Assembly: GCA_963745835.1 (NCBI GenBank)
Contig: CAVUZH010000003.1
Coordinates: 32,001 to 96,000 of the forward strand
DNA length: 64,000 nt
Origin: an uncultured delta proteobacterium
GTDB lineage: Bacteria; Desulfobacterota; Binatia; UBA9968
Direction of reading: 5' to 3'
Shown piece by piece: positions 1 to 64,000 of the stretch. The notes beneath the pieces were generated by a model. The model saw only the letters and a program-made list of their open reading frames with translations. It searched no databases and was not told the origin of the DNA. The number at the start of each line of letters is the position of its first letter. Position 1 is the stretch's first letter. Position numbers and translations under genes: made by a program.

Positions 1-306
1 GATGACATGCACTGGTCACAACGCGGACCAGACCTTTTATGTCATCGAAGGTGAATGCACGATGCATTTCCCTGATGGCGGTAAGGCGGTAATGAAACCT
101 GGAATGGCTGCAACCATCACCGGGGATCTTTCTACCAGCTGGAAAACAGCGGCGATGGCCCAATGATCATGATGGGCAATCGATCCGGGCCTTCCGAAGC
201 CATTCAGCACATAAACTATAAGCTCAGAAAAGACATCAAGAAACTCAGCAAAGAGGAACTGGAGCGCGGCAATATTCCCTCTCTGGCCATGCAGGCGAGA
301 AGTTGA
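1..306 (+). pseudogene. Cupin-domain protein, 5'-partial and frameshifted
   Basis: Frame 2 reads HNADQTFYVIEGECTMHFPDGGKAVMKPGMAATITG. One extra G at GGGG (122-125) continues as GSFYQLENSGDGPMIMMGNRSG to TGA at 304-306. Matches cupin motifs. A second shift near nt 13 is possible. Confidence 0.6.
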
Positions 307-651
307 AAAATACCCGCATTGATAATCCCCAGTGGCCTCGAGTCCGACGGACATAAGCTCAGTTACGATCGTGGGGTTCAGCCGGGATTTTTCTCAAGTA
401 AACTTACCTGAGCGTCGGTGACACTGAGTAGTCAAACCCGCTCGAAGATCTACCTGCGCGGCTACACTCTCACGGCGGTTCGTCAACTCGATCTATATTC
501 GCTGCATCGGAGCTTTCCACAATAGTTGAACGCAGCAGCACCGTAGGACTGATCAGGTCGCAAAAGCAATCCGTTGTGCTTTTACTTGACGGCTTAGTTT
601 GATTTCTCTAGTGTCGCAACGTTCTCGAGACGACAGATCGTGGAGGATGCT

Positions 652-1647
652 ATGAGGCAAGTGCTCTCAGGTGCTTTCATTATCGTAGTTTTGTTGGCTG
701 GGGTTACTGCTAGAAACGCGCATGCGGCGCAACCATTAACTAAAGTCGTTATGACCACCGGCTCGTTTAGCGAGCGCGAGGCGGCCATGTACGTAGCCCA
801 GGATCAAGGTATCTTCCGGCGCTATGGCTTGGACTTATCGTTTGTTCATGTCCGCAATGGTCCTGTCGGCATGGCCGCGCTCGCCGGCGGCGATACTCAG
901 CTCCACGAAGGCTCCGCCACCGGCGCGGTGCTCGGTTCTGCCGCGGAAGGGACCGATCTCGTGTTCGTCGCCGGCCTGATCAATAAGCTGATCGGCAACA
1001 TCATGGCCTCGCCCAAAATAAAAGTGCCTTCTGACTTGAAGGGCAAAGTCATAGGCGTCACCAGTGCGAGCGGCGGCAGCTGGATGTTCACGACCCTGGC
1101 TCTCGAGTATTGGGGACTAGACGCCAAACGTGATGGCATTAGCTTTCGTATCCTGGGTGATGAATCGGTGCGCAGCCAAGCGCTCGTCAACGACAGCATC
1201 GCGGCAACCCATGTCGGCTATACCTTTGCCGCGCCGCTTAAAAGCCGCGGCTTTACCAATCTTGCCGATCTGGCGCAGTTGCCGATCCCTTTTCAAAGCA
1301 CCGGCGTATTGACCAAGCGCAGCTTCATCAAGGCATCCCCGGAAGTGGTTGAAAGCGTTCTCCGCAGCGTGGTAGATGCGATGGCCTTCATTGCTCAACC
1401 GGAAAACAAACCGGCCGTTCTCAAAAGCCTCGCCAAGGGACTTCGCTTGCCCAAAGTGGAGCAAGCTATCGAAGGCTACGAAAGTCTGCCTTTGTTATAT
1501 GACCGACGCATCTATCCGACGGTTGACGGCATACGCAACGTCATCCGGCTCCTCGGTCTCACCAACGACAAAATTCGCCGGTTAAAGGCCGAAGATCTCG
1601 TCGATGATCGGTTTGTAAGAAAGTTGGAAAAAGAAGGCCGCTTCTGA
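652..1647 (+). CDS. ABC-type substrate-binding protein, NMT1/THI5/SsuA-like
   Basis: Signal peptide ending AHA; AQDQGIFRRYGLD and DLKGKVIGV motifs; GGAGG RBS at 642-646. Confidence 0.85.
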   Translation: MRQVLSGAFIIVVLLAGVTARNAHAAQPLTKVVMTTGSFSEREAAMYVAQDQGIFRRYGLDLSFVHVRNGPVGMAALAGGDTQLHEGSATGAVLGSAAEGTDLVFVAGLINKLIGNIMASPKIKVPSDLKGKVIGVTSASGGSWMFTTLALEYWGLDAKRDGISFRILGDESVRSQALVNDSIAATHVGYTFAAPLKSRGFTNLADLAQLPIPFQSTGVLTKRSFIKASPEVVESVLRSVVDAMAFIAQPENKPAVLKSLAKGLRLPKVEQAIEGYESLPLLYDRRIYPTVDGIRNVIRLLGLTNDKIRRLKAEDLVDDRFVRKLEKEGRF

Positions 1648-1818
1648 GCGATGTCCCAAACGCATCTTATCGGTTGCTGATGCACGCACCGATTTGCGCC
1701 AGTGTTCTGCGGGCTTTCTACTAGGCTTGGATCTGGCGGATTAATAGGCTAAGTCGCCGCACCGGCCCTGGCGCGCGAAGGAGCATTACCAGTCTTCTCC
1801 GGCAGGAAATCGCCCATC

Positions 1819-3654
1819 CTAGGCAGCTTCGGGAAAAACGGGAAAATCCGCGCGTAATTGCTGCTTGGCCATCGCGGCATAGATGCCGCCTCGCCGGAGC
1901 AGTTCTTGATGGTTGCCGTGTTCGACGATCATTCCTTGATCCAAGACGTAAATGCGATCGCAGCTCATCACGGCAGCGATATGATGGCTGACCAGCACGA
2001 CCGTGTGCTTGGCTTTCAATGAACTCAAGGTGTCGATCACGACTTGCTCGTGTTCGGAGTCCAGAGCGCTGGTGGGTTCGTCGAGCACGAGGATCGGCGC
2101 TTTGGTGAGGAGCGCCCGCGCCAGAGCGATCCTTTGGCGCTGGCCGCCCGAAAGGTTCATACCTGAGTCGAGCAATGCTGTTTGGTACTGATCTGGCAAT
2201 GTTTCTATAAAGTTGGCCGCGCCTGCCAGGCGCGCCGCCTCGCGGATCTGTTCGAGTGTCGCCGTCGGGCAACCATAAGCAATGTTCTCGGCGATCGTCG
2301 TCGGTAGGAGCACGCTGTCCTGCAAGACCAAGGCGATATGACGACGGATGTCTTTCAGCTTTATCTGCCGCAGATCATGCTGATCCAGCTTTACCGTTCC
2401 GGCGGTCGGATCGTAAAAGCGTAATAACAAGTTGAGCAGAGTGCTCTTGCCGGCGCCGCTCGAGCCGACAAACGCGACGCTTTGCCCGGCTTCGATGTTC
2501 ACGTCGATGCGCTGGAGAATTTTTTGTTCGGAAGAGTATTCGAACCCGACCGCCTCTAGGATCAAGCTGCGCGGCTGGAGTGGCAGGAAAGTCGCGTCAG
2601 CTGCGTCGGTAACTAGCGCGTCGCGATCAAACACTTCAAATACGCGCCGGGCTCCGGCCAGGCCGCTTTCGAGGTTGAATCTGAAACCGGTTATCTGACA
2701 CAACGGATCGTAGATCATCCCGAGATAGGTCATAAAGATCATCAGTTCGCCCGGCGTCAATTGACGCCGGTGCAGAAGCACCCCGCCATAGGTCAGAATC
2801 AGCGATGCTCCGACGGCAAGAATGACGCCGACGCTCAAACCATAAGCCACTTCCTGCCGGTGGATACCGAACCAGGCGCGCACGCACCGCCGCGCGCTGG
2901 TGCCAAAGCGATGGTACTCATCTTCTTCGCGCCCGAACGCTTGGGTAAGAACGATGGCCGACATGGAACGCTGTACCGAGGTTGTAAACGCGCTATCAGA
3001 CTCTCGGGATTTTCGCGTCTTCTCGCTGAGCCGGCGCCCGAAGATGACATTGACCCACATCAGCGGTGGCGCTATCGACAAAGCGATCAAGGTCAACGTG
3101 CCGTTTCTTCCCATCAGTAATCCGACGATCACAAGGAGCGTGATGCCGGCGACCAGTAGGTTGATCATGACCGTAAGCACCGCCTGAAACCCCAAAGTAT
3201 CGGTGGTCAGCCGGAATAGAGAGTCGCTCATTGGCCGTGAACGATGATAATCGAGATGCATCCCTTGCAACTTGCGATACAAATCACCGCGCACTCGCAG
3301 TAAACCATTGTAGTGGATGCGCGGAGTGAGCAGGCGGCGCGCCATGGCGATCAACTCATGGGCAAACCGCAGTAGCAATGCCATGATCCCCAGGCCGATG
3401 ATGCGCCTTATCGGATCCTCCGGCAGCGGCGCCAAAAATAGCCGGTGCATCCAGTTCTCAGTGCTCGGTGTTCCCAGAGCGGAATCTACCAGCACCGCCA
3501 ACGGCCAGGCTTGCAGCAGTCCGAGAGCGGTCGAGCAGGCGGTGAGCGAGAAGAGAAAAAGGATTAGATGCAGATCCTCGCGAAAATAGCGGATGGCACG
3601 GTACACGTCTTGGAGTGTTTGCGACTTCAAGCCTTCGACGAGTTTATAGGTCAT
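1819..3654 (-). CDS. ABC exporter, fused permease and ATPase (MsbA-like)
   Basis: N-terminal TM domain; Walker A GSSGAGKST, signature LSGGQRQR, Walker B ILVLDEPTS. Confidence 0.92.
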   Translation of the reverse strand: MTYKLVEGLKSQTLQDVYRAIRYFREDLHLILFLFSLTACSTALGLLQAWPLAVLVDSALGTPSTENWMHRLFLAPLPEDPIRRIIGLGIMALLLRFAHELIAMARRLLTPRIHYNGLLRVRGDLYRKLQGMHLDYHRSRPMSDSLFRLTTDTLGFQAVLTVMINLLVAGITLLVIVGLLMGRNGTLTLIALSIAPPLMWVNVIFGRRLSEKTRKSRESDSAFTTSVQRSMSAIVLTQAFGREEDEYHRFGTSARRCVRAWFGIHRQEVAYGLSVGVILAVGASLILTYGGVLLHRRQLTPGELMIFMTYLGMIYDPLCQITGFRFNLESGLAGARRVFEVFDRDALVTDAADATFLPLQPRSLILEAVGFEYSSEQKILQRIDVNIEAGQSVAFVGSSGAGKSTLLNLLLRFYDPTAGTVKLDQHDLRQIKLKDIRRHIALVLQDSVLLPTTIAENIAYGCPTATLEQIREAARLAGAANFIETLPDQYQTALLDSGMNLSGGQRQRIALARALLTKAPILVLDEPTSALDSEHEQVVIDTLSSLKAKHTVVLVSHHIAAVMSCDRIYVLDQGMIVEHGNHQELLRRGGIYAAMAKQQLRADFPVFPEAA

Positions 3655-4049
3655 CCTGATTGAAAATCTGCGGAAGTTTAGATCAATGTCGGAGTAGAAT
3701 ACCGGTGAAGGGGAGGTGGCTGCTTACCTAAAGGCGCACGCAAGGCTCCTCTGTATCTCCTGGTTAGAGTCTCTCGCTGGTGGTAGCGGCTGATTGCCCA
3801 TGTGAAATCGTATTATAAGAGGAGATCCAGGCGCTGAGAAGAAAAAACAATCCCCGGGCAATATTCACTCGAGCCTCGAACGGGGTTAACGCGTGTCAAG
3901 CTTTGGAGGAAGTTCGGTCGGCAGCGCTTGCGCCCCTTATGAGATTAGAGGAGGGAAAAGGGAGAAGATGTCTAAAAAAAGTGCGTATCGGACGTCTAGT
4001 TTCTGCTTTTACCGTCGGCAGATTCACTCTACTGAAGCGCGCCGCCACG

Positions 4050-4078
4050 GCTGGAGCAGCATATTTTTCTGCTCCAGC
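4050..4078. terminator. Stem-loop downstream of pal
   Basis: Perfect 10-bp inverted repeat GCTGGAGCAG/CTGCTCCAGC; no clear U-tract after it. Confidence 0.45.
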
Positions 4079-4104
4079 GGCGCCCGGGAAAATCGTGATC
4101 GATC

Positions 4105-4692
4105 CTATGTCGTAGGGCGTGCAGGTTGAACGACGAATCGGACGCGGCGATTTTTTTGCCAGCATTCTTCGGTCTGTTCCCGACAAACAGGAACTTCTTC
4201 GCCGTAGCTAATGCTTGACAGCCGATCGGCGGAAGTCCCGAGAGTCACTAAATAGTCTTTCACACTCTCGGCACGACGCGAGCCCAGAGCTACATTGTAC
4301 TCTGTGGTTCCTCGCTCGTCGCAATGTCCCTCGATCTGAACTTGCGCCGACGGATTCGCTTTCAACCAGGCCGAGTTTGCCTTCAGGATTTCACGGGAGT
4401 CCGCGCGCAGGTCGTAACGGTCGAAGTCAAAGTAAACATCTTTCAAAGGACTGGACGCAGGGGTCGCGGTTGACTCACCGCGTTGAAGTGCATCGAGGCT
4501 CGAAGATGGCGGCGCTTTTGTCGTTGATTCGGTCGTTTTACCGGAATCGACTTTTTTCTTGGTCTCGGCCGTGGCCGGAGTGGCAGCGGCCGCCGCAGAC
4601 GGTTCAGGCTTATCGGCGGTGGAAGAGCATCCGGCAAACGCGAGGGCGCCGGAGAGAATGATCATCAATGATAAGGTTCGTACGTAGCTCAT
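4105..4692 (-). CDS. pal: Peptidoglycan-associated lipoprotein Pal
   Basis: Lipobox FAGC; OmpA-C motifs VYFDFD, IEGHCDERGTTEYNVALGSRRA, SYGEE, NRRV. Confidence 0.92.
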   Translation of the reverse strand: MSYVRTLSLMIILSGALAFAGCSSTADKPEPSAAAAATPATAETKKKVDSGKTTESTTKAPPSSSLDALQRGESTATPASSPLKDVYFDFDRYDLRADSREILKANSAWLKANPSAQVQIEGHCDERGTTEYNVALGSRRAESVKDYLVTLGTSADRLSSISYGEEVPVCREQTEECWQKNRRVRFVVQPARPTT

Positions 4693-4832
4693 ACCTTTTT
4701 ACCTCCTGCTTTCACGTTATCAGTTTGGCTGGCATTTAGGCGCGGCAGAAGAAGCTATTAATCCTGTCATAGCGTCTGTAAGCATCAGAAAACGGGTAGT
4801 CAAGATCAATGTACAACATCGCGGGCAGACAA

Positions 4833-5930
4833 TCATCTGCTTTGTGACAGAGCGCGCAAATACTCCACCCCGGATTTGAAATCTTCGAATAGTTTCTTGA
4901 CGCCGTCCTTGACGATTCGGTCGGCGGCTTCGCCGGTGATTGGGTCCGGTGCCTCGCCGAGCGCCTTTTCGAAATCGGCGCGGAATTCGGGATCCTGGGT
5001 CATTTTCGCAAACGCCTGACTTAGCGTTGTGATCCGATCGCGTGGGGTGCCAGGATGCAGGCCAACCGAATATTGGAAAGCCTGCGGGATTACCGCCGCC
5101 TTCCAAGCTTCCCACCGGGGTCCGTGTTTTTTCTCCTTGGGCAATACCTCGTCCAGATTCGGCACGTGCGGCAACAGCTTCGAGCGCGTAAAGCTTTCGT
5201 CCGTGCCGATGATTCCGGTTTGCCAGAGAACCGCTGCCGTACCGCTCTTTTCCCTCGGCTGTATGTTGGCCTGGTAACCATCCTGCGGATCTTCGAACAT
5301 GTGGATCTCTCCCTTTTCGAATGCCAAGAGGAGATCCGATGAACCTTTGTAACCGTTGACCCAAGTATGCTCGACGCCATAGAGTTCCAATGCGAGTTTG
5401 GGCCTTATGCTTCTCAAGCTCGACACTCCCGAGCCGCCGACCCGCAACGGCATGCCTACCTTGAGAATATCCTGCGCCTTCTTCAAACCGGTGGTGTTCG
5501 GGTTGGCGACGGTAAGCCAGCTGTCGGCACCGAGCCATATGATCGGCACCTGGCGGATATCGTATTTGACACTAGCGCTGCTGGTCAAAAAAGTGTTCAT
5601 CACCGTGCTGGACGGGAAATGGAGCAAGGTTAAACCGTCCGGTTTCGCCACGCTGAAAACATGGTTGGCGGCAACGAGCCCTCCAGCGCCCACCGTGTTT
5701 TGAACCACGATCGATGGATTTCCTGGAATGTATCTCGACAGATGACGCGCGAACAGGCGCGCCCGGATATCGATCGTGCCGCCGGGCGCAAACCCGGCAA
5801 TGACGCTGACGGTCTTACCCGAGTAAAACGGTTGCTCGGCGGTGAATCCGGGGAGTGTCGATAACCAGCCAACCAGCGCATATCCAAGCGCGATGACAAG
5901 CATCCTCGACCGTATTGTTGAAATTCGCAT
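4833..5930 (-). CDS. Tripartite tricarboxylate transporter substrate-binding protein (Bug/TctC-like)
   Basis: Signal peptide; FYSGKTVSVIAGFAPGG, IPGNPSIVVQN, AKPDGLTL motifs; start chosen at the ATG after GGGAG. Confidence 0.85.
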   Translation of the reverse strand: MRISTIRSRMLVIALGYALVGWLSTLPGFTAEQPFYSGKTVSVIAGFAPGGTIDIRARLFARHLSRYIPGNPSIVVQNTVGAGGLVAANHVFSVAKPDGLTLLHFPSSTVMNTFLTSSASVKYDIRQVPIIWLGADSWLTVANPNTTGLKKAQDILKVGMPLRVGGSGVSSLRSIRPKLALELYGVEHTWVNGYKGSSDLLLAFEKGEIHMFEDPQDGYQANIQPREKSGTAAVLWQTGIIGTDESFTRSKLLPHVPNLDEVLPKEKKHGPRWEAWKAAVIPQAFQYSVGLHPGTPRDRITTLSQAFAKMTQDPEFRADFEKALGEAPDPITGEAADRIVKDGVKKLFEDFKSGVEYLRALSQSR

Positions 5931-6169
5931 CGAAATCTCCCTACTCGCGGATTGTGAAGCGCTGCCCATCGAAACTCAAGTTGTCGAGCGAACCAGATTA
6001 GAAGTCAAGAAAAATCCGATGACCTCTACTTGAGCGACAAAGTTATCCCTAGGGCAGGAGGAAGAAGTTTTGAAAATGACTCGCGGGTGATCCTTAGATT
6101 GGCTTATTTGACACGAGTTAAACCTGATGAAAGAATCCGGATGCTTGGCAGGCGTGTGTCGAAAGGAGA

Positions 6170-6814
6170 GTGGTAGTGGCAGTTTTACAAAGTGAAGTTA
6201 TCCCGAAAAATTCCGGGCGGGCCTATATTGTCAAAAAAGGACAGAGACTGCGCATCGCCGGAAAGAGCATCGTTGATTTTGTCGCATTCAATCTCGACGA
6301 CTTGACCGAACGATTCGATCAGGCGCGGACCAAAACCAATCAGGTCAAAATCTTCATCACCACCGGGGACACTCTATTCTCAAAGCGCAACAACCCGATG
6401 CTGACCGTTGTTGAAGACACGTTTACCGAAGGGCGTCACGATCTTCAAAAAGGCATGTGCAGCCGCAAGCGCTTCGAGATGGTGGCTCAAGGGAAAGCGA
6501 AACGAGTGTTTGCCGAAGGTGTCGATATCAATCCTAAGGCGCCCGAAGAAATCCCGGACCATGGCTGTTTCGAAAATCTGAGCGATGCGCTGAAGCACTG
6601 GAAGATAGCGCCGGACGATATCCCCAGTCCGTTTAATATTTTTCAATGCATGCGCATCGATCCTGAAACGGGAATTATGTACGACACGATGATCCGCCCC
6701 AAGGAACAAGCCCATGTGGATTTTCGTGCCGAGATGGATTGTTTAGTTGCGGCTAGCGCTTGTCCCGAGTCGGGCAGAGGACAGGCAATCCGGGTGGAGA
6801 TCTATGATCAGTAG
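6170..6814 (+). CDS. DUF1989 / urea carboxylase-associated family protein
   Basis: VKKGQRLRI, VDFVAFN, HDLQKGMCS, HGCFENL, PFNIFQ, RAEMDCLVAASACP. Confidence 0.8.
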   Translation: MVVAVLQSEVIPKNSGRAYIVKKGQRLRIAGKSIVDFVAFNLDDLTERFDQARTKTNQVKIFITTGDTLFSKRNNPMLTVVEDTFTEGRHDLQKGMCSRKRFEMVAQGKAKRVFAEGVDINPKAPEEIPDHGCFENLSDALKHWKIAPDDIPSPFNIFQCMRIDPETGIMYDTMIRPKEQAHVDFRAEMDCLVAASACPESGRGQAIRVEIYDQ

Positions 6815-6850
6815 GCAATGGCAGGCAGTATCTAACAAAACAGAAAATAC

Positions 6851-6919
6851 CGCAGAGCCACAGAGCAGAGAAACATCTGATCTCCTGAGAGCCAAACCTC
6901 TGCGCTCTGCGCTTCTGCG
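6851..6919. repeat. Imperfect palindrome of GCAGAG/CTCTGC units
   Basis: Left arm CGCAGAGCCACAGAGCAGAG, right arm CTCTGCGCTCTGCGCTTCTGCG; lies between convergent genes. Confidence 0.6.
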
Positions 6920-6975
6920 CTGAAAAGCATTCTGCTTTCTTCGCAAACTTTACCCCGACTTCCACCCCCATCGCT

Positions 6976-7797
6976 TTAGTTACTAATCTCGAAGGTCAGT
7001 GCTTGCCGGGGCGCTTTTTGATAAGCCTCGAGACCCGCTTCGGCGGATTGGCCTTTTGCCGGAGTCATGAGCCGCGTACGCACGGAAAACTGCAGCGGGC
7101 TTTCGTCAAACGGATAAGGGGTCATCTTTACCGAGCCCGGCCCATTAGGTGTAATCTTTAACTCGGTTTCTTCGTTGCTGTCGTAAGCAATGCGAATCGG
7201 CGCAATCGCATACTCTTTGAACTCCTTCTCGGAAGCGTAGCCGTCGCAGCAGAAATAAAGTGATAGCAGGTCGAAAATCTGCAAGGTGCGGTAGTTGTGC
7301 CAGAGTTCGTCTTCGAAAGCAGGGTTTCCCGCCGCCAAAATTTTCTTGTATTGCTCCTGCTTGGCCTCTAACTCTTTTTTCGCATTTTGAACTTCCTGGC
7401 TTCTCTCGCGCACATTGCCGGCCGGTTTTGTAAAGACATTGTAACGGTTGTGCCACAAGCCGGTGCGATGCATCGACACGATCAACCCGGCGTAGAGGTC
7501 GTGTGAACAAAGCCAATCGACGTTTTTGGCATAGGCCTTTAATTCGACCGCTTCAAACGAGGGGATGTTTTCTCGATGCGCGTACGGCCGGCCTTTTTCG
7601 ACATTGATGGGAGGATTGCCTTCGAATTCACGATAGCCGCTGTCGTGATAGGTAGTGGCAAAGACCATTGTCTTATAGGGGCGGAGTTGCGAGAAGCGCG
7701 CGTTACCCCAGTGAGCGGCGAATTGCGCCGCTAGTTCGGCATGGTCTTCCTGTAGGCTGACGTAAGAACGGCCGTCTTTGAGTTCGCGTATAACCAT
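6976..7797 (-). CDS. DUF3891 family protein
   Basis: QEDHAELAAQFAAHWGN, YHDSG, SMH and LQIFDLLSLYFC motifs. Confidence 0.75.
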   Translation of the reverse strand: MVIRELKDGRSYVSLQEDHAELAAQFAAHWGNARFSQLRPYKTMVFATTYHDSGYREFEGNPPINVEKGRPYAHRENIPSFEAVELKAYAKNVDWLCSHDLYAGLIVSMHRTGLWHNRYNVFTKPAGNVRERSQEVQNAKKELEAKQEQYKKILAAGNPAFEDELWHNYRTLQIFDLLSLYFCCDGYASEKEFKEYAIAPIRIAYDSNEETELKITPNGPGSVKMTPYPFDESPLQFSVRTRLMTPAKGQSAEAGLEAYQKAPRQALTFEISN

Positions 7798-8089
7798 GAT
7801 CGAAACTCCTTCTAATTATTTTTTTGCAGCATTCTAAAAACTCCAACTCTGCCGCGAGTTGCTGCAGTCGCTGTGGCGTGGGTTCGGCGATCTCGACACC
7901 TTCCGTTGTCCCATACACTCGCCTGCGTTGTCAGGCTAAGAGATTCAGATCCCCTGGGTCAGATAACCTTCGTCCCACGACCGGTTCATAGCTCATTTTG
8001 GATTGCCGGAGAAGCGGTTTGCGATTGTTGCCGATGCCCCGTTACTTGCATGAACAGAAAAATGCGATCACGCTGTCACTGGTTGATTG

Positions 8090-8545
8090 TCAGTCAATCC
8101 GACCATCCTCCGAACGCAAAGGAAGAATCAATGTACAGTGTCCGGTCAGGATTTGTCGATCCTCCTGATTCTTGCCTTCGAGCTCACAACTAATCCATGG
8201 GTTAGAAGAATCACTCGACTTTTCAGTAATCCGCGCGAAGAAACGCATGCTATCGCCCTCGAATGTCGAATAGGTGTGGCGCACGTTTATCTTGCGCAGC
8301 CAGCCTCGCGGGCCGATCCAATCCGTTAACATCCGGATAAGCAGCGCCTGGCGATAGGCGCCGCTCGCGATAAACGTTGGCAGCCCATTGTGCCGGCGCA
8401 CATGGTCACGATCAAAGTGCAGGTGCTGAACGTTTTCCTGCAACCCGGCCCACCGTACTGTGTCGACGATCGTGAGTGGGCCGTGCTCCCGCGGCGGAAT
8501 CGAATCACCAATTTGGACTTGATCAAAAAAAATCGTTTGTTGCAT
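8090..8545 (-). CDS. MaoC/hotdog-fold dehydratase
   Basis: FFDQVQIGDSIP; VRWAGLQENVQHLHFD hydratase-like motif; DWIGPRGWLRKI. Confidence 0.8.
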   Translation of the reverse strand: MQQTIFFDQVQIGDSIPPREHGPLTIVDTVRWAGLQENVQHLHFDRDHVRRHNGLPTFIASGAYRQALLIRMLTDWIGPRGWLRKINVRHTYSTFEGDSMRFFARITEKSSDSSNPWISCELEGKNQEDRQILTGHCTLILPLRSEDGRID

Positions 8546-8562
8546 GTTGCAAGCTTGGCTAC

Positions 8563-9678
8563 TTACGCTCCCGTGTTGAAGTTCTTGTGCTGCGGGGGAG
8601 CGTAGCCGAGTTCACTCAGGATCTCGTTGTTGTGTTGGCCCAGTCGCGGCGCCGGGGTAAGCTGGACGCCTGCTACCGTGGCGATCGCTCCCTGGGGAAA
8701 TATAATTCGGCCAAGCAGCGGATGGTTCATCTCTCTTAAAAAACCGCGCGCGACCAGTTGCGGATCATCGATCAGGTCGAGCGTCGTCGATACCGGCGAA
8801 GCAGGGAAGTGTCGACGCTGCGCTTCTTCCACCAATTCCTCTTTAGTGAAACGTTTCGCCCAGGTGTGCAGCCGATCCATAATGAAGTCGCGATGCTTGT
8901 GTTGGTTCTCTTCTTGGGCCAGCGATGGATCCGAGCTGAGGTTCGGATCCTGCACCCAGTTTACGAATTTGTCCCAGCGCCCCGGCCGGTGTATCTGGCT
9001 GATAACCCAATGGCCGTTCTTACACGGCAGGGCTCCGGAAATTGCAGTGATGGCCCCCTTGCTGCCGCGACGCTCGGTGATCGTTCCAGAAAAACTGTAC
9101 TCTACCATGGCCTGCTCGACGAAAGATTCTAACGATTGGCGCACCGACACGGTAGCGGCGATTCCGCGTCCGCAATTTCTAGCTGCCAGCAAAGCGGCGG
9201 CGGTGGCGACGCCGACATACGCCCCCACCGCTAGATACGGGATGTGAGCGCCTAAAATCATCGGAGCCTGATTCGGCTGACCGGTCAGTGATAGCAGTCC
9301 GGATCGCGCCATGGCGCAGATTTCCGGCGCGTCATTCTCAATTTTCGTAACAACAAGTTTTGGATTGGCGTCAAAGCAAAGTTGCTCGTCAATCGGCAAC
9401 CGCTCAGCAACCAGAACGTCACTTCGGCCGAGCAGATCAGTGAACAGTTTTAGGCCGGTGGCGGAATCCAGGTCGAGGGTAAGGCTCTTCTTACCAGCAT
9501 TTAAAAACTGGTGATACGCGCTGTGCTCCAAATCCCGTTTGTCGGCAAGAAAAGGGGGCAGGAGGCGCAAATCGTCGCCGTTCGCTTTTTCGATCCGGAT
9601 GACCTCGTGTCCTTCTTCGACAAAAAGCCGGGTGGCATAAGCTCCTATGATTCCGGTCAGGTCTATTATCCGCGTCAT
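8563..9678 (-). CDS. Class III CoA-transferase (CaiB/BaiF), probable non-catalytic subunit
   Basis: RIIDLT, LNAGKKSLTLDL, APRLGQHNNEIL; no Asp at the usual catalytic position. Confidence 0.8.
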   Translation of the reverse strand: MTRIIDLTGIIGAYATRLFVEEGHEVIRIEKANGDDLRLLPPFLADKRDLEHSAYHQFLNAGKKSLTLDLDSATGLKLFTDLLGRSDVLVAERLPIDEQLCFDANPKLVVTKIENDAPEICAMARSGLLSLTGQPNQAPMILGAHIPYLAVGAYVGVATAAALLAARNCGRGIAATVSVRQSLESFVEQAMVEYSFSGTITERRGSKGAITAISGALPCKNGHWVISQIHRPGRWDKFVNWVQDPNLSSDPSLAQEENQHKHRDFIMDRLHTWAKRFTKEELVEEAQRRHFPASPVSTTLDLIDDPQLVARGFLREMNHPLLGRIIFPQGAIATVAGVQLTPAPRLGQHNNEILSELGYAPPQHKNFNTGA

Positions 9679-10223
9679 CTATTGTGCCCTTCGGGGCGCT
9701 CGGAATAGGTCTTATCAGGAAAAACCGCAAGCGTATGGCGCCGACGCAAGACGATTTGCTCGTCCGGATTTAAAACTTGTTCTTCCTGGGTAATATAGAT
9801 GCCTAATCCGGCGCGGCCCTCGCGGGCGACGATGTCGACGATGCAGCTCCGGGTGAAAAGTTGCTCGCCGAGATAGACGGGCGCGATCCACTCGGTCTCG
9901 GATCCGGCATTACGTACGTTGGTATAGCCGGGCGGCAAGGGCAGCTGCCGCCGCAGGTCCATTGGATCCGCGTTAGCTCTTTCGGTGCTCTCTCTGAAGC
10001 TGAACGGAACCCAACCAACCAAGGTCGGTGGCAGAAGCTGGCCGCGATACCCGGCCGCCCGGGCAAACTGATCGTCGAGCCACAACCGATTTTCATCGCC
10101 GGTGGCATCGACATAACGGCGGACATCGGAGGCGCTGAGAACTTCCAGAGGCCGAGCCGGACTTTGCCGGCCAATCGAGGCGCGCAGTTCCGGCGTTATG
10201 ACGGAAGAGTTTATTTGGCTCAC
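9675..10223 (-). CDS. MaoC-like dehydratase, N-terminal (FAS1-like) subunit
   Basis: VRRYVDATGDENRLWLD, NAGSETEWIAPVYLGE; 4-nt overlaps with both neighbours. Confidence 0.8.
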   Translation of the reverse strand: MSQINSSVITPELRASIGRQSPARPLEVLSASDVRRYVDATGDENRLWLDDQFARAAGYRGQLLPPTLVGWVPFSFRESTERANADPMDLRRQLPLPPGYTNVRNAGSETEWIAPVYLGEQLFTRSCIVDIVAREGRAGLGIYITQEEQVLNPDEQIVLRRRHTLAVFPDKTYSERPEGHNR

Positions 10224-11449
10224 GTGAAAGCCTGCTGCCTTTCGAGCTCCTCGAACTGCTCACTGGATAGATTTAGCCATTGGCGCAGGATGTCCCTATT
10301 GTGTTCGCCCAGGCTAGGAGCGCTGCGCGGCCCGGGCAACGAGACCGGTGCAAGAGTAAAGGGTAGGCGGGTCGTCAGCATCGACCCGATCCGTCGCTCT
10401 TCCATGTGTGAAAAAACTCTGCCCGGATCGGGTTCATCGATCACCTGATCGATGCGCCGCACCCGTTCAGCCGGAAGTCCGGCTGCTTTCAGCCGCCGTT
10501 CAGCTTCGGCGCTGGAATACTGTTTGGTCCAAGTTCCAATTTCGCGATCGATCTCGTCGTGATATTCCATGCGGCAGGCGGCACTGCTTAGGCGAGTATC
10601 CGATCTTAATTTGTCACTCCCCAGCACCTCGGCCAGAGCTTTCCACTGGTCGCCGTTCTCAATGCTTAACGCGCACCAATCGTCCGCTCCGGCGCAGCGA
10701 TAAACCCCTTGAGGAGCAACGATGTCCGAACGATTGCCGAGCCGATGCGAAACCTTCCCGTTCACTGCGCTGCTCAGCAACAGAGGTCCAATCATCGCCG
10801 CGCTGCATTCGAACTGGCTCAAATCGATATGACTGCCACGGCCGTTGCCGAGGCGTTTGTCAATCGCCTGCAAAACAGCGAAGCAGGCGTGCAGCCCGCC
10901 AATATAATCATTCCATGAATTGGAAATAGCCGTGGGCGGATCACCTTCGCCGCCAGTGACCGTCATCAGTCCGCTGTATCCTTGCAGGTTCATATTCATG
11001 CTGGTCCAATCGCGGCGCGGACCGTTGTGACCATAACCGGACATGCTGACGTAAATGATTCTCGGGTTGAGCTTTTCAATCGTCGCAAAATCGAGCTTGA
11101 GCCTGCCCATAACGCCGGCGCTGAAGTTTTCGATCACCACATCCGCAACCGCGGCTAGCTTGAGGGCGATTCGTTGTCCTGCATCGTTTTTAAGATCGAT
11201 GCTGATCGAACGTTTGCTGCGGTTGGTATTTAAATAGGAAGCATGGCGCTGGTCATCGCTGATGTATGTCGATTGCCAGGGATGGTCGGGATGCTTGCTG
11301 CTTTCCACCCGAACCACGTCCGCGCCTAAATCGGCGAGCAGGCGGGTGCAGAACGGCCCCGCCAGGACGTGGGTGAAGTCCAGCACACGAATATGATCGA
11401 GTGGCGCAGGAACAGCGGTGCGACTAGAACCGCCGGGGTTAGCGGACAT
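10220..11449 (-). CDS. Class III CoA-transferase (CaiB/BaiF), catalytic subunit
   Basis: VLDFTHVLAGPFCTRLLADLGADV, NRSKRS, ENFSAG, putative catalytic Asp in WNDYIGG. Confidence 0.9.
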   Translation of the reverse strand: MSANPGGSSRTAVPAPLDHIRVLDFTHVLAGPFCTRLLADLGADVVRVESSKHPDHPWQSTYISDDQRHASYLNTNRSKRSISIDLKNDAGQRIALKLAAVADVVIENFSAGVMGRLKLDFATIEKLNPRIIYVSMSGYGHNGPRRDWTSMNMNLQGYSGLMTVTGGEGDPPTAISNSWNDYIGGLHACFAVLQAIDKRLGNGRGSHIDLSQFECSAAMIGPLLLSSAVNGKVSHRLGNRSDIVAPQGVYRCAGADDWCALSIENGDQWKALAEVLGSDKLRSDTRLSSAACRMEYHDEIDREIGTWTKQYSSAEAERRLKAAGLPAERVRRIDQVIDEPDPGRVFSHMEERRIGSMLTTRLPFTLAPVSLPGPRSAPSLGEHNRDILRQWLNLSSEQFEELERQQAFT

Positions 11450-12407
11450 TGAGTTCCCTTTGTGCTTGTTGGAGCAGATCGCGGCTGGCTACCTGGCTCA
11501 GCGGAATGTCTTTCTTTAGGTTTGCCCGCTCGAGCTCGTAGCGGACTAGATCCTTGAGTGCCTGATCAGACAAGCCGCCATCGCCGCTGTAGCAGGGCAG
11601 GTAGTTGTCAAAAGCAGCGCGTGTGGTGGCGAGATCGAGCTTCAACCACTTGGAAGCGATGGCGACGCTTTCTTCCTGGTGATCTCTGATAAATTGAAGA
11701 GCTTCGATCGTTCCCTTGATCGTTCGCTTTACCTGTTCAGGCGATTGCTTCAGGTTCTTGTCTGTCACAACCATGGCGTTTTGCGTCAGCGGAACATGGT
11801 CGCGCGTCCACAAGAGAACTTTGTAGCCTCTTTTGGCTCCAAAGATATCCGCCGGCGATGAGACGAAAGCCGCATCAATTTTTCCCGCATCCATCGCCGC
11901 TAACCGGGCGGTATTATCTCCTCCGGGTAAAAGATTGACGTCCTTACCGGGTTCTATCCCGGCTTGACGAAACAGGGTTACGCTTGTCAGGTACAACTGG
12001 CTGCCGAACGTGCTGATGCCGATGGTTTTGCCGCGCAAATCGGTTAATTTCTGCACCTCGGGTTTGACCAATAGAAGATAGCCGAGTTTGTCTTGTGTGG
12101 TCATCACCAACTTTATCGGCAGCCCTTTTATCGCACCTGCAATGCCGGGTCCGGTGCAGACGGCGTAATCCAAGTCATCGGAGAGAAGAGCGTTGGTGGC
12201 AATCGCGCAAGGCACCAACACATGCTCGGAGTTGATTCCATGCTTACTGTAGAATCCTTTCTTTTCCGCCAAGACCGTTGGCAGGAAGCCCAGCGATGCC
12301 GCGGAGATCCCAATGCGAACTCGCTCTTGCGAGTGCGCCAACGCTTGCGGCCAAACAATAAGCGCGAACAGCGTTAACCCGAGTCTTGTCACGTTTTTGG
12401 TTTTCAT
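11439..12407 (-). CDS. ABC-type substrate-binding protein, NMT1/SsuA-like
   Basis: Signal peptide; AEKKGFYSKHGI, DLRGKTIGIS, GKIDAA. Confidence 0.85.
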   Translation of the reverse strand: MKTKNVTRLGLTLFALIVWPQALAHSQERVRIGISAASLGFLPTVLAEKKGFYSKHGINSEHVLVPCAIATNALLSDDLDYAVCTGPGIAGAIKGLPIKLVMTTQDKLGYLLLVKPEVQKLTDLRGKTIGISTFGSQLYLTSVTLFRQAGIEPGKDVNLLPGGDNTARLAAMDAGKIDAAFVSSPADIFGAKRGYKVLLWTRDHVPLTQNAMVVTDKNLKQSPEQVKRTIKGTIEALQFIRDHQEESVAIASKWLKLDLATTRAAFDNYLPCYSGDGGLSDQALKDLVRYELERANLKKDIPLSQVASRDLLQQAQRELNVR

Positions 12408-13405
12408 TTTTCTATTCTCGTGAAAAAACCGTCTTGATCTATTTCTTTGATCAACGATCCATCAAAAAACTCGGCGGCCTTCATGCCTTCGAGTTTTGGG
12501 GTTGAGTCCCTGAGGTCCTCGATACTCGCCTGAATGGCATCCTCCCGTGGATAGGGCTTGGCGGGAATCGCCTCCAGAAACTGAACTCTGTAGGTAAACT
12601 CCAACAGCTTCGGGTTATCGACCCGCATGTATTTGCGGAACGCCTGATAGGCAAGCTCTTTGTTTTTTCTGCCGGCCGCAATCGCCTCACTGTAAGCCAT
12701 GAAAAAGGCCTTGAGCCGCGGCCGATAGTCTTTCAGAATCTGCCGGGTGGTATTGATCTCGCTCCCCGGTGAAGGAACGCCAAAGTCCTTCGGTTCGCCC
12801 AGCACTGAAATCGTTTGCCCGCTCAATTCGGTAAATTGAAAGACTTTGTCGGATTCCCCGATAGTTGCATCGATCTTACCCTGGAACATGAGTTGGATTC
12901 TCTTATCCGATTCGCTCACGCCGGTGGGAATCAGCGACACGTCTTTACCCGGGGTAAAGCTTAGCTTGGTGAGGATTCGACGCAGGAGAAAATCGGTGCC
13001 CGCGCCGATGCGGCTGCTGCCGATGATTTTTCCCCTCAGCTCCGAGGCGGATTTGATCGAAGGCACTGCGATGAGCTGGTACGGCAATGTGCCGTTGGTG
13101 GAAACCGTTACAATCGGCGCGCCGCGGGCGACCGCGCCCACGACACCCGAGCTGGAATCGGTGGTTAAATGGACATTGCCGCCGAGTAGGGCAGTCAGGG
13201 ATACGCTGCCAGCGGCGATGCTAACAAGTTTTACGTCGAGCCCATATTTTTCGTACAGTCCGAGATCTTTGGCGATCCACAAGGGCGCGCGGTTGCCGGT
13301 GAACGAACTATAAGAGACAACCAGCGGTTGAAGCGTTCGTTCTTGCGCCTCGCCTATGCTTGCAAGTGCCAGCGCCAGCAACAGAATAGCATTCTGCCAA
13401 GCCAT
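12404..13405 (-). CDS. ABC-type substrate-binding protein, NMT1/SsuA-like
   Basis: Signal peptide; PLWIAKDLGLYEKYGLDV, ELRGKIIGSS. Confidence 0.85.
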   Translation of the reverse strand: MAWQNAILLLALALASIGEAQERTLQPLVVSYSSFTGNRAPLWIAKDLGLYEKYGLDVKLVSIAAGSVSLTALLGGNVHLTTDSSSGVVGAVARGAPIVTVSTNGTLPYQLIAVPSIKSASELRGKIIGSSRIGAGTDFLLRRILTKLSFTPGKDVSLIPTGVSESDKRIQLMFQGKIDATIGESDKVFQFTELSGQTISVLGEPKDFGVPSPGSEINTTRQILKDYRPRLKAFFMAYSEAIAAGRKNKELAYQAFRKYMRVDNPKLLEFTYRVQFLEAIPAKPYPREDAIQASIEDLRDSTPKLEGMKAAEFFDGSLIKEIDQDGFFTRIEK

Positions 13406-13632
13406 CGAACCTCCTCTGCCGTGAATCAGATTATGAAGGCGGTTTCTGTTTAATTTCCTTCCGGCGCGTTCTTTCTATACATTCTTTTTTCCAGAGCAAC
13501 AACGTGGCGCATTCAGGTTGCAAGGCTAACGCGGGTGGATTAAAAGAACTTTAGCGAATGCAAACATCGCATCGATGGAGAGCTGGAGAAGTCATTTAAT
13601 CAAACTTGGGCAGGCGAACAGAGGAGGTTCAA

Positions 13633-14490
13633 ATGGAGCTGCAACAACGTCATTCTCGCGGCAACGTATTCTGGCCCGGCAACAATCGGATCGCGGTGTT
13701 TCTAAGCTTTGATTTCCAAGGCGGCGAGGATATTCGGGCGGACAAGAATGGCAGGATCAATCATGAAGAGTACACTCAGGCTGAATACGGCCCCAATACC
13801 GGGATCTGGCGAATCCTGCGCATCCTTTCGGCCAACGATGTAAAGGCAACATTTCTTACCTGCGGCGGGATCGCAGAAAGGTACCCGGAAGCCGTTGCAG
13901 CGATCATCGCTCAAGGGCACGAAGTGGCGGGCCATGGCTATCATCATGAAGTTGCCCGTGATCTGAGCAAGGAGGAGGAGCGCGATGTCATGAAGCGAAC
14001 CAGTGAAATGCTTCTCAACCGCGCCCAAAAACCGCCGGTCGGATGGCGTTCGTGCACGCAAAGCCCGAATAGCTTGGAATTGCTGATGGAACACGGATTC
14101 CTGTGGAACAGCAATTCTTTCTCGTTTGATTTACCGTTTGTCTGGCAAAATGGAGACAAGCAACTCGTCGAACTACCCCGACAACCGTTTGGCGACGGCA
14201 GGACCTACGGCCATCGAGATTCAGGCAATCCAAAGGACACGTTAGCGGTGTGGAAGGGTATGTTCGACCAGTTCTATGAAGAGTCAAAAATAGCGCCGAC
14301 GTTCTGCCCGTTCCAATTTCACCCATATATTTCTAGCCGGCCCGGCCGAGCCAAGACATTGTCTGATTTGATCGAATATATGAAATCTCACGAGGGCGTT
14401 TGGTTCGCTACCGGTAGTGAAGTTGCAAAGTGGTGGCTTGAGAACGGCTTTTCAGCCGAGTCGACAGCGCAAGTTTCCAAGGTAGCCTAA
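13633..14490 (+). CDS. Polysaccharide deacetylase (CE4, PuuE-like) family hydrolase
   Basis: WPGNNRIAVFLSFD, EYGPNTGIWRILRIL, GHEVAGHGYHH, FHPYISSRPGR; GAGGAGG RBS. Confidence 0.85.
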   Translation: MELQQRHSRGNVFWPGNNRIAVFLSFDFQGGEDIRADKNGRINHEEYTQAEYGPNTGIWRILRILSANDVKATFLTCGGIAERYPEAVAAIIAQGHEVAGHGYHHEVARDLSKEEERDVMKRTSEMLLNRAQKPPVGWRSCTQSPNSLELLMEHGFLWNSNSFSFDLPFVWQNGDKQLVELPRQPFGDGRTYGHRDSGNPKDTLAVWKGMFDQFYEESKIAPTFCPFQFHPYISSRPGRAKTLSDLIEYMKSHEGVWFATGSEVAKWWLENGFSAESTAQVSKVA

Positions 14491-14547
14491 AGTACTGGGC
14501 TTGTGGCGCTCGTTGAGCGTCACAAGCCTCTAGCAATCCAGCCGTTA

Positions 14548-15099
14548 TCAATACGACCGAAATAGAAAACGTACTTTCTTCCGCAGCCGGCGCCCCATTC
14601 GCTTTTTCAACGCGAACCAAATCCGCAGCAGCCAATTCCTGGAGAACCAGGCAAAAGAGGTGGATGTGGTTATCCACTGATGATTGAATTCAAACCGCGC
14701 TTTGAATTTCCTGATTTGTAGAGTTTTGCCGAACTTTCTTTTGAAGATTGCTTTTACGCTGACCGCGTTGCGCGCTTCAACGAAAACGGTGATCGTTTCG
14801 ATTGGCAACAGTTGGCGCACGCGCGAGATCTTCAGCGCCAGCGCCTCTTCGTTACGCGCGCTGGTCTCGATTAAGTTGTTCAATAGTTCGGGGTCTATCG
14901 TCGCCTTGTTGATGACCTCCCTGCGGGCCGCAAGTTCTTCGCCGCCGTCATCCGTATAACCCGCCACGATAAAATAGGTCTTGTGCTTGGAGGTCTGCAT
15001 CGACTTTTGCCACCAGTCGATCGCTTTCTCAAAGCCGATGCGTGATGCTTGTGAAAGATTCCTTGAACCGGCGCAGCCGTAGGGCATTGCTACGATCAC
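14548..15099 (-). CDS. Hypothetical protein, weak YdcF/DUF218-like; may extend upstream through an in-frame TGA
   Basis: IVAGY, ETSARNEEA and ITVFVEARNA recall DUF218 motifs. The frame is open from 15168 and collinear with ORF 15169-15378. Confidence 0.5.
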   Translation of the reverse strand: MIVAMPYGCAGSRNLSQASRIGFEKAIDWWQKSMQTSKHKTYFIVAGYTDDGGEELAARREVINKATIDPELLNNLIETSARNEEALALKISRVRQLLPIETITVFVEARNAVSVKAIFKRKFGKTLQIRKFKARFEFNHQWITTSTSFAWFSRNWLLRIWFALKKRMGRRLRKKVRFLFRSY

Positions 15100-15416
15100 A
15101 ATCGAAATGGTCGTGGTCTCCTTTACTGTTAGGCTTTGCGGCGGGTAAAGGTCAGGATTGGTAAATCGTCACGTCCACCGGCTTGCCGCCGACCGCCAGA
15201 TCGAATACTCGTTCAATGCCATCAGCAGATCCATCTGCTTGGAGCAAACCTGCGTGTCCATTTTTGCCGGTGATTCATTTATCTTCATCTGCTGATTCGA
15301 AATGCACGGACTGTTTGCCTTGATGCGGCGATGGTTTGGCCATGGTTTACTTCGCTGCCAACCGGTGTCGTGAGGCATATGCTTTTCGACGATTTGTTTT
15401 CACGTGTTAGTCGATT

Positions 15417-16463
15417 TTACGGAGGTGGGCGTGCGGCCTGACGCTCCTTATAGAGATTATCGACGAAACCGCTGGAGACCAATTCACGAACGAATTTCGA
15501 TTCCACGAACTTCGCGGGCTCAATTCGAGGCGGTATCGGTCGTGTCGCAGCGAGCTCGTCTAAGATGGTTTGAACTCCCGCCTGCGTAGCTTCCGGGACT
15601 CTCTTGAAATGTTTCCTAGCGTAGACTTCGTAAATTTTCTCGACGGCAGGAGTGGTCTTTTGCTTGGTATATTTCTCCAGTGTCATCAGCGCGGTTCTTT
15701 TATCGGTTTTGAATCGATGAATCCCCTCCACGTAAGCCTTCATAAAGCGCGTGACCAGATCGGGTTCTTTCTTGAGAAATGACTGGCGCGCGGCGAACGG
15801 CCCAAAGGGATAAACCAATTCGGATGGAATATCGGCCAGACGAATGTATCCTTCGCTCTCGGCCCGCAGTGTCTCGGGACCGATCGAAAGCACGCCGCTC
15901 TGAACCGAGCCGCTCTTCAGAGCGGCAAAGACTTGCGGCCCGGAACCGGCTTGGAAAATGCCGACGTCTTTGTCGGCTTGCATGCCCCATTTCTTCAGCA
16001 GATAGCGCGCCACAAAATCCGTGGTCGCGCCGATGCGACTGACCCCAAGCTTTGTGCCCCTGAGTTGGGCCGGCTGCTTGATGCGGGGAATCGACCAGAG
16101 TTCGAAAGGTAGGGAATCAATGCTGGCGCCGAGCAGCACGACATCAGAGCCCGAGAGATTGGCCGCCACGGTGGCACCGGCAGCGGTGAAGGAGATAGCC
16201 ACATCGCCTGCGATCAAGGCTTGTAACGACGGCGGCCCGCCGGCAATGTAGATGAATTCCGGATCGATGCCGTGCTTTTTGAAGATTCCCGCCTCTTGGG
16301 TGATCCAGAGCGGGCCGTAAACCACGGCAATGGACGTATAGGCGATCCGCAAAGGCTCTGCGCCGGAAGTTGTTGAGAGGCTTAGAAAGATGATGACCAG
16401 CCAGAATCGGCCGAATGGATACCGTAAAGAACCAAGAAAATTTATCCGATTGTCTCTATCCAT
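15417..16463 (-). CDS. ABC-type substrate-binding protein, NMT1/SsuA-like
   Basis: PLWITQEAGIFKKHGID, QLRGTKLGVS; hydrophobic N-terminal signal. Confidence 0.85.
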   Translation of the reverse strand: MDRDNRINFLGSLRYPFGRFWLVIIFLSLSTTSGAEPLRIAYTSIAVVYGPLWITQEAGIFKKHGIDPEFIYIAGGPPSLQALIAGDVAISFTAAGATVAANLSGSDVVLLGASIDSLPFELWSIPRIKQPAQLRGTKLGVSRIGATTDFVARYLLKKWGMQADKDVGIFQAGSGPQVFAALKSGSVQSGVLSIGPETLRAESEGYIRLADIPSELVYPFGPFAARQSFLKKEPDLVTRFMKAYVEGIHRFKTDKRTALMTLEKYTKQKTTPAVEKIYEVYARKHFKRVPEATQAGVQTILDELAATRPIPPRIEPAKFVESKFVRELVSSGFVDNLYKERQAARPPP

Positions 16464-16586
16464 TCGTGGGTGCTCGTGAGCAATCTGTAAGTTAGATTAC
16501 CCTCTTCTGTCAAGTAATTGAAGCTGTGGTGGACCGGGCGGTCAACTTAGGATCGGATAGGCAGCGCTTTCTCTCATCCCCGGAAC

Positions 16587-16613
16587 TGTAAACTTTTGCT
16601 GCTCTGACGCGTC
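16587..16613 (+). promoter_or_regulatory. Candidate ECF-sigma promoter
   Basis: TGTAAAC-N16-CGTC, ending 37 nt before the ATG at 16651. Confidence 0.45.
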
Positions 16614-16650
16614 CAACTCTCTGAGACACGTCAATCTAGAAAGGAACAAC

Positions 16651-17040
16651 ATGAAAAAATCAATTCTGATCGGCCTGAGCGTTTTAGTCCTTGGCAGTGC
16701 GGTAACGGCTTCGGCTGATGATCGCTCATATGACCGCCGCGGCGATCGGATCAACCAACGGTTGGACGCGCGAGGGGCGCGTATCAATCAGCATCTCGAT
16801 GCCAGAGGCGATCGCATCAACGATAGGTTCGATGCCAGAGCGGCAAGGGCCAGAGCGGATGGCAAGTACAAATTAGCTGAACGATTCGATCGGAAAGGCG
16901 ACCGCATCGAGCGTCATCTGGACAAGAAAGGCGACCGGATCGAGGCCTATTGGGATCGCCGAGGTGATCGTATCGATCACAGATTTGATCGACGTGACCA
17001 GAATCGAGACCGCTTCAATCATAACGGCTACCATCGGTAA
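16651..17040 (+). CDS. Secreted low-complexity protein with 11-residue DxRGDRI repeats
   Basis: Sec signal MKKSILIG...ASA; AAGGA RBS; about 7 hendecad repeats. Confidence 0.85.
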   Translation: MKKSILIGLSVLVLGSAVTASADDRSYDRRGDRINQRLDARGARINQHLDARGDRINDRFDARAARARADGKYKLAERFDRKGDRIERHLDKKGDRIEAYWDRRGDRIDHRFDRRDQNRDRFNHNGYHR

Positions 17041-17053
17041 CCAAGAACAATGA

Positions 17054-17095
17054 CAGCCAAGCCCCGGAGCAGCGAATCGTACCGGGGCTTGGCTG
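17054..17095. terminator. Strong hairpin between convergent genes
   Basis: 14-bp perfect stem CAGCCAAGCCCCGG/CCGGGGCTTGGCTG. Confidence 0.6.
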
Positions 17096-17129
17096 ATGGT
17101 TCGTTTGCTATCCCGCACGGCAGCCCATG

Positions 17130-18395
17130 CTAGTCTTGAAAGTACTCCTTGAAGCCAGTCACCATGATATTTGCCAATCTCTCGTTGTGACTTTCGACAT
17201 GCCCGTAGTGCGTGAGGTTCGGAATGTGAACCAGCCGCAGCCCGACGGCGTACGGAGCGAAACGTTTGAAGGCATAAACCTCCCGGCGAAACTCCAACCC
17301 TTTCTCGCCGCCCTCGATCCAGTGACCTTTATCGTATTCGCCGACGATGTGGAGCATTTTCTTGCCGCGCAGGCGATTTAAATCCGATTTGTAAGTGATG
17401 AATAGTTCCTCGTCGGGCAGGCCGGAAATCCTGCGAATCTCGGGCATCAAGATATCGTGAGCGCTGTGCTCGATATCTTGTAAAAACGGTTTGAATTGAG
17501 GCCGGCGATGGTTCTCCAACTCGAACCAATTCTCGGCGTTGCCCCAGGGCTGATTCGGCCCGACATACCCGCTCTTGATGTAACCTTTGGGAGAGCGGCG
17601 ACTGAGATCGGTGAGATTGCGAAACGGCGCGGCGCGTTCTTCGGCAGATTTCGTGGCGCACGCGAGATCCCATTCCTTGCGCACCCAGGCCGGCATGCCG
17701 GTGCCGAACCCCAAGCCCCCGATCAGTTTGTTTTTCAGTCCATACTGTTCCATCAGATAAAAATATTCGCCGCCTGTGGAATGCCCCCACATGAAAATAT
17801 CTTGATCGGGCAAACTTCGCTCGACCAGTGTCCTGATCGCTTCGGTGCACATGCGAAAAGTATAAACGGCCAGCCGGTTTCTAAGCTCCGTGTCGCCTGG
17901 AGTTTCACCGATGACAAACTCGGGGCGGCGCTCGGCGATGGGCAGCCAAGGTTTGCGGCTGTAATGGCCGGGCAGCGAGACCGCCAGCACCGGGATACCG
18001 AGAGAAGCAATATGCTGGGCAACGCCTACCCGTGCTCCAGCCGGATCGGTCCTAGTCAGGTCCGGATACTCTTCAGGACCATCCGGGGTAAAGATAAACT
18101 CGTACTCGTTGGCCGCGCCGCCGTGAATCATGACCACGGCGATATTGCCGATCGATGCTTTGACGGGCTTGAACAGCCGGCCATGGATGTCCCACTGAAA
18201 CAGCTCTGCCGATTTCTCCGGATTGGCATAACGATGAATCGTTTGTTGCACTTCTTGGACGGTAAACTCCGTGCGCGCGAACGGATCGGGGAGTGTTCTA
18301 TAATCATCAAAGGTCATGTAATAGATAAAGTCGTCGAGCAAGCCGGTACCGTGCTTTAGCGCGGCAACCAGCGTGCTGATTGCGTCCTGGCTCAT
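17130..18395 (-). CDS. Alpha/beta-hydrolase-fold protein of unknown substrate
   Basis: MIHGGAAN, SLPGH, nucleophile elbow WGHSTGG, VGEYD and a late His (THYGH). Confidence 0.65.
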   Translation of the reverse strand: MSQDAISTLVAALKHGTGLLDDFIYYMTFDDYRTLPDPFARTEFTVQEVQQTIHRYANPEKSAELFQWDIHGRLFKPVKASIGNIAVVMIHGGAANEYEFIFTPDGPEEYPDLTRTDPAGARVGVAQHIASLGIPVLAVSLPGHYSRKPWLPIAERRPEFVIGETPGDTELRNRLAVYTFRMCTEAIRTLVERSLPDQDIFMWGHSTGGEYFYLMEQYGLKNKLIGGLGFGTGMPAWVRKEWDLACATKSAEERAAPFRNLTDLSRRSPKGYIKSGYVGPNQPWGNAENWFELENHRRPQFKPFLQDIEHSAHDILMPEIRRISGLPDEELFITYKSDLNRLRGKKMLHIVGEYDKGHWIEGGEKGLEFRREVYAFKRFAPYAVGLRLVHIPNLTHYGHVESHNERLANIMVTGFKEYFQD

Positions 18396-18572
18396 TCGTT
18401 CCTCCCTAACTGGTAGATTGTTCGTTCTGATCTCGACCCCTACCTATCTTGCGAGCGGCTGCCGATGTCAACCGCATCGCAACTTTACATTAGCTCGTCA
18501 TTGCACGGGGCTGCTTGATGGATCGTGGAGAACTAGGATAAAGAACAGTAAGAAGGCCAAGGAGGCTATCAG

Positions 18573-19664
18573 ATGAGTGGAGATTCGCAGAAGGCTTCGT
18601 ACGAGAAAGTAGACCGTAAAGCCGAGGTGATGGACACCCCTTATGACCGCTGGATTGCGTCGCAGGGAATCGATGTGATCAGAGGGTTCTTCGTGGAGGA
18701 TCTCTATACGATCCCGCTTAAATGGTGGGACCGGATCGGCGGTAACGGGGTTTATATCATGCTTGACGGCACCGGCTATCTCGACGATGCCTATGTTTGC
18801 GGCATCCCGCCCGGTAAGAGCCTCAATCCGCAGAGACACATATACGAAGCGCTGATTTATGTTCTCGATGGTCGGGGGGCGACGACGGTTTGGCAGACCA
18901 ATGGCAGCAAGCAAAGTTTCGAATGGCAGACCGGCAGTCTTTTCGCGATTCCGTTAAATTCCTGGTACCAGCATTTCAACGGCCAGGGTCACCGCGAGGC
19001 GCGGTTGCTGGCGGTGACCACGGCGCCGCTGGTTTTTAATTTGTTTCACTGCGAAGACTTTGTTATCAACAATCCCTATTCATTCACCGACCGGTTTAAG
19101 GGCGAAGAGGGATTTTTCGGCGGCAAGGGCACGCTCTACAGCGACCGAGTCGTCGAGACCAATTTTGTTGCCGATACTATCAATATCGAACCGGTGGCCT
19201 GGACCGAACGCGGCAAGGGTAATGCAACGATCTTCTTCGAGATGTCGGACAGCATGATGGGTTCGCACGTTTCGCGCTTTCCGGTGGGCATTTACAAGAA
19301 GGCCCATCGTCATGGGCCGGGGGCGCATGTGTTTATTCTCACCGGGAGAGGCTACTCGTTACTATGGCCGGAAGGCAAAGAGATGACCCGAGTCGATTGG
19401 AAGCCAGGTTCCATCGTCGTGCCGCCTGAAGGCTGGTTTCATCAACATTTCAATTCCAGCCCGGAGCCGGCGCGATATCTAGCTCTAAAAATCCTCAGCC
19501 GAAAATACAAGCTTCAGCCGGGAAAAATTCAGTCCGATGTGCCGCTGGCATTCGGCGGTTGGCAGATCGAGTATGAGGATGAGGATCAGATGATCCGCAA
19601 AATCTTCGAAGCGGAATGCGCCAAGTCGGGCGCGGAAGTTCGTATGCCGGCCATAGCGCTGTAG
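18573..19664 (+). CDS. Bicupin protein (gentisate dioxygenase-like fold)
   Basis: Two cupin repeats: RHIYE/WYQHFN and KAHRHGPGAH/WFHQHFN. Confidence 0.8.
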   Translation: MSGDSQKASYEKVDRKAEVMDTPYDRWIASQGIDVIRGFFVEDLYTIPLKWWDRIGGNGVYIMLDGTGYLDDAYVCGIPPGKSLNPQRHIYEALIYVLDGRGATTVWQTNGSKQSFEWQTGSLFAIPLNSWYQHFNGQGHREARLLAVTTAPLVFNLFHCEDFVINNPYSFTDRFKGEEGFFGGKGTLYSDRVVETNFVADTINIEPVAWTERGKGNATIFFEMSDSMMGSHVSRFPVGIYKKAHRHGPGAHVFILTGRGYSLLWPEGKEMTRVDWKPGSIVVPPEGWFHQHFNSSPEPARYLALKILSRKYKLQPGKIQSDVPLAFGGWQIEYEDEDQMIRKIFEAECAKSGAEVRMPAIAL

Positions 19665-19741
19665 CTGATGTGCCCGGGACTATGGTTTTGATAAGAATCC
19701 GTTAAAATAAAGCACAAGTTTGCCACAACCAGGAGAAAGCC

Positions 19742-20569
19742 ATGTTGAAACCCATCGGATTGACGGAAGGACACTATGAGTGCCGCTCGTTGGACGAAAC
19801 GCTGCCGATTTTTACCGACCTGCTAGCTCTCGAAGTCGTCGAGCGCAAAGACGACGGAGCGGTATTGAAGCATCCGAATACAGCGTGGCATCTGGTTGTC
19901 CATGAGGGCGGACCTAACGCGGCTAACAAACCGCACACTAACCATTACGGATTTCGGGTTTCAAGCTCGAGGGAAATACCCAAGGCTTACGAATACCTCA
20001 CTGACCACAAAGATCAGTACAAAATCAAAAGCGTGACCAAGCCTCACGAGGCCCATTTCGCCTACTCGGTTTATTTCAAAGAGCCGGGCGGTAATGATCT
20101 CGAAATTGAGTACTACAATCCGGCGGCGGTCAAGCAGGGCCGTAAAATCGCCGCGCCGCATTGGACTGACCCGCTGCCGGAAGAGAAATTTCCCGGAAAG
20201 GGCTACGTGCCGCAGGCGATGACTCATGGTACTTTGAATTGCGATGATAAGGAGGTCAATGATCGCTTTGTCAAAGAAGTTCTCGGACTGGAGATCATCG
20301 GCGGCGGCCGCACCTCTACCTACATCAGCCACCCAAGCACGCCGTGGTACATCGTTGTGTTACCGACCACGCGCCGTGAATATCTGACCGCAGCCAACCG
20401 GTTTACCTTGAAACTTGCGTCGGCCGAAGAAGTTGCTGACGCGCACAAAGAATTTTCGAACAGAGGCAAAGCGATCGGCATCAACGAGCTTTGGGACTTG
20501 GAAGAAAACGGACGGACCCATTTCATCTTCAGCGACATCAGCAAGAATTGGTGGGAAGTCACCTCATGA
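19742..20569 (+). CDS. VOC (glyoxalase/extradiol dioxygenase) family protein
   Basis: Two VOC modules; GHYEC, NHYGFRV, YFKEPGGNDLEIEY, THGTL, NWWEV. Confidence 0.75.
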   Translation: MLKPIGLTEGHYECRSLDETLPIFTDLLALEVVERKDDGAVLKHPNTAWHLVVHEGGPNAANKPHTNHYGFRVSSSREIPKAYEYLTDHKDQYKIKSVTKPHEAHFAYSVYFKEPGGNDLEIEYYNPAAVKQGRKIAAPHWTDPLPEEKFPGKGYVPQAMTHGTLNCDDKEVNDRFVKEVLGLEIIGGGRTSTYISHPSTPWYIVVLPTTRREYLTAANRFTLKLASAEEVADAHKEFSNRGKAIGINELWDLEENGRTHFIFSDISKNWWEVTS

Positions 20570-20581
20570 GTGCAAACAACC

Positions 20582-20703
20582 GTTCAAAGGTTCAACGGTT
20601 CAATAGTTCAACGTCAGACCGGACCAGTTGGTGAATCGCATCTCTGGGTCGCTTTGGACTGCGATTGAACTTGAACTCATGAGTCTGTCTTGAACGGTTG
20701 AAC
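20582..20703. repeat. GTTCAA tandem array with inverted TTGAAC copies
   Basis: GTTCAA at 20582, 20590, 20598 and 20606 (period 8); TTGAAC at 20665, 20671, 20690 and 20698. Confidence 0.7.
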
Positions 20704-20715
20704 CGTACCCCGTTT

Positions 20716-21719
20716 TCATGCCTGGCTGCGGAAATGCGGCATGACTTTGTTGGCGAAGGCTTCGACGCTCTCGTGGTAAACCTTTCGGGCGGGGGTGAGC
20801 ATGAGATGCTTGACGCCCGCCGCTTTTAACTCTTCAATGCGCGCGATGCATTCTCCCGGCGTGCCGGCAATTGAAAAGCGCCGAACTAGATAATCATTGA
20901 CCAGATCGGGGTCGACCCGGTCTTCCATCGGCTTCATGACATCAAAGCCTGCCATGAATTTCTGAACACCGTTCAGCTCTTCCGCTGGAACCGTTTCCAG
21001 GGTAAAGCGGAAATTATGATGGGCGCGGTTGGCGATGCGATTGCGCACTATGCGACGGGCCTCTTTGCCGTCGTCGCACACGCAGAGCATGCCCGCGGCA
21101 ATCATCGCAACCTCTTTGGCGTCGCGCCCTGCCGATTCAGTTCCTTCACGAATTTTATTTTTTGCCCAGTCGAACACGCGCAAGTCGAATCCAGTGCCGA
21201 GAATCACGCCATCGGCGCAGCGGCCGGCGAGTTGCAGTCCTTTGGGGCCCTCGGCTGAAACATAAATCGGCGCCGGCTCTTTGATAGTAAAGCTGATGCC
21301 GAACTCACCGGTGGGAAACGTGGCGGAGTTTCCCGGACGAGATGACGGATCAGTTTTACCCCTTCTTCAAACTGCTTCATCGGGGTAGCTTTCAATCCTT
21401 GCGTGTAAACCGGTCCATCGCCGGTGCCTAGCCCGAGAATCGCACGTCCCTTGGATATCTCATTCAGCGATGCCGCCGCGCCGGCAAGGACCGTTGGATG
21501 GCGAAAGACCATGTTGGTTACAGCAATGCCTAGAAGAACGCGTTGGGTCAGCATCGCGCAGCTCGCCAAGGTCTGGAAGGAATCGATGGAGCTCAAATGA
21601 CTTTCGCCGAGAAAGATTCCGTCGTAGCCTAGTTCTTCGGCGCGTTGCGCGCGTTTATGAATTTCATCGATGCTTTTTACGCCACCATGAAGACTATGCA
21701 GGCTGAATTTGAGCGACAT
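20716..21719 (-). pseudogene. LLM-class flavin/F420-dependent oxidoreductase, one frameshift
   Basis: AEELGYDGIFLGESH, RHPTVLA, GRAILGLGTGD. One more G at the run 21332-21334 restores RGNSATFPTG...PIYVSAEGPKGLQLAGRCADGVIL. Probably a sequencing indel. Confidence 0.8.
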
Positions 21720-21997
21720 GTGCTTCTCCAACAGGAAGGCATCAGGCACCAGGTAATTCGCACGGCCACGCTTTAGTCACATTCTACCGATGTCTCAGGG
21801 TAAGCCCGGAGAGGCGAACGCGCCAACCGCACAGCCTCGCCGACTCCTTGGGTGCATGCCCGAACAAGACCAAATTTATGCCTGGCATTCGCATGATAAC
21901 TAAGTATTCAAGGCACGAGCCCTTCGTGTTCTCCTCGCAGGACTTACCCTGAGGCCATCGATCGTGAACAATACCGTGCTGGCACGCACCCCGTTGC

Positions 21998-22813
21998 CTA
22001 TGGGTTAAATGCCACTAAGCCGCAGCCGGTCGCCCACGGATGAACCGGCTCGTAGGCGAGCAAGCTTGCCCGCCAGTCCTCCACCGCGCCTGCCACGGTG
22101 ATCCAGGTCCTAATTTCGTGACCGCCGGAACCGGCCTCTTTGTCGATCCCTGAATGGGAGTATTCGGTCAGACGGGCGCGCTTGCCGTTGACTAAGGTTT
22201 CGAGAAATTGCTCATCAAAAGCTACATTGATCTTGCCCATCTTCGCTTCCCCGGGCCAGTGGGAGAGGCCGCCGGTGGCAATCAATGCAATTCGTCTCGG
22301 TTGTTGCTCCAGCGCTTTCCCGAGCACCCGGCCTAATTCGAAACAGCGCTTGGGTGAGGGCATCGGCGTCGTCAAGGTGTTGATAATCAGCGGGACAACC
22401 GGCACGGTCATGCCAGGATTTAGAAAATGCAGCGGCAACATCGTCGCGTGGTCGAACAATAGCTCATCCGAAAATGCCGGATCAAAGCCGCTGTCGAGAC
22501 ATGCGTCTAGCAGCTGCGCGCCCAAAGCTGGATCGCCGGGCACCCGCGTCTTGGAGATTTTCAGCCATTCTTCCACTGGCCCATCATAGTATTGGGCGCG
22601 GCCGATGCAGAATGTCGGCATTTGGTTCAAGAAAAAATTCGCCCAATGTTCGACACTGACCACGACCAGAACATCCGGCTTCGAAGCGGCCAGCATGTCA
22701 CCGAGCTTGTGATAGCTGCCGAGAATTTTGTCCCTTTGCTCTTGGGGCGCGGCTTCAGTCCAGGCAGTCATTCCTGGCGCGTGACTCGCGGCACAGGCAA
22801 ATACGATCGGCAT
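21998..22813 (-). CDS. Extradiol ring-cleavage dioxygenase, LigB/MhpB-type catalytic subunit
   Basis: ASHAP, EHWANFF, DHA, ATGGLSHWP and GHEIRTW metal/catalytic motifs. Confidence 0.9.
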   Translation of the reverse strand: MPIVFACAASHAPGMTAWTEAAPQEQRDKILGSYHKLGDMLAASKPDVLVVVSVEHWANFFLNQMPTFCIGRAQYYDGPVEEWLKISKTRVPGDPALGAQLLDACLDSGFDPAFSDELLFDHATMLPLHFLNPGMTVPVVPLIINTLTTPMPSPKRCFELGRVLGKALEQQPRRIALIATGGLSHWPGEAKMGKINVAFDEQFLETLVNGKRARLTEYSHSGIDKEAGSGGHEIRTWITVAGAVEDWRASLLAYEPVHPWATGCGLVAFNP

Positions 22814-22816
22814 AGT

Positions 22817-23071
22817 TTACTCCAATCCAGCCAATGCCTTGGCGTAATCTTCGTTAGACACTCGGTGCAGTAACGTGAACGGGCGCAGCAACAGCGGATG
22901 AACGCCGTGGCTATAGAGCTGGCGCACATCCAGGTCCGCTATGGCCGCTTGCTCCTCGGGAGTCAGTTCATAGCGAGCGAGAAATCCGGCTTTGTCGGCT
23001 CGGTAGGCGTCGCGCCGCTCCGGGTTTCGGTTTACGTCATAGATGAGTTTTTGTAGCTGATAGAGACTCAT
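22817..23071 (-). CDS. LigA-type small subunit of extradiol dioxygenase
   Basis: MSLYQLQKLIYD...RYELTPEEQAAI...LYSHGVHPLLL; directly upstream of the LigB-like gene. Confidence 0.8.
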   Translation of the reverse strand: MSLYQLQKLIYDVNRNPERRDAYRADKAGFLARYELTPEEQAAIADLDVRQLYSHGVHPLLLRPFTLLHRVSNEDYAKALAGLE

Positions 23072-23072
23072 A

Positions 23073-24167
23073 TCAGCCGTCCAATCTTTGGTGCAGCCAG
23101 GTGATGATGGTTTTGAAGATGTTCGGAATAGCGCCCATATGGCCGCCCGGAAACAGGCGAATCGTCTTCGGATCGCCATGCTCCAAAAGCAAATAGAAAT
23201 CCTCAAGCGGCACCTGTTTGTCTTCTTTACCGTTGACGATCAGCAACGGTGCGCAGGGCTTGTCCAACCAGCCTTGATCGAGCAGCGATAGCGCCGGCAT
23301 AACTTGGCAGAGTTCGTCGAAGCTCTTTTTGCCGAAAAGATTAGCACGCGCTTCGATTAGATCGAATAGGTAAGAGTCGGCGTTGCGCGATCGTTCTTGC
23401 CACTCAGGCTGGAAGAAGTAATGAATACCTCCGCCCCAGTTGACCGCCGCTCGTAATTTGTCGGGCGCGAGATGGGCCAGCTTGGTCGACCAGTGACCGC
23501 CGAAGCTGGCGCCGACGACAGCAATGCGAGTTGTATCCACCTCCGGTCTTTTGCTCAGGTATTCCAACGCCGTCGTGTGAACCTGGTGCGCCTCGGGTCC
23601 GGCAAGCACCGGGCATTCGCCCGTTCCCGGACTGTCCATTACGAAGCAGCCCCAACCCTCTTTTACAAAAGATTCGGCAAAGGAATGGCGTTCCTCCTTC
23701 CAATTGTCGATGCCGCCCCAGTGCATAATCAGTGGAGCGGGCACTTTCTTGGGCAGCCGCAGATGACCGATGATTTGTTTGTCCTGAAATGGAATGGACA
23801 CACGTTCGATCGGGATCTCGAAATACTTCGAAGCAGCGAGAAACATTTCGCGGGTTTTTACATAGCCGTGGTGTTTACCGGGAGTGCTGGGAAAGGGGTG
23901 GCGCGCAATCCCGTAGTAGCCGTACGACTTCAGATAGCTTTCCCTGGCTTCTTGCATGTTGCCGGCGCTCTCCGACGCCCTTGCTTTCTCTTCCCAGCGT
24001 GCGCCCAATTCATTCCATGCCTGCGCCCATGTCTCGCCCTGCACCGAGCCCATCTTGCAGAGGGCTTCTTCAGCTTCGGCTTTGTCGGCATGAAGAAACG
24101 GCGCGCGCTGACCCAGGCGAGCGCGAATGTCATTCTTGATCTCTTCAAGGTTACGTGGCTGGTTCAT
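23073..24167 (-). CDS. Alpha/beta hydrolase (FrsA / 2,6-dihydroxypseudooxynicotine hydrolase-like)
   Basis: WGGIDNWKEE, DSPGTGE, GASFGG, NGKED, GHMG. Confidence 0.85.
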   Translation of the reverse strand: MNQPRNLEEIKNDIRARLGQRAPFLHADKAEAEEALCKMGSVQGETWAQAWNELGARWEEKARASESAGNMQEARESYLKSYGYYGIARHPFPSTPGKHHGYVKTREMFLAASKYFEIPIERVSIPFQDKQIIGHLRLPKKVPAPLIMHWGGIDNWKEERHSFAESFVKEGWGCFVMDSPGTGECPVLAGPEAHQVHTTALEYLSKRPEVDTTRIAVVGASFGGHWSTKLAHLAPDKLRAAVNWGGGIHYFFQPEWQERSRNADSYLFDLIEARANLFGKKSFDELCQVMPALSLLDQGWLDKPCAPLLIVNGKEDKQVPLEDFYLLLEHGDPKTIRLFPGGHMGAIPNIFKTIITWLHQRLDG

Positions 24168-24546
24168 ACATCTCCTCGTTGGTCGCTCATTAAGTTACCA
24201 TCGCATCTGTCAAAAACCATAGATCGGCCGGGGGCATAAATGCAATCTTAGAGTCGTTTTGGGCGATACAGACGCCGGCAGGGCGGCTACCTGTACCGGC
24301 TTACATCTCAAAGATTCTATTCGTTGCATGCCAGCTCTAAAATTTTTTTTGCTTGGACGATCAAGAGGCGCTACTCTGCGACCAACAGAAAAGCGCGAAA
24401 TTTCAGAATTTACCAGCGAGTTTTCGCCGGCAGCCTGCCTGCGATTAGGGTTGACCTTTGGCTTAGTGCGTGGCATGCCAATAGGAACGTCGCTTCTCTA
24501 GAATGTTTTTTTCTCCATTACATTGTCAATTCCTCAAGAGGTAGGC

Positions 24547-25407
24547 ATGGCATCGATCATCGACGGCAAAGCCGTCGCCAGAGAAGTTCAAAAGAAAATC
24601 AAAGAGGAAGTTGACGGGCTGGAACGGCGTTGGGGAATGGCGCCGGGACTAGCTGTTGTATTGGTTGGCGATGATCCAGGATCCCATATTTATGTAAAGA
24701 ACAAAGAAAAAGCCTGTAAAGAAGTTGGAATAAAATCTTTTGAACACTTCCTTCCCGCGACTGTTTCGGAAAAGGAACTGCTTGCCTTGGTTCACAGTTT
24801 GAACAAAGACAAGGATGTTCACGGCATTCTGGTTCAACTGCCGCTTCCTGCTCACATCCGCTCGGAAAGAATTCTTCAAGCGGTGTCTCCGTTCAAAGAT
24901 GTCGATGGTTTCCATCCAGTGAGCCAGGGAATGCTGGTTATCGGCGCCGATGGCTTTCGGCCATGCACGCCGTTGGGGGTTATGAAACTTCTCGAGGCGG
25001 CAGGCTATGCTCTCAAAGGCAAGAATGCTGTGGTCGTTGGCCGGAGCAATATCGTTGGCAAACCAGTAGCGCTGATGTTGCTCGAAAAGCATGCCACAGT
25101 GACAATTTGTCATTCTCGCACAGCAAGCCTGCGCGATGAAGTGGCCCGCGCGGATGTTTTGGTCGTGGCAATCGGCAAAGCGGGATTGGTTCGAGGCGAC
25201 TGGATCAAGCCTGGAGCCGTCGTCATCGACGTCGGCGTCAATCGTTTGCCCAACGGTAAACTTACTGGTGACGTTGAATTTGAAACCGCTAAGGAACGAG
25301 CATCCGCGATCACCCCTGTGCCCGGCGGCGTCGGTCCAATGACCATTTGCATGCTGCTGTATAACACTCTGAAGGCGGCCAAGGATTCGATTCAACGCGA
25401 ACGTTAG
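24547..25407 (+). CDS. folD: Methylene-THF dehydrogenase/cyclohydrolase
   Basis: [50 protein letters not shown]. Confidence 0.97.
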
Positions 25408-25442
25408 CCAAGCCAGCTTCCTCCTAACTTTTTTCGGACCTC

Positions 25443-26522
25443 ATGAAGCGAACCGCATTATACGCTGCTCATCGCCGCGCCGGCGGGCGCATGGTTGAGT
25501 TTGCCGGTTGGGAAATGCCGGTCCAGTACAGCGGTGTCATCGCCGAACATATGGCCGTGCGCAGCCGGGCCGGACTTTTCGATGTCAGCCATATGGGCGA
25601 GATTGCAGTACGCGGCGCCGGAGCAGAAGCGATGTGCCAGAGGCTTACTGCTAATGATCTCGCGCGCATGCAAGTATATCAAGCTCAGTATAATTTGCTT
25701 TTAAATGACCACGGCGGGGTGATTGATGACGTAATCTTTTATAAGCGGCAGCCGGATGATTTTCTTATTTGCGTCAACGCATCGAATAGTGAAAAAGATT
25801 TCAAATGGCTGCGGCAGCATGCAACCGGAAAGATCCAAGTGGAAAATGTCAGCGAAGACTATGCGCAATTGGCATTACAGGGGCCGCTGGCAGAAACCAT
25901 ATTGCAGCCCCTGGTATCGATTGCTCTTGCCGACATCAAATCCTTCTATTTTGGTGAGAGCGAAGTTGCCGGCACTCGCTGCCTGATCGCCCGCACGGGT
26001 TATACCGGTGAAGCCGGGTTTGAGCTGTATTGTTCTTCCCAAGACGCCGAAAAGTTGTGGCATGATCTACTCGATGCCGGCGCGCCGGCGGGTTTGCTGC
26101 CGGCCGGGCTCGGCGCGCGCGACACCTTGCGCTTGGAGAAAGCTTATCCTCTTTATGGTCACGAACTCGACGACAGCACGACTCCGTTAGAGGCAGGACT
26201 GCAATGGGTGGTGAAATTTTCCAAAGGCTCTTTCATCGGTTGTGAAGTCTTGCTAAGGCAGAAACAAGCAGGCGTTAAACGCAAACTTGTCGGCCTGGAG
26301 CTGATCGAACCCGGCATCGCGCGCAGCGAGTATCGGTTGTTGAAAGGTGGACGGTGTATCGGCAGAGTAACCAGCGGCACCCGATCGCCGACGCTGGGAC
26401 GGTCGATCGCGCTTGGATATGTCGAGGCGGAAGAAGGCCGCGCCGAAAATATACTTGAAGTCGAAATCCGCAACAAACCAGTTCGCGCTAAGACAGTGCC
26501 GTTGCCGTTTTACCGGCGCTGA
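25443..26522 (+). CDS. gcvT: Glycine cleavage aminomethyltransferase T
   Basis: [35 protein letters not shown]. Confidence 0.97.
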
Positions 26523-26552
26523 GACGGCGTTAGCAGGCTAAGGAGGAAGGTC

Positions 26553-26990
26553 ATGGAGATTCCTGAGGGGCTCAGATATTCAAAAGAACACGAATGGGTT
26601 CTGGTCGAGGGTAAAACAGCAACCATTGGCATCACCGAGTATGCGCAGGAGGAACTCGGGGATATCGTTTTCGTCGAGTTACCGGAGATCGGGGAAAAGA
26701 TTGTAAAAGACGATCCGTTCGGCGCCGTCGAATCGGTCAAAGCGGTGTCGGACATCTATGCGCCGGTGAGCGGAACGGTGTTGGAAATCAACGACTCGCT
26801 TCCTGACAGCCCGGAAACAATCAATGATGATGCCTATGGAGATGGCTGGATGATCCGGGTTGAGATGCAGGACATGGACGATCTGAAAGATTTGATGACC
26901 GCTGAGGAATACGCGGAATATATCGAGCAGCAAAAGGAAGACGACGATGAGGAGGACGAGGCCGAAGACGACGATGAGGACGAGGAATAA
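26553..26990 (+). CDS. gcvH: Glycine cleavage H protein with acidic tail
   Basis: YSKEHEWV, lipoyl motif [14 protein letters not shown]. Confidence 0.97.
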
Positions 26991-26999
26991 TCCCAGTCT

Positions 27000-28346
27000 A
27001 TGAGCTACACGCCGCACACGGAGACGGACAAAAAACGAATGCTTGACGCGATTGGAGCGGACAGCGTCGAAGATCTATTCCGCCATGTTCCAGAAAAGTT
27101 TCGTTCGACGGCCAAAATCAATTTGCCGGACGGCGTCAATGAATTAACAGTGCGTCAACGACTGGCCGCTCTTGCCGCCAAAAATGCCGCCGCAAACGAT
27201 TGGGACCTTTATCTCGGCGGAGGCATCTATCATCATTTCATCCCGAGCGCGGTCGATGCGATTATTTCACGCTCGGAGTTCTCGACCTCTTATACTCCCT
27301 ACCAGCCGGAGGTGAGCCAGGGTACTTTGCAAGTTCTTTTCGAGTATCAGACCTTGATCTGCCAGCTCACCGGGATGGAAGTCTCCAATGCCGGCGTTTA
27401 TGACGGCGCTTCGGCGAGCGCTGAAGCGATTCTCATGTCGCGTCGCATTCAATCATCGTCCCGACGGCGGGTTTTAGTCTCTCGCGCACTTCACCCGCAG
27501 TATCGCGCCGTGCTTGCTACTTATCTCCGCAATCTGACCGATGTCAGCCTGGAAGAGATTCCTTTTGATGGCAGCGGAGCAACCGATATCGATCAGGTGG
27601 CGCGCCAGTTGAACGAACGGACAATGTGCGTGCTTGTAGGCTATCCAAACTTCTTCGGAGTGATTGAGAACCTGGCCCCGCTACATGAGCTCTGCCAGCG
27701 CGCGGGTGCTCAACTCATCACCGCAACCACGGAGCCTCTGGCTTTCGGGGTGTTAAAGCCGCCCGGAGCGTTCGGCGTCGATATCGCGGTGGGCGAAGGA
27801 CAAAGCTTGGGAGTGCCCATGGCGCTGGGCGGCCCGGGATTCGGTTTCTTCGCGACCCAGCGTAAATTTATGCGCAACCTGCCGGGCAGGCTTGTCGGCG
27901 AGACTGTCGATGGCGAAGGCCGGCGCGGCTATGTGTTGACCCTGGCCACGCGGGAGCAACACATTCGCCGGGAGAAGGCGACATCGAATATCTGCACCAG
28001 CCAGACGCTGTGCACGACCGCTGCAACTGTTTATATGGCATTTATGGGAAGGACCGGCATGCGTCGTTTGGCGCAGGTTAATGTAGCGCGTGCTCATGAA
28101 GCGTATCAGCGTTTAATCCAGTACTCCAAAGTCGAAGGTTGCTTCACGGCGCCGTTTTTCAATGAGTTCGTGGTCAAGGGAAAGCAGCTCGACGAGATCG
28201 TGCGTCGCTGTTCAGAGCGAAGAATCATCCCCGGAATTTCGTTGGTGAAATGGTATCCCGAGCTACCGGATTGCTTACTTGTATGTGTCACCGAGATGAA
28301 CGATAGAGAAGGGATCGATCGCCTTGTCCGAGCCGTCTCGAACTGA
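27000..28346 (+). CDS. gcvPA: Glycine dehydrogenase subunit 1
   Basis: SYTPYQPEVSQG, REQHIRREKATSNICT. Confidence 0.96.
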   Translation: MSYTPHTETDKKRMLDAIGADSVEDLFRHVPEKFRSTAKINLPDGVNELTVRQRLAALAAKNAAANDWDLYLGGGIYHHFIPSAVDAIISRSEFSTSYTPYQPEVSQGTLQVLFEYQTLICQLTGMEVSNAGVYDGASASAEAILMSRRIQSSSRRRVLVSRALHPQYRAVLATYLRNLTDVSLEEIPFDGSGATDIDQVARQLNERTMCVLVGYPNFFGVIENLAPLHELCQRAGAQLITATTEPLAFGVLKPPGAFGVDIAVGEGQSLGVPMALGGPGFGFFATQRKFMRNLPGRLVGETVDGEGRRGYVLTLATREQHIRREKATSNICTSQTLCTTAATVYMAFMGRTGMRRLAQVNVARAHEAYQRLIQYSKVEGCFTAPFFNEFVVKGKQLDEIVRRCSERRIIPGISLVKWYPELPDCLLVCVTEMNDREGIDRLVRAVSN

Positions 28347-29814
28347 CCCGCCACAGCCCAATCAATCTCAGCGACTGCTCTTCGAGGGCGGCTCGCCCGG
28401 ACGAACCGCCTTTTCATGGCCGGATAAAACACCAGCGGTATCGGAGAGTATTCCCGAAACTTATTTGCGTCAGGATATTCCCGACTTTCCAGAGCTAGGC
28501 GAGCTCGAGCTGCTGCGTCATTTTACCCGTTTATCGCAACGCAATTATGCAATCGAGAGCCAGTTCTATCCGCTCGGCTCCTGTACCATGAAGTACAACC
28601 CGAAAATCAATGAAGTGGTGGCGCGTTATCCGGGTTTCTCGCTTGTACACCCGCTCGCGCCGCTGGCTCTGAATCAGGGTGCCCTGGAGTTGCTTTTCGG
28701 TCTTGAGCAGATGCTCGCCGAGATTAGCGGCATGGATGATGTCAGTCTCCAGCCTTCGGCCGGCGCCCAAGGTGAGTTAACAGGTTTGATGCTGATCCGC
28801 GCCTATCTTTCAGCGCAGGGAAATCCGCGCAAGAAGATCATTGTGCCGGATACCGCCCATGGGACAAATCCGGCGAGCTCCACGTTGTGCGGCTATGACG
28901 TAGTGCAAGTATCATCCAACGAGCAAGGGGTGATCGCTGCCGCGGCTGTGGCCACCGCCATGGACGAGGATGTAGCCGCATTGATGCTTACCAACCCGAA
29001 CACACTTGGGATTTTCGAGAAAAATATTGAAGCCGTCGCCGAGGTTGTGCACGACAAAGGTGGTTTGGTTTACTTGGACGGCGCCAATTTAAACGCCTTG
29101 ATGGGAATAGCCAAACCGGGCCATATGGGCGTCGATGTGCTGCATATGAATTTGCACAAAACTTTTTCCACGCCGCACGGCGGTGGCGGGCCCGGCGCCG
29201 GTCCGGTTGGGGTAAAAACGTTCCTGCGCGATTTCTTGCCGACGCCTCGGATCGTAAAAATGGCTAACGGTTATGAGTTGATCGAGGACATGCCGGCTTC
29301 GATCGGGCGTGTGCGATCATTTTTCGGCAATTTCGGCGTGCTGGTCCGGGCGTTTGCTTATATTCTTTCGCTTGGCGGCGATGGGCTGGAAGAAACCAGC
29401 CGGATGGCGCTGCTCAATGCCAATTACATCAAGAGCAAGTTGGAACGGCATTATCAGCTCGCGTACAACGAGCCGTGCATGCATGAGTGTGTGTTCAACG
29501 ATCGGAACCAACACAGAAATGGCGTCTCAACTCTGGATATCGCCAAGCGTTTGCTCGATTATGGTTTTCACCCGCCGACGATCTATTTTCCTTTGGTGGT
29601 TTCGGGAGCGTTGATGATCGAACCCACTGAGACTGAAACGCCGGAAACGCTCGATCAATTCATCGAAGCAATGATCGCGATCGCCCAGGAATCCCGCGAA
29701 ACTCCCGACTTAGTAAAGAATGCCCCGCATACCACTCCGGTACGTCGACTCGACGAAGCTAAAGCCGCTAGAAAACCAGTGCTTCGCTGGGAGCGGCCGG
29801 AAGTGGAACGCTAG
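28324..29814 (+). CDS. gcvPB: Glycine dehydrogenase subunit 2
   Basis: YPLGSCTMKYNPK, PLP Lys in NLHKTFSTPHGGGGPG, IEPTETE; TTG start is uncertain. Confidence 0.95.
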   Translation: MSEPSRTDPPQPNQSQRLLFEGGSPGRTAFSWPDKTPAVSESIPETYLRQDIPDFPELGELELLRHFTRLSQRNYAIESQFYPLGSCTMKYNPKINEVVARYPGFSLVHPLAPLALNQGALELLFGLEQMLAEISGMDDVSLQPSAGAQGELTGLMLIRAYLSAQGNPRKKIIVPDTAHGTNPASSTLCGYDVVQVSSNEQGVIAAAAVATAMDEDVAALMLTNPNTLGIFEKNIEAVAEVVHDKGGLVYLDGANLNALMGIAKPGHMGVDVLHMNLHKTFSTPHGGGGPGAGPVGVKTFLRDFLPTPRIVKMANGYELIEDMPASIGRVRSFFGNFGVLVRAFAYILSLGGDGLEETSRMALLNANYIKSKLERHYQLAYNEPCMHECVFNDRNQHRNGVSTLDIAKRLLDYGFHPPTIYFPLVVSGALMIEPTETETPETLDQFIEAMIAIAQESRETPDLVKNAPHTTPVRRLDEAKAARKPVLRWERPEVER

Positions 29815-29877
29815 TCTCTGTTCTTAAGCCTATATCATTGCAGGAGCGATTCGCCCGCCGACAATGGGGCAGGGTCG

Positions 29878-30693
29878 TTAAGGTGTGACTCGGTAGTTGA
29901 GGCGGTTGTCGAGGTATTCGAAGCTGGCCGTGATGGTGAGTCGTTTCTTGTCGATCCACGGCGGAATCGGTCTAAACGGCGCCGCCGCTTTCATTGCGCG
30001 CAACGCCTCATGATCGAGCAGATTTGACCCCGACGACCGAATGATATGCGCGCTCTCCAACTCCCCACTGGCCAGAATGGTAAATTGCAGCAGCAGTTTT
30101 CCTTGTAAGCCGTACCTGAGGGCAGGCTCGGGGTACTCCCAGACAAACTCGATGTTGCGTTTGATGCTGCTGAAGTAAGTTATGTACTGGGGGTCTCGCG
30201 TGTTCAGCGCGATTGCCGCATCGCCGCTAGTGTTTGCCGACGACCAATTGCCAGGCAATAACTCCCGCATGGTGGGTAGCCTTCGTTCGGTTATCGACAA
30301 ATTTTCTTCCTTTTCCGGCGGTCGGGGCGGTTCCCGCATTGGCGCCGGCTCAGGCTCTGGTTCTCTGAGTTCTTGCTCTTTTTTTAGCTCGACTGTTTTT
30401 TGCGGCGGTGTCACGCGTTTGGCTGGCGCCGATCTTTTTACTTCAGGTGAATTTTTTTTCGCGATGATCGCGGGAGACCGGGAGCTTCGAGTCGGCACAT
30501 CCGGCGGCAGCGAACTGAATTGGTTAGCGGCCGGCGCCTTGGCTTCATCTTTTGCGGCAGGCAGCAGCGATACGCTGATATTTTCCTGCGGAGCACGGCG
30601 CATGGACGTTTGTGACCAGAGCAGCAGGAACGCCATATGGATGACTAACGATGCGGCGAAGAAACCCGCCAGTGGTCGAGAGACGTATTCCAC
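29878..30693 (-). CDS. TonB-family energy transducer
   Basis: TM anchor with SLVIH, Pro-rich linker, C-terminal YPEPA...SSGSNLLD...AAPFRP. Confidence 0.85.
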   Translation of the reverse strand: MEYVSRPLAGFFAASLVIHMAFLLLWSQTSMRRAPQENISVSLLPAAKDEAKAPAANQFSSLPPDVPTRSSRSPAIIAKKNSPEVKRSAPAKRVTPPQKTVELKKEQELREPEPEPAPMREPPRPPEKEENLSITERRLPTMRELLPGNWSSANTSGDAAIALNTRDPQYITYFSSIKRNIEFVWEYPEPALRYGLQGKLLLQFTILASGELESAHIIRSSGSNLLDHEALRAMKAAAPFRPIPPWIDKKRLTITASFEYLDNRLNYRVTP

Positions 30694-30787
30694 GATCGTA
30701 TGTTACTGCAGCAACAGTTGTCTAAGCAAATCTCGTGCTTGCAATGAAACCGATTGGTGAAATAATGGCAACAGAATAGGAGGACCT

Positions 30788-30988
30788 ATGTTTGGTCTGG
30801 GGCTCGGAGAGCTGGTAATCGTTCTCCTCATCCTGATTATCTTGTTTAGTCGGCGCCTGCCCGACTTGGGCGATAGCTTGGGCAAAGGCATTCGAAAATT
30901 CCGCAGATCCCTCAAGGAATCCGACGAAATCGACATTACGCCAAATGAAGCCACGAGCAAAGACAGGCCCGCCAAAAGGTCCCCCTAG
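30788..30988 (+). CDS. tatA: Twin-arginine translocase TatA/E
   Basis: MFGLGLGELVIVLLILIILF...LPDLGDSLGKGIRKFR; AGGAGG RBS. Confidence 0.9.
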   Translation: MFGLGLGELVIVLLILIILFSRRLPDLGDSLGKGIRKFRRSLKESDEIDITPNEATSKDRPAKRSP

Positions 30989-30989
30989 G

Positions 30990-32033
30990 CTAGGTCTCTT
31001 CTTCAGCTGCCAGTACGGTCGCGGTAAATTTTTTGACGGCTTTCGCTGGCTTTAAGAAAACAATCGTGAAAGGTACGGAATCTCCGGGAGGAATTTCGAA
31101 AGTTTTCAGCGGTCTCAAACGTTGCAAGTCTAAAATATCTTGTGCGGTCATGCCTCGGATGATTTTGGCCGAGATCGCGTTGCCGATCCACATTTCTTGC
31201 TGTTCGATGGCTTTTTCGTCCGAGTCATAGGTCTGACCGCCAATACGCACTTCTCGGATGACAACCGGGTTTTGATTCATCGCTACACCACTGACTACAA
31301 AGATTTCTCGGTTTCCTTGTATCACCTGATAACTGCCGCGCAACGATTGTAATGCCACCCGCTCCTTTAATAGGTTATTTCTGGCGATGACCGCGCCAAT
31401 CAAAGGAACTTTCTTTATCCAACGGTCCAAAACTTGGGGATAGGCGTATTGAAACGCAGTCGCTAGCGAGAAGAACAGGATCAACAAAGCGAACAAGGAA
31501 AAATAAGGTAGAGTTGACGTTTGCTGATCGCGATAGGGCTCGAGACTCGAGATGTTACTGGTTGGCATTGTCGGCGAGATCTCTTCGGAATTTTTTCCTG
31601 ATCGCTTGGCGGGTTCACGATGTTCCGTTTCTCCTCTGACCCGCTGCGATGGCGGATCCGCAGAAAGCGTGAAAGGTTCCTCAGATTTGACCTCGCCCGG
31701 TAATGACCACCGCTGCCGTTCTTGTTCGATCAATGAATCGACCGAATCCGGCGCAGGAAAATGGGTCGGCAGGGTAGCACTGATTTCGTGTTGGTCGCGA
31801 TCGACCCATGCTTTCTCATGTTCTGGCTCAAATACGAGATTCAACTCGCCGCCGTCATCGTCACCCGGCATTTTTGAGTCTAACTCTCTGGGCGGCACCG
31901 TCTCGACTGACGCATTCAGCTCACCTTCGAACGTGTGTTTGCAGCGAGAACAACGAAAGGCGGGAGTGGTGCCGGTTACAAGTTCGTCGGCCACTTTGTA
32001 AGTGGTCGCGCAGCTCGGGCATCTGACCAGCAT
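30990..32033 (-). CDS. Zinc-ribbon (MJ0042-type) plus DUF3426 membrane protein
   Basis: CPSCATTYKV...RCSRCKHTF; one TM; C-terminal IPPGDSVPFTIVF. Confidence 0.8.
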   Translation of the reverse strand: MLVRCPSCATTYKVADELVTGTTPAFRCSRCKHTFEGELNASVETVPPRELDSKMPGDDDGGELNLVFEPEHEKAWVDRDQHEISATLPTHFPAPDSVDSLIEQERQRWSLPGEVKSEEPFTLSADPPSQRVRGETEHREPAKRSGKNSEEISPTMPTSNISSLEPYRDQQTSTLPYFSLFALLILFFSLATAFQYAYPQVLDRWIKKVPLIGAVIARNNLLKERVALQSLRGSYQVIQGNREIFVVSGVAMNQNPVVIREVRIGGQTYDSDEKAIEQQEMWIGNAISAKIIRGMTAQDILDLQRLRPLKTFEIPPGDSVPFTIVFLKPAKAVKKFTATVLAAEEET

Positions 32034-32143
32034 TAATTGGTTCCCTTGGTGAAAAGTAGATCGACGGAATGGAGAGATATCACGGGTATTTTAAGCCAAT
32101 TCGCGAAAACTTCAAGGTTTTGATATCACGTTTTGTTTCGGCC

Positions 32144-32168
32144 TGAATAAAAGATAGTGGAAAACGTC
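32144..32168 (+). promoter_or_regulatory. Candidate autoregulated ECF promoter
   Basis: TGAAT-N16-CGTC just upstream of the ECF sigma gene. Confidence 0.4.
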
Positions 32169-32185
32169 AAACAGGCAGGGTCAAT

Positions 32186-32740
32186 GTGGAGCTAAGTGAC
32201 TGGCAGCTGGTCCAAAAGTGTCAAGCTGGAGATATTGCAAGCTTCCAAGAACTGGTTTCGCGATATCATCAGAAGGTCTACATGGTCATCGTTGGCTTAC
32301 TACGCAACCCGGATGATGCCATGGAGGTCGCGCAGGAGTCGTTTTTTCGGGCCTATCGAAAGATCACCAGCTTTCAAGGTCAATCTTCTTTTTATACCTG
32401 GCTTTACCGGATCGCGATCAATATTTGCATCGATCATCAGAGGCGTGAAAAGAGGAGCCCTCTGGAGTTTCGCGAGAGCATGGATGAGGTTTTTGAACAG
32501 CAGAATGAGGTTGCCAAAGATCCGTTTTTAGATGTTCACGATCGCGAGCTGAGAGAGAAAATGTTGTCTGCAATAGATGATTTGACTCCCGAGCACAAAG
32601 CCGTCATCGTTCTGAGGACTTTGGAAGGCATGTCATATAAAGACATTGGCGAAATTCTCGGCTGCTCCGAAGGAACGGTCATGAGTCGCTTACATTATGC
32701 CCGAAAAAAACTTCAGCATAAGCTGAGCGCCTTTTTATGA
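32186..32740 (+). CDS. ECF sigma-70 factor (RpoE/SigW-like)
   Basis: FQELVSRY, AQESFFRAY, SSFYTWLYRIAIN, EGMSYKDIGEILGCSEGTVMSRLHYAR. Confidence 0.93.
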   Translation: MELSDWQLVQKCQAGDIASFQELVSRYHQKVYMVIVGLLRNPDDAMEVAQESFFRAYRKITSFQGQSSFYTWLYRIAINICIDHQRREKRSPLEFRESMDEVFEQQNEVAKDPFLDVHDRELREKMLSAIDDLTPEHKAVIVLRTLEGMSYKDIGEILGCSEGTVMSRLHYARKKLQHKLSAFL

Positions 32741-33279
32741 GTAACTGTGAAACTACTAGAGAAACTATCGGAGCCTGGCTCGATGGCGAACTCGCCGCGG
32801 CGCAAGCCGAGGCTACCGGTCGTCATCTTGAAGTGTGCGCCGCCTGTCGCGAAGAGAGGCACCGGTTGGAACGTCTCCACTCCAGTATGCGGTCGGTCTT
32901 GGAAGCGAATGGGTCAGAGATTCAATTTGAGCCATTTTGGCAGGGCGTACAGCGACGCATCGCGCAGAAGAGGAATTGGTACGACGAACTGGGCGATCGG
33001 GTTCGAGGCACCTTCAGCGCTCCTAGGCTCGCTTGGGCCATTCCCGCAGTGATCGTAATTGTGCTCGCAGGATTGTACATCGATTCGTTCTTCCCCAATG
33101 CAAAAGTCGGCACCCAGAGCGACAATTTGGCTACGGTTGAATCGATCGATGCATACGGACGCAATGTCGCCCTGCTACATGAGGGTGAAACGAACACCAC
33201 GGTGATTTGGCTGTACCAACCTCAAGAAACCGAGAATGACTCTTCTACGGAACCTTCTGAAACTAAGCCTTCTTTCTAG
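32737..33279 (+). CDS. zf-HC2 membrane anti-sigma factor
   Basis: AWLDGEL...HLEVCAAC (HxxxCxxC), one TM; ATGA overlap with the sigma gene. Confidence 0.88.
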   Translation: MSNCETTRETIGAWLDGELAAAQAEATGRHLEVCAACREERHRLERLHSSMRSVLEANGSEIQFEPFWQGVQRRIAQKRNWYDELGDRVRGTFSAPRLAWAIPAVIVIVLAGLYIDSFFPNAKVGTQSDNLATVESIDAYGRNVALLHEGETNTTVIWLYQPQETENDSSTEPSETKPSF

Positions 33280-33697
33280 CCTCCTGTTGCTGGCGGTGTA
33301 CGCCGAAGGCGCTGAGACTGGATCGAGGCCTGTTCAGGTAAAGATCGGCACTATTCTAGCGTCAAACGAAAGCGATCAGTTCGATGCGCGGCTTAAGCCA
33401 ATGGAGAGGCAATTGAAAGTGATGAAATATCGTTCTTATCGCCTGCTGAAAGAAGATAGCCAAGCGGTTCCATGGAACGATAATGCAACATTTGAAATTC
33501 CCGGGGGCAGGTCGCTTGCCATCTCGCCTCAAGACACAAAAGATAAACAAATCGCTTTGAAGGTCCGCTTGACCGAGGGTACGAAGCCTTTGTTGGATAC
33601 CACAGTGCGACTTCAAAACCAGGGTTACTTTCTACTAGGTGGGCCGCCGCATGAGGGCGGAGCTTTGGTGATATCGATATCCGCCTTTGCGCAATAG
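33236..33697 (+). CDS. Secreted hypothetical protein, third gene of the ECF operon
   Basis: Signal peptide; overlaps the anti-sigma gene; C-terminal LLGGPPHEGGALVI. Confidence 0.7.
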   Translation: MTLLRNLLKLSLLSSLLLLAVYAEGAETGSRPVQVKIGTILASNESDQFDARLKPMERQLKVMKYRSYRLLKEDSQAVPWNDNATFEIPGGRSLAISPQDTKDKQIALKVRLTEGTKPLLDTTVRLQNQGYFLLGGPPHEGGALVISISAFAQ

Positions 33698-33955
33698 CTA
33701 CTCGACAACATTTTTTTCGATCGGCTCGACCGTCACTCCCTTTTCCTTGAGCCATGCAACGGCTTTGTCTACTTCGGTCTGTGCGCCGTTGATCTCGAGG
33801 GCCATCAATGCCATCTCGGCAGTCACAGTTGAGCCGCGAATGTTGAAAACCACGTCGAATTGCTTTGCCATTGAAGACAGCACGGGTTCTCGCACCAGAG
33901 TCCTGGGGAACGTGAGGTAGATTCTCTCGCGGACTGCTTCTCGCTTCTTCTTCAT
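33698..33955 (-). CDS. Stand-alone NIL-domain protein
   Basis: LTFPRTLVREPVL...FDVVFNIRGSTVT...AVAWLKEKGVTVEP; last gene of the SAM operon. Confidence 0.85.
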   Translation of the reverse strand: MKKKREAVRERIYLTFPRTLVREPVLSSMAKQFDVVFNIRGSTVTAEMALMALEINGAQTEVDKAVAWLKEKGVTVEPIEKNVVE

Positions 33956-33958
33956 TTT

Positions 33959-34960
33959 CTAAATCGAAAACTTCAGCTTGCCAACCGCCATTCGGTCGCG
34001 CCAGCCGACCCACAGGCTGGTGGATAGGTACTTGTCCCCGAAGTCAGGAAAAACCGTGACGATAATGCCAGAATGCAGCTTGCGCGCTATTTTCAGGCTG
34101 GCAAACATGGCTGCGCCCGATGACTGGCCGACTAAAATCCCTTCTTCTTGGCTCAAGCGGTACACCATGGCATAGGCGTCTTCGGTTGAGACCGGAATCT
34201 TACGATCCAGCTCATCTTCATGATAGATGCCGGGCACGATTGAGCTCGCCATGTGCTTGAGCCCCTCGAGACCGTGTAGGGCGTCATCGGGTTCGACGGC
34301 AATAACCTGTATGCCCCGATTCAACTCTTTAAGATAACGCCCCGTCCCCATTATGGTTCCGCCGGTGCCGATACCTGCGACGAAATGAGTGATCTTGCCA
34401 TCGGTTTGCCGATAAACTTCCGGTCCGGTTGTCTCGTAGTGGGCCTGTGGATTCATGGAATTAAAATATTGATCGGGTTTAAAGTAACGGTCAGGATTGT
34501 CTCGTAGAATTTCGCGGCTAAGCCGGATCGCGCCATCAGAGCCTTCTAGCGGATCGCTGAAGGTGATTTTGGCACCGTAAGCCTGGATAATCTGCTTGCG
34601 CTCAATACTAACGTTGGCCGGAATCACCAGCTCGACGGGAAAGCCCAACACTCTACCGATTAACGCCAAGCCGATGCCGGTGTTGCCGGAGGTTGAATCG
34701 AGAATGACTTTGTCGGGCGTTAGAGTTCCGACCTGAATTCCTTGTTGAATCATCCGCAACGCCGGCCGATCCTTAACCGAACCGCCCGGATTGAATCCTT
34801 CTAATTTGGCAAATATGCGAACTCCGGCAGACAAGCCTTCGGTAATCTTGCGGATCTCCAGCAGCGGAGTGTTGCCGATGAGATCGAGCACCGAGCCGAT
34901 CTCTTTTGATTCCCGTGGGAGCGCGTGAACCAGCCGCAAGTTGTGATTGGCTTTCACCAT
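33959..34960 (-). CDS. cysM: PLP-dependent cysteine synthase, CysM-like
   Basis: IGNTPL, KLEGFNPGGSVKDR, STSGNTG, GIGTGGT, GQSSGA. Confidence 0.85.
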   Translation of the reverse strand: MVKANHNLRLVHALPRESKEIGSVLDLIGNTPLLEIRKITEGLSAGVRIFAKLEGFNPGGSVKDRPALRMIQQGIQVGTLTPDKVILDSTSGNTGIGLALIGRVLGFPVELVIPANVSIERKQIIQAYGAKITFSDPLEGSDGAIRLSREILRDNPDRYFKPDQYFNSMNPQAHYETTGPEVYRQTDGKITHFVAGIGTGGTIMGTGRYLKELNRGIQVIAVEPDDALHGLEGLKHMASSIVPGIYHEDELDRKIPVSTEDAYAMVYRLSQEEGILVGQSSGAAMFASLKIARKLHSGIIVTVFPDFGDKYLSTSLWVGWRDRMAVGKLKFSI

Positions 34961-34980
34961 AAGCTCAAAGTGATGTTCCG

Positions 34981-35259
34981 CTAACGCCCTCCGGCAATGG
35001 CGGGAACGATAGAGATGTTGTCGCCTTCTTTAAGCGCGGTCTCCAGGTTTTGTAAAAAACGAATATCGTCGCCATTGACATACACATTGACGAATCGCCG
35101 TACTTTGCCGGTCTCGTCACAAATTCGTTCTTTGATCCCGGGATAGTTTTTTTCCAGGTCTTCGACGATCGACCGGATATTGTTTCCTTGCGCGTTGACC
35201 TCGTCAACTCCTTGGGTGAATTTGCGCAATGGCGTAGGAACACGAACTCGAACCGACAT
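34981..35259 (-). CDS. MoaD/ThiS/CysO-like ubiquitin-fold sulfur carrier
   Basis: VRVPTPLRK, RRFVNVYVNGDDIRF, C-terminus PAIAGG-R; GGAGG RBS. Confidence 0.92.
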   Translation of the reverse strand: MSVRVRVPTPLRKFTQGVDEVNAQGNNIRSIVEDLEKNYPGIKERICDETGKVRRFVNVYVNGDDIRFLQNLETALKEGDNISIVPAIAGGR

Positions 35260-35352
35260 AACCATCCTCCTGAAAACTTACCGGCGTTCTAGCCTTAGCT
35301 AACATAGTCCGTAGCCTGGGGCCATGCAAGCCGTTACACCGGCATGATAAAA

Positions 35353-36603
35353 TTAGTTGCCTGCCGCCAGTGAAACCGGCGGATTCAGATGTTGATAGAG
35401 CTGATCGAAATTTTCCAACGTGGCTTTAATCGTGTAGGGCTGCTCGACGCTGCGGGCTACCGCCTCAAGAGTTTTGTAACCGTTACCAGTGATGTTAATA
35501 ACGATCGAATGATCATGCGGAATTCGTCCTTTTTGGATAAGTTTCCTGGTTACCGCGACTTCGGTTCCTCCCGCCGGCCCGGTAAAGATTCCTTCAGTCC
35601 TTGCGAGCAGTTTGATCCCTTCAATAATTTCTTCATCCGTGACACTCTCGCCCCAAACCGCCGACTCTTTGATCGCGTGAACGACGTAGTAGCCATCTGC
35701 CGGATTGCCAATCGCGATCGAACTCGCAATCGTGTTGGGCTTTACCGGACTTATCATATCCGTGCCCTTATGAAGGGCATTGATGATCGGAGCGCATCCA
35801 GCGGCCTGCGCCGAGTAAATCTTGCAACCGGTATCTTGCACCAGTCCCACTTTCCTTGAACGCCTTGGCCAGCTTGGGCAGAATGGTTCCACCCGCCGAG
35901 GCAACCACGACGCGTTTAGGAAGCTTCCAACCTAGCTGTTCGGCGATCTCATAAGCATGTGTTTTTACGCCTTCCGAATAGTAAGGCCGTAGATTCACGT
36001 TGACGAACGCCCAACCATACTTATCGCCGATTTCGCTGCAGATCCGGTTGACGTCATCGTAGTTCTCTTTGATGACGATCGTTTTTTGTCCATAAATAGC
36101 TGAGCCAATAATTTTTCCCTGTTCCAGTCCGTCGGGAATAAAAACATAGCAATTGAGTCCGGCTTTGGCGGCGTGAGCGGCGACAGAGTTCGCAAGATTA
36201 CCGGTCGAGGCGCACGAGACCGTATCGAAGCCGAATTCGATAGCCTTGGCGATAGCGACGGAGACCACCCGATCCTTATATGAAAAGGTCGGGTGATTGA
36301 CTGAATCATCTTTGGTGTAAAGCTCCTTCACTCTAATGCTTCCGCCAATCGATGGGCTTTGACCAGCGGAGTAAAACCCGAATACATCCCAACCTGCCCT
36401 TCTCCATCGATCGGCAGCAGCTCGCGATAGCGCCAAAGATTTTTGTCGCGTCCGGCGATCTTTCCGCGGCTGATTGCATTAGCGATGACGTCATAGTTGT
36501 AAACGATTTCCAGTGGCCCGAAGCAAGTCTCGCAAACATGCAGCGGCTCTTTAGGGTAGTCTTGACCGCACTCTCGACACTGGAGTCCTCTGACAAAACT
36601 CAT
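35353..36603 (-). pseudogene. Threonine synthase-like PLP enzyme (possible O-phosphohomoserine sulfhydrylase), two frameshifts
   Basis: CRECG/CETCFG N-terminus, HPTFSYKDR, CASTGNLA, SIAIGNP, TGNGYKT spread over three frames; breaks near 36333 and 35852. Confidence 0.85.
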
Positions 36604-36621
36604 GAATCTTCCTTTCTAGTC

Positions 36622-37422
36622 CTACTCCTGGATGATTTTCGGAATCGGCGCCTCGCTCGTCATCAACGACCGGCACGCCGCGCAATCCGGGTCTTTCCTT
36701 ACCTCTACGTGATGAAACTTCATGGCTCTGGCGTCATAAGTAAGGAGACGATCCGTCAACAGTCCTTCTTCGAAGCCGATCAGATACTTGATGGCCTCGG
36801 TGGCTTGGATCGAGCCAATTGTTCCGGCGACGGCGCCGAGGATGCCGGACTGCTGGCAATTCAAGATTTCTGCCGGCGGCGGAGGCTCTTTGAAGAGGCA
36901 ACGGTAACAAGCAGTTTTGCCAGGAATCACAGTCATGGTTTGGCCCTGCCATCTGACGATGCCGGCATGTGAATAAGCCTTTTTCAAACGCACCGCGGCA
37001 TCGTTAACCAGGAACTTGGTCTCAAAATTATCGCTGCCGTCGATTATAAATTGATACTGCGAAAAGAGTTCATCTATATTGTCGGAACCAAGCCTTACAG
37101 GATAAGTAATCACCTCGACGTCGGGATTTAGCTGGGTAAGAGTCTCTTTGCCGGATTCTACTTTTGCCTTGCCCAGATCGGCGGTGGCATGAAGAATCTG
37201 ACGCTGCAGGTTCGATAGTTCGACATTATCGGCATCAATCAACCCCAAGGTGCCCGCGCCCGCTGCGGCTAGATAAAATGCGCTTGGCGAGCCCAAGCCG
37301 CCCGCGCCAATGATCAGAATTCGACCCTGGCGCAGGCGTATTTGTCCTTTGCCGCCGAAATCCGGCACAAGTATTTGACGGCTGTAGCGTTCAATCTGTT
37401 CTGTTGTCAGGCTGAGGCTCAT
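36622..37422 (-). CDS. MoeB/ThiF/HesA adenylyltransferase, no rhodanese domain
   Basis: RYSRQ, GAGGLGS, SNLQRQ, DGSDNF, CYRC and CAAC. Confidence 0.92.
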   Translation of the reverse strand: MSLSLTTEQIERYSRQILVPDFGGKGQIRLRQGRILIIGAGGLGSPSAFYLAAAGAGTLGLIDADNVELSNLQRQILHATADLGKAKVESGKETLTQLNPDVEVITYPVRLGSDNIDELFSQYQFIIDGSDNFETKFLVNDAAVRLKKAYSHAGIVRWQGQTMTVIPGKTACYRCLFKEPPPPAEILNCQQSGILGAVAGTIGSIQATEAIKYLIGFEEGLLTDRLLTYDARAMKFHHVEVRKDPDCAACRSLMTSEAPIPKIIQE

Positions 37423-37433
37423 AAAATTTTGTC

Positions 37434-37470
37434 AAAAAAAAACCTCTTCTGTCGATAAGAAGAGGTTTTT
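37434..37470 (-). terminator. Intrinsic terminator (riboswitch expression platform)
   Basis: Minus strand ACCTCTTCT-TATCGAC-AGAAGAGG followed by T9. Confidence 0.88.
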
Positions 37471-37480
37471 AAATCACCTC

Positions 37481-37590
37481 ACCTTATCTTTCCCCCGGCA
37501 TCGCAGGGGTTGGAATTAGCACCAGGGTTCCTTTCGGAACCGGTTGCTGTGGCTTCGAAGGGCCGATCCCTCCACCACTCTGAATAAGGT
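37481..37590 (-). ncRNA. SAM-I (S-box) riboswitch
   Basis: Minus strand ACCTTATTCAGAGTGGTGGAGGGA...GGCCC...GAAGCCACAGCAACC...GGTGCTAATTCC...GAAAGATAAGGT. P1 is ACCTTAT/ATAAGGT; antiterminator GATAAG-GT-GAGGT pairs with ACCTC-TT-CTTATC. Confidence 0.93.
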
Positions 37591-37608
37591 TCAGAATATT
37601 TAGTCGTG

Positions 37609-37637
37609 AACGTATCGTAGGTAATTCATAGTGTCAA
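37609..37637 (-). promoter_or_regulatory. Sigma-70 promoter for the SAM riboswitch operon
   Basis: Minus strand TTGACA-N17-TACGTT, ending about 19 nt before the aptamer. Confidence 0.55.
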
Positions 37638-37857
37638 GCAATCAAGTGGACCCCATCAGAATGCGTAGTCGGCTAAACAAGGTTCTACGCGGCAGTCCTC
37701 CTTGTATCGAGGTTTTCAGAGAAGCCGCTGAGCGAGTGACCGTCATCCGAGCGACCCTCTGTACGGGTGGCGATTTGAAACAAGGTGAAAAACGATTCCA
37801 GTTCTGATATCAGTCTCCTGCGTTTTTGGATAAATCTGATGCGTTGAAGGAGCTTCG

Positions 37858-39327
37858 GTGGGTTTGACACAAGAAGTAGCGAATTACGTTTTTAAGGTGA
37901 GCTATAAAGATATTCCTTCGGAAGTGATTCGTTTGGCGCAGGGCTTCATCCTCGACGGACTCGGTGTGGCGCTGGCAGGCTCGACCGATGAGTGCTCGCG
38001 CATTGTGCAGGCGCATGTCCGGAAGTTGGGCGGCAGGGAAGAGTGCGCGGTGCTCGGGACTGCTTGGTCGGCACCGACGCCGAAAGCGGCGTTAGCCAAT
38101 GGTGTTGCCGGTCATGCTATGGACTACGACGACACGCAGCTCTCCACGTCCAAAGAGGCGGTGTATGGGTTGTTGACGCACCCGACGACACCGGTCTTGG
38201 CAGCCGTTTTGGCCGTCGGCGAGAAACAAAAAATTAGTGGCGCAGAGCTCCTGCTGGCGTACATCGTCGGAGTCGAAGTTGAGTGCCGCATCGCCGACTC
38301 GATCAATCCGCGCCATTATCAATCGGGGTTCCATTCGACTGCGACCATGGGCGGCCTCGGCGCAGTGATGGCGGTGGGGAAGCTTTTGCGGCTGAGGGAA
38401 AATGTTTTAGTTCAGGCCCTCGGTATCTGTGCCAGCATGGCCGCCGGACTGCGGGAGAACTTCGGTACCATGACCAAGCCGCTCCATGCCGGCCGCGCGG
38501 CTGAGAACGGTGTGACGGCCGCTCTGCTAGCGCAGAGCGGCTTTACCGCTGCCACCAACATTCTCGAAGCGCAGCGAGGGTTCTATCACGCCATGGCCGG
38601 CGGCTACGATGAAAGCAAGATCGCCGGCCGGCTTGGCCGCCCTTATTTTATGGAAGAGCCCGGGATATCGATCAAGCCTTACCCTTCGGGGTCCCTGTCT
38701 CATCCGGCCCAGGACTTGATTCTCGATCTGGTCAGAGAGCATGATCTCCATGCGTCTGATATCGAATCCATTGAGGTTGGCACCAACTCCAACGTACCCA
38801 ACGCCTTAATTTATCCGATGCCGAAGACGGCGCTGGAAGCAAAGTTCAGCATTCCTTTTTGCATGGCCATTGCGGTGCTCGAGCGCAAGGCCGGAATAGC
38901 CCAGTTCGCCGATAGTAAAGTACGGCAGAAAAAAGTCGTTGAACTGATGAAACGGGTCAGGCTTTACGTCGATGATGAGCTGGAGGCTCTGGGTTTCGAT
39001 CAGGTGCGCTCGCGCATTCGCATCAGACTTCATAACGGCCGGAGCATCGAAGGGCGGTATGATGTTGCTCGTGGCCACCCGGAAAAGCCCATGAGCTGGA
39101 GTGAGTTAGCCGAAAAGTTCAAAGAATGTGCGAGCCTTGCGGTGCCGGCGGATAATGCCGGACGTGTCATCGATCTGGTAGCTCGGCTGGCGGAGCTTAA
39201 AACTTTGAATCCATTGATTCGCGCGCTGGGGAGCTCAAAGGCCCGAAAGAAAATATCACCACGATTTACCCAAGCGCGCCTGCAGCACAGTAAGGAGCAC
39301 AAGTGGAGCCGTACTCGCAAGCCATAG
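37858..39327 (+). CDS. MmgE/PrpD family protein
   Basis: AALANGVAGHAMDYDD, THP, GFHST, TKPLHAG, KPYP, AKFSIPF, RGHPEKP. Confidence 0.92.
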   Translation: MGLTQEVANYVFKVSYKDIPSEVIRLAQGFILDGLGVALAGSTDECSRIVQAHVRKLGGREECAVLGTAWSAPTPKAALANGVAGHAMDYDDTQLSTSKEAVYGLLTHPTTPVLAAVLAVGEKQKISGAELLLAYIVGVEVECRIADSINPRHYQSGFHSTATMGGLGAVMAVGKLLRLRENVLVQALGICASMAAGLRENFGTMTKPLHAGRAAENGVTAALLAQSGFTAATNILEAQRGFYHAMAGGYDESKIAGRLGRPYFMEEPGISIKPYPSGSLSHPAQDLILDLVREHDLHASDIESIEVGTNSNVPNALIYPMPKTALEAKFSIPFCMAIAVLERKAGIAQFADSKVRQKKVVELMKRVRLYVDDELEALGFDQVRSRIRIRLHNGRSIEGRYDVARGHPEKPMSWSELAEKFKECASLAVPADNAGRVIDLVARLAELKTLNPLIRALGSSKARKKISPRFTQARLQHSKEHKWSRTRKP

Positions 39328-39857
39328 GACGATTTGTCCGTGGCTTGAGCATAGACGATGTTCCCCAAGCCGTCGTCGATAAAGCCAAGCTGGTCCTTCT
39401 CGATACGATTGGCGTGGCGCTAGCCTCTTCGACAATGCAGTTCGGCGCTATGGTAACGAGAGTTGCGCAAGCTTTCCGGGGGGTCGCCGAACCGGTCATG
39501 CTCATTCGTGGCCGCGCCGGCCTCGAGGAGTTTACTGATGAAGCGATTCACGAGCCTACGGTGCTGGCTCTCGCGAGAAAGGTACGCTACGAACTCGACT
39601 CGACGATTGATTATCCCTGACACTTCTCGGGTCACGTGAAGATTCGCTTGGCTGATGGCAGCGTCCTTGAAGCGGATCAGGCCCATCCGCGGGGCGGGTT
39701 CGAAGACCCGCTGCCGCCCGAGGAGATTCAAGCCAAGTTTCGCGCTAATGCGTCACTCCGTCTGCCACCGGACCGAGCCGATCAGATCATTGAGGTTGTG
39801 GCACGGCTGGAAGAGATGCCAACCATTACGTCGTTGAGCGATCTGTTGAAACCTTGA
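39303..39857 (+). pseudogene. Second MmgE/PrpD gene, internally deleted and with a nonsense codon
   Basis: N-terminal KAKLVLLDTIGVALA joins directly to C-terminal LIRGRAGLEEF; TGA at 39618-39620, then HFSGHVKI...HPRGG. Confidence 0.8.
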
Positions 39858-39910
39858 AAATAAGAGTAAAGTCTCGAGAGAGCCAGTCCTAGTACATGGA
39901 GGAGCGAATC

Positions 39911-40930
39911 ATGAAACTAAAATTCTGCTTGTTCATTCTTGCCATATGTTTCGTTTCAATTCCCCGAGCGCGCGCGCAAGATCCTCAGCTTGTCCAGGCG
40001 GCGCGAAAAGAAGGCAAGGTCGTTTGGCATACGTCCTTAGCGTTGCCCTCTTCGACCGCAATCTCGCATTACTTTCAAGGTAAATACAAAGGCATCGAAG
40101 TGGAAGTGCACCGTAACGGCTCGCAGCGGGTTTTGCAAAGATTCATGCAAGAGGCGACGGCGGGATTGAAGAATGCCGATATCGTGCATACTTCGGACGC
40201 CGGTCACTTTGAGCTTTTGAAAGACAAAGGGATGCTGCTGAAGTTCACTCCGCAGAGCGTTGCCGGTTTTCCCGACGGCTTCAAGGATAAGACCGGATTT
40301 TACTATGGCATGAGGGCTACGCTTTCAGTCATCGCTCATAATCCGAAAATCATTGCGGAAAAAGATGCGCCGCAAACCTGGAAGGATCTTTTAAATCCCA
40401 AATGGGGCGGCAAGATGGTCACCGCTCATCCCGGCTACAGCGGCATTATTATGACCCATGTGCTGGCGCTGGTGAACGTTTATGGCTGGGACTATTTTCG
40501 CGATCTGGCGAAAAACAAATTGCATATCGTTCAATCAGCTAATGATCCGGCGGGCGTCGTCGCATCGGGAGAGCGGCCGGTGGGTGTCAATGGAGCGGAA
40601 TACTTTTATTACAAGACATTGAAACAGGGTAATCCGATCAAGATCATCTATCCCAAAGAGGGGGTTCCGTTGGTGGTTTCACCGGTGGCTATTGCCAAGG
40701 ATGCGCCTCATCCCAACGCGGCGAAACTCTTCACCGAATTCATTTTTTCTAAAGAGTCGCAGCAGCTGTTGGCGGATAAAGAAGGTCTGTATACCGGCCA
40801 TCCCGAGGTGACCTATCCGGCGGATAAGCCCAAGCTCAAGGATCTAAAGCTGCTGGCAGCCGACGCCGACGAACTGGAAAAACGCAATGCCGAGATAAAG
40901 AAGCGTTTCACCGAATTTTTCGGCGCGTAG
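39911..40930 (+). CDS. ABC importer solute-binding protein (Fe3+/polyamine family)
   Basis: Signal peptide; AARKEGKVVW, APQTWKDLLNPKW, APHPNAAKLF. Confidence 0.9.
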   Translation: MKLKFCLFILAICFVSIPRARAQDPQLVQAARKEGKVVWHTSLALPSSTAISHYFQGKYKGIEVEVHRNGSQRVLQRFMQEATAGLKNADIVHTSDAGHFELLKDKGMLLKFTPQSVAGFPDGFKDKTGFYYGMRATLSVIAHNPKIIAEKDAPQTWKDLLNPKWGGKMVTAHPGYSGIIMTHVLALVNVYGWDYFRDLAKNKLHIVQSANDPAGVVASGERPVGVNGAEYFYYKTLKQGNPIKIIYPKEGVPLVVSPVAIAKDAPHPNAAKLFTEFIFSKESQQLLADKEGLYTGHPEVTYPADKPKLKDLKLLAADADELEKRNAEIKKRFTEFFGA

Positions 40931-40944
40931 CAGAGAAAATATTC

Positions 40945-42672
40945 ATGCCGACTCCTCAAATCGGGACGCTCGATCGGGCCAGCGATAACGGTTGGTCTGC
41001 CTTTCGGCTCAAAGATCCCACCTTTCCAGTTTGGATCGGCGCGGCGCTTCTTCTTGTCTTCCTGATGGTGTTGCCGCTGGGCGCGATTTTTCGCGCCAGC
41101 TTGTGGGGTGACACCGGGCTCACATTGAGCAGATATCTCGAGGTCTTTACCGACGAGCAATCTCTTAAGGCGATCTGGAACACCCTTATCATTTCTACCT
41201 GGGTCGGGGTGCTCGCGGTGATCGTCGGCGCTCTGCTCGCTTGGTTGGTGACACGCACCGATCTGCCCTGGAAAAAACCGATCCGCGCGCTGGTCATGGC
41301 CTCGTTCGTGACGCCGCCGTTCCTGGGAGCGTTTGCCTGGACCTTGCTCGCCGGACCCAACGCCGGTGCACTGAACAAGCTCTACCGCGCCGTCACCGGC
41401 TCTGAAGATGCGATCTTTAATATATTTACGATGCCCGGGCTGATTTTCGTCATGGCGCTCTACAGTTTTCCCTACGTTTTTTCCATGATCGCCAATGTAT
41501 GCGAGCTGATCTCCTCTGATCTCGAAGATGCCGCGGAGATTCTCGGCGCGAACAAATGGCGCACGGCTTGGACCGTCACCTTGCCGCTAGCGCTCCCGGC
41601 GCTGATCGGTGGCTTTATCCTGGCTTTTCTTCATTCACTGTCGCTCTTCGGCGCCCCGGCCATACTCGGCTTGCCCGCCGGCTTGCACACGATCACCACA
41701 CAGATATGGACACTGTTTCAATATCCGCCGCGCCTGGACATGGCGGCGGCTTTTTCCGTGCCGCTGCTCTTAGCGACAATGGTACTGATCGTCGCGCAGA
41801 AAAAAATTCTCGGGCGCAAAGGCTATAGCACCGTCGGCGGCAAAGGCGGACAGAAACGGTTGATCCACCTCGGCTGGGGACGTATTCCCGTATTGCTTTT
41901 AGTTTTTGGAATTCTCTCACTTTCGGTTTTCTTGCCCTATTGGATACTGCTCAAGGCGGCGCTCTCCAAAGCGTGGGCGCTGCCTTTAACGTGGGATAAT
42001 TTTACTCTGCACAATCTGTCGTTTACTTTTTTCGAGTACGGCGACACCCAACGGGCGATCTACAATACTTTTAAGCTGGGCCTGATCACGGCCACCGTCG
42101 GCACCCTGTTGGCGACGCTCATCGCCTACATTACCAATCGCAATCTGTTTCGTGGCGCGCGCTATTTGAGCTTTTTCGCGCTGGCGCCGCTGGTCATTCC
42201 CGGCATCGTTTTAGCGGTGGGTCTGTTCATCGCCTACACGCGGCCGCCGCTGGTGCTCTACGGCACCGTATGGATTCTGTTCGTGGCTTTTTTGACCAAA
42301 GAAATGCCTATCGGATTTTCGCAGGCGGAGTCCACCTTCAAGAGCATTCATCCCGAGCTCGAAGATGCTAGCCGGATCATCGGTGCAAACCGGCTGACCA
42401 CGCTGAAGGACATTACCGCGCCGCTGGCGCGCTCCGGACTGATCGCCGCCTGGTCGTTCATCTTTATCGGCGTCATCCGCGAGCTCAGCGCAGCGATTCT
42501 CTTGTTCGCCCCGCAGTCGAAAGTTGTTTCGGTGGTTATCTTCGACCTCAAAGAAGAGGGCCAGATAGGAGTCATTGCTGTTTTAGGAATTCTCTTGCTG
42601 GTGGTGTCCTTCGCGGTGATCATCACCGTCCAACGGCTGGCGGGACGGGACGTGGTGGCGACGCGGGAATAG
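40945..42672 (+). CDS. ABC importer permease (FbpB-like, duplicated TM domain)
   Basis: Two EAA loops: LEDAAEILGA and LEDASRIIGA. Confidence 0.92.
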   Translation: MPTPQIGTLDRASDNGWSAFRLKDPTFPVWIGAALLLVFLMVLPLGAIFRASLWGDTGLTLSRYLEVFTDEQSLKAIWNTLIISTWVGVLAVIVGALLAWLVTRTDLPWKKPIRALVMASFVTPPFLGAFAWTLLAGPNAGALNKLYRAVTGSEDAIFNIFTMPGLIFVMALYSFPYVFSMIANVCELISSDLEDAAEILGANKWRTAWTVTLPLALPALIGGFILAFLHSLSLFGAPAILGLPAGLHTITTQIWTLFQYPPRLDMAAAFSVPLLLATMVLIVAQKKILGRKGYSTVGGKGGQKRLIHLGWGRIPVLLLVFGILSLSVFLPYWILLKAALSKAWALPLTWDNFTLHNLSFTFFEYGDTQRAIYNTFKLGLITATVGTLLATLIAYITNRNLFRGARYLSFFALAPLVIPGIVLAVGLFIAYTRPPLVLYGTVWILFVAFLTKEMPIGFSQAESTFKSIHPELEDASRIIGANRLTTLKDITAPLARSGLIAAWSFIFIGVIRELSAAILLFAPQSKVVSVVIFDLKEEGQIGVIAVLGILLLVVSFAVIITVQRLAGRDVVATRE

Positions 42673-42675
42673 TTC

Positions 42676-43770
42676 ATGGCGATCGTCTCGATACGAGGAC
42701 TCACCAAAAAGTTTACCGACGCGGCCGCCGTCGACGATCTTCATTTGGAAATCGGCGATGGCGAATTCGTCTCGCTGCTCGGTCCGTCCGGTTGCGGAAA
42801 GACCACGACGCTTCGTTTGATCGCCGGATTTCTGCAACCGGATGCTGGGGAAATTTGCGTCGGCGGCGCAGTCATCTCCTCGCCATTCCAAATGGTGCCG
42901 CCGGAGCGGCGCAACATGTCGATGATTTTTCAAAGTTACGCCGTCTGGCCGCACATGACAGTGGCGCAAAACATTGCCTACGGACTCAAGTTTAAAAAAC
43001 TCAGCAAGCAGCAAATCGACGCGAAAGTCACCAAATTGCTCGGCGTCGTGCACTTGTCGGAGTTGAAAGACCGCTATTCCGCCGAGCTCTCCGGCGGACA
43101 GCAGCAGCGTGTGGCGCTGGCGCGGGCGCTGGTTGTCGAGCCGCAAATCTTACTAATGGACGAGCCGTTGAGCAATTTGGATGCGAATCTGCGCGAAGAG
43201 ATGCGCTTCGAGATCCGGCGGCTGCACGAAGAATTCGGTATCACGACAGTTTACGTGACTCATGATCAAGCCGAGGCGATGGCCACATCCGACCGGGTCG
43301 CCGTGCTCAATCACGGTCGAATGGTCCAAGTCGGGCGGCCGGCTGAAATCTTCGACTGTCCCAAAACCCGGTTTGTGGCGGAATTCGTCGGCAAAGCCAA
43401 TATTCTCTCCGGCCGACTCGATGGTGACAATCGAATGCAAATAGCCGAGGGACTGGCAATTGGCGTGATGCCTAATCCGGATCTCGCTTTAAAGACGGGA
43501 GAAGCCTCGGTTTGTTTGCGGCCACACAACATCGTGCTGACCGCTGCTCAATCGGAAGCAGAGACCCTTGCGCGTCAGGATTATAATATGTTCTCGGGTG
43601 TGGTTCAGCGAAGAATATACTTCGGCGAGAGTGCTGACTACACCATCGATCTCGCTCCGTATCCATTCACGCTACGCGTCGTCGGCTCACCATCTAAGCT
43701 TTATGACAAGGGCCAAAAGATTTTCGCATTGGCACGGCCCGAACACTGCGTTGTTGTAAGTAATCATTAA
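42676..43770 (+). CDS. ABC importer ATPase (FbpC/PotA-like)
   Basis: GPSGCGKTT, LSGGQQQR, LMDEPLSNLDA, TOBE-like C-terminus. Confidence 0.94.
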   Translation: MAIVSIRGLTKKFTDAAAVDDLHLEIGDGEFVSLLGPSGCGKTTTLRLIAGFLQPDAGEICVGGAVISSPFQMVPPERRNMSMIFQSYAVWPHMTVAQNIAYGLKFKKLSKQQIDAKVTKLLGVVHLSELKDRYSAELSGGQQQRVALARALVVEPQILLMDEPLSNLDANLREEMRFEIRRLHEEFGITTVYVTHDQAEAMATSDRVAVLNHGRMVQVGRPAEIFDCPKTRFVAEFVGKANILSGRLDGDNRMQIAEGLAIGVMPNPDLALKTGEASVCLRPHNIVLTAAQSEAETLARQDYNMFSGVVQRRIYFGESADYTIDLAPYPFTLRVVGSPSKLYDKGQKIFALARPEHCVVVSNH

Positions 43771-43990
43771 GCGACCCGAAACAACCCAGACGGTCCATTT
43801 TCCTGTTCTCTTGATCCAATTATTTTCGGCTGTTATACGCTACAATACGTCACCTAGGCGATTCGAGTCCTGCCCAGCATCGTCGCCCGGCCCGGCTATT
43901 TAGCAGCGGTAATTTAAATGCATTTTAGCGCGGACGGGTTAACCTGAGGTAAATCCTAGGATCAGTTTTGACAGTGAGGAATATCAATAC

Positions 43991-45235
43991 ATGGCTGATT
44001 ATGTAAAAGAGCATTACGACTTTCCCTTGACTCAGAAGAGCGAGAATAAGCCGCTAACAGGCGTGCGCGTGATCGATGCCGGCAATATGGTTGCGGCGCC
44101 GTTTGCGACCGTCTTGCTCGCTGACTTTGGCGCCGATGTCATTAAGATCGAGCATCCCAAATATGGCGACGGCCAGCGCAAGCTCGAACCGATCATGAAC
44201 GGCATTCCGCTGTGGTGGAAGGCGGTGGCGCGCAACAAGCGCTGCATCACCCTGGATCTGGGCAAGCCGCAGGGCGCGGAAATCTTCAAACAACTGATCA
44301 AAGGCAAGGATGTAATTGTCGAAAATTACCGGCCCGGGACTTTCGAAAAGTGGGGAATCGGTCCGGATATCATACGCGGCATCGACCCGCGAATTATTCT
44401 GCTGCGCATCTCCGGATTCGGTCAGACCGGACCTTACAAAAATCGCGCCGGATTCGGCCGCGTCGCTGAGGCCATGAGCGGCTTGACCAACTTGATCGGC
44501 GAGCCGGACGGGCCGCCGATGTCGCCGGGCTATCCGCTTGGCGATTTGATTGCGGGGATATTCGGATCGTTATCGATCATGATGGCGCTGTATCATCGCG
44601 ATCTCCACGGCGGCCAAGGGCAGGTGATCGATCTCGGACTTTTCGAAGCGGTCTTTCGTTTCTTGGATTTCGATCCGATTCAGTATGACCAGACGAAGAC
44701 GGTACACATGCGCACCGGCAATCGGGTTGCTTACGTGGCGCCCAGCTCGATGTTCAAGACCAAAGACGGCAAATATCTGACCCTGGCGGCGAGCACGCAG
44801 AATGTCTGGGAGCGGCTTGCCGATGCGATCGGGCGCAAGGATCTGATCACCGATCCCAAGTTCATCGACAATTCAGCACGGGTGGAAAACTCGATCGAAT
44901 GCAACGGCATCGTCGGCGCATGGATCGGACAGCAGACGCGCGACGAGGTGATCGAGCACTTCGATAAATTCGGGGTGGCCTACTCGGCAGTCTTCGACAT
45001 GGAAGATGCTTTCCGCGACCTCCAATATCGCGCGCGCGAAGCGATGGTGCGGGTGCCCGACCCGGACCTCGGCGAAGCTATCGTGCAGAACGTGGTGCCC
45101 AAGTTTTCTGCGACACCGGGTTCAGTAGACTTTCTTGGCGCCAAGATGGGCGCGCATAATGAAGAGATTTATGGCAGCGAGCTTGGCTTATCCAAAGAGC
45201 GCTTGAAGGAACTTAAAGACGCAGGGGTTATTTAG
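43991..45235 (+). CDS. Class III CoA-transferase (CaiB/BaiF)
   Basis: PLTGVRVID, RNKRCITLDL, ENYRPG, Asp in PLGDLIAG. Confidence 0.92.
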   Translation: MADYVKEHYDFPLTQKSENKPLTGVRVIDAGNMVAAPFATVLLADFGADVIKIEHPKYGDGQRKLEPIMNGIPLWWKAVARNKRCITLDLGKPQGAEIFKQLIKGKDVIVENYRPGTFEKWGIGPDIIRGIDPRIILLRISGFGQTGPYKNRAGFGRVAEAMSGLTNLIGEPDGPPMSPGYPLGDLIAGIFGSLSIMMALYHRDLHGGQGQVIDLGLFEAVFRFLDFDPIQYDQTKTVHMRTGNRVAYVAPSSMFKTKDGKYLTLAASTQNVWERLADAIGRKDLITDPKFIDNSARVENSIECNGIVGAWIGQQTRDEVIEHFDKFGVAYSAVFDMEDAFRDLQYRAREAMVRVPDPDLGEAIVQNVVPKFSATPGSVDFLGAKMGAHNEEIYGSELGLSKERLKELKDAGVI

Positions 45236-45432
45236 TCCTCCGTGACCCGTCGCGATATCAGCAGGGCGACATCGCTGTCGTCTGGTGGTAAGGACGATTC
45301 CACAAGAGTTTCCAACGAGCAACAGCGAGTCAAACTTTTAAATCCGCCTGAATAACGAAAATGCGCTGTCAATATTTACTGTCGTGCTTGCGCGGCAGGC
45401 TTTGACGACCTCGATGGCATACGCCGCAAATC

Positions 45433-46207
45433 GTGAATCATCTCCTCGAACTCCTCACCCAGGGTACTAATCTTTCGCCGGCCGGATTTTTAGTTCTTTG
45501 CGGCGTGTCTTTTTTTTGGCAGCGTTATTGCCGGCGCATTAGGACTTGGCGGCGGTGTGTTGGTTCTTGCGACCATGGCGAATCTTCTATCACCGACGGT
45601 GTTGGTGCCGATTCACGGCGTGGTGCAGCTTGCTTCAAACCTAAGCCGGGCGGTTTTAAGCTGGCGTCAAACTTTGATGTCGATTGTGGCGCCGTTTTTA
45701 ATCGGCTCGATCGTCGGCGCTGCTCTCGGAGCTCAACTTGTGGTCGCGCTGCCGAAGTATTTGCTGCAGATCGTTATCGCGGTTTTCATTTTAGCCTCGA
45801 CCTGGGCGCCGAAGTTCCAAAGTGCTTCCACCAGCGGGATCAAATTTTTCATCGTCGGCGTGATCACCACCATCGTGACAATGTTCGTAGGCGGGACCGG
45901 TGTGTTGGTGGGAGCGTTTGTCGCTCCGGCATGCCATGGGCGTCACCAGTTCGTCAGCACACACTCTGTGGTGATGACGATCCAGCATGGTCTAAAGATC
46001 GTGAGCTTTGCGGCGCTCGGTTTTGCCTTTGGTCCTTACATCCCGCTGCTGGTCGGACTCGTCCTGTGCAGTTTCATTGGCAGTTATGCCGGTAAGCTGG
46101 CGCTCAATCGCCTCCCTGAGCGGATTTTTCGCATCGCTCTCAAGACGACTCTGACAATTCTCAGCTTGCAGTTGTTCTATACTGCGCTGAGTCAACTTAT
46201 TGCCTGA
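45433..46207 (+). pseudogene. TauE/SafE (TSUP) family membrane protein, +1 frameshift in a T8 run
   Basis: Removing one T from 45510-45517 gives VSFFGSVIAGALGLGGGVLVLA and joins the two ORFs. Confidence 0.8.
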
Positions 46208-46335
46208 TGAATGCTTGAAAAGAGCTCACATAGTAAGGCCGAGTGCTTTTACTGAGTGCAGACCTGTGCCTGGATCCTTATTAGCCGGACGACTTGAGCT
46301 TAGATTGATATCTGCGGTCAAGAGAAGACCTTACG

Positions 46336-46397
46336 GCAGAGGGCGAAGGACGCGCAGGGGAGGAGGAATTATCCCGCCACGCTCTTTGTCCTTCTGC
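46336..46397. repeat. Imperfect palindrome between convergent genes
   Basis: GCAGAGGGCGAAGGACGCG pairs with CACGCTCTTTGTCCTTCTGC. Confidence 0.45.
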
Positions 46398-46432
46398 GTT
46401 TAATCCCTGCCGGACACTTTTGTGTACATTGC

Positions 46433-47476
46433 TCAAATGAGGGGTCGAATTTCTGCGGGCACCACCGGCACCGTAATCTTTGCGGAACGCCGGAGGATCG
46501 TCAGTGCGCTTTCGACGCCGATCTTTTCGTCCGTCAAGTGTGTGTGCAAATCATCCACGCCCTTGATTGCTTCGCCATCCATCGCAATGATCACGTCTCC
46601 TTCCAAGAGTCCTGCCTTTTGTGCGGGGCTGTCTTTCTCCGCCGACAAAACCAGCACGCCGCTCGCTGTCGCCATGCTTAACTGACGCGCGAGCGAACGA
46701 GCAATAGTGACATTTTGCCCGGCGACTCCCAAGAAACTCCGTCGTACCCGGCCATCGCGGATCAAACGGGCAGCAACAAATTTTGCGGTGTTGACAGCGA
46801 TGGCAAAGCAGATGCCTTGAGCCGGCAGAATAATCGCTGTATTGACGCCGATCACTTCTCCCCGAGAGCTCACTAGCGGCCCGCCGGAATTTCCTGGGTT
46901 GAGCGCGGCGTCAGTCTGGATCACATCGTCGATCAGCCGTCCCGAATTCGAGCGCAGCGATCGCCCCATCGCGCTCACCACCCCTGCCGTAACGGTGCAT
47001 TGAAAGCCGTAGGGATTGCCCACGGCGACAGCAAGCTGGCCGACTCGTATGCTGTTGGAATCGCCGAGTTGGGCAGCTGCAAGATTCGGCGCATCAATTC
47101 GGATCACCGCCAAATCAGTATCAGGATCATCTCCGATCAGACGCGCCGGATAGCGCCGGCCGTCGGAGAGCGCTACATCGATGCGCTCGGCACGATGGAC
47201 CACGTGGCTATTGGTCAGGATGAATCCATCCGGCGTAAAGATAAAACCCGATCCGCTTCCTGTCAGCGGATTCGGTCCGCGTGAACGATTTCGTGCAGGA
47301 TCAGCGGCCTTATGTTGGATGTCTATATTGACTACCGAAGGGCTGATTTTTTCTGCTGTCTCAATGACCGCGACGGAGTAGGCATCGAGTAAAGCGGCAT
47401 CATCCATACGCGGACGGCTTGCTGCCTCCGTTGCGTTGAAATTTTCGTTGGAGACAAGATGCAATACAGGCTTCAT
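46433..47476 (-). CDS. HtrA/DegP-like trypsin protease with one PDZ domain, no signal peptide
   Basis: GSGSGF, TNSHVV, DLAV, TDAALNPGNSGGP, SPAQKAGL. Confidence 0.93.
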   Translation of the reverse strand: MKPVLHLVSNENFNATEAASRPRMDDAALLDAYSVAVIETAEKISPSVVNIDIQHKAADPARNRSRGPNPLTGSGSGFIFTPDGFILTNSHVVHRAERIDVALSDGRRYPARLIGDDPDTDLAVIRIDAPNLAAAQLGDSNSIRVGQLAVAVGNPYGFQCTVTAGVVSAMGRSLRSNSGRLIDDVIQTDAALNPGNSGGPLVSSRGEVIGVNTAIILPAQGICFAIAVNTAKFVAARLIRDGRVRRSFLGVAGQNVTIARSLARQLSMATASGVLVLSAEKDSPAQKAGLLEGDVIIAMDGEAIKGVDDLHTHLTDEKIGVESALTILRRSAKITVPVVPAEIRPLI

Positions 47477-48071
47477 GGTTTCCTTTCGCGTATAAACCAA
47501 GGAAATTTAAGTACGCGTGACGGCTTTGTAAAGGCCGGACGTGAGTGACCGTTGTGTCTGCGAATTTCTCGCGGGGGAACCTGATACGAAACTTTTCTGT
47601 AGGACTGATGGTTCACGGATGGGAACCTCGGAATGGAGAGGTGGTATTTTGTCAGCGGGGTTGAAAACCATCAGATGGAGGGGAAGTCCCTGATTATCAT
47701 GTTTTTAAAGAGATCGCGTTAATTCAGGAGAGTAGTTAACTGGCAAGGTTCGAAACAGCGGCGCTTTAACCGGCTTACCGCCCCGATCAAGCTAAAATCG
47801 GGGGTAGGCCGATAACCAAGCGCCAAGCAGAAATCGGCTCAAGCTCGCTGAGCCAGCTCGCGCGGCTGAGCCGATTGTGGATGATTAAAAGAAGAATATC
47901 CTAAAATTACACATTCTCAGCGGTTCCCACCTGTTGTAGGGCGCCCCTGCGTAAATGTCGATCTGTGGGAGTTTCCAAGCAATTGTGCTGTGTGCTGATC
48001 TTTTTCTTGACGCTTGCTGCTATATGGGGTACAAACACCGCCAGCTTTTTTTGAGGATAGGGGTCGTTTTG

Positions 48072-48317
48072 ATGTCGCGAAAAATTGCTCGAATCTGCCC
48101 GCGCTGCAACGGTTATTTAGGAGTTACCTTAGGAGAACGGTCACGTAAGTCGATGACGCAAGCGGTCAATGGCTCGTGTCTTGTCTGCAGCCATAAGCTA
48201 ACCTGGACCTTAGTGCATGGATCGCGTCCTACCAAAGGCGATAACTCCGGGCGGATTCCCAAATTATTTGGCCGATTGACGGCTAACCCGCGGATCATAC
48301 CCACCAATAATCAGTAA
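48072..48317 (+). CDS. Small putative zinc-binding protein
   Basis: CPRC and CLVC pairs; GAGG/AGGGG upstream of the ATG. Confidence 0.55.
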   Translation: MSRKIARICPRCNGYLGVTLGERSRKSMTQAVNGSCLVCSHKLTWTLVHGSRPTKGDNSGRIPKLFGRLTANPRIIPTNNQ

Positions 48318-48428
48318 ATCGCCTAATACGGCAATCCTTTCGGGGCACGACGTTTTAGCATCGTGCTCGCCTTAACATCGCGCAAGTAAGCTGTGTTTTA
48401 ACGCTCGTAACCAGCATGGGCCTATGAC

Positions 48429-49325
48429 TTAACGTGAGGAGCTTGGGGTCGTGGAGCTCATTTGATTAGCTTCATCAAGTGGAACCTCGAAAGTATACTC
48501 CTGCCCATGACTTAGATAATGAACTCTGTGTTCAAGCCCCGCCTCCGCTACTTCGCGCTGAAAGTCTGAAAGCGGCGATTTAAAAACATCGTAGTCGTTA
48601 TAGTGAATCGGAATCGCAAGAGCGGGATCGACGATCTGCATCGCATCAACTCCTTGCTTGCCGTCCATCGTGACCATAATGCCAAGTACTCTCGTGCCGC
48701 CCAAATGCAGCAGCCCCAGGTCAATATCCGGATAGCGCCGTGGGATCTCCCGCAGATCATCGATCACCAGGGTGTCACCGCTGATGTAGATCCTGAACAG
48801 AACCTCGTCGGATGATGACTCAAATTCCAGCATGCTTCCCATGACCTCGGGTAGCACCAACTCTGACAGCGGCGGACCATGGCGGCCGGGTAGTGCCGTA
48901 ATCCGGAGACTAACTTCACCTTTGCCGATGGTCATCGACGACCATGTATCCAGTGGATGGGCGTTTGCGAAGCCGCGCTCTCGAAGCTCCTTGGTCGCTT
49001 CGTTCGTGGTCACTATCGGCAGAGCTTTGTCCAGCTCCCGTTCGGCAACCTGATCGAAGTGATCGCCATGAAAATGGGAGAGAACCACCAAGTCCAGGGG
49101 CGGCAGCTGATGGATCTCCATCGCCGGGTTCGTCAATCGTGTGGCGTGCATCCCATAACCGATCGAAACCTGTTCATGCATGTGGATAAAGGTAGGGTCG
49201 GTCAGAATCGTATAGCCCGCATAACGAATCAGAACGGTGGCGTTGCCAATGAAAAAAATCGAGCCCTTGACGATGTCGGCCGCCTCGCCGCCCGGTGTTA
49301 AGCTTAATCGCTTGGAAGTTGCCAT
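48429..49325 (-). CDS. Metallo-beta-lactamase-fold hydrolase
   Basis: ILTDP, SHFHGDH, GRHG, SGDT, IPIHY. Confidence 0.9.
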   Translation of the reverse strand: MATSKRLSLTPGGEAADIVKGSIFFIGNATVLIRYAGYTILTDPTFIHMHEQVSIGYGMHATRLTNPAMEIHQLPPLDLVVLSHFHGDHFDQVAERELDKALPIVTTNEATKELRERGFANAHPLDTWSSMTIGKGEVSLRITALPGRHGPPLSELVLPEVMGSMLEFESSSDEVLFRIYISGDTLVIDDLREIPRRYPDIDLGLLHLGGTRVLGIMVTMDGKQGVDAMQIVDPALAIPIHYNDYDVFKSPLSDFQREVAEAGLEHRVHYLSHGQEYTFEVPLDEANQMSSTTPSSSR

Positions 49326-49353
49326 TGCTTGCCCCTCTTCGAAAAGGCGCGGT

Positions 49354-50532
49354 TTACAAATCCGGTTTCAGAACGACTTTTATGCAATCATCCTGCTTGT
49401 TAGTGAACATATCGTACCCATTAGGCGCGTCGTTGAGCGACATCCGATGAGTTATCACGAAACTCGGATCGATCTCGCCTTTTTCGATCCGTTCAAGCAA
49501 TGGCTTCATATATCGCTGAACGTGTGTCTGCCCGGTTTTTAAGGTCAGCGCTTTATTCACGAAAGCGCCAAGCGGGATCTTATCGTCAAACCCTCCGTAG
49601 ACGCCGGGAACCGATACCGTGCCGCCCTTACGGCACGCCAGGATTGCCTGGCGCAGAACGTGTGGGCGATCGCTTTCCAGCATCATTGCCTGTTTGACTC
49701 GATCATACGCACCAATAATCCCCGGCATATGAGCTTCCAAACCGACGGCATCGATGCAGGCATCAGGCCCGATGCCGCCGGTTATTTCCATCAATCTCTC
49801 GTATACGTCATCTTCTTCGTAGTTGATGGTCTCGGCAGCGCCGGCTTTTTCGCTAGCCATGTGGAGCCGTTCCGGAAACCGGTCGATGCCTATGACTCGC
49901 TCGGCGCCCAGCAGGTTGGCACTGGCTATGGCAAATTGACCAACAGGACCGCAACCCCATACCGCAACGGTATCGCCTGGCTGAATATCGCAATTTTCCG
50001 CTGCCATGTATCCGGTGGGAAAAATGTCGGAAAGAAACAAAACCTTTTCATCCGGCAAGCCTTCCGGAATCTTGATAGTGCCGACGTCGGCGAATGGCAC
50101 CCGAGCGTATTCCGCCTGGCCGCCAGCAAAGCCGCCAAGCATATGCGAGTAGCCATAAACTCCGGCGGGGGAATGGCCGAATAATTTTTGAGCGATAGGG
50201 GCGTTTGGGTTGGAGTTCTCGCAGAGGGAGTACATTTGTTTTTGGCAGAAAAAGCAGTTGCCGCAGGAGATCGGAAAGGAAGCGACTACCCGATCGCCGG
50301 TGCTCAGGTTTTTGACCTCGCTGCCGACTTCCATCACCTCGCCCATGAACTCGTGGCCGAGAATATCGCCCTTTTCCATCGTCGGGATGAAGCCGTTGTA
50401 TAGATGCAAGTCGGAGCCGCAAATCGCCGTTGAGGTTATCTTGACAATGGCGTCACGGCGGTTAAGGATCTTTGGGTCGCTTACTTCTTCAACGCGCACA
50501 TCGTGCTTGCTGTACCAGCAATTAGCTTTCAT
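49354..50532 (-). CDS. Zn-dependent alcohol/formaldehyde dehydrogenase-like MDR
   Basis: ICGSDLH, GHEFMG, CGNCFFC...[15 protein letters not shown]; AGGAGG RBS. Confidence 0.93.
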
Positions 50533-50554
50533 CGGGTCCTCCTGTTTAGATGGG

Positions 50555-51613
50555 CTAAATCGAAGCCGCGAGACGGCGTCCAGCTCGGTCATATTTCCAG
50601 GAAGTGCTTTGTGAGCGCCCCGCTGGCTGGCCTTCGGTGGTAATAATCTCACCGGTCTCCATCAGTTGCCTGAATCGATGCAAGTTCTCATGCACCTGCT
50701 GTTTAGGTTCCGCCCCTAGCAATTTGGCAACTGTGGCGCCGAGCAAGCCGGCTGGCGGACGGTACTCTATCTCCACACGAACGACCGTGCCTGGTTTCCC
50801 TCGTGCCGGTTCAAATCGTACCGAGCCCGAGTTCTCCACCTCGGAGCCCTCTAACGAACGCCATGCGATGAGCTCATTGGGTCGATCTTCGGTGATTTCG
50901 GCGTCCCACTCGATGCGCTTGCCGGCTGGGCCTTTGGCGACCCAATGCGAACGCTTTTCCCCGGTAATTTGCACCGACTCGAGATCATTCATGAAACGGG
51001 GCAGATTCTGAAACTCATGCCAGAATTGATAAAGTTCTTCGGGAGATCGGTTGATGGTGATGCTCTTCTTTACCTGAACAGAAACGGCACTGTCCTGCGG
51101 TTCCGGCTGACTGCTAAGTTGCTGGCTAGCGCGTAAGTCAAGAACCGTCACGCCAGTAACTGCGGCGGTGGCCGCCGCAACTCTGCGGCGATTTGCATTG
51201 GGCGAAGTAAGGGCCATCACCAGAACCGCTAAATCCATGATGTCGCCGCCGACCCTCGACCAAAGCCAGCCCACTGGCCTCCTGCGGCTAAGAATACCAA
51301 CGCCGCTAGCTAGCTCGCGCATTCCAAGTACACGCAGCAAAGTGCGGTTGTCGTTGACACCGATTAGCTTTGCCAGTCGCCGGGGAGCCGCGATCTCGGC
51401 AAGGCCAAGGCCGAGGCTGAGCCATCCGAGCGCGTGCGCAAGTCTTTCCTCCCGTTCCGCTCTCGATATGCTTTGGTTGCCGTTACTGGTGATGTGAGGA
51501 ACATCGCCATAACCGCTACGTTGAAAACTTCTATTCTCGTCGTAGTCACTTTGCTGCCGTAGGTTGGGCGATGCTTGCTCGCGTTCGGATTCTTGAAACT
51601 CGATATTAGACAT
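50555..51613 (-). CDS. SRPBCC / polyketide cyclase-dehydrase family protein
   Basis: [10 protein letters not shown]-domain; [31 protein letters not shown]. Confidence 0.88.
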
Positions 51614-51714
51614 GGTTTCCTCCAGATAAAGAATTAGCCAAGCAGTCCAGTAGTCCGCGAACTCGTAAGCTAGAATGTCGGTGCAAGGGATGTTTTGGGA
51701 ACAAAAGCTAATGG

Positions 51715-51730
51715 CGCAAATCATGTGCCA
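51715..51730 (-). promoter_or_regulatory. Sigma-54 promoter for the SRPBCC-ADH-MBL operon
   Basis: Minus strand TGGCAC-ATGAT-TTGCG fits TGGCAC-N5-TTGC. Confidence 0.65.
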
Positions 51731-52157
51731 TCGACAGCTTGTTTTAGCTCAAAGCTGAACGTCGAGACTGCAATTGAAAAAGCCGGACAGCCGGCGAAAG
51801 GCTGCGGCGAATATAGGACAATCAGCTAGAGACGACTTGCCAATTGTGGGACGAACGACGAGTACATACTGTTGCGGTACCTGAGTAAACTAAGCTCGAT
51901 CACCAGCAACACAGAACCATCCAGATCTCATTGTCCAACGAGGTGCGTCTTTGTGCCGTTACCTGTGACTAGAATCCCACAGGTGAAATCTTGTTCGTTT
52001 GAGAATGTGGTTGTTAACTCGGCTACTCTTTGCTATGGTTTTTGGGTCACGCTAATTTCATACACTAGTTATGAACTGGTGTTACGAATCCTACGATCGT
52101 CTCTCCCGAGTGTGGTTCCAACCCTAGGCTGTCACGGCTTACCGAAATGAGTACTCA

Positions 52158-53762
52158 ATGCGCATATTTCTGATTCACATTCGCGATCCGCAATTTTATG
52201 CCCTGCCGGCGACGACCCGCGCCGCTAACGGCAATATCAGAGTCATGGGTTTTCCGCCGATCGGCATCATGTCGCTTTCTGCGGTTCTCAAACGCGCCGG
52301 ACACGAATGCGTTATGTTCGATCAGGCGAACCCGGAAACGCCTAACTCCGTCATCATAGAAGAGATTCGCCGGCAGCAGCCGAATCTCATTGGCCTTAGT
52401 TTTTTGAGCACGACTAGCTACCCCTATGCTAAAGTTCTTGCGCGTCAGATCCGTGCCATGGACTCACGCGTGCGTTTGGCCTTTGGTGGGGTCTTCGCGA
52501 CCTTGAATGCGGAATTAGTCAAGATGCAGTGTCCCGAGGTAGACTTCATTTGTCGCGGCGATGGCGAACAGCTCATCCTCGATCTGCTTGAACGTCTGGA
52601 CGATCCCTCCGCAGTTCCCGGGCTCACGTGGGCTAAGGACGGCGAGGTTGTCACCAATCCAAATCGCCCGTTGGATCGCAATCTCGATCAGTGGCCGTAT
52701 CCCGATCGAGAGAGCTTGCCCCTGGACTTTATCGAATCGATGCCGCTCGATGTTCCTGCAGTGTTGTCAATGGAGCGCTTCACGACGATGCAGACCTCGC
52801 GCGGCTGCCCCTGGCCCTGTGTTTTTTGCGACATCCCGATCTTCAACGAGGGTAAGTGGCGCTCGCGCAGCCCGTCACACGTGATCGATGAGTTCAAGCA
52901 TTTGCAAGAAAACGGATATGGCGCCGTGTATTTCGTCGATGATCATTTCCTGCTGCAGCCGAAGCGGATTGAAGCGATCTGCAAAGGAATTAACGATGCT
53001 GGAATAAACATTCAATGGGGCTGCGAAGGACGTGTCGATTCGACCGCCCAACACCTGTTCCCGGCAATGGCCAAGGCCAATTGCCGTACGTTGATGTTCG
53101 GCATTGAAAGCGGCAGCCAGAAAGTTCTGGATCGGCTAAAGAAAGATCAAACTCTGGAGCAGGTAGAAAGCGCGGTCGATAATGCCAAAGAAGCAGGGAT
53201 CGAGATTGTGCATGGTTTTTTCGTGGTCGGCAGTCCCGATGAAACCGTTGAAGATATGCGCGCTACCTTCGACTTCGCGTCGCGATTGAAGCTCGACACC
53301 TTTGGTTTCAATCGTTTGTGCGTATACCGGGGCACGCCACTTTGGAAGGAGTACGTGGCGCGTGACCTAGTTGATGATGCCACCGACTGGTACAAGTATT
53401 TCAAGTGTTCCGAGATTGATCCCACCTGCCTGTCTGGACCGGTGATCAATGACGAGCGGGCGGCGGGGCTGCGGCGGCTGTTTCGATATAAGGTGACGCA
53501 TTATCCGCTGCAAACGTTTCGCCTGCTGCGCCGCTTCTTGCGTCATATGCCGCTGCGGGACGTCATCTACCTAATCGTCAAGCCGTTCATGGGCAAGAAG
53601 CAGGGGCCGACCAAGAACGAAGTGTTGTCACGGGCTGTCGAACACCGCACGCTCAAAGACAATGCCGCGGAACTTACTAATGTCCCGGATGCGCTGCTCG
53701 AAGGGGCCATCGAAGGGGAGAAGTCGGCGGCTGACCGGCCTAAGCGAGTCGCGACAGGGTGA
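52158..53762 (+). CDS. Cobalamin-binding radical SAM enzyme
   Basis: N-terminal PPIG...GGVFAT...GDGE B12 domain; SRGCPWPCVFC; FVDD; GIESG. Confidence 0.92.
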   Translation: MRIFLIHIRDPQFYALPATTRAANGNIRVMGFPPIGIMSLSAVLKRAGHECVMFDQANPETPNSVIIEEIRRQQPNLIGLSFLSTTSYPYAKVLARQIRAMDSRVRLAFGGVFATLNAELVKMQCPEVDFICRGDGEQLILDLLERLDDPSAVPGLTWAKDGEVVTNPNRPLDRNLDQWPYPDRESLPLDFIESMPLDVPAVLSMERFTTMQTSRGCPWPCVFCDIPIFNEGKWRSRSPSHVIDEFKHLQENGYGAVYFVDDHFLLQPKRIEAICKGINDAGINIQWGCEGRVDSTAQHLFPAMAKANCRTLMFGIESGSQKVLDRLKKDQTLEQVESAVDNAKEAGIEIVHGFFVVGSPDETVEDMRATFDFASRLKLDTFGFNRLCVYRGTPLWKEYVARDLVDDATDWYKYFKCSEIDPTCLSGPVINDERAAGLRRLFRYKVTHYPLQTFRLLRRFLRHMPLRDVIYLIVKPFMGKKQGPTKNEVLSRAVEHRTLKDNAAELTNVPDALLEGAIEGEKSAADRPKRVATG

Positions 53763-53851
53763 GGAGCACATTCGCTCAGAGAGCCAGCATCTAATCAGCA
53801 GCCGCTCGGGGAATGACCGAAGCCCAAGGACGTATTCCAACAACCGTCTCG

Positions 53852-54616
53852 TTAATTGCGAATGCCCTTACGGCTGAGAAACTCCTTGAAGCCTTCGCGC
53901 GGGTGATTCGATTTGAGCCGGTTCTTTCTGGCATTTTGCTCATTGTCGTAGCGCCCGCGCCAATCCCTGCCAACATTTTCATGAAGTAGCCGTTTGATCC
54001 CCTGCACCATTCGGGGATCGTTTTCACTGATGAGTTGCGCCATTTCAATAGCTTTAGCGAGCAGCTCGCCCGTCGGCACGACCTGATTGAGCAGCCCGAT
54101 CTTCTCAGCCTCAATTGCCTGAACCACTCGTCCGGTGTAGAGCAGCTCTTTCGCTTTGGCGATTCCTACGACCAGCGGCAGCGACCAAGATGAATTGACG
54201 CGTCCGTAGCGCGCTGCCAGGAAGCGAAACTCGGTGATCTCGCAGCCGATGCGGATGTCGAGCATGGAAGTGAGTTGCGCTCCAGCCCCGTAAGCCAAAC
54301 CATTGATGGCACCGATGATCGGCTTTGCAAAAGTTGCGATGCGCCAGTTCGCCTGACTACGGAATTCAGTCCGGGCGGCAAGTTCCTCATCGCTTGATTT
54401 GGCCATCTGATGAATATCGCCGCCGGCGGAAAACGCGCGCGGACCAGCGCCGGTCAAAACCACCGCGTTAACAGCATCGTCGTTTTCGAGCTTCGCCAGC
54501 TCGGCGTCGAGCTCCCGAGCCAATTCGTAGCTCATCGCATTTAGTTTTTCCGGACGATTGAGAGTGATCAAAGCGACCTTGTCAATCTGCTCTGTTAAAA
54601 TATTCTGGTAAGTCAT
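53852..54616 (-). CDS. Enoyl-CoA hydratase/isomerase (crotonase) family
   Basis: ITLNRPEKLNA, FSAGGDI, KPIIGAING. Confidence 0.9.
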   Translation of the reverse strand: MTYQNILTEQIDKVALITLNRPEKLNAMSYELARELDAELAKLENDDAVNAVVLTGAGPRAFSAGGDIHQMAKSSDEELAARTEFRSQANWRIATFAKPIIGAINGLAYGAGAQLTSMLDIRIGCEITEFRFLAARYGRVNSSWSLPLVVGIAKAKELLYTGRVVQAIEAEKIGLLNQVVPTGELLAKAIEMAQLISENDPRMVQGIKRLLHENVGRDWRGRYDNEQNARKNRLKSNHPREGFKEFLSRKGIRN

Positions 54617-54810
54617 CTGCTCTCCTTCAAGCGCAGCGGATCGTCGTCGACGCGGGATTACAACGGAGATCACGGAAGCTGCGCAATTTTCGGCGGCATA
54701 CCACCGCGACAGGGCTACCCTCATGCCACAGATTCTTAATGGAATGAGTCAAACTCGATTGTTAGAGGATGATCAAGCCATGATCGCCCGTCTTTATCGT
54801 CTAAGGCATC

Positions 54811-55594
54811 TTAGGTCCGGTAAGGCTCGTAGACGATTGCCTGTTTGATCGCTGCATCAATTTGCGTCGCCATTGGATTACGAATCTCCTCGGCAATGTG
54901 GCCCATGACGCCAAGCGTGCGCCCGATCAATGCAAAGGCCTTGGTGATTTGCCAAGGAAAGCCCATGTCCAGAGCAATCGCCGCAATTGCGCCGGTGACA
55001 TTGACTGGAATTAACCTCTTCCTCCGTTGGGTGGCAACTTCGGAGAGCTTCTGCAGCAGCTCGCAATAACTTCCGTAAATTTTATTGTCCTTGGCGATTC
55101 CGAAGAGAGTCTCGGCGCGAGGATCGCCTTCGGCATGAGTGCGGTGGCCAATTCCCGGGATGCGCTGTTTCCGTACCGAATAGTCATCAAAGATCGTAGT
55201 GGCAATCTGTTCCAAATCGGGATTCTTGCTGGCGCTTGGCAGTGCCTCGGTAAGCATTTTGGCCGACCATTCAGACGATCCAAGGTGAACACTGCCAGCG
55301 CCGCAAAGCGCCGCGGCGACTGCAGCCTGAATCGCCTCGGGAGCGCAATGATAAACGAGCCGAGCGGCAATGACGTGCGATACCATTCCGTGCTCGACAA
55401 GAATCACCAGCAGCGCATCGAGCATTTTCGCTTCATTAGGCGTGGGCAACCGGCCGCGCAACATGAGCGACGTCATATCAGTGAAACGTGATTTTACCGA
55501 CCAGATCTTTATTAAGATCGTATCCGCGAACGAGAATACGGTGAAGCTCGGCCTTGCCGATACCGGTCACGATTTTCGGTTGTTGTTCTGCCAT
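54811..55594 (-). pseudogene. Citryl-CoA lyase / citrate synthase-like protein, +1 frameshift
   Basis: ILVRGYDLNKDLVGKITF, then one extra T (55484-55486) before TDMTSLML; VEHG, HLGS, IPGIGH, DPRA, NVTGA. Confidence 0.82.
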
Positions 55595-55685
55595 GGGTCC
55601 TCCCATGTGATTTAGATGGGCGGATTCTAGGCCACGCCGTTCCAAGCCGCAACGCCTAACGGGAGAATTTAATGAGACGGAAAGA

Positions 55686-56621
55686 CTAAACGTCCCGGCG
55701 CGGCGTTTGGTCGGTTGTCAGTCCGCAGCGGTTTCGCGTTATCGAGTGTACCAGCAGGAGTACGCTAATGAACCCTATCCATGCGGCGACTCCGCTGACG
55801 ATCTTGGGATTCGTGGAACCGAAAAGCCAGCCTAGATCATCGCGCCTGAAGTCGCCAAAAATCCGCATCGACTGCGAGCCAAAAATCCACCCCGCATGCA
55901 GGCCGATCGATAGATATAAATTTCCGGTGCGCAAAAAAGCGTAGCTCAAAACTATTCCGAGAAGAAACAGACCGAACATTCCGGGAAGAATGTTTACCGG
56001 TTCTGAAAAAGGCGTGAAGGTGTAGATCAGATGACGAAACCCGGCCAGCGGCTCAAAGCCATTGACGAAGTAGGCTTTTCCTGGCTCGACGAAGTGCAAA
56101 GCGGAATAGAATAAGCTTGATAGCACAAAAGCGCGAAACAGCCTGCCGTTCTGAAGCAGTCCTTTGAATAAGATTCCACGAAAAAAAATTTCTTCTAATG
56201 ATCCGGCAAAAACTCCCGCCAGCAGCGCGCTGAAGGAACGTGACAACGAGCGCGATAGTGACAGCCTGAAATAGGGCTCAAAGACCTGAGCGACCGACAT
56301 TACTAACACTAACGCCGCCAGAGATCCCACAGCTAAACTCCAGCCACGGGGCAGATCGCCACCGCCTCGAGCTAGGCTGACAAGACCCAGGTCGGCAAGA
56401 TTGCCAATTCTAAGCAGACGGCGGCAGAGGAAAAATAGCAGGATGCCCAAAAACATGAATGTGCGATCGAAAATGCGTGAGAAAGGGAAGCGTTCTACAC
56501 CGAGCAACTGGACGGAGACCCAATTAGCCGCGATAGCAAACCACGGGCTGAGAATAGCCGTCAGCGCCAGCACGAAAATGAGAAAAATAAACAATCTGTG
56601 GTGCGTGCTCATGGATTTCAT
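55686..56621 (-). CDS. CPBP (CAAX/Abi) intramembrane metalloprotease
   Basis: EEIFFRG, FYSALH, GLHAGW; multiple TM helices; start is approximate. Confidence 0.88.
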   Translation of the reverse strand: MKSMSTHHRLFIFLIFVLALTAILSPWFAIAANWVSVQLLGVERFPFSRIFDRTFMFLGILLFFLCRRLLRIGNLADLGLVSLARGGGDLPRGWSLAVGSLAALVLVMSVAQVFEPYFRLSLSRSLSRSFSALLAGVFAGSLEEIFFRGILFKGLLQNGRLFRAFVLSSLFYSALHFVEPGKAYFVNGFEPLAGFRHLIYTFTPFSEPVNILPGMFGLFLLGIVLSYAFLRTGNLYLSIGLHAGWIFGSQSMRIFGDFRRDDLGWLFGSTNPKIVSGVAAWIGFISVLLLVHSITRNRCGLTTDQTPRRDV

Positions 56622-56653
56622 GGAGTTCTTAACTATGGTATACGATCTGAAGC

Positions 56654-57403
56654 ATGACAAGCGCGCAGCGGAAAAAACTAATCAATAACGTTACTCTGAT
56701 CACCGGAGCAACTCGCGGCATCGGCAAAGCCGTTGCCGCTGCATGCCTCCATGAAGGCGCCCGCGTGTTTATCTGTGCCCGCAACCAGCAGGAGGTTGCG
56801 GCAACCGTGCGCGAGCTTCGCTATGACAGCGCCGACGCACAAATTGATGGTTGCGCAGGTGACGTCGGCAAAGAGACCGATGTCTGCCGGATCGTCGATG
56901 CAGTCATTGAAAGATTTCATACGATTGACACGCTCATCAACAATGCCAGCTTGCTCGGGCGACGGGTGGCTCTCGTTGAGTACCCGTTTGGGCAATGGGA
57001 AGAGGTGATTCGCGTCAACTTGCACGGTGTATTTCTTTTATCCCAGCAGGTGGTCAAACGTATGATCGCGCAACGTCATGGTTCCATTATCAATGTCTCG
57101 TCGGGCGTTGGGCGTGTCGGTCGAGCTCGGTGGGGCGCCTACGCGGTGTCAAAGTTTGGTTTGGAAGGACTCACTCAAGTTTTGGCTGACGAAGTTAAGG
57201 AGTTTGGGATTCGGGTAAACAGCGTCAATCCGGGACCTACGCGGACCGAGATGCGCGCCGAGGCCTATCCTGAAGAAGACCCGCTGACCTTGCCGACGCC
57301 GGAACAGATTACGCCAATCTTTGTTCATCTGGCCTCTGCTCAGTCAGAGAATGTCACTGGCCAAATGTTGGAGGCGCAAGACTGGTCAGAGCCGATCAAT
57401 TGA
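56654..57403 (+). CDS. SDR oxidoreductase (YciK-like)
   Basis: TGATRGIG, NNAS, YAVSK, NPGPTRTEMRAEAYP. Confidence 0.9.
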   Translation: MTSAQRKKLINNVTLITGATRGIGKAVAAACLHEGARVFICARNQQEVAATVRELRYDSADAQIDGCAGDVGKETDVCRIVDAVIERFHTIDTLINNASLLGRRVALVEYPFGQWEEVIRVNLHGVFLLSQQVVKRMIAQRHGSIINVSSGVGRVGRARWGAYAVSKFGLEGLTQVLADEVKEFGIRVNSVNPGPTRTEMRAEAYPEEDPLTLPTPEQITPIFVHLASAQSENVTGQMLEAQDWSEPIN

Positions 57404-57515
57404 CCCATTCCTCGATTCTATATAAAACCTGATACTTTCATCCTTGGTAATAAATTTTCACAAAAAGAACCAGGAGTACGCCTCGAGTTATGTATTGAAG
57501 GTGAAAGGTGAAAGG

Positions 57516-57675
57516 TCGATGACATCCCCTTATCCGGGGTTGTGGGAAAGAGCGGCAGGAGACTAACTCCGCGGGGAACCGTGCCGCCGGCAGGTAGGAG
57601 GGTCGGGGTTGTGGAGGGCTCAAGATAAGATTGAGCCGGATAACAGGCATCGAGCGAGAAACAACCCCAAGGATG
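57516..57675 (+). other. Candidate structured leader RNA, family unassigned
   Basis: Several nested and alternative complementary segments (see findings) ending just before the RBS of the SBP gene. Confidence 0.4.
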
Positions 57676-57686
57676 GAAGGTAGGAA

Positions 57687-58679
57687 ATGAAAGCGATTCG
57701 AGTGACCGGGCCGTTTCTCTGTGCGCTAATGTGTGCCGCGACCCTGGCGCAGGGGCAAGATCTTAAAAAGATCAAAATCGGCTATCCCGCGGTATCCTAC
57801 AATCAAATTCATATCTGGGTAGCCAAAGAGGCTGGATTGTTTCGCAAGTATGGCCTGGATGCCGAAGTCATTTTTTTCCGTGGCGGCGGGATGGCAACTC
57901 AGGCACTGGTTGCCGGCGATCCGCCGATCGTTAACATCGGCACAGTAGTGCTCGCGGGATTACAGGGTTACGACGTCGTTCTCATTGGCTCCTCGGAGAG
58001 TACCTATAATTACTCTGTGGTGGCGCGCCCCGCGACTACAAAACTCGAGCAACTCAAGGGAAAACGATTGGGCGTAAGCGGTTTCGGATCAGCATCGCAT
58101 ACCGCCGCGCTAATCCTTCTCAAAAAATTTAACCTCGAACCTAACAAAGACGTCATGCTCGTGGTTTCCGGGCCCACTCCCGACCGCTTGGCGGCGATGG
58201 AGTCGAACCGCATTGACGCCACCATTCTGACTCCGTCGGAGACCCCGAGAGCGCGCAAGCAGGGCTTCATTGAAATCTTTGACATGCTGGATCTAGGAAT
58301 CGAGGTGCAAGGGAACGGCTTTGCCACTTCCCGGACGTTTATTCGTAATCAGCGGGAAACCGCCTTGAGCGCGTTGAAGGGCTACGTTGAGTCGATCCAC
58401 TATATCCATAAGAATCGAGACGAAACCAAGAAAATTGTCGGTCAATACCTGCGCAGCGCGGATGCCGAAGCTCTCGAAGCGACTTATATCGCGTTCGTCA
58501 AAAGTGTCGCCAAGCGGCCCTACCCGACGCTAAAAGGAATTCAGTATTTGCTTGATGATTTAGCTGTGAAAAATCCGCAGGCAAAAACTGCCAAACCCGA
58601 ACAGTTCGTTGATCTGAGTTTGCTGCAGCAGTTGGAGAAAGAGGGATTCTTTGCCGAAATGGCAAAGCGCTACCCGTAG
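57687..58679 (+). CDS. ABC-type substrate-binding protein, NMT1/SsuA-like
   Basis: Signal peptide; WVAKEAGLFRKYGLD, QLKGKRLGVS. Confidence 0.87.
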   Translation: MKAIRVTGPFLCALMCAATLAQGQDLKKIKIGYPAVSYNQIHIWVAKEAGLFRKYGLDAEVIFFRGGGMATQALVAGDPPIVNIGTVVLAGLQGYDVVLIGSSESTYNYSVVARPATTKLEQLKGKRLGVSGFGSASHTAALILLKKFNLEPNKDVMLVVSGPTPDRLAAMESNRIDATILTPSETPRARKQGFIEIFDMLDLGIEVQGNGFATSRTFIRNQRETALSALKGYVESIHYIHKNRDETKKIVGQYLRSADAEALEATYIAFVKSVAKRPYPTLKGIQYLLDDLAVKNPQAKTAKPEQFVDLSLLQQLEKEGFFAEMAKRYP

Positions 58680-58732
58680 TCGTGATTTGTTTGTAACGCA
58701 CTGTGGTACCATATTGATGTAGGAAGAAGGTT

Positions 58733-59233
58733 ATGAATCAAAATATTGGCAAGCAATTCCCCGATTTCGAAATGGTCGATCATGACAGTCAACCGGTTAA
58801 GCTTTCGCAGTATGCCGGCAAATTTCCATTGATCCTGTCGTTCTATCGCGGGTACTGGTGAGGCAAATGCCAGGTGCAGTTGCGCCATTATGTCGAATTC
58901 CAGAAAGAGCTGGCGATTAACTATTGTAAGCTGGTGGTGGTGAGCGTCGATCCGCCGGAAGTCAATTCGGCCTTTCGAACCGGTCTCGGCGCCGAGTTTC
59001 CGTTTCTGACTGATCAAGATCGCAAAGTCGTTCAAGCCCTTGATATGACCGAAACCTCAAAGTCGCGCGGCATTACAGCAATCCCGTATACCTTTTCGTT
59101 GATGCCGGATCTGACGGTTCACAGCTTTTACTGTGGCTACTGGTACGTCGGCCGTCCTACTCTCGATGAGCTGCGCATGGATCTGCGCGCCATGATGAAA
59201 AGAGTGCGGTCCGACTTCGATCCTCAAGCTTAG
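58733..59233 (+). CDS. Probable selenoprotein: AhpC/TSA-like redoxin with UxxC motif
   Basis: ATG 58733 after GGAAGAAGG; FPDFEMVD...LSFYRGYW-TGA(58859)-GKCQ continues in frame to VVVSVD...FPFLTD...TAG; 166 aa. Confidence 0.8.
58862..58894 (+). promoter_or_regulatory. Candidate bacterial SECIS element
   Basis: Upper stem GGUGC/GCGCC closes loop AGUU, which starts 17 nt after the UGA; possible lower stem GGCA/UGUC. Confidence 0.55.
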
Positions 59234-59292
59234 AGCCAAAGGCCACTCAATTTGAGCTTGAAAGGGACGAATCAAGTCGGTAAGATTCGTTT

Positions 59293-59547
59293 ATGATCAC
59301 TCCGGAACAAATCAAAAGCACTCTGGAACAAGCGCTTCCTGGTTCCACCATCGAAATGCAGGATCTCACAGGAGGTGGAGACCACTGGCAGGTGTTCATC
59401 GTCTCGCCAGCGTTCGAAGGTAAGGGGTTGATCGAGCAACATCAGATGGTTTATGCGGCGCTTAAGGAGGAGATGGGCGATCAGCGTATTCATGCGCTCG
59501 CGCTCAAAACCTTTACACCGGGGCAGTGGGCGAAGCTTGGCTCATAG
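59293..59547 (+). CDS. BolA/IbaG family protein
   Basis: GGGDHW, VSPAFEGK, HQMVYAAL, IHALALKT. Confidence 0.92.
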   Translation: MITPEQIKSTLEQALPGSTIEMQDLTGGGDHWQVFIVSPAFEGKGLIEQHQMVYAALKEEMGDQRIHALALKTFTPGQWAKLGS

Positions 59548-59573
59548 GTTCGCAGACAAATAAGGAGAAGGTT

Positions 59574-59897
59574 ATGGCAGAAGATGTCCTGAACGAAATC
59601 GATTCCAAGGTCAAAAACAACAAGGTAATGCTGTTTATGAAGGGCACGCCGGATTTTCCCCAGTGTGGCTTTTCGGCTCACACGGTGGAGATCTTAAGAT
59701 CCTACGGGGTGCCGTTTGCTACGGCAGATGTCTTGGCCGATGCTGCGGTGCGGGATGGAATCAAGAGGTATTCGAACTGGCCCACCATTCCACAGGTTTA
59801 TATCGACGGAAAATTCGTCGGCGGCTGCGATATCGTGCACGAACTGCATGAGCGGGGCGAGCTGGAGCCGATGCTCAAGTCGGCTCTAGGCAAATAG
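59574..59897 (+). CDS. grxD: Monothiol glutaredoxin
   Basis: LFMKGTP, CGFS, WPTIPQ, GGCD; TAAGGAG RBS. Confidence 0.95.
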   Translation: MAEDVLNEIDSKVKNNKVMLFMKGTPDFPQCGFSAHTVEILRSYGVPFATADVLADAAVRDGIKRYSNWPTIPQVYIDGKFVGGCDIVHELHERGELEPMLKSALGK

Positions 59898-59943
59898 ACA
59901 ATCAAGTTCATCGGGCCAGGCCACAATAACTCGTGTTATCAAT

Positions 59944-60345
59944 ATGAGTAAAGTCTTCGCGCCATTAATCTTCACCATGGCAGTGGCGCTATTAAGTTCC
60001 TGTGCAATGCTCAGAAGCTTGACTCCCGGCCACGACAGCTTCGAAAAGGGAATGGCTTCGTTCAATCAAGGCCAGTTCGATTCCGCGATTCAATATTTCA
60101 AGCAGTCGAGTTTAGAGAATCCTAATTCAGCGCAAGCTTATCTCTATCTAGGCAGATCCTACGTCAGCGTAGGCCGCTGGAAATCTGCGATCCCACCGCT
60201 GCGCACCGCGTTCAGACTGTCACCGAACGAAGCTAAAGGCGAGATCATGAATCTAATCGTCGATGCAGTTTTCGCGGCCGCGACATATTATCCCGGATTG
60301 GGAGAATACGGTTTGTTGCGTGACCTCTACAAAGATTTGCTTTAG
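59944..60345 (+). CDS. TPR-repeat lipoprotein
   Basis: Lipobox LSSC; TPR pattern AQAYLYLGRSY...A...A...P. Confidence 0.8.
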   Translation: MSKVFAPLIFTMAVALLSSCAMLRSLTPGHDSFEKGMASFNQGQFDSAIQYFKQSSLENPNSAQAYLYLGRSYVSVGRWKSAIPPLRTAFRLSPNEAKGEIMNLIVDAVFAAATYYPGLGEYGLLRDLYKDLL

Positions 60346-60419
60346 CATATCTGGTATTTCCCGGGTTGTTCTCTTCAGCTGAAATCGTCTCCCGTTGCTC
60401 GCCTAAGGAGCGTCGAGTC

Positions 60420-61145
60420 ATGATCAAGTTCACAGCGGCCTGCTTATTCTTCCTCATGACAGTGACTCCGGCATCGGCGCAATTCGATAAAATCCTTAAA
60501 GGGTTGGGCGGGCTAAGCGGCACCGGAAGCGGAGGGCTGGACGACGCCAAGGTCGGATCGGGCCTGCAGGAGGCGCTTAAGGTCGGCACTGAGAATGCCG
60601 TGCTGCAGACCGGTTCTGTGGACGGCTTCCTCAAAAACCAGGCGATCAAAATTCTAATGCCAAGGCAGCTTCAGAATATCGAGCAGCCGCTGCGTCTGGT
60701 CGGTTACGGGCCGCAGCTTGACGAGTTCGTTATCAGCATGAATCGCGCTGCTGAAAAGGCGGTACCGTTTGCAAAGGAGATCTTTTGGGACGCAATTGGC
60801 CAGATGACGTTCGACGATGCAAACAAAATCCTGAACGGCAACGATACGGCTGCGACAGATTACTTCAAGGGAAAAACTTCTAAAAAGCTGCACAGCGCAT
60901 TCCGACCTACCGTCGCCACCGTGATGGCGGATGTCGGAGTGACGCGACAATACAACGACTTGATCGGTCGGTATAAAGCAGTGCCGTTTGCGCAAAGCAT
61001 CTCCTTTGATATTGATCAGTATGTAACTGAAAAGACAACGGATGGTCTGTTCTTCGTTGTCGGTCAAGAGGAGCAGAAGATCCGCACCAATCCGGCCGCG
61101 CGAGTAACTGATTTGCTCAAGGACGTATTCGGCCGGGGAAAATAA
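60420..61145 (+). CDS. DUF4197 domain protein
   Basis: [33 protein letters not shown]; signal peptide. Confidence 0.88.
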
Positions 61146-61219
61146 GTTCCCATTCTTCCTGCAAGACAACAGCCTGTTCAGCTGTGCGCCGCAGCGCAGG
61201 CCTCGAGAACACAATTCAC

Positions 61220-61945
61220 TCAACCTGCCAACGAGGCCATCAATCGCCCGAAGCCTTCAATACCTTCTTTGACTTTCGCCATTTTCAAAGCATGCCAGAT
61301 ATATGCTTGGCAACTGGTTACGACCGGCTTGCCGATTTCGCGTTCAAGCAATTCGACATCGGTAATGGTCGGCCAGCGCGGGCAGGGGACGAATATGCCG
61401 TCTGCATCGCTTGCCTGTTCGTAGAGTTTTTTAGCGATCCGATAAGCCGCATGAATATCCATGTCCGTGAGGTCGGCATTCTTGCGCACCCCGTAACCCT
61501 GGATTTTCAGCACGTTGAAACCTGATGCTTCCAAAAATGCCTTCATCCGCTCGTTGAGCGAATCTTCATGCGGTGTCGCGACAACGAGCTTTTTGAGATT
61601 GAGAGATCTCAGCGCCGCGATCTCGCCGGTTATTCCCGGAGAAGTGGGAACGCCGAACCTGGCAGTTAACTTCTTCTCCATTTCGATGTCGCTGCCGTAG
61701 CCGAGCTTGGTAAACAACGGCGAGCCGCCAATGATGATCGCGTCACATTTATTTTCGACGAGATCCTGGGCCGCCTCCTCGATACGTTGCAACTGTCGCT
61801 CAAAGTCCGCGTCCACCAACTGACGGATTGTTCCCGTGCTGTTCAGTATCATGAAGCCTTGCGGCATCATCTGATAGAATTCATACACCAGAGTATCGCC
61901 ACGGGACGGGGCGACATGCCCGACCTTTGCGCGCCAACCGTACAT
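61220..61945 (-). CDS. Asp/Glu racemase superfamily (maleate isomerase / arylmalonate decarboxylase-like)
   Basis: GWRAKVG, ATPH, ADGIFVPC, GKPVVTS, GFGRL; GGAGGGAGG RBS. Confidence 0.85.
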   Translation of the reverse strand: MYGWRAKVGHVAPSRGDTLVYEFYQMMPQGFMILNSTGTIRQLVDADFERQLQRIEEAAQDLVENKCDAIIIGGSPLFTKLGYGSDIEMEKKLTARFGVPTSPGITGEIAALRSLNLKKLVVATPHEDSLNERMKAFLEASGFNVLKIQGYGVRKNADLTDMDIHAAYRIAKKLYEQASDADGIFVPCPRWPTITDVELLEREIGKPVVTSCQAYIWHALKMAKVKEGIEGFGRLMASLAG

Positions 61946-62127
61946 ATGTTTCCTCCCTCCCAGACCGTTGAAAAAGCACCATCTGCTTCGTTGTGCTCGC
62001 CCGATTCGCTTCAACGTACGAAGCGTAAGCCTCTGCTCATCGATCGTCGCACGCCTCGCAGCTGTTACTTTTTGACCGGTCTGGAAAACTTCGTTTACAG
62101 AATACGATTTCCTCTGACAAGCTTCAC

Positions 62128-62892
62128 TTAGTAGTTGAGCCAGGCGCCGTTCACATGAATCGTCTGACCGGTAATGTAGCGATTCTCGTCGGAAACGAGA
62201 AAAAGGGCAGTGCTGGCGACCTCGTCCGGGGTTGCTGCACGGCCCGTGGGAATTTGCGCCATCGCTTCCGCCCATTGCTCGTCTGAATAGTGGCCGCGCA
62301 CCCGGGGTGTGGACACCCGTCCGGGAGCGATGGCGTTGACGCTAATACCGTCTTTGGCAACCTCGAGAGCGAGGGATTTGGTAAACACCGCAACGCCCGC
62401 TTTGGCTGCCGCATAGCTCGAACGGGTAGCATTTCCGGTGAAACCATAGATGGATGAGATGCTAACGATTTTGCCATGCTTCTGCTTCAACATCGTTGGC
62501 AACACGGCTTGGCAGCAGAGGAACACGGATTTCAGGTTCATATTGACGATATCGTCCCAATCGGTTTCAGTCATCTCCACCACCGGCTTGCGATCGGCGC
62601 CGCCGGCGACGTTGACTAAGATGTCGATCCGCCCCCACCGTTCGAGTGTGGTGTGAACCATTTGCCGCACCGAGCCTTTGTTGGTCACATCCGTGGCGAT
62701 GGCAAATGCGTCACCACCCATAGAATTAATTTCGCTGGCGCGACTTTTCGCGGTCTCGGCAACGATGTCGGCGAGAGCGAGTTTGACGCCTTCTCGTGCA
62801 TAGCGGAGAGCGATGGCGCCGCCAATTCCTCCGCCGCTACCGGTAATGATCGCTACTTTATTTTCCATGACTGCCATCGGATATAAAGCCAC
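62128..62892 (-). CDS. SDR oxidoreductase (FabG-like)
   Basis: TGSGGGIG, YAAAK, NAIAPG, ITGQTIHVNG; start may be the later Met (MENKV). Confidence 0.92.
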   Translation of the reverse strand: MALYPMAVMENKVAIITGSGGGIGGAIALRYAREGVKLALADIVAETAKSRASEINSMGGDAFAIATDVTNKGSVRQMVHTTLERWGRIDILVNVAGGADRKPVVEMTETDWDDIVNMNLKSVFLCCQAVLPTMLKQKHGKIVSISSIYGFTGNATRSSYAAAKAGVAVFTKSLALEVAKDGISVNAIAPGRVSTPRVRGHYSDEQWAEAMAQIPTGRAATPDEVASTALFLVSDENRYITGQTIHVNGAWLNY

Positions 62893-63046
62893 TCATCGCA
62901 GATGATGAAGTTTTAAAATCAGAAGACCTGACGAATCTAGGCAAATTGTGCGGGTCCGTCAATATCAATCGTTGTCAGCAACGACGCCATTGTGTTACAG
63001 ACGTTCTGTTTATCAGTGCGTACACCCAGAGAGAGAGGAGAAGTGA

Positions 63047-64000
63047 ATGCAACAAGTGCTTGAGCAGGTGGATCGCCAGCGAATTGTCGAAATCGCCTGC
63101 AAACTGGCTGATACGGTCAGTATCACCGGAGAGGAAAAAGAAGTCGCAGAATACTTAGGAAGCGAATTTGGCAGACTCGGGATGCAAGTCGAATATCAAG
63201 AAGTCGAAGAGGGAAGGCCCAATGTCATCGGCACGTTAAAGGGGAGGGGCGGCGGCGCGACTTTGATGTTTTGCGCTCACATGGACCATTTCGACAACCC
63301 CCAGGAAACCGTCGTCGAAGATGATCGGATTTACGGACGCGGCTTGGTCAATATGAAGGCAGCGTTTCCGTGCTATATCGAAGCGGTTGCCGCGCTTCAA
63401 AAATCAGGCGTTCAATTAAAGGGCGATCTGATTATCTCCGGAGTTGTCGGTGAGATCGAGAAAGCCCAGATCCGCAGATTTCAAGGAAGGAATTATCGCG
63501 GCGCCGGAGTCGGCGCGCGTTATATGATGGATCATGGTGTGATGGCTGACATGTGCATCATCGGCGAACCTACCGGACTGCAACTGCAAATCGGCAATGC
63601 CGGGCTGTTATGGGCGTGCGTCAGCGTCGATGCTAGGGCGACAAAATTCGTATTGGCAGCCTGCAAGGTGGCGCAGGCGATTCAGGATTGGGAGAAAGAA
63701 TATCAAAGGAAGAACCCGCATAAGTTTATGCTGCCGACCGTGCAAATCGGCGCCATCGATGGTGGTAACGCGTTTAAGCCTGGAACGCGGCCGACGACCG
63801 ACATTTTCGTCATCGTCAAGATGCTTCCGGGCGCCGTGCCGTTGGCGATTAAGCGTGACATCGAGCAGGTGTGCGAGAGAGTGCGCAAACGAGAAACGGA
63901 TATCCTCGATATTCGAGTCGACCTCTATTTAACCACGCCGGGCTATGAGATTTCCAAGCGCGAGTACGTCGTCAAGGCGATGGAACAGGCGCACAGGATC
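63047..64000 (+). CDS. M20/ArgE-family metallohydrolase, 3'-partial (not in the ORF track)
   Basis: GAGGAG RBS; SITGEE, RPNVIG, AHMDH, IYGRG, GEPT; open to the window end. Confidence 0.85.
   Translation, partial: MQQVLEQVDRQRIVEIACKLADTVSITGEEKEVAEYLGSEFGRLGMQVEYQEVEEGRPNVIGTLKGRGGGATLMFCAHMDHFDNPQETVVEDDRIYGRGLVNMKAAFPCYIEAVAALQKSGVQLKGDLIISGVVGEIEKAQIRRFQGRNYRGAGVGARYMMDHGVMADMCIIGEPTGLQLQIGNAGLLWACVSVDARATKFVLAACKVAQAIQDWEKEYQRKNPHKFMLPTVQIGAIDGGNAFKPGTRPTTDIFVIVKMLPGAVPLAIKRDIEQVCERVRKRETDILDIRVDLYLTTPGYEISKREYVVKAMEQAHRI

Follow-up and report, generated by a model that had tools for sequence, protein, structure and literature searches.

Selenoproteins that combine a peroxiredoxin-type domain with a thioredoxin-like active site are already on record. 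The Sargasso Sea study describes "Prx-like protein" selenoproteins and treats the class carrying the UxxC motif as thiol:disulfide oxidoreductases (PMC1088965); the GOS study has an entry "Prx-like 1, pfam00578, UxxC" (PMC2398784), and Table 1 of a 2026 review lists a Prx-like thiol:disulfide oxidoreductase with PF00578 and UxxC/UxxU (PMC13188914). As these sources present them, such proteins share three features with a gene that we analyzed at 58733..59233 (+ strand) of a 64,000-nucleotide stretch of DNA from an uncultured member of the Binatia (the window): the PF00578 domain, a thioredoxin-like UxxC rather than a TxxU centre, and an in-frame SECIS directly after the UGA. Placed by domain and motif, the gene appears to belong to this kind, known since 2004-2005. 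An initial annotation made from the bare sequence had implied greater novelty than this, as the UxxC Prx-like kind has already been described; the part that stands is that the clade is uncatalogued. The advance is modest and consists of a clade that spans an order of uncultured Binatia and lies outside every curated model; the clade differs from the published Prx-like proteins in its C-P-K-[D/E] Cys relatives, its GYWxxGRP signature and its usual neighbors bolA and grxD. Our literature search found no work pairing Binatia with selenoproteins; Binatota and selenocysteine came up together only in a reference title.

Several better-known families resemble the protein in part. PrxQ/BCP enzymes have the same peroxiredoxin fold (TM 0.72-0.87 to BCP, PrxQ and AhpE chains) and a Cys at the peroxidatic position is kept, but identity to them is 16-26%, and of the P-x3-T-x2-C motif the Pro is replaced by Arg39 and the Thr by Sec43, leaving only C46; the P-x3-T/S-x2-C motif is absent, and the protein scores 31.5 bits against a cut-off of 140 for BCP and 25.7 against 260 for PrxQ. 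PrxU is likewise a selenoprotein of the AhpC/TSA family, but its Sec is the peroxidatic residue (TxxU), whereas here the Sec lies three residues upstream and a Cys occupies the peroxidatic position; its model, NF040737, gives 24.7 bits against a cut-off of 270. The SelL-related redox proteins (NF040769), a Prx-like redox family linked to Sec, are the top NCBIfam match both for the protein and for its Cys relatives, at 42 bits against a cut-off of 120. ResA/TlpA proteins have in common with it a W-C-x-x-C type centre on a Prx-/Trx-like fold, and ResA chains are among the PDB matches, but those proteins are exported or membrane-anchored, whereas the domain here starts at residue 5 without a signal peptide; with no export signal or anchor, the protein reaches 37.8 bits against 170 for ResA and 21.4 against 230 for TlpA. 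The full-length protein stays below the cut-off of every NCBIfam model.

A single frame across an internal TGA

We read 58733-59233 as a single selenoprotein gene in which codon 43 specifies Sec, at a probability of about 0.92. A frame of 166 codons runs from the ATG at 58733 to a TAG stop at 59231-59233 and holds only one TGA, at codon 43 (58859..58861, + strand), after which it stays open to the TAG; around the TGA it reads FYRGYW-U-GK-C-QVQLR. A purine-rich Shine-Dalgarno-like run, AGGAAGAAGG (58721..58730, + strand), ends 2 nt before the ATG and may act as the ribosome-binding site. Sequence and translation thus bear out what had been reported of the start signals, the TGA at codon 43 and the continuation of the same frame to 166 aa. 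A table-11 ORF listing breaks the gene in two, 58733..58861 (42 aa) and 58874..59233 (119 aa), the second piece opening at a GTG (58874..58876, + strand) that lies inside the hairpin described below and apparently serves gene callers as a false start. The suggestion that annotation pipelines would truncate the gene proved correct: among 466 database homologs, the best 120 have lengths of 117-142 aa and cover 66-72% of the full protein, and six of six database proteins that we fetched begin with [M/V]QLR, that is, at the codon 48 GTG.

The read-through product has the properties of one AhpC/TSA-fold UxxC redoxin. Pfam AhpC-TSA (PF00578) matches it with 80.5 bits against a cut-off of 26, over residues 5-129 and hence across the TGA. 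In a single-chain AF2 model (pLDDT 91.5) U43 stands immediately before helix 44-57, and Foldseek places the model among BCP/PrxQ folds with TM scores of 0.72-0.87 and E-values from 5e-13 to 1e-10; the best PDB matches by sequence are 2ywn and 2cx3. HMMER alignment sets FYRGYW-U-GK-C opposite the BCP motif FYPAAF-T-QV-C, so that U43 corresponds at once to the first position of a thioredoxin-type CxxC and to the Thr of the peroxiredoxin TxxC motif, and Cys46 falls on the BCP peroxidatic Cys. Cys46 (TGC, 58868..58870, + strand), with which U43 is paired in the U-x-K-C centre, is invariant in our alignment A2. With its domain beginning at residue 5 and neither signal peptide nor N-terminal extension, the protein is predicted to be cytoplasmic.

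Two motifs had been singled out in the initial annotation. The C-terminal G-Y-W-Y-V-G-R-P at codons 135-142 (59135..59158, + strand), proposed there as the mark of a subfamily, is indeed common to the Cys-type C-P-K-[D/E] relatives and can be taken as a subfamily signature: G135, G140 and R141 are invariant in alignment A2, and of the 111 profile hits extending over residues 140-142, 96 have GRP there. FYRGxWCxxC, taken there as the Cys motif of the family, fared less well. The Cys relatives of the clade carry C-P-K-[D/E]; CxxC itself is limited to 2 of the 97 hits, both distant, and a paralog has it in the form UxxC.

The hairpin after the UGA

Downstream of the UGA, folding of the gene and its orthologs and codon entropy all point to a candidate SECIS hairpin at 58873..58886 (+ strand). 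It is made of GGTGC (58873-58877), AGTT (58878-58881) and GCGCC (58882-58886), which in RNA pair as a 5-bp stem of GGUGC with GCGCC around an AGUU loop. The stem follows the UGA after a spacer of 11 nt and starts 14 nt after the T of TGA, and the loop follows the UGA at 16 nt. A stem-loop with G at loop position 2 had been reported to start 17 nt downstream; the hairpin and the G are there, but 17 nt is reached by counting from the A of TGA to the first loop base.

In the bSECIS model as the 2026 review sets it out (PMC13188914), the loop has 3-9 nt, the stem 4-16 bp and the UGA-to-loop spacing is 16-37 nt, with a G in the first two loop positions followed by G or U; the model's free-energy limit is -7.5 kcal/mol or lower. 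By that description the hairpin fits the geometry, with a loop of 4 nt, a stem of 5 bp, A-G-U at the head of the loop and a spacing of 16 nt, though it is minimal, its spacing lying at the lower limit of the model. Its predicted energy, -6.5 kcal/mol for the bare 14 nt, falls to -8.0 when two bases are added at either end; the UGA plus 39 nt gives -12.1. The window's own genus has the 5-bp form, two outer pairs being mismatched, and the 7-bp forms found in other genera reach -11.5 kcal/mol or lower.

Synonymous sites in the hairpin hardly change: third-position divergence is 0.09 at hairpin codons 48-51 against 0.53-0.55 in the rest of the gene, and among 48 sequences the codon entropy is 0.25 bits at V48, 0.0 at Q49, 0.34 at L50 and 0.48 at R51, against 1.57-2.28 bits for other conserved Leu codons, 1.43-2.47 for Arg and 1.17-1.49 for Val. 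Close homologs keep both the TGA and the hairpin, as had been expected of a true selenoprotein gene. The loop of the minimum-free-energy fold starts 16 nt after the UGA in 80 of 82 distinct orthologous segments, 74 of these 80 having AGUU and the other 6 AGUUAC(G) or AGGUC[CA]. Between families the outer pairs flip from C-G/A-U to G-C/U-A (GC:14/CG:6 and UA:13/AU:9). One locus (L050) exchanges an inner G-C pair for A-U, with the same GACGC...GCGTC stem in two more (L101 and L107), and five loci labelled Methylomirabilota, Rokubacteria, Verrucomicrobiia or Entotheonellaceae combine a GUGCC...GGCAC stem with the same 11-nt spacer and the same type of loop.

Formal tests of the structure gave less. 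The shuffle z-score of the 62-nt fold, -1.5, is not significant, and RNAalifold retains only 4 pairs at -3.5 kcal/mol with a covariation term of about zero. A covariation score of 0.091 exceeded all 500 shuffles, yet a control slid by +3 scored 0.140. We attribute this weak covariation to the core stem, which never varies, and place no reliance on covariation. No Rfam family matched 58000-60000 even with E values up to 10 allowed, a result that is uninformative for small bacterial SECIS hairpins.

Conservation of the codon and selenium machinery

The gene has an ortholog in 58 of the 61 genomes of the order (56 of 59 when the unpublished G012 and G018 are left out), with exactly one TGA in each. 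Column 43 is TGA in 50 of 50 fetched loci and in 80 of 80 named loci, two overlapping sets that together comprise 93 distinct loci. The orthologs compared share 54-99% protein identity, and the TGA column and the hairpin are kept down to 54%. Divergence at codon positions 1/2/3 is 0.286/0.174/0.548 over codons 2-42 and 0.229/0.173/0.533 over codons 52-166, a pattern indicating that coding selection acts on the codons upstream of the TGA just as it does on the remainder.

More distant relatives have Cys where the window has TGA, in 92 of 97 full-length profile hits, and with the uniform TGA of the closer loci this supplies the Cys/TGA pairing at position 43 that had been named as a check. The same relatives carry Asp or Glu in the C46 column in 89 of 97 cases. 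The nearest Cys relatives are thus not plain Cys versions of the motif, and the Sec/Cys pair involves a second change, Asp/Glu against C46. A single branch of the tree splits Cys from Sec forms (SH-aLRT 88). When we looked up the clusters of ten Cys-type relatives, their match labels, all metagenome-derived, were only "peroxiredoxin" or "peroxiredoxin/cold shock", which says nothing more about function. In the samples searched the clade is found in a single order of uncultured Binatia and, beyond it, in a small number of MAGs that carry the labels of other phyla; among 200 sampled genomes from the remainder of the phylum none matched at E <= 1e-25, a restriction that applies to that sample.

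Independent sequence agrees at the critical bases. Contigs from two independent DNA studies (X9 and X13) show no difference at 58859-58861 or at 58873-58886, and neither does a 990-nt contig from an RNA library (X17), a kind of library that can hold DNA; contigs of another RNA run (X15) leave 58843-58977 uncovered. All three contigs spanning the codon thus read TGA, not the TGC or TGT that had been named as a possible refutation.

A search for selA, selB, selC and selD, also proposed at the outset, recovered the full set: selA (608 bits), selB (394 bits) and selD (383 bits) are clustered on one contig (C22), all above curated cut-offs, and a tRNA-Sec with anticodon UCA was detected both by ARAGORN and by Rfam (74 bits). 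Across the order, selA exceeds its cut-off in 58 of 61 genomes; no selA was found in three carriers of the TGA gene (G007, G015 and G032, which are 96, 100 and 86% complete). The genome also supplies internal controls: selD, two fdhA genes and one paralog carry a TGA where Sec sites are known, and behind every one of these codons lies a hairpin whose first two loop positions include a G. In this genome the paralog on contig C18 has a signal peptide.

Other readings, possible chemistry and neighborhood

The UGA could be an ordinary stop, leaving a 42-residue peptide and a separate 119-residue protein from the GTG at 58874. That is how the gene looks in table-11 output and in the database entries examined, and 45 of 47 sequences use GTG for V48, a conservation that we ascribe to the hairpin. 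However, the 119-aa piece would lack strands 1-3 and both active-site residues of what is modelled, at pLDDT 91.5, as a one-domain fold; the Pfam domain crosses the TGA; codons 2-42 evolve under the same coding selection as the remainder; and the TGA is invariant in all loci while neighboring synonymous sites vary. Nor does a Shine-Dalgarno run precede the GTG, the bases there being the Cys46 and Gln47 codons and part of the stem. We judge a stop very improbable. Equally little speaks for a readthrough that inserts something other than Sec, whether near-cognate Trp or Cys or through use of UGA as a sense codon in the lineage. The hairpin is small and residue 43 is assigned from the sequence, but TGA is the commonest ordinary stop in the genome, closing 1425 of 3436 long frames, and the neighboring SDR and Amdase genes end in it; complete Sec machinery is present in the genome and order-wide, relatives have a redox-active Cys at this position, as is characteristic of Sec sites, and the hairpin has bSECIS geometry as published. 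Least credible of all is that the TGA arose through faulty sequencing or assembly, or through a nonsense mutation of recent date in a pseudogene. The window does come from a MAG with an estimated contamination of 9.3%, and the gene calls of two near-identical relatives (P0003 and P0015) have frameshift-like C-terminal tails, but the same TGA stands in 58 of 58 orthologs of the order and in all 80 named loci, from many assemblies spanning 54-99% identity, as well as in the contigs of two further DNA studies, and selection is purifying on both sides of it. This idea is already refuted, unless independent assemblies share one artefact.

The reading of the gene as encoding a 166-aa selenoenzyme is therefore supported, and the tests on homologs, sel genes and the TGA in independent contigs that might have overturned it did not. 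During translation of such a gene, the UGA at codon 43 would be decoded as Sec to give a 166-residue cytoplasmic selenoprotein, with SelB and Sec-tRNA(Sec) presumably binding the small hairpin that starts 11 nt after the UGA, by analogy with the established bacterial mechanism. The redox centre would be a thioredoxin-like U43-G-K-C46 on a BCP/PrxQ-type fold, and in the model Sec caps the N-terminus of the active-site helix, whose first turn holds the Cys. The U43 selenolate may attack an oxidised substrate, be it a disulfide, a sulfenic acid or a peroxide; C46 would then resolve the adduct to an intramolecular selenenylsulfide, which a thioredoxin or glutaredoxin system could re-reduce. The specific chemistry is much less certain than the claim of a selenoprotein gene. 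In particular, the protein might be a genuine peroxidase with U43 as the peroxidatic residue, performing GPx-like chemistry on a peroxiredoxin scaffold, and not a protein-disulfide oxidoreductase: its fold is nearest to BCP/PrxQ, AhpE and Prx6, a Cys is kept at the peroxidatic position and, by a mapping of CxxC-derived motifs that we assume to hold, Sec 43 takes the position used by GPx in its UxxT motif. We consider this a real possibility but an unlikely one. The catalytic Pro and Thr of peroxiredoxins are absent (FYRGYW-U against FYP...T), the peroxiredoxin models remain far under their cut-offs (31.5 against 140, 25.7 against 260 and 24.7 against 270), and the published class with this motif is, in the account cited above, regarded as thiol:disulfide oxidoreductases (PMC1088965).

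The gene sits, as had been noted, between a gene for a substrate-binding protein and bolA-grxD. The upstream protein is of NMT1/THI5 type (57687-58679). Downstream on the same strand, bolA (59293..59547, + strand; Pfam BolA, 69 bits) begins after 59 nt and is followed by grxD, a Grx4-family monothiol glutaredoxin with CGFS in its translation (59526..59897, + strand; TIGR00365, 143 bits against a cut-off of 117), which probably begins only at codon 17 of that frame, an ATG. Among 89 distinct loci with enough flanking sequence, 68 have bolA on the same strand no more than 900 nt further downstream, and 50 have grxD downstream. A promoter and terminator scan of 58500-60100, whose output was at about chance level, found no terminator on the + strand separating the gene from bolA; the promoter-like site that it placed at 59258-59286 is weak. 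The pairing with bolA and a monothiol grxD faintly suggests a role in thiol and Fe-S homeostasis. A bolder proposal would make the clade a separate, uncatalogued family that arose once from a single-Cys C-P-K-[D/E] redoxin through coupled Cys-to-Sec and Asp/Glu-to-Cys changes, is order-wide, and forms with BolA and Grx4 a selenium-dependent module for oxidant sensing or Fe-S/thiol repair; we think this doubtful.

The finding leaves knowledge of how selenoproteins are made unchanged; its weight lies in what annotation has missed. The public protein records examined for this gene are fragments of 117-142 residues that contain neither active-site residue, and no NCBIfam model scores above its cut-off. 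Standard annotation therefore overlooks the gene and, in so doing, some of the selenium use of Binatia, a widespread soil lineage. With a dedicated model for the clade, at least 466 truncated database clusters and 358 matching stretches in species-representative genomes would be corrected. The U-x-K-C forms and their C-P-K-[D/E] sister group offer a clean natural comparison of Sec with Cys, and the conserved bolA-grxD neighborhood is a testable lead on function.

One gene across an in-frame TGA

The frame opened by ATG 58733, with a purine-rich run read from the sequence 5' of it (AGGAAGAAGG, 58721–58730, plus strand), stays open on the plus strand to TAG 59231–59233, apart from a TGA at codon 43 (58859–58861). 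Sequence and translation bear out this frame as first annotated, and the read-through product has 166 residues (...FYRGYW-U-GK-C-QVQLR...). Translation table 11 splits the locus into a 42-aa ORF and a 119-aa ORF from GTG 58874; the initial annotation had expected pipelines to truncate the protein, and every pipeline output examined is truncated at this GTG, which lies inside the SECIS hairpin.

Several lines of evidence point to one gene rather than two. Residues 5–129, on both sides of the TGA, match Pfam AhpC-TSA at 80.5 bits, and a single-chain AlphaFold model, built from the 37-sequence alignment A2, has a mean pLDDT of 91.5 and places Sec directly N-terminal to helix 44–57. Pairwise divergence at codon positions 1, 2 and 3 is 0.286, 0.174 and 0.548 over codons 2–42 and 0.229, 0.173 and 0.533 over codons 52–166; this similarity indicates that protein-coding selection acts on the 42 codons ahead of the TGA just as it does on the remainder of the gene. 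Nor is TGA a sense codon in the source organism: it is an ordinary stop that terminates 1425 of 3436 long frames in the genome and two neighbour genes with full-length domain matches.

When 61 genomes from the order were searched in six frames, an ortholog was recovered in 58 (56–99% identity), or in 56 of 59 without two unpublished genomes (G012 and G018), with exactly one TGA within every match. The search gave no match in G009 (82% complete) or G043 (95% complete) and only a paralog-type match in G026 (71% complete). The initial annotation had proposed comparison with homologs, and the TGA lies in the codon-43 column of all fetched orthologs (50/50 loci; 49/49 without L034), as it does in 80/80 named loci of a species-representative collection; some loci are in both sets, which together comprise 93 loci of distinct sequence. 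The TGA at 58859 is also kept in further contigs: those of two other DNA studies (X9 and X13) span the codon without a variant, and metatranscriptome library X17 has a 990-nt contig that covers 58602–59400 unbroken, with 35 differences from the window; of the differences listed, none is in the TGA or hairpin. Being contigs, and since DNA can be present in RNA libraries, these sequences rule out an assembly artefact at the TGA but are not proof of transcription. Near the 3' end, gene calls from two near-identical relatives (P0003 and P0015) carry unrelated 30-residue tails after ...RAMMKK that look like a frameshift at an A-run (window equivalent ~59195–59233), possibly through homopolymer errors in those assemblies.

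A SECIS hairpin and the machinery to read it

Folding places a hairpin of stem GGTGC/GCGCC and loop AGTT at 58873–58886 (plus strand), after an 11-nt spacer from the TGA. E. coli fdhF likewise has an 11-nt spacer ahead of its minimal stem-loop. The annotated G at loop position 2 is present; the annotated distance of 17 nt fits the interval from the last TGA base to the first loop base, but not the start of the stem. The bacterial SECIS model, as set out in the Fig. 2 legend of a 2026 review, covers loop size, stem length, a loop G then U, spacing and an energy of -7.5 kcal/mol (PMC13188914). Against this model, the loop of 4, the 5-bp stem and the loop G then U all agree, the 16-nt spacing is at the lower bound, and the energy is borderline (-6.5 kcal/mol bare, -8.0 with flanks).

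Across 48 sequences, a set that excludes L034 and the incomplete L027, codon entropy within the hairpin is 0.25 bits for V48, 0.0 for Q49, 0.34 for L50 and 0.48 for R51, compared with 1.17–1.49 for Val, 1.57–2.28 for Leu and 1.43–2.47 for Arg at equally conserved codons elsewhere in the gene; third-position divergence in the hairpin codons is 0.09. When the 45 nt from the UGA onward were folded to minimum energy, the loop of a hairpin began exactly 16 nt past the UGA in 80 of 82 distinct segments (the misses being L098 and L149); its sequence was AGUU in 74, and the other 6 had AGUUAC(G) or AGGUC[CA]. A different stem, GUGCC...GGCAC, stands after the same 11-nt spacer in five loci labelled Methylomirabilota, Rokubacteria, Verrucomicrobiia or Entotheonellaceae: the structure is kept where the sequence is not. 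This other-phylum variant also occurs in an X17 RNA-library contig, where it forms a loose end at 58861.

The hairpin core is invariant, so formal covariation is weak. In a 7-bp model the outer two pairs swap between C-G/A-U and G-C/U-A (GC:14/CG:6; UA:13/AU:9) and, among 44 distinct rows, do not form in 24 and 21, the window's genus included; an inner pair changes from G-C to A-U in L050, with the same stem in L101 and L107. The covariation score of 0.091 exceeded all 500 shuffles, yet a control slid by +3 scored higher (0.140), and RNAalifold retains 4 pairs.

Selenium machinery, whose presence the initial annotation had left to be checked, was found in the window's own genome. A selA-selB-selD cluster lies on contig C22 (65479–70161; 608, 394 and 383 bits, all above curated cut-offs), and a tRNA-Sec with anticodon UCA lies on C13 (ARAGORN; Rfam 74 bits). 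The bin's estimated contamination is 9.3%, and G+C is uniform over all 25 contigs (0.525–0.556), giving no sign of foreign origin for C22 or C13. A second Rfam tRNA-Sec match on the minus strand of C24 (91233–91318; 47.3 bits against a gathering score of 47) was not called tRNA-Sec by ARAGORN and probably represents a long-arm tRNA for Ser or Leu. Other Sec genes of this genome also have hairpins with a G within the first two loop positions: selD is itself a selenoprotein gene, its TGA falling on the canonical ...KAAG-U-AAK site, with a hairpin (GUGCA-AGUUU-UGCAC) ~25 nt past it, and two formate dehydrogenase alpha-subunit genes (fdhA; C18:417030–419831 and C23:50053–53342) have TGAs at the classical ...QARL/I-U-HSSSV site, and a GGUCU-loop hairpin comes after each. 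The frame matched in the C18 fdhA contains another TGA, at aa 136. Across the order, 58 of 61 genomes have a selA above cut-off (56 of 59 once the two unpublished ones are set aside); selA was below cut-off or missing in G007, G015 and G032, though the TGA gene is present there, which counts mildly against a Sec reading or reflects assembly gaps. On conservation, hairpin and machinery together, the finding is real and the initial reading right: 58733–59233 is almost certainly a single selenoprotein gene.

A UxxC clade among Prx-like proteins

Foldseek neighbours of the model are BCP/PrxQ, AhpE, Prx6 and ResA (TM 0.72–0.87, 16–26% identity), and a profile search of PDB sequences returned the same set. 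FYRGYW-U-GK-C aligns opposite the BCP motif FYPAAF-T-QV-C, so Sec sits at the peroxiredoxin Thr position, equivalent to the leading Cys in a thioredoxin-type CxxC. The protein has Cys46 at the position of the peroxidatic Cys of peroxiredoxins and is missing their catalytic Pro and Thr. No NCBIfam model reached its cut-off: the best, SelL-related, scored 42 against 120, with ResA at 37.8 against 170, BCP at 31.5 against 140 and PrxU at 24.7 against 270. The protein is without a signal peptide and therefore cytoplasmic, and its chemistry may be a selenenylsulfide cycle, as reductase or peroxidase.

The A2 profile, searched against 1.84 billion representatives, gave 7177 matches at E <= 0.001 and 52 at E <= 1e-30. 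Among the best 150 of the 7177, 53 do not extend to column 43; several of them, beginning VQLR or MQLR, resemble truncated Sec forms. In the other 97, which cover it, column 43 is Cys in 92 (no Cys in 5), column 46 is Asp or Glu in 89 (C/E 48, C/D 41), C...C occurs in only 2, both long and distant, and C/A in one. The C-terminal motif had been proposed to mark a subfamily, and does so: GRP is found at residues 140–142 in 96 of 111 matches covering that region. In a quick maximum-likelihood tree of 82 rows, with active-site columns retained, a single branch (SH-aLRT 88) separates the 39 Cys-type rows from all 42 Sec rows; one state change is enough. The root, set on a very long paralog branch, is unreliable. 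The Cys relatives, all metagenomic, are labelled 'peroxiredoxin' or 'peroxiredoxin/cold shock CspA family protein'. In some Cys-type C-P-K-[D/E] relatives the redoxin continues into a C-terminal cold-shock domain, an unusual fusion: P0122, whose cluster bears the latter label, matches the CspD model at 42 bits, and P0132 and P0144 were judged by eye only.

The same genome encodes a second candidate UxxC Prx-like selenoprotein, of 195 aa, on the minus strand of C18 (329262–329735; L151:466–1053), 29% identical to the window's protein. This paralog has a signal peptide, the motif FYRGHW-U-PYC and, after its TGA, an 8-bp hairpin with a GGC loop; no NCBIfam model scored above cut-off (best ResA, 64 against 170). 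Matches of this type, each with at least one TGA, occur at 13 other places in 11 related genomes.

As annotated, domain matches place an NMT1/THI5-type substrate-binding protein upstream of the Sec gene (57687–58679) and BolA plus a Grx4-family monothiol glutaredoxin with CGFS (TIGR00365, 143 bits against a cut-off of 117) downstream. The binding protein is SsuA/NMT1-like (68 bits against 163), with a faint match (31 against 300) to SaoX, the binding protein from a described selenoprotein operon. Among distinct loci with enough flank, 68 of 89 have bolA on the same strand, at most 900 nt downstream, grxD is next in 50 of 89, and the upstream binding protein is found in just 20 of 84. The downstream bolA is also kept in a distant genus at 56–61% identity, and the Sec protein may be functionally linked to BolA/Grx4. 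The closest loci come from soil and groundwater MAGs labelled uncultured 'Candidatus Binatia', 'Deltaproteobacteria' or 'Syntrophobacteraceae'; 358 stretches of the species-representative collection code for a relative, and 0 of 200 other genomes of the phylum (an even sample) match at E <= 1e-25. Five Sec-form orthologs (L128, L130, L143, L148 and L149; 58–60% identity) are on contigs labelled Verrucomicrobiia, Methylomirabilota, Rokubacteria and Entotheonellaceae, and bolA, grxD and the binding protein are all absent near the five loci labelled as other phyla. Such Sec forms could reflect horizontal transfer or mislabelled bins.

Our literature search found no paper linking Binatia with selenoproteins, although the papers' supplements may list relevant sequences. 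A GOS study has 'Prx-like 1, pfam00578, UxxC' with 225 sequences (PMC2398784), a 2006 comparative study gives Geobacter, Syntrophus and Desulfotalea a 'Prx-like thiol:disulfide oxidoreductase' (PMC1794560), and the 2026 review still calls the class 'predicted with high confidence' (PMC13188914). By the operational criteria of these studies, PF00578 plus UxxC, the window's gene belongs to this class. It is not a new kind of selenoprotein but part of a clade, uncatalogued and spread across the order, within a class whose prediction goes back two decades; that clade is notable for its C-P-K-[D/E] sister proteins, its GYWxxGRP signature and its bolA-grxD neighbourhood.
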